Assembly (NCBI RefSeq): GCF_001194135.2
Contig: NC_068998.1
Location: 34,746,221-34,810,220 of the forward strand
Reading direction: 5' to 3'
Length of the DNA: 64,000 nucleotides
From: Octopus bimaculoides
Taxonomy: Eukaryota
Below are positions 1 through 64,000 of this stretch, in pieces. The position numbers and the translations under genes were made by a program. Position 1 is the stretch's first letter. Every line of letters starts with the position of its first letter. The notes beneath the pieces are model-generated. The model saw only the letters and a program-made list of their open reading frames with translations, ran no database searches and was not told where the DNA came from.

Positions 1-56
1 TTTTTTTGTTTTTTTAAATGATTGCTATTATATATTATAATAGCATTAATGCGTGT

Positions 57-97
<41 letters not shown>

Positions 98-834
98 AGT
101 TTATGTGTGCATGTGTGTGTGTCTGTGCATGTGTGCCTATATGTGTATCCATATGTATGTGAGAGCATGTGTGTGTATTTGTATGTGTATGTCCATTAGA
201 TTCTGAATCAAGGCAACTGGTGAAAGAGAAGAAACGAAAAGCAACAAGTGTGTGAGAGAAAGAAGGACAACATGAGAAAGGAAGATAACCAATGAGCATA
301 AGCGGATGTGCAAAAGAGTAATAGATGAGGGTGGCAGCTGATGAGAAAGAGAAAAAAAGAAACTGATTAAGAGAAAGACGAAGATAGAGAAAAAAGAAGA
401 GAAGGAGAGAGAGGAAGAGCAAGGAAGGCATTTGTCATACAGCAATTAGTATGTTGGCTTTTCTTCGTTACAGACAAAACTGGCATTGAAATAAATCAAA
501 TGCCATGGAATAATTTCAAACTATATTGAAAATTTATATTAGAATAATATGATAGTAAAAAATATTATTCCTGGGTTATACTTGTTTGAAGATGGATTTA
601 ACATGTGAATAGTGTCAGGACTAAAATAACAGCATTTGAGTGTTTGGCACGAAATAACATTACTTAGAACAAGTTAAGGGTTGGTGTTAAGAAGGACATC
701 CAATTGTAGCATACTGACTTAAGAGGTTTCATCTAATCAATGCCAATATGGAAAAAGCAGACATGAAATTTAAAATAATAATAATAATAATAATAATAAT
801 AGTAATAATAATAATTATTATTATTATTATGTTA

Positions 835-1186
835 CAGTTGTTGTTTTTCTTCTTTCTTCAAATTTTCTTCCATTTCTCGCCAAGTGTTTTCTGTACACCT
901 AGGGCAGAGAAGCTCATTGTATGCATTCCCAGTCTACACACAAATTCACAGGTAAAATATGTATTTAAAAAAAAAAAATTAATAAATAAATAAATTCATG
1001 AATGAATGTTGTTTTCACAGCAATAATGCTCTTCTCAGTAAATGAGTCATTCCAGTTAACACGATTTTTTACACTTCCTGAAGAGATGGTAAGCCTGGTA
1101 TCATTTTCAAATAGGTTTCAGTACCTTTTTTTTATCATTCCTAGAGTTCCTACAATCACTGGTATGGTAGTTGCCTTATTATTAAT
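835..1186 (-). mobile_element. 3' end of R4/Dong-like (restriction-like endonuclease) non-LTR retrotransposon, 5'-truncated, flanked by (AAT)n
   Basis: Minus strand reads KATTIPVIVGTLGMIKK, then after a frameshift TETYLKMIPGLPSLQEV*KIVLTGMTHLLRRALL. This is the PVIVGxLG C-terminus typical of R4/Dong ORFs and is homologous to 37836-38140. AAT/TTA tracts lie at about 775-830 and 1187-1261. Confidence 0.8.
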
Positions 1187-1208
1187 GTTATTATTATTAT
1201 TATTATTA

Positions 1209-1246
<38 letters not shown>

Positions 1247-1261
1247 GTTATTATTATTATA

Positions 1262-1445
1262 ATGACTTTGAATTTTGGCACAAGACCAACAATTTGTGGG
1301 GAAGAGATAAGTCAATTATATCGACTCCAAAATGATGAAAGGTAAAGTCAACTCTAGCAGCATTTGAACTCAGAATGTAAAGTCAGAAAAAATGCTCCTA
1401 AACATTTTCCCAGCTTGGAAATGATTGCAAGCTCGCTGCCTTAAT
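1262..1445 (-). mobile_element. SINE family A copy (tRNA-like head), internally deleted
   Basis: Reverse complement starts AAGGCAGCGAGC and contains a GAGTTCAAATG box-B-like motif. Shares blocks such as GAAAGG(T/C)AAAGTCAAC and ATTTGAAC with copies at about 7862-8225, 13862-14062 and 28090-28275. Confidence 0.7.
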
Positions 1446-1499
1446 AACAATAATGATAATAATAACAGTCGATAGATATGACAGGTTAGCTTGGGAGGT

Positions 1500-1832
1500 T
1501 AAGCAGTTGTGGTCACTGAAAAAAGGTGGTAGTAGTACCAATAATTGTCAGAGTACTGGGAACAGTGAGTAAAAATCTTGAGAAGTACATGGAACAAATA
1601 GGGGCTGCAATAAGGGTGGAGCACTTGTAGAAAACAACACTGCTTGGAACAGCTCAAATATTTGGGATAGTGCTCAAAAATAAGNNNNNNNNNNTTGGAA
1701 CAGCTCAAATATTTGGGATAGTGCTCAAAAATAAGGGATGTTACCTCAGTTCACTGGTAGTGAACAGCTGACACCGTAGTACATCTCCAGCGTTAGAAGC
1801 TGTGCAAAGACAATAAAATAATAAAGATAATA
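1500..1832 (+). mobile_element. 3' end of a second R4/Dong-like non-LTR family
   Basis: Reads WSLKKVVVVPIIVRVLGTVSKNLEKYMEQIGAAIRVEHL*KTTLLGTAQIFGIVLK, followed by a 3' UTR and AAT-rich tail. The same 3' UTR recurs at 39571-39655. Confidence 0.8.
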
Positions 1833-1995
1833 ATGACTACAATGACAATGTTTCCACTACTTTTTACTGTGTTTTTTATTTACATTCATCTTCTCTACAT
1901 CTCACATTTTGTCAATGTCTTTCTCATCTTCAAAGCTTTACAGTCACACCATTCTACAATTCTTGGAGGAATTATTAACAAATTTTTATCATTAT

Positions 1996-2370
1996 GGTGC
2001 AGGCATGACTCTGTGGTCAAGAAGCTTGTTTCATAACCACATGGTTTCAGGTTCAGTCCCACAACATAGCATACTGGGTAAATTTCTTCTGGTATAGAAT
2101 GCCTTGTGAGTGAATTTAGTAGAAGGAAACTGTGTGGAAGCTTATCATATATATTCATGTGCGTATGTATGTTCGTCCCCATCACTACATGACACCCAGT
2201 GTTTGTTTATTCATACAACTTAGTGGTTCAGCAAAAGAGACTGATAGAGTAAGTACCAAATTTTGAAAAAATAAGTACTAGTGCCAATTTATGTGAGTAA
2301 AACCCTTCAGAGCTGAGCCCCAACATGGCCAAAGAGCTATGACTGAAACAAATAGAAGATAAAAGAATTA
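1996..2370 (+). mobile_element. SINE family B copy (tRNA-like head, internal CA/TA microsatellite)
   Basis: Head GTGGTCAAGAAGCTTG...GGTTCAGTCCCAC. Homologous blocks occur at 6319-6530, 22500-22900, 26225-26420 and 30045-30240. Confidence 0.7.
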
Positions 2371-4103
2371 ATATATTATTTTCATATTTCTATTTTATCA
2401 TTATCAACATCATTTTTATGTCCACTTTTCCATGCTGGCATGGGTTTGATGAAATGTTTTGCAACAGTGTTTTATAAATAAATACCCTTCCTTACATGAT
2501 CCTTTCAGTTGACTCACAGAATAGGCTCTAAAAACTGGGATAACACAAGTTGAAAAATTCATACACAAGTTTTTGTTTTTTATCTTTAGGGTGTCCATTG
2601 TTTTAGTTATTGTGGTAGTGATGGTGATTATGATGTTTTGTTAGGTGTTGATCAAATTGTAGAATATACTTTTTCTTATTATTACATCATACTTTCAGTT
2701 CTTAATCTCCCTCTCTCATACTCTTTCATACTTTCAAATCATATTATGCTACCTTATCCCTTTATCAGTGTTAGATATGGTGTATTTTTTTCTTTAGGAA
2801 CTAGTATTGTAGAAATTGAGTGGGTGGGTTTTCTCATCTAACAATTTGACTTTATGTTTTCGATATTATTTTATTCTATAATTTTTATTTGTAATGTTAT
2901 TTCTTTAGTTACCTTGGTGTCTGTGTAGCCCTCTCACTATCACCATTTCTTATTTTGTGGTTTGTTATTGATTGTAGTAGATACTGTCCTTATTTAGGAC
3001 TATCATGCTATATAAAACATATCTTAATTGAGTAATATATGTTATTTTTATATTCATAACAATATAATTGTATTTATAATAGCTTCACGATATACTTTGA
3101 TAGAATCACAGCTCCAATGAATATAGATACTCCAGGCTATAGACATATTATAAATAAGTTTTTTTATTATTCATTTATTTATTTTATCTTAAACTGTCTT
3201 TCTATATTGTTGTGTTTAATAGTTAGAAAGTTTAAAACTATAATACTAGTAGTTTTCCAGGTACCTAACATGGTAGCCCAGTTGCTGTGGGCTTATGATT
3301 TTGGCTTATGATTTATTCATAACTCATTTTAGTTCTTTTATTCCATTTTGTTACTTGTTAGCACAGCATGTACACTGCATAAACATATACATGCCCATAA
3401 CCCATATATGACTTATAAGTATTTACAACAGATTCCTAAAATATTAGCTGACACCTACATTTCACTCTAGCCTGGGTCTATTACAGATGTTGCATGCACG
3501 CAACTATGATGCAAAGTAAGACTTTATAGTAATATACTGCACGCCAAATTTATAGTGTGATTGAAAAATTAGTTGGAGGCACCAGTACTGTACCACTCAA
3601 ACTTAATGGTCAATGTCAAATTTTTACGTCTCATCATACTAACCAAATCATTGACTTGTCACAGAATTTGATCCTTTGTGAGAGTTAATATATCCTTACT
3701 ATAGTTATTAATCAATATATCCTATCTGTCCTGCACATGAATGAATAAAATTGTTTCGCTTTAACGTTGTTGTTTAAATGTTCAAATCCCACTGAATCCT
3801 GAATCTCCAACTTGAAGCAAAGGTGAAATGTTTGAACTTTTCATATATATATATTCAGAGCCGTTTGTTTCTCTTATAAAATTTTTACATGATTCTTATG
3901 TAATATGCAATGTTTTTCTTCTGGCAGCCAGTGTGTGGGTTATTACACAAAACTTACAATCCATTCTACATAAATTTTTACAAAAAAAAAATAATAAATT
4001 TGATGGATCTACCTGTTTTATTCATGAATTTAATATTGCAAGTTTTCCATAAGATTTTCCTATATTAAGTTTTCCATAAGATTTTTCTCCCTCTTCCTCA
4101 CCT

Positions 4104-4187
<84 letters not shown>

Positions 4188-5438
4188 AGTATGTATATGC
4201 ATAGATAGATAGATAGATACACACACATATTTATGTATATATATATATATATATATTCACATACACATGTAAACATATATATAATATTCATATCTATATA
4301 TATCAAATGTGTGTGTGTGTGTGTGTGTGTACATATGTATGTATATACATACAATATTGCACTATTGAATGTAGCATCAACATGGATGCTATCAAACTCT
4401 GCTTTTGTAAATATTTACTGAACTTACTTTCTTAATTTTCATCTCAAACTACAATATTCTAAACCTGTTACAATATAAAGGGCATTCTTTACTTGCAGCA
4501 TTCTTTAATATGTTTTCTGTAGGACTTTTGTCACCAGAGAATCACAGAGTCTTTAGTAAGAATAATTTTCCTCCAAAATTTGCTGATTTTTGTTTTATAT
4601 GTCCTTTTAGTTTTGCGTCTTATATCAACTTAGAAATTTTTCAAATAACTAGAAACAAACTACTTTCCAAACAACTAACTATGTCTTCAAGAACTGTTGG
4701 TGAAATCAATTTGTCTTTTATTCCTTTTCTTTTCATCTGCCCATATATCTTAGTGTCTCTATTATGGTGTTATGGTGTTGCAGTTCTATACACTTACGTC
4801 CGGCATCATTTCCCAACAGACTTTCTTCAAAAAATAAATATTTCTTCATTCTTTTAAGGCATCCAGTCTATTGCTCAAGCAGAACGTTTCTTGGTTTGTT
4901 ACACCAGTAAAAGTCCAAATCAGTCTATTGCCAGACTTACAGCAATATTTCTTTTTCATTGTATCTGTTTTATTCTCTCTATCATATTAGTATACACTCC
5001 AGTTTCTACTATCTGTTCTGTTATATTTATTGAAACATAACACAGTCTCATTGTACTGTATTAATGTATAATAAGAACTGGACAGTATATACAGGGTAAA
5101 ATATGATACATGTTTGCTGGTAGTTGAACTACTTGCAGGAGATATATAGCAAGCATGATTGAAGATATGATAGATGAGGTAATGCAGGTTCCATACTCAT
5201 CTTCTACATTATCCCCCCTCTTTTATCCTTTCTCTTTTCTATCTTTTTTCACTTCCTTTCTCTCTCACAAATCACATTTACATATCCTGTTTCTTCTCTT
5301 CATCATCTCTCCACTTTCATTCCTTTTTCCTGTATTTAGATAATCTATAAGTTGATTATATGTTTTAGGTATGTCACTGAAACCTAATTCCTACAGGCAG
5401 ACAGCATCTTGATGCATATAATCCTCACCACTATATAC

Positions 5439-5471
<33 letters not shown>

Positions 5472-5708
5472 TGTATGTATGTATGTGTGTGTGTGTGTTT
5501 GTGTGAGTGAGTGTGTGCATGTGTATATGTATGCATATGTATAAGAATGTTATCATTCTCAAGTTTGCTCCACTGTGGATCATGGTTAACAACAGAAATA
5601 CCTACCTGAAACTATCATATGAATTTAAGTATATACATTACCTACAAACACATACGCTGATGTGTGTGTGTGTGCATATGTGCACGTGTGTGTGTGCAAG
5701 CGAGTATA

Positions 5709-5750
<42 letters not shown>

Positions 5751-6318
5751 NNNNNNNNNNNNNNNNNNNNNNNNNNNNNNNNNNNNNNNNNNNNNNNNNN
5801 NNNNNNNNNNNNNNNNNNNNNNNNNNNNNNNNNNNNNNNNNNNNNNNNNNNNNNNNNNNNNNNNNNNNNNNNNNNNNNNNNNNNNNNNNNNNNNNNNNNN
5901 NNNNNNNNNNNNNNNNNNNNNNNNNNNNNNNNNNNNNNNNNNNNNNNNNNNNNNNNNNNNNNNNNNNNNNNNNNNNNNNNNNNNNNNNNNNNNNNNNNNN
6001 NNNNNNNNNNNNNNNNNNNNNNNNNNNNNNNNNNNNNNNNNNNNNNNNNNNNNNNNNNNNNNNNNNNNNNNNNNNNNNNNNNNNNNNNNNNNNNNNNNNN
6101 NNNNNNNNNNNNNNNNNNNNNNNNNNNNNNNNNNNNNNNNNNNNNNNNNNNNNNNNNNNNNNNNNNNNNNNNNNNNNNNNNNNNNNNNNNNNNNNNNNNN
6201 NNNNNNNNNNNNNNNNNNNNNNNNNNNNNNNNNNNNNNNNNNNNNNNNNNNNNNNNNNNNNNNNNNNNNNNNNNNNNNNNNNNNNNNNNNNTATATATAT
6301 ATATATATGTATATAGGT

Positions 6319-6530
6319 ACTGGTGTGGTTGTACAATGAAAAGTCTGCTTCCAAATCTCATAGTTTTGGGCTCAGTCCCACTGTGGGGCACTTTGGGCAA
6401 ATGTCTTCTTCTATAGCTCCCGGCTGACCAAAGCTTTGTAAATGTATTTGGAAGATACAAACTGAAAGAAGCCCATCCTATGTGTGTGTGCATGTGTGTG
6501 GGTGTCTGTGTGTGCGTGCATGCTTGTGTA
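6319..6530 (+). mobile_element. SINE family B copy (5' half)
   Basis: GGCTCAGTCCCACTGTGGGGCACTTTGGGCAAATGTCTTCTTCTATAG...AACTGAAAGAAGCCC, shared with the other family B copies. Confidence 0.7.
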
Positions 6531-6844
6531 CACATACAATGAATTTTATTTAGAAATTACAAGCATAGAACCCATAAAATCACGTAGTTATTTGTTGTCC
6601 TACAGGAAAGTTTGCTATTTTGATAAATAACTCTCTCTTTCTTGTTCTCTCTCACTCTTTCTGTCCCTCTCTGTCTCTCTCTCACTCTCTCTCTCTATCT
6701 ATCTTTCTTTTTATCTATATGTGTGTCTATCTATCTGGAAGAGTGGAATAGCATAAGATAGAGAATGAGATACTCACATGAGGAGTGGGATATAGCGAGA
6801 GAAAGGGAGAAGGGAAGTGATGATTATGATGGAGGTCATTTGAT

Positions 6845-7216
6845 AACACACTCAAGCAGATTTTTGTTTCAACGGGGAGATTTTTCCCTCTTTCTCAAAG
6901 GCTGTCATTACTTTCGAGACAGTACTTCTTGATACACCGAACATTTCAGCTGTTTTCATTATGCTAGTGCCTGCGATACGGGCACCAACAATTTGATCTC
7001 TTTGAAAGTCTGATAGATCTGTCATTTTAATGAATTTTAATTACCTTTTACTGATGATATCTGAAAAGAAACGGCAATTTTAGCAAAACATATTAAGCAA
7101 CACTAATAATAAATAAATATAAAACATAAAAATAAACAAGCTTTTGGTGGTTTTACAGATATTTCAAAATTATGATGCTGTGATGCTAGGTGTTTCCATT
7201 ATTTTGTCCAACCCCT
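6845..7216 (-). mobile_element. Tc1-family transposon, 5' fragment with TIR and transposase N-terminus
   Basis: Minus strand has a TIR AGGGGTTGGACAAAATAATGGAAACACC next to a TA tract. ATG at 7025 gives MTDLSDFQRDQIVGARIAGTSIMKTAEMFGVSRSTVSKVMTAFEKEGK, a paired-like HTH of Tc1 transposases. Confidence 0.85.
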
Positions 7217-7337
7217 ATATATATCATCAAATTGAATAATCGAACATTAAAAACAACAATAACAAAGCAACAAGAGGATGTGTACATGGAATGTATTAGT
7301 TTGACAGTCAGTAAAAGTGAAAAAAAGAGAGAAGTTT

Positions 7338-7370
7338 TTTGACGTTCTGAGCATTGCTCTTCATCAGAAA
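7338..7370 (-). ncRNA. Degenerate minimal type I hammerhead-ribozyme motif in a Penelope-like terminal repeat
   Basis: Minus strand: TTT-CTGATGA-A-GAGC-AAT-GCTC-AGAA-CG-TC-AAA. CUGAUGA, stem II and stem I are present, but GAAA is altered to AGAA. Confidence 0.55.
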
Positions 7371-7522
7371 GGAAAATGGAAAAGTCCAGAGAAGGAAAAA
7401 TATCACCAACAGCACATGTGTGGTTACAAATGCTTTGTCACAACACCAAATACTGCATTATCAGCCTTGAAAGATCCTCACTTATAGGTGCTTAGTGCAT
7501 AAAAATACACACATAGATCGTA

Positions 7523-7806
7523 GCAGATGAGAATTGTCTGTCATGGGTGCCAGAATTTTAATATTGTATGATTTTGGTCTCATACCTTTTGGAATTAATA
7601 CTGTTTCTCACAATAATAATTAATTTTTAATAAACCTGCTGTCTATTTGCAATGTCAGTGTCTGAAAAGATACTAGTATTCTATACACTGTGGCAGCGAG
7701 ATTTGACTGGCTTGTGGTAATTGGTGCTTCCCACTAATGAAGTCCAGTAGACCAAAATCATGTGATATGGAAATTCTGGTGCCCATGACAGACAATTCTC
7801 ATCTCT
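7523..7806. mobile_element. MITE with about 55-bp terminal inverted repeats and candidate TA target duplication
   Basis: AGATGAGAATTGTCTGTCATGGGTGCCAGAATT...ATGATTTTGGTCT (7525-7580) is the near-perfect reverse complement of 7749-7804. TA lies at 7521-22 and 7807-08. Confidence 0.75.
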
Positions 7807-7861
7807 TAGAGTCTGTGTATGTACTTTTATACACCAAGCACATATAAGAGAAGATCTCAAG

Positions 7862-8225
7862 GCTAATAATCTTTTCTACTCTAGGTACATGGCCTGAAAT
7901 TTTGAGGGAGGGGGCCAGTCGATTAGATCGACCCCAGTACACAACTGGTATTTAATTTATTGACCTTGAAAGGATGAAAGGCAAAGTCAACCTCGGCAGA
8001 ATTTGAACTTGGAATATAAGACAGATGAAATACTGCTAAGCATTTCGCCTGGTGTGCTAACATTTCTTATTTCTTTACTGCCCACAAAGAGTTAAACACA
8101 GAGGGGACAAAAAAGGACAGACAAAGTGGTTAAGTCAATTACATCGACACCAGTGTATAACTGGTACTTAATTTATCGACCCCTGGTGTGCTAACATTTC
8201 TGCCAGCTTGCTGCCTTTCTCAAGG
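7862..8225 (-). mobile_element. SINE family A copy with partial internal duplication
   Basis: Near full-length family A sequence. The blocks CTGGTACTTAATTTATCGACCC and CTGGTGTGCTAACATTTC each occur twice. Confidence 0.7.
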
Positions 8226-8333
8226 CTAATAATGCAATATTCAGTGTTCTAACGAGGCAGTGCTTGTTAAATTGGATATAATGATTACCTGTAGGTATTA
8301 ATACTGTTTCTATCACTCATAATTTATTTATAT

Positions 8334-8660
8334 ACTAGCTGAAGTACCCGGTAATACCCGGTAATACCCGGAAAAGCAGGGGTTATTTCCAGTTCCCATT
8401 TCCATTGCACTGTTTCATGTCCTATCCCATTCTCTGTTCAGTTTCCATTTTTGCAACCTTCTCATTTTATAATATAATTCACCCAACTCCTTGGTGGGTG
8501 GGGAGCACATTATAGATTTTTATTGAAATCCAGTTAGCCTTTTATTGAACTGGATGTTAGTGTCACATGTATGTGAAGTTTCGCAAATATTGGTTTGGTG
8601 GTTTAGGCACTATGTTGGTGACAGACAGACAGACAGAAATTTCCATTTATAGGTATAGAT
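8334..8660 (+). mobile_element. Non-autonomous Helitron-type short element (Lep1/DINE-1-like architecture)
   Basis: Starts ACTAGCTGAAGTACCCG, has an internal (GACA)n near the 3' end and finishes TTTCCATTTATAGGTATAGAT, in a TA-rich site. Related 5' ends lie at about 36813 and 57026. Confidence 0.6.
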
Positions 8661-8693
8661 ATATATGATACAGACAGACATTATTTAAATGTA

Positions 8694-9541
8694 CAAGATT
8701 TGATCAATAAGTATCCGGACTGTTGCCAAAGTAACAAAGCTAGAGCACACAGATTGAAGCTTGGCAAAGATTGACCTTGAACTCTGTTGTACTAAGTTTT
8801 AATGTTCTAGCTCACTTCTGCTGTTTACAGCAGAGCTTGTGTAGCATGTGATCATCGCATTGACCATGACAGAGAAAGTTGTCATGGTGATACCTGCTCA
8901 GAGGCCTACACAAAGTTGCAGAATGTGTATGGATAGGAGTGTATGAGCTGCACTCAAGTGTACGAGTGGTTCAGACATTTCCAAGAGGGCCGACAAAAAT
9001 GTCGCTATTGATGAATGTTCTGGGAGGCCCACAACTGGCAAAACTGAGTAAAACATCGCAGTTGTATAAATCATCAAATCACCATCTGTGAGTTATCAGA
9101 AGATGTGCTGGTTAGTTATGGTTCAGTTCAGTTGATAATCACTGAAGATTTGGGTATGCGATGCATGTCTGCCAAATTTTTGTCAACACTGCTTTCAGTG
9201 GACCAAACAGACACTCAGGTTTCAGTTGCATAACATCACCTTTATTGTGTGGAGAATGATGGACACTTTATGAAAATTTTGTACAGGCCTTTAAGCAGCT
9301 ATCACCCAGCTTTTGGCAAAATTTGATGCAGATTTTCTGCTCAACTTTCTCTGTCATAGTCAATGCGATGATCACAAGCATTTCCAAACACTGCTGTAAA
9401 AAGCAGAAGTGAGCTAGAACATTAAAAATTATTGCACATATGCAACAGAGTTCAAGGTCAATCTGTGCCAAGCAGCTTCACTCTGCATACGTTAGCTTCG
9501 TTACTATGGCAACAGTCTGGGTACTTATTGATCAGACCATG
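8694..9541. mobile_element. Mariner-derived fold-back element made of two inverted 5' ends, TA flanks
   Basis: Left TIR CAAGATTTGATCAATAAGTATCCGGACTGTTGCC matches the reverse complement of the right end; TA at 8692-93 and 9542-43. The left part encodes a decayed mariner N-terminus. The right arm encodes MTEKVEQKICIKFCQKLGD on the minus strand. Confidence 0.85.
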
Positions 9542-10483
9542 TATATACCTCAAGTGTGTGAGTGTGTTAGCCAATGTGAAAAACTTCTTTGTGATGACCC
9601 TGCTTATGAGATATAGCAAGCAAATCATTCTCAAATTACTTCCTACTGATGTATCCATACGTGTACAGAAATGTATGCAGAAAAGAACCTATGTATGTAT
9701 GTATACATGTATGTATGTGTGCATGCATGTGTGTGTGTGTGTGTGTGTGTGCACGCAGTATGGCAAAATGCTTAAGATGCATGATTTGCAATCATGAGGT
9801 TTCAGTTATAATCCCAATGTATAGCATCCTGAGTAAACAAACTTTCCCTCAACTTGGTTTGGCATATACCTTGTGAGTGGAACTGGGTAAACAAAAACCG
9901 TATAGAACCTTATCAGATGCGGTTTAGAAGTAATTTAAAGATACTGCCTTGTCACAAACTTTCATGCTGATTCTGCCTGTAAATTAGGATACACATGTCT
10001 GTGGCCTACTCAGTTACTTTACATACTTGAGTCAATGAGCAGCTAATCCACTTGATTGAACAACTGAAAACTGATGTAGATCTGTCTATTTATGTATGAA
10101 CACAAACAGAGCCTCTACATGAGCTTAATCTTCCTCTCACAAACTATTCCTTTATATGTGTAATATACAAGCCAATGCAGTCTAGTCTCTGATATCTAAA
10201 CAAAATCGGATGGCTATAATTAAAAGGCCTTTAAAATTCAGTTTGTTAATTTAAGACCAACTTGGAACTCATTTAAAACAGAGAGACATCAGCATTGCAG
10301 GTGCTTCTAACCAAAATAGCAGCCAATTCTCCCTCAAACTACATCATACCGCTGCATGTTACTATGCTCCAATGTTCCAATAGCTTGGCATCGCTTGATA
10401 CCTCTGTTGGTATACACACACACATGCACACATAAATTCTCACCCCCACCCCACACACACACATGCACGCATGCACACACACG

Positions 10484-10520
<37 letters not shown>

Positions 10521-11167
10521 GTAAGTGTTTTCATGTTTGCATGCATGCTTGTATGTATGTATGTGCATATGTATGTAAGAATGTATGTATGTATGCATAT
10601 ATATATGTATATATGTATGTATTTGACCATTGATTCTGCTGAGGTCACTGGCCCTTTGACAGGTTTTGTGTTTCATCCTTCAATTGTCCAATGAAAACTA
10701 CCCTCCTCATCACACAGATTAGTTACTAATAGCTCAACTATGGGACAGGTTATACTGGTTGCGTATTACCAGCAGCACTAAGATTAATCTGATGTAGACT
10801 AGTTCTTCCCTTTAGACAAATGCATTCATTGTTTAGAGAGAGACTGGCCTTGCACAAGGCTTTTTCTCACTTTAAAATGGCATCACTTGAGTTGTTAACA
10901 TCTGTATAATGTGTAGCATACAATGATTTGTTTGTTTTTCCAAATGGCAAAAACTCTCAATGAAAAATTCCATGGAAACTAGTATTAGTGAGGGCAATAA
11001 CCTCTCTGAATACCAGCTGTAAGGCGTTCCTATGATTGTCACATTTGTGCAAAAGAATGTAGTTCTGTAGCAGAAATGGGAAGCTATATCTATGCTGCTT
11101 TAAGAGAGCAATCAAGTAACGTTATTACTTGAAATCGAGTTACAACTATCATGTATGTGTATGTATG

Positions 11168-11237
<70 letters not shown>

Positions 11238-11254
11238 CACATATGTCTGTGTAT

Positions 11255-11296
<42 letters not shown>

Positions 11297-13420
11297 TTAT
11301 GTGTATATCTATATATTTTTACATGTTTGTTTGGTTTCATACATATATAATATATACATACAAAGATTCATAGACACATACATACATACTCGCATATATA
11401 TGTATTTGCACATAAATGCATCTATATACAATATAGGTACATCATATATATATCTTCATGTGTTTGGGTGTAAAATAAAATTAATAAAATTAAAATCCCT
11501 TCAATGCATTCCAATTCAAGACTTTTGTGTTGATAATCCAATAAAATATCGACTTAGCAATTTTACTTCTATGCAGTTCAATGGATGGTAAAATAATATG
11601 ACTTAGGTTAAAATAAGATTTCTTTCTTTTTCATAATGATTTATATCAGTAATTCTCAAGATTTTTCACTTCTCTATCTTTATAACTATACACTTCAACT
11701 CCAGTGCTTTCTTAACTTACAGAATTATCTAGAAAAGTGGGACATGTAAAACTACAGAAGTTAATAATACTAGAAATTTGGAAAGGTGACAATAAATCTA
11801 ATACTTGTATTAGAATAACTTCACAAGAATTAACCTTTTATATTGTGAGAGATGACAGAGCTTCTATGTGGGTTGCCTGGTCTACAAGAAATAACAACCA
11901 AATTTCCCCTCATGTGTTACACTCAACAATCTTAAATGAACAACACATTTGATAATGTAGACTGAGTAAAGTATGTTGAGATGATCATGTGGGAATTGTT
12001 TTTAACCATTGGTTGGTTCATTCAGAACTGACTTATGACAACAACGCATCCATAAGCAATCTCATTATTTGGTATTTAGCACTTGTATGTATTTGAAAGC
12101 CATTGTTTCACATAATTGATATATATTATTTAAGCTGTTGAATAAAACACCGAAAGCAGGTAGAACTGGATGAAAATGAACAGTATTAGATTGAAATCAT
12201 TAGGACATTTACTTTCATCACTCTGTTGTTCTTTGTTTCAAATACTGTAAACGTTGGATTGAGCTTTTATACTTTCAGAACCAAATGTAAATATACTTTT
12301 GCCAATGACATCTGACATTTTTTACTTGGGAAATCTCTGACTAGAGCTTTTGTAATAACTTCAATGGGATTTTATCATGATGGTGATGTTGATGATGACA
12401 ACGATGATACTGATGTCAAAGACGATGACAAGTACTAACAATGTTGACTGCCCCTAGAAAGACAAAATTTACAAATTTAATAATGATGCTTTTCTACTGT
12501 CTAATGTGCATATAATACCAAGTTGTTACATAATTATAGGTAGCATGTTTGGGGGAGAAGAGAGGGAAAGTAATCTCTATTAAATTATTCCCAGTATTTG
12601 AAGAGAAGGAAAAGCTATTTAAAACCTCCTTGCATTTGAAGAAAAGTAAATTGTCGTGAATAAATTCACTCTCTATTTTGGGGAAATTAGCAGTCATTTA
12701 TATCCATTCTGTGTTTCATTGGTTCTTCATTTTATCAATTCTGGAAGCATGAAAGGCAAAGTCAGTATCAGCTTCATTTGAACTTAAAATGTAAGATAGG
12801 GCACCTTACAAACTCTGTCACAACTCCAGACTTAATAATCTAATGATATTATCAAATTTTGGGTTGTGTGTTTTGGGGATGTATTTTATCGTTAGAGACA
12901 TACAACAGAAAAAAAAATATTTCAAAGAATTCTTTATTAGGTTTATACGAGTATCAACATGAAGAAAGCTTACAGGTAATAAATAATATGAGGCAGCATA
13001 AATTAGGATGTGTGTTGCTAAGTCTCCAACTCCAAAATTGTTTAATTCATTATCTGAACTAGAATGAATGTTTAAAACATGCCAATACTGGAAAATGAAG
13101 ATAGATGCAAAATCATTATCAAAGAAAATTCTATAAAATAGAAAGTATTCATGCAAGCATAGACTCCAGACAGAGTGTCCACACAGAGTATATATATTTC
13201 AGCATAATTTCTTCTTTTGTCCTTCAAAAGTATATATTATTAATTGCTTTTTCTAAATTGATTTTATTTTATTTTCATATGAATTGGTGAAATTTCATTC
13301 ATATTTTTTGTACCAGTTTTTCAGTTGATATATTTAACTTTTTTTTAGTGTATAATCATTTAAGAGTTATAAAAATTTCTCCATAATAAATGGTTAATAT
13401 ATATGTGTTTGACTGAGTAG

Positions 13421-13454
<34 letters not shown>

Positions 13455-13694
13455 TATATAATATATTGCATATTAGTACATATATGTATGTAGAACTTCG
13501 TGCACGCACATGTGTGTGTGCGTGTGTTTGTCTATTTAAGTGTTAAAGTATCTACATCAATGTACATTTAATATTCATGTACATTTGTTCAATATAAAAA
13601 AAAAATAATGAATATTCAGATAACGTTTTACATGTACCTGTATGTATGTGCCACATCACATCATTATATATAAAAGTGTTGATGGGGGTGGGTG

Positions 13695-13740
<46 letters not shown>

Positions 13741-13861
13741 TGCGTGCATGGCTGTGAAGTTAAGAAATTTGGGTTCAATCTCACTGTGTCATTTGGGTTC
13801 AATCTCACCATGTTATACCTTATGACACACTGAATCTTCAAATAAATATTAATTTCAGATT

Positions 13862-14062
13862 TTAACACAAGGCCAGCAATTCCAAGGTAGTGAATAAGTC
13901 GATTATATTGACCCCAGTGTTCAACTGGTACTAATTTTATCAACCCCAAAAGTGTGATAAGCAAAGTTGACCTCAGCAGAATTTGAACCCAGAATATAAA
14001 GACATGAAATACCACTAAGCATTTTGCCTAGCAGGCTAATGATTCTGCCAACTTGCCACTGT
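13862..14062 (-). mobile_element. SINE family A copy
   Basis: ATTGACCCCAGTGTTCAACTGGTACT...AAAGTTGACCTCAGCAGAATTTGAACCCAGAA matches the other family A copies. Confidence 0.7.
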
Positions 14063-14639
14063 AGTATCTTCTGATATAGTACCTTGGTTATCCAAAGCAT
14101 TATGAGTAAAATTTCATTGATGGACTCTACATGGAAATCAAAAGGCAGGACCATTCTTTGTCTTAAGGTTTTTTAGTCTGAACATAACTTTCTCCTTACT
14201 TCCCATCAAGGACAGAGGCCTTGAAGAGGGTCATGAGTGCTATCCTTCTCTCCCTCCTCCCCCTCTCCCTCCTCCTCAACAACAACACCATTATTGCTGT
14301 TTTAATATCCATTGTTCGTGCTTGCATTGGTTAGATGAAATTCCCAGAGGAAGCTATTCTACAATCAATTGCCCTTCCTATCATCAACTTTGACGTGTTT
14401 CCAAGCAAGGTAATATTTCTTTATGGCCAAGCATATTTTCATGGAAGGACACAGCTCCTATGATAATGATGACAATCATTTAACTCATTTACAATTATTG
14501 TGTAATGCGAAGACAAGGAGACAGAAACACACATACACACTCACACACACATATATATATATGTATATACACACTTGCACACACACACATATACATACAT
14601 ACATGTATATATGAATGTCTACATGTATACACACACATA

Positions 14640-15035
14640 CTTACTGGACTATTGTGCTAAAGGTACCATCCATCCCATTTGAACTCAGATGCTGCAATAC
14701 CTTAAGGTTTAAAGGTATAGCTCTTCAATGCCCTGCCACAAAAATTAAGAAAACTACACAATGTATTCATAGATGTCTTCAAAAAAGGAACTTGACATTC
14801 TCCTCTCCACAATACCGGATGAACCAATAACCTGGCATAAGGTGCAGATGAGGGCACCAAATAGGCCATGCACCAAATGGGCCAACAACCAGGGCAAAAG
14901 CACATACAGGAGTGTTGATGTGAAACCCCACCAGCCTGGGGCAATCAGCAAAAGAAGAATCATGCATAAAAGTGCAAAATCAGGGTGGTGTTTCAGCATG
15001 GCTGCAGCTGAATGACTGAAAAGAATAAAAGAATA
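14640..15035 (+). mobile_element. CR1-like LINE 3' end
   Basis: Across one frameshift it reads LFNALPQKLRKLHNVFIDVFKK/ELDILLSTIPDEP, the conserved CR1 ORF2 C-terminus, then a 3' UTR ending in AAAAGAAT repeats. Confidence 0.75.
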
Positions 15036-15423
15036 TAGTTATGTATGCATATATGTATGTATGTATTTATGTATGTATGTATGTATTTATGTATACACAC
15101 ACACACATATATACATGTATGTACACACACACATACACACACATACACAAACACGTACAAACACACGCATGCATGTTATAAAAGTCAAGTGGTATATTCA
15201 TCTCTTTCATGAATAAATGAATATGTTGGCTTGAAATGGATGCAGCTTCAAGATGGAGTTAAAGTTATTAGGAGTTAAAGAAAATAGAAATTAGTAAAGG
15301 TAAAGAAACAGTAGCTTCATGGAGTCATTCACATAATTGTCCATATTTATATGTTTGTATGTTTTCGTGTAGGTGTATTATATTTCATGTATGTGTATAT
15401 ATATTTATATATATATGTATGTA

Positions 15424-16325
15424 TGAGGGGGTATCCAGAAGTAGCCAGAAACGTTCTCTATGGGACAAGCCCGTTGTATTTTAGGCTTCTGTCACTAGAA
15501 GCCACTTGATGCAACCCTCAGGCATCAGCCTGCCAACATTTGTTGTCCAGTGTGGTCATACTGCCACATGGTGCGTTTTTGTTTTGCAGTGCTTCTCGCC
15601 GGTTTGTCAATTTTTTCAATGGCTGAAATGAACAGCTTGCTTCCATGAAATTCTGTTTTCTGCTTGGGAAAACGGCAGCTGGAACAGTTCTCACGCTTCA
15701 AACAGCTAACAAGGGTGCTGCCATGAGCAAAGCACAAGTTTATGAGTGGTTTCCATGCTTTAGGAGTGCTCACTTATATCACTTGAAGACCAACCTTGTC
15801 AAGGCATCTGTCAACTTCCTGAATGAATGAAAACATCATGAAAATTCATGAACTGATCGTGGAGGGCTGTCATTGAACAATTGACAAACTTGTTGATATA
15901 ATTAGTGTGTCCTGAGACTCCTGTCAACAAATTCTGTGTGAGGGATTACAAATGAAAAGAGTTGCGACAAAATTTGCACCTTGCTTGCTCACAGATCAAA
16001 AGCAGTCATAATTGAATGCATGTCATAAACTGAAAGAACAGTTGGAAGTTGATCCAGATCTTTTTTTTCAAAGATCATCACTGGTGACAAAAGCTGGTGC
16101 TATAGAATTTGCAGATGTGGAAGAGATGAAGAAAAAAGTGACGGAGGCATTAAAAGGCATCACTTCGCTAGAATTTCAGCACTGCTTCCAACAGTGGAAG
16201 ATGCATCAGGACAGATGCATTGCTTCAAATGCAGAATACTTTGAAGGTGATAAAAGTGTAAACATATAAAACTAAGTGAATGGAATAATATTGCAAAATT
16301 CTGGTTTCTTTTGGGTACCTTCTTG
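15424..16325 (+). mobile_element. Internally deleted mariner transposon with both TIRs
   Basis: TIRs TGAGGGGGTATCCAGAAGTAGCCAGAA and TTCTGGTTTCTTTTGGGTACCTTCTTG. Decayed N-terminus (MKFCFLLGKTAA..., KFAPCLL, ITGDKSW) is joined near 16105 directly to the C-terminus (EFQHCFQQWK...CIASNAEYFEGD). Confidence 0.9.
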
Positions 16326-16416
16326 TGTGTGTGTATGATGTGTGTATGATGTATGATGTGTGTGTGTATGATGTATGATGTGTGTATGATGTGTGTGTAT
16401 GATGTGTGTGTGTGTG

Positions 16417-16461
<45 letters not shown>

Positions 16462-16830
16462 NNNNNNNNNNNNNNNNNNNNNNNNNNNNNNNNNNNNNNN
16501 NNNNNNNNNNNNNNNNNNNNNNNNNNNNNNNNNNNNNNNNNNNNNNNNNNNNNNNNNNNNNNNNNNNNNNNNNNNNNNNNNNNNNNNNNNNNNNNNNNNN
16601 NNNNNNNNNNNNNNNNNNNNNNNNNNNNNNNNNNNNNNNNNNNNNNNNNNNNNNNNNNNNNNNNNNNNNNNNNNNNNNNNNNNNNNNNNNNNNNNNNNNN
16701 NNNNNNNNNNNNNNNNNNNNNNNNNNNNNNNNNNNNNNNNNNNNNNNNNNNNNNNNNNNNNNNNNNNNNNNNNNNNNNNNNNNNNNNNNNNNNNNNNNNN
16801 NNNNNNNNNNNTGTGTGTATGATGTGTGTG
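16326..16830. repeat. Compound (GTGTATGAT)-like minisatellite plus (TA)n around a gap
   Basis: Repeated TGTGTATGATG units on both sides of gap 16462-16811. Confidence 0.8.
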
Positions 16831-18199
16831 TGTGTGTATTTGTTTCCACTTCTTTTTTAGAAATGGGTCAAAAGTAATTATTTTACTGCCAGATGCCCTT
16901 TCTGTTAGCAACACTTAGTTGTTTACAAACAAGCAAGTCTTTCCTTCTGCACATCTTCAAAAGTGCACAAAGTTACCCTGCAATTTGTTGACAGAGAAAT
17001 GTTATCAAAGAACATTAACCATTTCTCATACGAACATGGAATGTAAACATTCTTTGACACACGTGATTGTTGTACAGCATAACAAAAAACTAAATAGCAT
17101 TTATTTTCTTTATTAATATAATCCATTATCAACATGAAATTGGAAGGCATGATGAAAATAACTTTCAAGTTTACAATTAACCTGTTATAATGGAGATTGA
17201 AAATATTTTGGATGATAGCCTGCAATGTGCTCTATTCTGCTTACCTGAAATCATTACATGATCGTATTATGCAACGATCATGTGCAAGATATTAAATGGT
17301 TAAAAAGTTCTGGATTGAATTTCTTTCTGAATAAAAAAAAATCTAAAAGCCTACATCAACATAGTTGCAATCTATACCTTTGAAAACGTATTTCTGTAAA
17401 TTTTTATGGAAAAATGCACTCTATTAAAAAACATTATGGAAAGAAAAAAAAATCAAGAGATGGGCCACTACACTGTATGTATACACACACACACACGCAC
17501 ACACACACACCATTTCATATCATATAACAGACCGGATTTTGTTTACCATGTCAACTATTTTGAAAAGTTGACAGTGCATAGATGGCATTTCATAGAAAAA
17601 TGGAAAAAATTATGGAATGGATTTTCTGAACATGATTTTAATAACCAATATAAATTAAATTATGTATGAGAGAGAGAGAGCTCAAACAAAGAATTCATTC
17701 AAATAGATGCATGGAACATTTTTCTTTATAAACAAAATGAAGCAAAGGATGCTCACAGCTAATATTTTATGCCACCAATACCAGATGATTTTATTTTGGG
17801 GTGAAAGTGGGTTGGTATTCTACGATATCTCTTATTGGAGTTGGACAAACTTTTGTCTCATTGGGATCCTGTACTTGAAACTCATGTATGTAAACTCAAT
17901 GAAAGTTAAGCAAAAAAGACTTCATGCACATTATTTGTAAGCAGAATCACAAAATGAATTTATTTCTTTTGCCCCTATTTTGTTTTGAAATAATATTCTT
18001 AGAAAGATCAAATGCAAAATACCATTCAGTAATATCTGATGCAATATCTGATTCTATACATGTCAAACAGATAACATATATCATGCATTACCTTCAAAGT
18101 ATGGATTGTGAGTTTAAGATTCAAGGGAGATTTTAACTTAGGAAGACTGTAGTGAGAAAACAGGTTCTGCCATTGCAAACCTGATAGAGGAAGCTGCAA

Positions 18200-18790
18200 A
18201 TTACAATTGCATTTACTTGGAAAATTGCAGGAGTCTTGGAAACTATAGGATCAAAATGGCAATCAAGTACAAGGGAGTATAAAAGAAAACCAGACGATGG
18301 ATCCCAAGACTCAAGCAGAATCGTTATTTTGGACATCTACATTTTTATGTCATTATTAATTCAGTCAATGAAAATTTAAAGCTAAAAGGAAAATCTCTGG
18401 CATACAACTGAAAATACCTCTCTATGGGAAAATCTCACAGGATATGTTTTCAACAGTTTACAGTATTGATGTAAATGGCAAAGGACTTCCAAAGAAATTT
18501 ATCAACATTGAAACTATGATAAAACTGTGGAAACTTTGGGGAACTTCAACTTATACCCATCAATTTACTCTGCAAAATATATAAACTGGGAAATATTTTT
18601 CCATAACTTTGTCTATTACTTTGGATTTTTCTCCTGATGCCTGCAATGGCAGTCTCAGCGGAACATTCATTTCAGTAAGCTTAAACTGATAATGAACTAT
18701 CTCAAAACAAACATGTCTCTAGGTTGCTTGGTGGTCTTAACTCAACACAGCACTGAATTAGATCTCAGTGGAACTATTGATTTCAGATAT
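18200..18790 (+). pseudogene. Probable degenerate Polinton/adintovirus-type major capsid protein C-terminal fragment
   Basis: Frameshifted translation gives, in order, WIPRLKQNRYFGHLHFYVII, YSIDVNGKGLPKK, TLDFSPDACNG and KLKLIMNY...LVVLTQHSTELDL. Order and spacing resemble Polinton MCP motifs (F.GQLP...VI; L.VDG..IP.K; FDLTPD; LRLE.F). Recognised by eye only. Confidence 0.5.
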
Positions 18791-19864
18791 ATCATAGTAA
18801 ACTTTGCACACAAGAAAGCATGTAAGGCACTCCTGTAAAAGTGAAAACCCAGTCATTCATTCTATAATCTTTGATAATAAATAAATAATTAAAATTATTT
18901 ATTAGTTTTTGGCTTTAATAGTTTGGGGTTGGGACTCTAAAGCAGACCTGCTCTGGGATTAATTCTTACTCTTGGCAGCCTTTCTAATCTATTCCTTTTA
19001 TTTCTGAATGTCTTTTAGAATCAATTACTTTGTTACAGAATACTATTTTTGCTGATTTCATACTTCAGATTAAATCAAAGATAGAACATTGTCACGAGTT
19101 GACCAGGGGTTAGAATTGGACAATTGATGCTTGCTGGACATTGTTTGAGATAAGAGAGAGGAACAGCTTACATAAATGTTGAAGCTTTATGTTTTATTGT
19201 TGTTGATGTTGACCCCGGTTAAATCTGGTAAACAGAGCTTCAATAACAAGATATTCCAGCCAAATGGATTTCAGTCACTGTACATCTAGGACAACGTTAT
19301 CTAATGTATCCAGTTTTTCTTAGAAGGGAGGGTGTGATAATACAGATATTTGAATGTACTTTATTAACAAATCAAACAACTACACTGATACTTCTTGGAA
19401 ATTGTTATTTCTTAGCATCAGGTCAGACCTGATCGTGGTTATTCTAGCCTTGATCATCCTGTCTATTTAGGGTCATGTAAGAGTAATAATGCAAATTTAT
19501 GGCATTGGATATTTTACCTTAGCCTTCACCAAATACTGCTTCTATTTCAAATCATTCACACTCATTGTTTACATTTCTTAATTTTACACGACATGTAAAT
19601 GCCTGCATTGTACAATAATACCCCTCCACATACCTACCTTCATTCATATATGAATGTGTGTGTAGATAAGCCAGCTGGAGGAGATGTCCTCCTGGGGCTA
19701 AAAGCAACAGTAACATCCACCCCTAGGGGTCAGCCACACTTAAGTGGCAATATACTACACTTTATCGTGCAGTTACTGTTAATACTTCATTTAGAGAATT
19801 AACATTGCTTGTTTTCACCTTTTCGATATCAGTAAAGAATTTCACTGGAAAAGAAGATATAAGA

Positions 19865-19989
19865 TTGCCAGGTTTTTGTCTCTCTCACCAAGGTCAGCAG
19901 CTATCGAACGCCGACGAAGGGAAATAACCCTGAAATCCGGATCCGTTCGTGCTGCAGATGTTGGTGAGAGGGATAACTTCCCTTGGCAA
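19865..19989 (+). ncRNA. Type I hammerhead-ribozyme fold (core 19905-19949) at the tip of a long rod-like stem
   Basis: CGAACG-CCGACGA-AGGG(AAATAA)CCCT-GAAA-TCCGGA-TC-CGTTCG: 6-bp stem I, 4-bp stem II, short palindromic stem III, AUC triplet. Stem I extends via GCAGC/GCTGC, CTCTCACCAA/TTGGTGAGAG and TTGCCA/TGGCAA. One core deviation (U4 to C). Confidence 0.75.
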
Positions 19990-21282
19990 ACAGGACACAG
20001 TCGTGTGNNNNNNNNNNNNNNNNNNNNNNNNNNNNNNNNNNNNNNNNNNNNNNNNNNNNNNNNNNNNNNNNNNNNNNNNNNNNNNNNNNNNNNNNNNNNN
20101 NNNNNNNNNNNNNNNNNNNNNNNNNNNNNNNNNNNNNNNNNNNNNNNNNNNNNNNNNNNNNNNNNNNNNNNNNNNNNNNNNNNNNNNNNNNNNNNNNNNN
20201 NNNNNNNNNNNNNNNNNNNNNNNNNNNNNNNNNNNNNNNNNNNNNNNNNNNNNNNNNNNNNNNNNNNNNNNNNNNNNNNNNNNNNNNNNNNNNNNNNNNN
20301 NNNNNNNNNNNNNNNNNNNNNNNNNNNNNNNNNNNNNNNNNNNNNNNNNNNNNNNNNNNNNNNNNNNNNNNNNNNNNNNNNNNNNNNNNNNNNNNNNNNN
20401 NNNNNNNNNNNNNNNNNNNNNNNNNNNNNNNNNNNNNNNNNNNNNNNNNNNNNNNNNNNNNNNNNNNNNNNNNNNNNNNNNNNNNNNNNNNNNNNNNNNN
20501 NNNNNNNNNNNNNNNNNNNNNNNNNNNNNNNNNNNNNNNNNNNNNNNNNNNNNNNNNNNNNNNNNNNNNNNNNNNNNNNNNNNNNNNNNNNNNNNNNNNN
20601 NNNNNNNNNNNNNNNNNNNNNNNNNNNNNNNNNNNNNNNNNNNNNNNNNNNNNNNNNNNNNNNNNNNNNNNNNNNNNNNNNNNNNNNNNNNNNNNNNNNN
20701 NNNNNNNNNNNNNNNNNNCCATCATGAAATTTCAACTTCATTACCTTATATGGCAAATGTCATATTTGATGGTGTTGTCAGATAATTCTCCCATTGATTT
20801 CTCATATTCAATTTTTTTTTTTTTTTTAACATAATGAACTGAAAGTAAATAATATTTCTATAATATAAAAGTAATGATAATAAAAACATATATATTCCAG
20901 TTGATACTTTGAAATTTTATAAATAGTTTGGATATCTTTTTTGTATTAAGTGTAAGGAACTCAGATTAAATAGTCTGTCCAAAACCAAGAAAAATAAAAT
21001 GCCAGATTTTATTATTTAGAAGAAAATTCATCTAAAGAATATGATAGAAATAACCATCAATATTGATTGTCAGTGTAGATATAGTATATATAATATATGT
21101 ATGTGTGTGCATGCAAGTGTGTGTGTACACACATTTAAATCTGGAGTATGTATATGAATATATGCATGTATATATATTTATACTTATGTCTATCTATTTA
21201 TCTATCTATACACACACACACACATATATACATACAAACAAATATAATATATATATATGCAGACATATATAATATAAATATA

Positions 21283-21317
<35 letters not shown>

Positions 21318-22234
21318 NNNNNNNNNNNNNNNNNNNNNNNNNNNNNNNNNNNNNNNNNNNNNNNNNNNNNNNNNNNNNNNNNNNNNNNNNNNNNNNNNNN
21401 NNNNNNNNNNNNNNNNNNNNNNNNNNNNNNNNNNNNNNNNNNNNNNNNNNNNNNNNNNNNNNNNNNNNNNNNNNNNNNNNNNNNNNNNNNNNNNNNNNNN
21501 NNNNNNNNNNNNNNNNNNNNNNNNNNNNNNNNNNNNNNNNNNNNNNNNNNNNNNNNNNNNNNNNNNNNNNNNNNNNNNNNNNNNNNNNNNNNNNNNNNNN
21601 NNNNNNNNNNNNNNNNNNNNNNNNNNNNNNNNNNNNNNNNNNNNNNNNNNNNNNNNNNNNNNNNNNNNNNNNNNNNNNNNNNNNNNNNNNNNNNNNNNNN
21701 NNNNNNNNNNNNNNNNNNNNNNNNNNNNNNNNNNNNNNNNNNNNNNNNNNNNNNNNNNNNNNNNNNNNNNNNNNNNNNNNNNNNNNNNNNNNNNNNNNNN
21801 NNNNNNNNNNNNNNNNNNNNNNNNNNNNNNNNNNNNNNNNNNNNNNNNNNNNNNNNNNNNNNNNNNNNNNNNNNNNNNNNNNNNNNNNNNNNNNNNNNNN
21901 NNNNNNNNNNNNNNNNNNNNNNNNNNNNNNNNNNNNNNNNNNNNNNNNNNNNNNNNNNNNNNNNNNNNNNNNNNNNNNNNNNNNNNNNNNNNNNNNNNNN
22001 NNNNNNNNNNNNNNNNNNNNNNNNNNNNNNNNNNNNNNNNNNNNNNNNNNNNNNNNNNNNNNNNNNNNNNNNNNNGCAAAACAGATTATAATCCTATTGA
22101 TTGGCAACTAAGATTTTAAACCAAATAATGCACCAGAATAATAACATTTGGGAATAATATATCCAGAGGAGCTGACATGATGGAATCTGTTAATACTAGC
22201 TGAGCAAATAAAAATTCTAATAAATTGTTCTGTA

Positions 22235-22292
<58 letters not shown>

Positions 22293-22499
22293 TTCTAACT
22301 ATCCAAGTTGTTCTCAGGCACTTATTTACCTATCTGTCTGTCCCTCAATCAATTTATCTATCAGTCTGATTACCAAACTGCATATCTTAAAACTTCTTTC
22401 TTACAGTTAGGTCAGAAGATCACATTTCACACATACATTTTATATTTAGCATGCTTTCAGTAACTGGATGCCCTTCCTGGCACTAACCACTTTGTTCAA

Positions 22500-22900
22500 T
22501 GTACTGGGCGCATTTTATCATGACTAGTACCATAGGGTTGTCAACATCTGGACAAGATACAGTCTTCCATACTCTATCTTTTATTTTTTCCAGTTATTTT
22601 CTTACAGTCATGCTGGGGTACTGCCTTGAAGGGTTTTAGTCAATCAAAACAACCCCAGAACTTTTTTTTTCAAGCCTAGTACTTATTCTGTTGGTCATTT
22701 TTGATGAACTGCTAAGTTACAGGGACGTAAACACACCAGCACTGGTTATCAAGTGGTGGTGGTAAGGGTCACACACACATACACAATGTGCTTTTTCCAG
22801 TTTCCGCCTACCAAATCCACAGTAGAAGACACTTGCCCAAAGTGCCATGCAATGGGACTGAACCTGGAACCATGTGGTTGGCAAGAAAACTGCTTATTCA
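22500..22900 (-). mobile_element. SINE family B copy (composite, with RTE-tail-like segment upstream)
   Basis: AGAAGACACTTGCCCAAAGTGCCATGCAATGGGACTGAACCTGGAACCATGTGGTTGG is the reverse complement of the family B head. Confidence 0.7.
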
Positions 22901-22949
22901 CCAGCTACTTAACAGGTATGTACTAAACACAATTTTATCATGGATACCA

Positions 22950-23137
22950 ACATTAGAAAGGTGGTCGATTTTCATGGTGTTTAATCTGGTGGAAGGAACA
23001 CTGTACTCCTGACCCTCACAAGCCCATCCCTTAGGTAGATTGATATGGTTTATGCTCCACTTGAACCTAGAGAGGGCTGAATCTGTCATAAGAAAGAATG
23101 TTGGTCTGCTCAGAAAAGCGAGAATATAGTCTGACAA
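22950..23137 (-). mobile_element. Possible Gypsy RNase H fragment
   Basis: ORF 22898..23137 contains RPTFFLMTDSAL...PKGWACEGQEY, resembling the Gypsy RNase H pattern R.F.L.TDHSAL...P.G...W...QEY. Confidence 0.4.
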
Positions 23138-24080
23138 GAACTTGCACTGGACTGTAGTTATTGTTACTATTATTATTTTCTAATTCAGGTCAGATTTGTG
23201 ATTGAAAGCATTCCTACTGTGACCATCATGTATTTTCTTAAGTGCAGTGAATTTAAGACTGCATTGGTCAATAAGTTCTTTTGCAACAGTATGGGGTAAT
23301 GTTTGTAAGAGATTTAGCTACAGTTTCTACTGAGTCAAATGGCCAGAGGAACCCTGTTTAACTTATGGTTTTTAGGTGTTATGCAGGTGTGTGATAAATC
23401 ATTGGATACATCAAGTGAGTTACAGCTCGAGAAGAATTTGCATTTATTTCTGAAACACAGGTGGACTGAAGGATGTAGAATTATGTGAACAATCATCCTA
23501 ATTAATGTGAGCATGGATGCATGCATACATGTGTGTGTGTGTATGTGCATGTACGTGTGTGTGTACATATAAACAACCTTAGATATATACATACATATAT
23601 ATACAGAAATACATTATGTCCAGCCTTACATTCCTTATATGAACTCACAGAAATGAAAATATATTTTGTATGTTATGTTGTATAGTGTGGTTTATGCGTG
23701 TGTTTTCATGCTTCTGTTTATGTATGCATGTAAGTATGGTTTCATTTTATGTATGTTTGTGTGTGTGTGTGTGTTGATATTTATATATATATATATTAAT
23801 ATTTATATTTAAATATTAAATTTGGGTTTATTTTAAAGAAATTTTATAAATAACAACAAAGCATTTATCTATCCTGCACTTAATACTAACAATACAGTCA
23901 AATTTATTTTAAAATTAGTTTTGGACTGAGTCTTCAAGTTTCACTTTAAGCGATTGGATGAAATTTTGAAGGCCTTACAAAATTGACATTCACAATAATA
24001 AATAATAAATAAATATTTTCATCATATTTTAAAATGTATTAAGTCCTCTACTGGTAAGCAATCCTCTTAATTGCTTTTGT

Positions 24081-51172: not shown

Positions 51173-51395
51173 CTCTTTAGCATTCAGATTACTCTGTCCA
51201 GCATAATGCATATCTATTTACATTGTCTTGAATTAATCATGCATTTTCCCATAACTTTGAATGTTCAATGATGTGATAGTTTATTTTTAGAATGACATTA
51301 TAGGGTATGTATGAGAGGTCAGATCAGATCACTTTGAACATAAAACAGGTAGAATATTTGGTTGAGATATAGCTGGTTTAACAGCCTATGGGGTG
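51173..51395 (+). mobile_element. piggyBac-like MITE
   Basis: TTAA at 51169-72 followed by CTCTTTAGCATTCAG; interior is antiparallel to 35184-35403. Confidence 0.65.
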
Positions 51396-52079
51396 ATAGA
51401 AAGTGTTGTAGAGTGTAATGGTGACTGGAAAAATATAGTTGTTCCTTTTGAGTGTCATTGAATCGATAGTTTATTTTGCATAATCAGATATGCAGGAATA
51501 TATTCCTCGTCTGAAAAACCATATTGGTTTGTGAGAAGGAATAAAAGTTATAGACAGATGAACATATAGGTTTACTTTCACATAAGTGTGTAGAGACATA
51601 TACATTTATAGGAATGTATGTATATATATATANNNNNNNNNNNNNNNNNNNNNNNNNNNNNNNNNNNNNNNNNNNNNNNNNNNNNNNNNNNNNNNNNNNN
51701 NNNNNNNNNNNNNNNNNNNNNNNNNNNNNNNNNNNNNNNNNNNNNNNNNNNNNNNNNNNNNNNNNNNNNNNNNNNNNNNNNNNNNNNNNNNNNNNNNNNN
51801 NNNNNNNNNNNNNNNNNNNNNNNNNNNNNNNNNNNNNNNNNNNNNNNNNNNNNNNNNNNNNNNNNNNNNNNNNNNNNNNNNNNNNNNNNNNNNNNNNNNN
51901 NNNNNNNNNNNNNNNNNNNNNNNNNNNNNNNNNNNNNNNNNNNNNNNNNNNNNNNNNNNNNNNNNNNNNNNNNNNNNNNNNNNNNNNNNNNNNNNNNNNN
52001 NNNNNNNNNNNNNNNNNNNNNNNNNNNNNNNNNNNNNNNNNNNNNNNNNNNNNNNNNNNNNNNNNNNNNNNNNNNNNNN

Positions 52080-52545
52080 ATGTTAACAATCTCTTGCATC
52101 ATATATTTCATGAGCAGATGAGCATAAGATTATCAGCATTGTCGATGCCAGAGAGACACAGATTCTGTTAACATCTTGCTTGATATTTTGGCTGTTTTGG
52201 ATAGGGTCAAGACTTTGCCTAAGGCCGTAGCCCATGCCTGTCACAAAGTAAAAAAGAGTTAGAGTGTCTGCATGAAGGATTCCTGCTGTTGTTGGAAACT
52301 CTTTAGTTGGAGAGTAGGTTTTCATCTACAGTGGTGATGGCTTTGACATTCTCCTATGAGATACCTTGGTTGAATAGAACATGAAACATGGCCCTCCCAC
52401 TGACATTCTATCAACAGCCTTCAAGAAATCGACAAATATTTTTTTATGGCCTTTTGCTTAAAGATTCTGATCTGTTCTATAATTCTTTTGAGAGCATGGA
52501 TCTGTGTAGGTTTGACCTACTTTTGCAGAAGCTGTTTCTGTGATC
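52080..52545 (-). mobile_element. RTE-clade reverse transcriptase fragment with internal deletions
   Basis: TQIHALKRIIEQIRIFKQKAIK/IFVDFLKAVD...FPTTAGILHADTL (the FVDF.KAFD and G..QGD.L motifs of RT). Confidence 0.8.
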
Positions 52546-53754
52546 TTTGTAACTAAGGAGATCAATAGAAGGACTACTTGATCAAAGTACACAAATTCCC
52601 TTCACAGGTTTTTTTTTTTCACTGTATAAAAATATACATGGAATTTTGAATATTATTTGCACCATGCATCTTATTCCACAACATACATGAGTGTATTAAC
52701 ATGTGTGTGTGTGTGTGTGCAAAGGTAATATCCAAGGATCCAGGTGTAGGAAGTTAGTAAGTTTCAAGCAGTCCATAGAAGATATAAAAACAACATACAG
52801 GAACAATTATGGTTTATCGATGTAGAAGGTTGTAAATTTTTCCTACATCAAAGTTTGATAAGCTGTGTCTTTTTACCCATGCAGGCATAGGTTAGGTTAG
52901 GAGGTATTTCAGGCAGGATTTTTAGTTAGATGTTCATCTTATCATTCATTCACTCACTCATTCATTCATTCACAAACATAAGTACATATCTCCATATATA
53001 CATACTATACTATAAAGGTTTATAAAACTCTGCATTTGTATTATATACTGAGCATTGAAGTTGAAAAAGTCTACTTTGCATGAGCCATATTCAATAAAAT
53101 TAACACTATATATATATATAGATATATTTGTTTATTTACCCCAAAACCTCATGTGCTCTCATTATTTTATTGCATTTTCACTGAAGACAGAAAAACACCA
53201 TCATCTCATGCAAGAGGATTGATAATTGTTCAGAGATATACTTCTGTTGACATGAAATCATTGGTAGCCTAGTTAACCCACAAATAAAGTGTGTGTGTGT
53301 GTGTGTGTGTATCACACTCATACACATACATACATACATACATGCATAAATATGAGACTACCCTACAAATGCTATTAAATTGCAAGGAAAATGTTCTGTT
53401 CCTAGCTAGGAACTGGCACTCTCTTAATTGGTGAGCGATTGGAAAGAGAAAACAAAGAAACATACATACTCTGGCAACCACGCATATACATATCTTTAGG
53501 GTTCTTATCTATTTTTATGACAGCATGTGTGTGTACTTCCATTCAGTGTAAGAAATATAGTAATTTTAATTGATTTCTAACATTATCTCTCATAGGAGGA
53601 AATACAATGCTTTTTCGTTGTTTTTTGACTTATATTCATGTTATCTTCATATGTCTGTGTTTATGATTTTTATCTAGTACACACACACACACACACACGC
53701 GCATATATATATATTTCATTGTAATAAATATATATTTGGAGATTAATATATGAT

Positions 53755-53810
53755 AGATGTGTGCACGTACTTGTGCACGTACTTGTGCATGTACTTGTGC
53801 ACGTATTTGT
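53755..53810. repeat. 12-bp minisatellite (GTGCACGTACTT) x4
   Basis: Directly visible tandem units at 53761-53808. Confidence 0.85.
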
Positions 53811-53849
53811 ATATATCTATATATGTATATATGTGTATATATCTATGTG

Positions 53850-53884
<35 letters not shown>

Positions 53885-54543
53885 NNNNNNNNNNNNNNNN
53901 NNNNNNNNNNNNNNNNNNNNNNNNNNNNNNNNNNNNNNNNNNNNNNNNNNNNNNNNNNNNNNNNNNNNNNNNNNNNNNNNNNNNNNNNNNNNNNNNNNNN
54001 NNNNNNNNNNNNNNNNNNNNNNNNNNNNNNNNNNNNNNNNNNNNNNNNNNNNNNNNNNNNNNNNNNNNNNNNNNNNNNNNNNNNNNNNNNNNNNNNNNNN
54101 NNNNNNNNNNNNNNNNNNNNNNNNNNNNNNNNNNNNNNNNNNNNNNNNNNNNNNNNNNNNNNNNNNNNNNNNNNNNNNNNNNNNNNNNNNNNNNNNNNNN
54201 NNNNNNNNNNNNNNNNNNNNNNNNNNNNNNNNNNNNNNNNNNNNNNNNNNNNNNNNNNNNNNNNNNNNNNNNNNNNNNNNNNNNNNNNNNNNNNNNNNNN
54301 NNNNNNNNNNNNNNNNNNNNNNNNNNNNNNNNNNNNNNNNNNNNNNNNNNNNNNNNNNNNNNNNNNNNNNNNNNNNNNNNNNNNNNNNNNNNNNNNNNNN
54401 NNNNNNNNNNNNNNNNNNNNNNNNNNNNNNNNNNNNNNNNNNNNNNNNNNNNNNNNNNNNNNNNNNNNNNNNNNNNNNNNNNNNNNNNNNNNNNNNNNNN
54501 NNNNNNNNNNNNNNNNNNNNNNNNNNNNNNNNNNNNNNNNNNN

Positions 54544-54600
<57 letters not shown>

Positions 54601-55026
54601 GTATATTATATATATTATATGTGTGTAAGAAAGACAGACAGAAGGAGTAGAGAACAAAACCACATCCATCATCTTAATTTCTATATACAAAATATGCAGC
54701 ACACATACATGCATGCAACCACACACATGGACATACATGCAGGGAGATGTAGAGTCCCTGTATTAGACTGTTGTTGCTTTCCTTAATTGCATCTATTGCA
54801 ATATTCTGTAATCAGCAAATCTTATCAATTGTAGATCTCAACTATAACTCAGTGTGATTTATATTGTATATCAAATTCTTAAAGAGGAAAATATTTACAG
54901 AGACAATATATATATATGTGTATATTTACATATATATATGGGAATTATATATATACTTAATTTATAGGTACATGGATATATATATATATATATATATATC
55001 CATGTGCATATAAATTAAGTATATAT

Positions 55027-55741
55027 ATCATCATCATCATCATCATCGTTTAACGTCCGCTTTCCATGCTAGCATGGGTTGGACGATTTGACTGAGGACT
55101 GGTGCAACCGGATGGCTACACCAGGTACCAATCTAATTTGGCAGAGTTTCTACAGCTGGATGCCCTTCCTAACGCCAACCACTCAAAGAGTGTAGTGGGT
55201 GCTTTTATGTGTCACCCGCACGAAAACGGCNNNNNNNNNNNNNNNNNNNNNNNNNNNNNNNNNNNNNNNNNNNNNNNNNNNNNNNNNNNNNNNNNNNNNN
55301 NNNNNNNNNNNNNNNNNNNNNNNNNNNNNNNNNNNNNNNNNNNNNNNNNNNNNNNNNNNNNNNNNNNNNNNNNNNNNNNNNNNNNNNNNNNNNNNNNNNN
55401 NNNNNNNNNNNNNNNNNNNNNNNNNNNNNNNNNNNNNNNNNNNNNNNNNNNNNNNNNNNNNNNNNNNNNNNNNNNNNNNNNNNNNNNNNNNNNNNNNNNN
55501 NNNNNNNNNNNNNNNNNNNNNNNNNNNNNNNNNNNNNNNNNNNNNACGGTCACGCTCAGGATGGTACATCTTATGTGCCATCCGCACAAGAGCCAGTCCA
55601 GGGGCACTGGCAACGATCTCACTTGGCTTGCTGGGTCTTCTCATGCACAGCACATTTTCAAAGGTCTCGGTCAGTAGTCATCGCCTCAGTGAGGCCCAAT
55701 GTTCGAAGGTCTTGCCTCACCACCTCAGCTCAGGTCTTCCA
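55027..55741 (-). mobile_element. RTE-clade LINE 3' end (same family as 47500 and 24081), 5'-truncated, gap inside the UTR
   Basis: (CAT)n tail at 55027-55047; 55585-55741 is highly similar to 47503-47660. Confidence 0.9.
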
Positions 55742-55765
55742 ATGCACACGTACACACATATACAC

Positions 55766-56500
55766 AGGGTGTGGTGAATATATTGTCGTCTAAATTAGGC
55801 AAAAATGAAAATAATACTGACATCTCATTTTAACAGATATATTTACCAAAATTACATTAAAATAGTTTGAAATATTAAAGAGTAAATTTATTCAATAAAA
55901 TTGCCATTAGCTTCAACTACACTCTCCAGACGACCTCAAAATTCTGGATGGTCTCCTTGTTTAAGTTGGTAAATGCTGCCATAATCCTTGCCTTCATGTC
56001 ATTTTTGGAGTTACAAAGGGTTTTGTTGGTCTCTCACCCAACTGCGCCCCACACAATAATCAACAGGGTTGCAGTCTGGAGAGTTAGATGGCCCAAATTT
56101 AGGGGTAATGGGGTCGCAGGAATTGTCTGACAGTCATGACTAGGCTCTCCTGCTTTTGTGGCATGGGACAGAGTCCTGTTGCCAGAGTCCTGTTGCCAGA
56201 GATAGGGTCTTCCAGCAGTAACTTTGTTGACCCAGGTCAGCACTAGCTCCTCCAGGCACCTGATGTAGGTCCGTACCCGTTTTGATTCTGAGGCCATGTG
56301 GGAAGATGAATGGGGGCATAATGTTGCCATCACTATTGATCACTCCAAACACCATGATGCTGACTGGATGTTTGATTTTTATCGCTCTCAGTATATGTCC
56401 TCAAAGTGCACTAACTTCAGATTGACACCCAGACACTCTGAAATCTTTGCATTGGAGCTTCCAGCATGAATACCAATCAGTACAGCATGTCATTTCCAAA
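55766..56500 (-). mobile_element. DD37D (maT) transposon, internally deleted, 5' end replaced by a fold-back element
   Basis: TIR CAGGGTGTGGTGAA. Minus strand WQQDSVPCHKSRRA*S*LSDNSCDPITPKFGPSNSPDCNPVDY has exactly 37 residues between the second and third catalytic D. Confidence 0.9.
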
Positions 56501-56958
56501 TATTGACAATCCAATAATTTATTTATATTATAATATTGCATTATATACTATGAATATAATATAACATAATATTATATAACATAAACAATTATTAAAAAGC
56601 CACAGAAGGCCAACAAATTGTTTCAACTTATATACATTTTCTAATATACATACACAATAACAGTTCCCTTATGTATAAGTCACTTCACGGTAATGGTTTA
56701 AAGATAGACGGTTTTTTACAATCCAGCCCTCCTTTCACACGGAATTTTATCTATCTTTAAACCATTACCCTGAAGTCACTTATACATAAGCGAACTGTTA
56801 TTGTGTATATATATCAGAAAATGTATGTAAATCAAAACAATTTGTTGGCCTTCTATGGTTTTTTTAATAATTGTTTATGCTATATAATATTATGTTATAC
56901 TATGTTCATTGTATATCATGTAAGATTATAATATAAATAAATTATTGGATTGTCAATA
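56501..56958. repeat. AT-rich fold-back (about 210-bp inverted arms, about 35-bp spacer)
   Basis: TATTGACAATCCAATAATTTATTTATATTATAAT...TAATGGTTTAAAGATAGA is mirrored by TCTATCTTTAAACCATTA...ATAAATTATTGGATTGTCAATA. Confidence 0.9.
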
Positions 56959-57025
56959 GTATCGCTCTATTTAATTTATCTTTGTAATTTCATTATATCG
57001 ATATCTATATGGTATTCAACTGACA

Positions 57026-57088
57026 TACTAATGAACCGGGTGTTCAATGCACCCCTTTGAAGGATCTCTTTTCCTCAGTTTGCTACTT
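57026..57088 (+). mobile_element. 5' fragment of Helitron-type short element running into a gap
   Basis: TACTAATGAACCGGG...GAAGGATCTCTTTTCCTCAGTTTGCTA, similar to 36813-36870. Confidence 0.45.
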
Positions 57089-58564
57089 NNNNNNNNNNNN
57101 NNNNNNNNNNNNNNNNNNNNNNNNNNNNNNNNNNNNNNNNNNNNNNNNNNNNNNNNNNNNNNNNNNNNNNNNNNNNNNNNNNNNNNNNNNNNNNNNNNNN
57201 NNNNNNNNNNNNNNNNNNNNNNNNNNNNNNNNNNNNNNNNNNNNNNNNNNNNNNNNNNNNNNNNNNNNNNNNNNNNNNNNNNNNNNNNNNNNNNNNNNNN
57301 NNNNNNNNNNNNNNNNNNNNNNNNNNNNNNNNNNNNNNNNNNNNNNNNNNNNNNNNNTATCTCTATGTGGTGAGTTATAATGCAAAAAAATATATATAAA
57401 ATAAAAGATGGAAAATACACACACTTTATGTAGTTTTGATATACTTTTTTAATATATTTTATATTGTGTTTGTCTACCAGTTTCACTTTTACTCATCATG
57501 GCAATGAAATTATTGTAATTTAGTATTTTCTTAAGAAGATTTTAGTCCATGTTGTGTGTGGAGAAGTTTAGGAATGAATGATTCAACAAATAGAAAAATC
57601 TAAGTGGAGGTATCGTTATTATTGGGAACAGGGGAGGTAATTATTCATCTTTTGGGGAGGGGATAAATATACAAGAACACAAAAGCTAAAGTAGTGAGAA
57701 GAAACACGTACAGTCACGGGTATGTGATCATGAATTAAAATATATGCTGAGATCAAAGTTGGTTATGTGTTTATATTTAGACATGTTCTGTAGTTTCCGA
57801 TAAACAATTTTTTTAATTTAAATGTTCTTGTATAGAAATTGTTTCTTTGGACTGGTAGATGGGGGAAACTGTGAGGTTTGGTTGGATATTACCTGCACAT
57901 CTCTCTATGTGTTCATAAAATATATGAATATGCAGATATATATATATATAATTATATCTATATAAATACACATAAACAAATATAAACGATGTGTGTGTGT
58001 GTGTGTGCGTGTGTGTGTGTGTGTGGGTGTGTGTGTGTGTGCATGAGTGTCTGTATGTTTATTCCCACTTTCTCACTGTAATTGATATTTACCCTGCTCG
58101 AATATATATTGTAGCTACTGATTTGAAGCAAATCTAAAACAGATTTGTTGTATTTTAAAGTTTGATGTTTGTTAACTTAATTATATGTAGTTGCAGCTGT
58201 TGCTATTAATATTCTATTGTTATTGTTGACAAAGATATAATAGTTATCATTGTTGTGGTTACTCTTTGTCTAGTTTCTATTGCTAGCAGCGTTTTTGCTG
58301 ATGCTATAATTATTGTTCTTGTTGCCATTTACGTTGCTGAGAGTCTTCATTTACAATGTAGTCCATAATAGAGCTACTGTAGCTTGACAGTGTCTTTGAA
58401 GCTTCAGCTTGCTCACCTTCATTAGCCAACAGCAAGCAAGCTGACACTTTGAAGTCACTATCAGTTTTTTTCCTTGAAAAAGTTTATTAAACATTTATTA
58501 CACTCTGCTAAAATTATTAAGCAATCCTTCAGTGCACTGTTAATTTTTTAAATGACTGACAATA

Positions 58565-58611
<47 letters not shown>

Positions 58612-58869
58612 AATGAAGTAGGGATATTTTGAAATCTATCTTTTTAATATGTACATTTCAGGTTTGTGTAATATATGATAGAAAATGCATTGATTATGTT
58701 AACCTTCCTCAATAAAAGTTCCAAAATATAAAGAAACTGATGAAAAAATTTCAATATATATATCGTTAGTCTAATAAGTTGGCCACTAAGTTATGAGGAT
58801 AGATATGTATACAAAGGGTGAGAGGGAGAGGGAAGAGAGAGAAAGAGAGGGGAAAAGGTAAAGAAGAAT

Positions 58870-59480
58870 ACGTCTTGAGTGATTTCCATGTGGATTGCTT
58901 GTGATGCCCCTCCAGCACCTTGGGGATGAATTTTGCCAACACTCTCTACACCCACATATCCTCTGTTAAAATTGAATGCACTAATTCTGTGCTTATTCAC
59001 ACTTTGTGAGCAATTTCCTGGATTGTTATATGACAGCCTTCCATGACTATTCCCCAAACCTTCTCAACTGGCTCCCTGTTGGAGCTTGTGGATGTCTTAA
59101 TTGAGTGTGCCTTGCTTTCTACTGAGATATATCTATGTTTCAAGCAGTTGTATCACTCCTTGATCTGTGTTTTGTCCATGACATCATTGTCAAAGGCCTG
59201 CTGAATATTCAGGATGATTTGGGCTTGAGTGTCACCAAGCTTTTGGCAAAACTTGAAACAATATCCCTGCTTGATGCATTTCGTCATCTTGCATGAAGAT
59301 CAAAATCTCACGAGTGCATACTACACATCAGTACTCTAGCTATAACAGCAAGAAACCAACACAGCCTACCTGCATGAAAATTTTCATACATGTGCAGGAA
59401 GGGTGACATCATCTCTCAGCCAAAGGATTTTGCCCATGTGGCATTAGTTTTGGCAAGAAAAATAAAGACGGGTGCACTTT
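58870..59480 (-). mobile_element. Mariner transposon 5' fragment
   Basis: Minus strand FCQKLGDTQAQIILNIQQAFDNDVMDKTQIKE...ITIQEIA...ILTEDM...LAKFIPKVL (WVP-box equivalent). Confidence 0.85.
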
Positions 59481-59616
59481 ATATACACACACACATACAT
59501 ATGTAGAAGTTGAGAGAAGGAGTGGAACCAAGGGAAATAGTTATGTGCCAGACAAGAGTTTAGCGTATGATTCAAGGACATGGATAGGAGCAGATATATG
59601 TATGAACCTGTATAAC

Positions 59617-59661
<45 letters not shown>

Positions 59662-59671
59662 NNNNNNNNNN

Positions 59672-59718
<47 letters not shown>

Positions 59719-60281
59719 ATAGCCTTGGAATTAGTATTTCTGAAAATATATGTTAACACAATGTTTTCAAGCTAATTAATAAAAATCTAAGTGAACATAT
59801 GAAATATTTCCAGTACACAAACACCTACAAAATGAACACTAAGAAGGAATTCAATCTACTTACATTTACTGGTGTCTGATTGCTAGAGATTGTTAACCAA
59901 ATTCTTTTAAAACTGGATGCCTTATTCATATCTGTTGGATATTTTAATCCCTTTCATCTTGTATATATATATAATATATATATTATCTTTATCTTATGAT
60001 ATTTACTTTGTATTATATTATACTTATTTATTATGCTTTTAATTATTAATTTTTCTATATGTGACAGTGGATTTTCATCAATGAGTTCATGAACCTTGGT
60101 TCTTTTCCCTAATACTATATATTTATATATATTTTATACTGTGAAACTTAATTTAATTTTAATTTTTAATAAATTGATTTTAATTGAGTTTTTACCTGTA
60201 ATTTTGGATTTTATCTCAAATATTATTATATATATTTATATGTATATCTGTAAAAATATGTAACACTTATTCGGTAGCTAT

Positions 60282-60342
60282 GATAAAACTCCGAGTTTCG
60301 AATGCCGGGGTGGGAACCCATGCCAACATCTCTTCAGTTATC
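60282..60342 (-). ncRNA. Type I hammerhead ribozyme with intact catalytic core
   Basis: Minus strand: GATAA-CTGAAGA-[GATGTTGG..TGGGTTCCCA..CCGGCATTC]-GAAA-CTCGGAG-TT-TTATC. 5-bp stem I, extended stem II, stem III ACT(CGG)AGT, GUU triplet. Confidence 0.75.
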
Positions 60343-60410
60343 TGGCCATTGAAAATTCCTGTATTTACATAATATCGAGGTCTCTTTCTTTCTTTTGTTG
60401 TCCTTTCTAT

Positions 60411-60481
<71 letters not shown>

Positions 60482-61277
60482 CATATATATATATGTATAT
60501 GTATATTTATAAATTTGTATGAATGTATTTCTGTCATGTGTGTATCCTTGTGAGCAATATATATGTGCATATGCATATCCTTCCATTTTGGTGTATATAA
60601 ATATGTGAATCTTGTGGTATATACTTGTCTATGTATACATATCTATGTGTGTATAGTAGTAATTTTATATTTGGGTAGACACCTTGTAGTATGCTGTTTA
60701 AAGCTCCTCTACAGTATCCAGCTATCTGATATCAACAATGATACAGAAGTATATGGTATGGAGGCCACTGGATTTATTTCAGGAATTCATTTGTGTTCGT
60801 AAAGTTTAAATAAAAGAATGGAAATCACAATGCTCTTTATTCAGAACCACGATGACTGTTTTGACACATGAGGCACCCCTACCTTATGGGTAAGATGTTG
60901 TACAATAAATCATCATGCATTATTTGTGAAGAAGCATCTCCTTGGGTGGCTCTTCAAATAAGTACCTTGCTTTTTACTTGCATATAGTCATAGACAGAAA
61001 TTTAGTTTGCATCAGGCCTTGTTTGGGTATACAATATTGCCAAGTCACAAAAATAACAAAACATTCATGTTTGTCACTCCTGAATGGGACCTGATGCTAG
61101 TTATCTTGCTTGTCCATGACTTCCAGGTGTTTTAACACCAGGCATATTGATGAGAATATATTCTCTTGTACCTACAACCACAGCCTACCCGTGAATGAGC
61201 GAAACACCAACTTTGTGTACATGTATTCAATATTGTTTATATCCCTCAAGCTGCTTCTAATTCATATTCGAATGCAT

Positions 61278-61332
<55 letters not shown>

Positions 61333-61458
61333 TATACATACACACACACATACAAACACACATATACACACACACATATATACATNNNNNNNNNNATATA
61401 TACATATATATAAATATATATATACACACATACGTGCATATATAGATAGATAGAATGC

Positions 61459-61503
<45 letters not shown>

Positions 61504-62209
61504 TGTGTTTGTATTATCTTTAATTTGGTTAAATTGAAGGTTTCTTTCAAATTTAATATATGACACACAATATGATACAAATATGATTTTACATTCTTTT
61601 GTTCCATACCCATCACAACAACCGTTTCAACTTACACAAGATACTTTCAAGTGCAACATATGAGTTTTGAAAATATTTTCATACAACAATGCTGTTTGAT
61701 CTTTTAGCCATTGCTCCCCTTAAATCAAAAATATTATAATGATGTGTTTTCATCAATAAAAAATATAAAATTTCCAAAAACGAAAAAGATTTAGAAGTGT
61801 GTATGTATATATGCATGTATATATTTGTATGTATATATGTGTGTACATGCATACATCATATATAAATGCACATATACATTTATAGAGAATGACAGATAGA
61901 TTGATATACATATCAAGATATAAAGAGAGAGATATACTTATATAAAGGGAGGTAGAGAATTAGGCAAACATACAGACGCACAGATATACGTGCCTCATTT
62001 AACAGTGTGTTCAGAATTACATTTCATATGATATAGGAATGAGAAAAATGCTCTTCATTATTCAATTGCTACTGTGAAACTTTAAACAATACAATACTGG
62101 ATTAAAGTAAAAATACAAATAAAAGAAATTCAAAATGTTTTGAGCACTATTTTCTTGCTCAGTCTGTCTATTTGTCTGTCTCACTTTCTCTCTCTCTGTC
62201 TTTCTCTTT

Positions 62210-62254
<45 letters not shown>

Positions 62255-62716
62255 NNNNNNNNNNNNNNNNNNNNNNNNNNNNNNNNNNNNNNNNNNNNNN
62301 NNNNNNNNNNNNNNNNNNNNNNNNNNNNNNNNNNNNNNNNNNNNNNNNNNNNNNNNNNNNNNNNNNNNNNNNNNNNNNNNNNNNNNNNNNNNNNNNNNNN
62401 NNNNNNNNNNNNNNNNNNNNNNNNNNNNNNNNNNNNNNNNNNNNNNNNNNNNNNNNNNNNNNNNNNNNNNNNNNNNNNNNNNNNNNNNNNNNNNNNNNNN
62501 NNNNNNNNNNNNNNNNNNNNNNNNNNNNNNNNNNNNNNNNNNNNNNNNNNNNNNNNNNNNNNNNNNNNNNNNNNNNNNNNNNNNNNNNNNNNNNNNNNNN
62601 NNNNNNNNNNNNNNNNNNNNNNNNNNNNNNNNNNNATATACATCTATACCTATATGTATATATATATACACACACAAACATACAGACACACATACATACA
62701 TGCATACATACATACA

Positions 62717-62749
<33 letters not shown>

Positions 62750-63123
62750 GTGTGTTTGTCCATGCATTTCACTGAAAATTTAAGTATGTTTGTGTAATTG
62801 TTGTATATCATTAGAAAAGCAAGGTCTGTTTAGATAAGAATTGAGATTGAATTAATTGTTCTTCTCAAGCAAAGAAGTCAGTGTCTATACAATGATTAGC
62901 TTCCAAAGATAAATGAAACAGTACAACAGGGATTCTAACAATGAATGATTTGCTGATATGTTCATTCACTTGTGTGGATGGAAATGAAAAAAGGTGTTAT
63001 ATAATTAAGTTTTCAGCAATTCAGTGACAAAGAAATTAAATCTGTGAATGTGTATTTAGCCAAGTAGTAAACAGAAAAATTGAATGAAATATGTATTACA
63101 GAAGGTTAGAATAAAGAAATGTG

Positions 63124-63166
<43 letters not shown>

Positions 63167-63320
63167 ATGTGATGAATGAACAAAAACAAAAAAGAACACA
63201 AAAGGGACAATTTATACAACATAGGTGTTATTAATCTGGAAAAGAAAAGAATCAACATGTGTGTGCATGTGAACATGCACACACATACACTCACACACAT
63301 ATGTACATGTGTGCATGTGG

Positions 63321-63361
<41 letters not shown>

Positions 63362-63734
63362 TACACATATAAATTGTACATCTCCTGTTAGAAATTCTTC
63401 AGACAAAGAACTAAATAATACATTATTTTTATGATTTGCTTCTCTGTCTGAAGAATTTCTAATAAGAGATATCTTACATATTTCTCATACATGTACGACT
63501 TTGTAACTCCTGTTAGCAAATAGAACATGTGTGGTGATAAATAATTAATACCAAAACATTTTACAATCTCCTGTTTTGATATATAATTACTCTGCAAAAA
63601 GATATTTCTCAAAATGTTCAACTTTTATGCATATCTCACACTATTATAACATCTACATATGAATTTGGAATACAAGAATAAGAAGATGGGCTTCAAGAAG
63701 ACACAACTTGGATTTACACCCTATCTATATTTCA

Positions 63735-63773
<39 letters not shown>

Positions 63774-63775
<2 letters not shown>

Positions 63776-64000
63776 CAAGCAAGCACAGGTGGAATGCCTG
63801 CTCAACCTCACCAATGCCCTATTCATGGAGCAAACTGTTCTCAGACCAACTAGAGCGAATAACATTCTAGATCTCTGCTTCACGAACAATACGGACATCA
63901 TTCATGATGTGAAAGTGACGCCGACATTAGTTTCGGATCACAACATAATAGAGCTGTCTATGTTTGGGCCAAAAGAAACCAGAGACATACAGCCTAAAGG
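63774..64000 (+). mobile_element. CR1-like LINE endonuclease C-terminus, 5'-truncated, inserted after (TA)n, continuing beyond the window
   Basis: Uninterrupted frame RKQAQVECLLNLTNALFMEQTVLRPTRANNILDLCFTNNTDIIHDVKVTPTLVSDHNIIEL (the PTR..NILDL and SDH motifs of the APE domain). Confidence 0.9.

What the first reader, a model, noticed from the sequence alone, without database searches (positions are those of the whole stretch)
19865..19989. Hammerhead-ribozyme fold capping a 125-nt rod-like RNA stem, next to an unassembled gap (retrozyme or Penelope-like candidate)
Seen in sequence: a GC- and CpG-rich island in AT-rich DNA folds as a type I hammerhead. It has stem I CGAACG(19905-10)/CGTTCG(19944-49), core CCGACGA(19911-17), stem II AGGG/CCCT, GAAA(19932-35), a short stem III inside the palindrome ATCCGGAT, and an AUC triplet with predicted cleavage after C19943. 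Stem I continues through GCAGC/GCTGC, CTCTCACCAA/TTGGTGAGAG and TTGCCA/TGGCAA, much more pairing than expected by chance. Established: type I hammerheads with a short palindromic stem III occur in Penelope-like elements and in tandem metazoan retrozymes that yield circular RNAs, and can cleave as dimers. Inference: this is a monomer end of such an element, and the 711-bp gap starting 18 nt downstream of the stem may hide tandem copies. The U4-to-C change could be decay or a natural core variant.
Basis: partly seen in the sequence, partly recalled or inferred. Interest (0 to 1): 0.85.

Follow-up and report, generated by a model that had tools for sequence, protein, structure and literature searches.

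The report
Hammerhead-like ribozyme copy with altered core
A 125-base hairpin next to an assembly gap carries, at its tip, a nearly complete type I hammerhead self-cleaving ribozyme of the kind found in animal "retrozyme" repeats, with one catalytic-core base changed (C for U at position 4); it is most likely one more copy of a known class of mobile repeat, and nothing here shows that it is active or repeated in tandem.

Summary
Bases 19865-19989 fold into a rod (z about -8) whose tip has the layout of a canonical metazoan type I hammerhead. Helix I is 6 bp, helix II is 4 bp, and helix III is 2 bp inside the perfect palindrome AUCCGGAU. The cleavage site is C17 (19943). All conserved positions are present except U4, which is C at 19912.

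A descriptor allowing one core mismatch finds only this site in the window and 0.002 sites per shuffled window. Two covariance models built from experimentally validated retrozyme hammerheads rank it second in the window (15.7-17.3 bits, E 0.007-0.02). Two copies are predicted to co-fold into a double hammerhead with an 8-bp helix III. A single copy prefers an inactive rod in which C3-C4-G5 pair with the palindrome.

Against membership, Rfam's hammerhead models give no match even at E<=10. I found no second copy in the window or in any collection I could reach. The far side of the gap is unrelated. No Penelope reverse transcriptase or endonuclease lies nearby.

Best reading: a young-looking copy of a retrozyme-type hammerhead repeat in a probable cephalopod genome, with the known attenuating U4C change. 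It is a new member of a known kind, of modest interest. Activity, tandem structure and the family consensus remain untested.

The parts
19865..19989 (+). Whole rod-like hairpin with the hammerhead-like domain at its tip
   Evidence: MFE -64.9 kcal/mol for these 125 nt. It has 44 pairs, 4 of them G-U, on the + strand. z -7.8 in the 158-nt context.
19866..19901 (+). 5' arm of the distal rod (extension of helix I beyond loop 1)
   Evidence: Pairs with 19951-19988. Duplex energy -50.5 kcal/mol, z -9 against shuffles.
19902..19904 (+). Loop 1, 5' side (UAU). It forms an internal loop with U19950, 6 bp from the core.
   Evidence: Fold. Its position matches loop 1 of canonical metazoan type I hammerheads (helix I 6 bp; PMC4209133).
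19905..19910 (+). Helix I, 5' strand (positions 2.6-2.1), CGAACG
   Evidence: Six Watson-Crick pairs with 19944-19949.
19911..19917 (+). Core C3-A9 = C C G A C G A. Position 4 (19912) is C instead of the conserved U.
   Evidence: Read from the sequence. It is the only core mismatch found by the descriptor.
19918..19931 (+). Helix II (AGGG/CCCU, 4 bp, A10.1-U11.1) with loop 2 AAAUAA
   Evidence: Present in every predicted fold.
19932..19934 (+). Core G12 A13 A14
   Evidence: Read from the sequence. Aligned to GAA of the validated ribozymes by models R1 and R2.
19935..19942 (+). Helix III region: the perfect 8-nt palindrome AUCCGGAU (A15.1 to U16.1). As a monomer it forms 2 bp plus a CCGG loop. 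In a dimer it forms an 8-bp intermolecular helix.
   Evidence: Sequence. The co-fold of two copies forms the 8-bp helix III with both cores unpaired.
19943..19943 (+). C17. The predicted cleavage is 3' of this base.
   Evidence: Its position in the hammerhead layout. Cleavage was not tested.
19944..19949 (+). Helix I, 3' strand (positions 1.1-1.6), CGUUCG
   Evidence: Pairs with 19905-19910.
19951..19988 (+). 3' arm of the distal rod
   Evidence: Pairs with 19866-19901.
19990..20007 (+). 18-nt tail (ACAGGACACAGTCGTGTG) between the rod and the gap. It is predicted to form a small hairpin.
   Evidence: Fold. It is unique in the window at up to 3 mismatches.
20008..20718 (.). Unassembled gap (711 N) that may hide the rest of the element
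   Evidence: Twelve of the 18 gaps have microsatellite on at least one side, whereas this gap has complex sequence on both sides.

Best explanation
This is one genomic copy of a hammerhead-bearing repeat of the animal non-LTR retrozyme type.

Shown here:
- The + strand RNA has a canonical metazoan type I hammerhead layout at the tip of a long helix I rod.
- One core base differs from the consensus (C4 instead of U4).

Inferred mechanism:
- A lone copy rests in the rod. C3-C4-G5 pair with the CGG of the helix III palindrome, so the catalytic core is sequestered.
- When two copies lie in one transcript (a tandem array) or meet in trans, the palindrome AUCCGGAU forms an 8-bp helix III shared by two hammerheads.
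- Each hammerhead then cuts 3' of C17 (19943), releasing unit-length RNA.
- In characterised retrozymes, that RNA is circularised by a tRNA ligase and copied back into DNA by Penelope-type reverse transcriptase.
- C4 is expected to slow cleavage. In silico it also stabilises the inactive rod by about 2 kcal/mol.

At this locus only one copy is visible. It is either the first unit of an array lost in the gap, or a solo or truncated copy with little or no activity.
For: - Layout and coordinates were read directly from the sequence.
- The descriptor with one or fewer core mismatches hits only this site. It gives 0.0022 hits per shuffled window, none with a palindromic helix III.
- Covariance models were built only from validated ribozymes taken from the supplement of PMC7229834. 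R1 used coral, mussel and axolotl Ax353. R2 added axolotl Ax330. They score the site 17.3 bits (E 0.007) and 15.7 bits (E 0.02), second best in 128 kb searched, with a full-length alignment and no non-canonical pair.
- The same model found nothing at E<0.3 in 39 kb of other DNA.
- Helix sizes and the 2-bp helix III with a palindromic tetraloop match the published description of canonical and invertebrate-type hammerheads.
- The conserved GAAAY/RUH parts of the published catalytic-centre consensus are met.
- The co-fold of two copies is a double hammerhead, at -133.3 against 2 x -64.9 kcal/mol.
- The rod is far beyond chance (z -8 to -9). It is stronger on the + strand, where all 4 wobble pairs are G-U.
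- Seven intact CpGs in a window with CpG o/e 0.25 suggest a young insertion or constraint.
- The element sits at a contig end flanked by complex sequence, as expected for a repeat that breaks short-read assembly (PMC8557442).
- A second, decayed hammerhead-like site lies in the same window at 7726-7776.
- Hammerhead_1 hits are reported in a cephalopod genome (235 in giant squid; PMC6962438).
- The window shares mariner families with Octopus bimaculoides.
Against: - U4, an otherwise near-invariant core base, is C. Core variation is rare in nature, and U4C considerably lowers activity in vitro (PMC3088659).
- Rfam 15 gives no hammerhead match at any threshold tried.
- My own models rest on 3-4 sequences, so their E-values are rough. 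They score a site with two lethal core changes (7726) slightly higher.
- There is no second copy in the window, no upstream repeat of the tail, and the right flank of the gap is unrelated.
- No paralogue or orthologue was found in any collection I could reach. There is therefore no covariation, no consensus and no copy number.
- The monomer's minimum-energy fold is not the catalytic fold (8.5 kcal/mol apart).
Confidence: 0.6

Rival explanations
1. The hammerhead belongs to the pseudo-LTR of a Penelope-like retrotransposon (autonomous or truncated) rather than to a small non-autonomous retrozyme.
For: - Penelope-like elements carry type I hammerheads in their terminal repeats.
- They act as dimers, are often found as single truncated motifs, and disturb short-read assemblies (PMC4209133; PMC8557442).
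- Penelope elements are present in cephalopods.
- About 1.5 kb near the site is hidden in two gaps.
Against: - No reverse transcriptase or GIY-YIG endonuclease signal in six-frame Pfam scans of 17600-20007 and 22076-25000.
- Metazoan Penelope hammerheads are the minimal form: helix II 7-8 bp, helix I 4-5 bp, and little or no helix III.
- This one has the canonical 6 bp / 4 bp / 2 bp-plus-tetraloop form that the authors assign to retrozymes.
Confidence: 0.12
2. A single-copy structured RNA gene of another kind, for example a long microRNA precursor or other hairpin RNA. On this reading the hammerhead resemblance of its apical part is coincidental.
For: - A long near-perfect hairpin with preserved CpGs could reflect selection on a host RNA.
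- There is no paralogue in the window.
- Rfam does not call it a hammerhead.
Against: - The apical 45 nt match 12 of 13 conserved hammerhead positions together with three correctly placed helices and a palindromic helix III. The expectation is 0.002 per window even without the palindrome.
- No microRNA or other Rfam family matches either.
- A 49-nt three-way apical domain is atypical for a microRNA precursor (my own knowledge).
Confidence: 0.08
3. A DNA-level inverted repeat (foldback or MITE-like element, or an assembly-end palindrome) with no RNA function. The hammerhead-like centre is coincidental.
For: - The window holds other long inverted repeats, at 7457-7870 and 56501-56958.
- The element lies at a contig end.
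Against: - The same chance argument applies as for the previous rival.
- All four transition differences between the arms give G-U on the + strand rather than A-C. This makes the + RNA 12 kcal/mol more stable than the - RNA, which a pure DNA palindrome does not predict. The evidence is weak (p about 0.06).
Confidence: 0.07
4. A domesticated single-copy hammerhead that cleaves a host transcript, as with the intronic HH9/HH10 ribozymes of amniotes.
For: - Only one copy is seen.
- CpGs are preserved.
- Single conserved genomic hammerheads exist in vertebrates (PMC3088659).
Against: - No gene model or coding exon could be recognised around it.
- A helix III of 2 bp in a palindrome points to dimeric use in repeats, not to a stand-alone ribozyme.
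- C4 weakens catalysis.
- Rfam HH9/HH10 give no match.
Confidence: 0.05

Closest known systems
Canonical type I hammerheads of metazoan non-LTR retrozymes (Cervera & de la Pena 2020, PMC7229834)
   Same: - Type I topology.
- Helix I 6 bp up to an internal loop 1, and helix II 4 bp with a 5-6-nt loop.
- GAAAY/RUH elements of the catalytic centre.
- Short palindromic helix III.
- Helix I continues into a highly self-paired rod.
- Predicted dimeric action.
   Different: - C4 instead of U4, and A10.1-U11.1 instead of the usual G-C.
- Only one copy is visible, rather than tandem 170-400-bp units.
- No expression or circular RNA data.
- No sequence similarity outside the core to the coral, mussel or axolotl units.
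Amphibian satellite/axolotl hammerheads (HHR_Amex1/Amex2)
   Same: - Helix III of 1-2 bp capped by a palindromic tetraloop.
- Poor as monomers and efficient as dimers.
- Amex2 also departs from G10.1-C11.1, with a U-U mismatch.
   Different: - Different host lineage (the window is probably cephalopod).
- Different helix sequences.
- The axolotl cores keep U4.
Minimal hammerheads in Penelope-like element terminal repeats (Cervera & de la Pena 2014, PMC4209133)
   Same: - Type I topology and dimer-dependent action.
- Often found as isolated motifs.
- Associated with retroelements and assembly problems.
   Different: - The minimal form has helix II 7-8 bp, helix I 4-5 bp and essentially no helix III. 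Here the form is canonical.
- No RT/EN reading frame nearby.
Natural U4C hammerhead variant of a viroid (Ambros & Flores 1998, as cited in PMC3088659)
   Same: The same core substitution. It shows that C4 can be tolerated in vivo despite a strong loss of activity in vitro.
   Different: It occurs in a plant viroid RNA, not in an animal genomic repeat. The original paper could not be read here.
Rfam RF00163 Hammerhead_1
   Same: It is the family model meant to describe type I hammerheads.
   Different: The site does not reach the gathering score, nor even E<=10, in three searches.

Membership tests
Hammerhead ribozyme, type I | Three helices around the core, with helix I open and helices II and III closed (type I topology) | tested here: met
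   Sequence reading and constrained fold. Descriptor hit. Full-length alignment to models R1 and R2 with no non-canonical pair.
Hammerhead ribozyme, type I | Conserved core C3 U4 G5 A6 N7 G8 A9 / G12 A13 A14 / A15.1-U16.1 / H17 | tested here: not met
   Twelve of 13 positions fit. Position 4 (19912) is C, not U. U4C is a known natural variant with strongly reduced in vitro activity.
Hammerhead ribozyme, type I | Match to the curated covariance model (Rfam RF00163) at its gathering score | tested here: not met
   No hammerhead family is reported at gathering score on the window, nor at E<=10 on 308-nt and 66-nt slices.
Hammerhead ribozyme, type I | Similarity in sequence and structure to experimentally validated animal type I hammerheads | tested here: inconclusive
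   Home-made models from 3 and 4 validated ribozymes give 17.3 bits (E 0.007) and 15.7 bits (E 0.02), rank 2 in the window. The training sets are small and the calibration is rough.
Hammerhead ribozyme, type I | Site-specific self-cleavage 3' of position 17 | not testable with these tools
   Needs in vitro transcription of monomer and dimer constructs.
Canonical metazoan type I hammerhead (retrozyme type) | Helix I 6 bp to loop 1, helix II 4 bp, helix III 1-2 bp capped by a 2-4-nt palindromic loop | tested here: met
   The site has 6 bp, then 4 bp, then 2 bp plus a CCGG loop inside the palindrome AUCCGGAU. The definition comes from PMC4209133.
Canonical metazoan type I hammerhead (retrozyme type) | Ability to form the double-hammerhead (dimeric) conformation | tested here: met
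   RNAcofold of two copies gives an 8-bp helix III with both cores open. The energies are -133.3 against -129.8 kcal/mol for the full element and -51.5 against -48.0 for the 66-nt core. This is a prediction only.
Non-LTR retrozyme | Tandem repeats of about 170-400 bp, each with a type I hammerhead | tested here: inconclusive
   One copy is visible and the window holds no other. The tail is not repeated upstream. 711 bp are hidden by the gap, and the right flank is unrelated.
Non-LTR retrozyme | Highly self-paired (rod-like) unit RNA | tested here: met
   The 125-nt rod has z -7.8 and its arms have z -9. The full unit is unknown.
Non-LTR retrozyme | Expression as linear and circular RNA of unit length | not testable with these tools
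   No transcript data were available.
Penelope-like element | Adjacent reading frame with telomerase-like RT and GIY-YIG endonuclease | tested here: not met
   Pfam scans of six-frame translations of 17600-20007 and 22076-25000 gave no RT or EN, only a weak hAT dimerisation hit. The gaps 20008-20718 and 21318-22075 and the stretch 20719-21317 were not covered.
Penelope-like element | Minimal hammerhead architecture (long helix II, short helix I, no helix III) | tested here: not met
   The architecture is canonical, not minimal.

The most novel reading that the evidence does not exclude
C4 may be the native state of a whole family of animal hammerhead repeats, not a lesion of this copy. On that reading it is an attenuated ribozyme. 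The C4-G5 CpG locks the monomer into the rod by pairing with the helix III palindrome and slows cleavage. Methyl-CpG deamination at the DNA level (CCGA to CTGA) would then convert copies to the canonical, faster core. That would be a natural core variant with a built-in switch in a metazoan genome.
Probability: 0.1. Interest if true: 0.55.

Novelty: new member of a known kind. Interest (0 to 1): 0.3.

Why it matters
Type I hammerheads in retrozymes and Penelope-like elements are already known to be widespread in animals, so one more copy changes little.

It would matter modestly in two cases:
- If paralogues show that C4 is the family consensus, it would be a natural, tolerated core variant in an animal.
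- If the element proves to be an expressed circular-RNA-producing retrozyme in a cephalopod, it would fill a gap, because I found no description of one in the papers searched.

As it stands, it is a well-formed but unproven example. It is also a reminder that such repeats break short-read assemblies.

Tried and rejected
- **Rfam.** Three searches (whole window at gathering score; 308 nt and 66 nt at E<=10) gave no hammerhead and only spurious lncRNA fragments.
- **Six-frame protein search for paralogues.** A chimeric six-frame query of 19780-20007 against 5.8 billion proteins gave nothing.
- **Exact-pattern scans.** The pattern CGCYGAYGAAGGGN6CCCTGAAA was scanned in metagenome, viral and prokaryote genome collections. 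It gave three hits, all inside bacterial coding sequence without helix I, so they are chance.
- **Literature search for the sequence itself.** No result.
- **Recovering the locus from a better assembly.**
  - Exact look-ups of two mariner ORFs found nothing on record.
  - A 1692-aa chimera of flanking ORFs gave no hit.
- **Full HMMER search with the 71-aa open frame across the element.** It gave one hit, a 210-bp tandem repeat in a metagenome contig. The score was inflated by 7 repeats, and the contig has no hammerhead.
- **Octopus bimaculoides locus and an ENA contig** fetched through mariner relatives. Neither holds a hammerhead-model hit (E<0.3). The O. bimaculoides locus shares mariner families with the window at 70-87%. 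The BLAST of the hairpin itself against these two loci did not run, because the script stopped first.
- **BLAST against the four published retrozyme units.** No similarity outside the core.
- **tRNA scan for a SINE head.** None found.
- **Bacterial promoter/terminator scan.** Irrelevant and uninformative.
- **First four-sequence MAFFT alignment.** It misaligned Ax330. I replaced it with a three-sequence alignment and an N-padded manual alignment.

Full report
**Setting.** The window is a draft eukaryotic assembly.
- It has 18 runs of N, 33.6% GC and CpG o/e 0.26 (0.25 after masking simple repeats), with many (TA)n and (CA)n tracts.
- Reading frames are remnants of mariner and LINE-type elements.
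- The best named relative of one mariner frame is an Octopus bimaculoides protein at 67% identity.
- A 20-kb O. bimaculoides locus shares the window's mariner families at 70-87% nucleotide identity.
- The source is therefore probably a cephalopod, though this is not proven.

**The observation.**
- Bases 19865-19989 fold into a rod of 44 pairs.
- In its 158-nt context the + strand folds at -71.1 kcal/mol against -40.3 +/- 4.0 for shuffles (z -7.8). The - strand gives -58.9.
- The distal arms alone give z -9.
- All four wobble pairs are G-U on the + strand. This weakly favours an RNA read from that strand.
- The hammerhead-like part has 7 CpG in 45 nt, the highest density in the window.

**The motif.** Read in hammerhead numbering:

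| Element | Sequence and coordinates |
|---|---|
| Helix I | CGAACG / CGUUCG, 6 bp, bounded by an internal loop UAU/U |
| Core | C3 C4 G5 A6 C7 G8 A9 (19911-17) |
| Helix II | AGGG / CCCU, with loop AAAUAA |
| Core | G12 A13 A14 |
| Helix III region | palindrome AUCCGGAU, from A15.1 to U16.1 |
| Cleavage site | C17 at 19943 |

- This is the architecture that Cervera & de la Pena give for canonical metazoan type I hammerheads. They describe helix I of 6 bp, helix II of 4 bp, and helix III of 1-2 bp with a 2-4-nt palindromic loop, acting as dimers.
- The GAAAY/RUH elements of their catalytic-centre consensus are met.
- The only departure in the conserved core is C for U at position 4.
- A10.1-U11.1 replaces the usual G-C. 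A validated axolotl ribozyme has a U-U mismatch there.

**Is it chance?**
- A descriptor demanding these helices and allowing one core mismatch hits only this site in the window. It hits 0.0022 sites per dinucleotide-shuffled window (7 in 3235), and none of those has a palindromic helix III.
- Taken with a rod at z -9, a coincidence is very unlikely, even genome-wide.

**Independent model test.**
- Rfam 15 reports no hammerhead family at gathering score, nor at E<=10 on 308-nt and 66-nt slices. This is a failed membership test and I record it as such.
- I then built covariance models from ribozymes whose cleavage was shown experimentally. R1 used coral Amil224, mussel Mg353 and axolotl Ax353, and R2 added axolotl Ax330. 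The sequences came from the supplement of PMC7229834.
- With filters off, the site scores 17.3 bits (E 0.007) with R1 and 15.7 bits (E 0.02) with R2. It aligns full-length with no broken pair and ranks second in the window.
- The same model finds nothing better than E 0.3 in 39 kb of other DNA.
- These models are small and their E-values are rough, so I count this as moderate support only.

**Predicted behaviour.**
- As a monomer, the minimum-energy fold is not the catalytic one. C3-C4-G5 pair with the CGG of the palindrome and extend the rod, at -64.9 against -56.4 kcal/mol for the hammerhead fold.
- With U at position 4 in silico, the rod is 2.2 kcal/mol weaker.
- Two copies co-fold into a double hammerhead. 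It has an 8-bp helix III, both cores open and both C17 unpaired, and it is 3.5 kcal/mol better than two separate rods.
- This is the behaviour described for newt, axolotl and many metazoan hammerheads, which cleave poorly alone and well as dimers.
- U4C is reported to lower activity considerably in vitro, yet to remain sufficient in vivo for viroid infectivity.

**What kind of element is it?**
- The canonical rather than minimal architecture points to the retrozyme class rather than to Penelope-like elements.
- Six-frame Pfam scans find no reverse transcriptase or GIY-YIG endonuclease in 2.4 kb upstream or in 22076-25000 downstream.
- The defining tandem arrangement is not visible. There is no second copy in the window. 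The 18-nt tail is unique. The sequence after the gap is unrelated.
- The gap is flanked by complex sequence on both sides, whereas 12 of the 18 gaps have microsatellite on at least one side. This fits a repeat that stopped the assembler, but does not prove it.

**Paralogues.**
- Every route to related sequences failed. These were protein-space searches of translated frames, pattern scans of three DNA collections, exact look-ups and a literature sequence search.
- There is therefore no covariation evidence and no answer on whether C4 or U4 is the family state.
- Seven intact CpGs in a CpG-poor window suggest a young copy. That makes a post-insertion T-to-C change and a C4 master copy comparably plausible. 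This last point is inference.

**Context.**
- The models also flag 7726-7776 at 20.1 and 17.9 bits.
- That site has G5A and G12A and sits in a 414-nt inverted-repeat rod at 7457-7870 (z -11.5).
- By hand, five transitions would restore a perfect canonical hammerhead with a 10-nt palindromic helix III. At least two of the five are at former CpGs. It may therefore be an old, decayed solo copy.
- Rfam-based annotation reported 235 Hammerhead_1 loci in the giant squid genome.
- Both facts raise the prior that hammerhead repeats live in this lineage.

**Verdict.**
- The most likely identity is a copy of a retrozyme-type hammerhead repeat with the attenuating U4C change (confidence about 0.6).
- The Penelope, host-RNA, DNA-palindrome and domesticated-ribozyme readings are less likely.
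- It is a new member of a known kind and of modest interest.
- Catalysis, tandem structure, expression and the family consensus are all untested, and they are the decisive experiments.

Noticed in passing
window 7726-7776 (+): A second hammerhead-like site, top hit of both home-made models (20.1 and 17.9 bits). The sequence is GCUUCCCACUAAUGAAGUCCAGUAGACCAAAAUCAUGUGAUAUGGAAAUUC. It has G5A and G12A, an A-C mismatch at 10.1/11.1 and a near-palindromic helix III. Five transitions would restore a perfect canonical type I hammerhead, so it may be a decayed relic.
   Followed up: partly
window 7457-7870: A long inverted repeat or rod, with arms 7457-7585 and 7745-7870 about 81% complementary. It folds at -171 kcal/mol (z -11.5) and encloses the decayed hammerhead-like site. 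Its size (414 nt) is in the range of retrozyme units, but it shows no similarity to published units. It could also be a foldback or MITE-type element.
   Followed up: partly
window 43798-45825 and 55777-56500; also 15528-16266: Several mariner/Tc1-type transposase remnants with frameshifts. The 44-46 kb and 56 kb copies are 77-89% identical to each other and 70-87% identical to a mariner copy on Octopus bimaculoides chromosome record CM046625.1.
   Followed up: partly
window 47500-47654, 55586-55740, 55027-55203 and 24257-24432: A dispersed repeat family (90-94% identity between copies). Some copies abut assembly gaps, and two are CpG-rich. It may be a SINE-like element.
   Followed up: no
window 1685-1694: A 10-N gap flanked on both sides by the same 41-nt sequence (ttggaacagctcaaatatttgggatagtgctcaaaaataag). 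It looks like two overlapping contig ends that were not merged, which would be an assembly artefact.
   Followed up: no
window 56501-56958 and 46042-46403: Two further long palindromic stretches. Each matches its own reverse complement, at 85% over 462 nt and 76% over 374 nt.
   Followed up: no
window about 18560-18706 (+) and 36985-37272 (+): A weak hAT dimerisation-domain match (Pfam E 0.03, below the cut-off), and a 95-aa frame that by eye resembles the C-terminal part of a LINE reverse-transcriptase protein. Both are degraded transposon fragments.
   Followed up: no
L004 2934-4545 (JGI metagenome contig Ga0558718_23039): A 210-bp tandem repeat (7.7 copies, 99% identical) that is open in one frame and called as a 541-aa protein. 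It surfaced only as a repeat-inflated spurious hit and has no hammerhead.
   Followed up: yes
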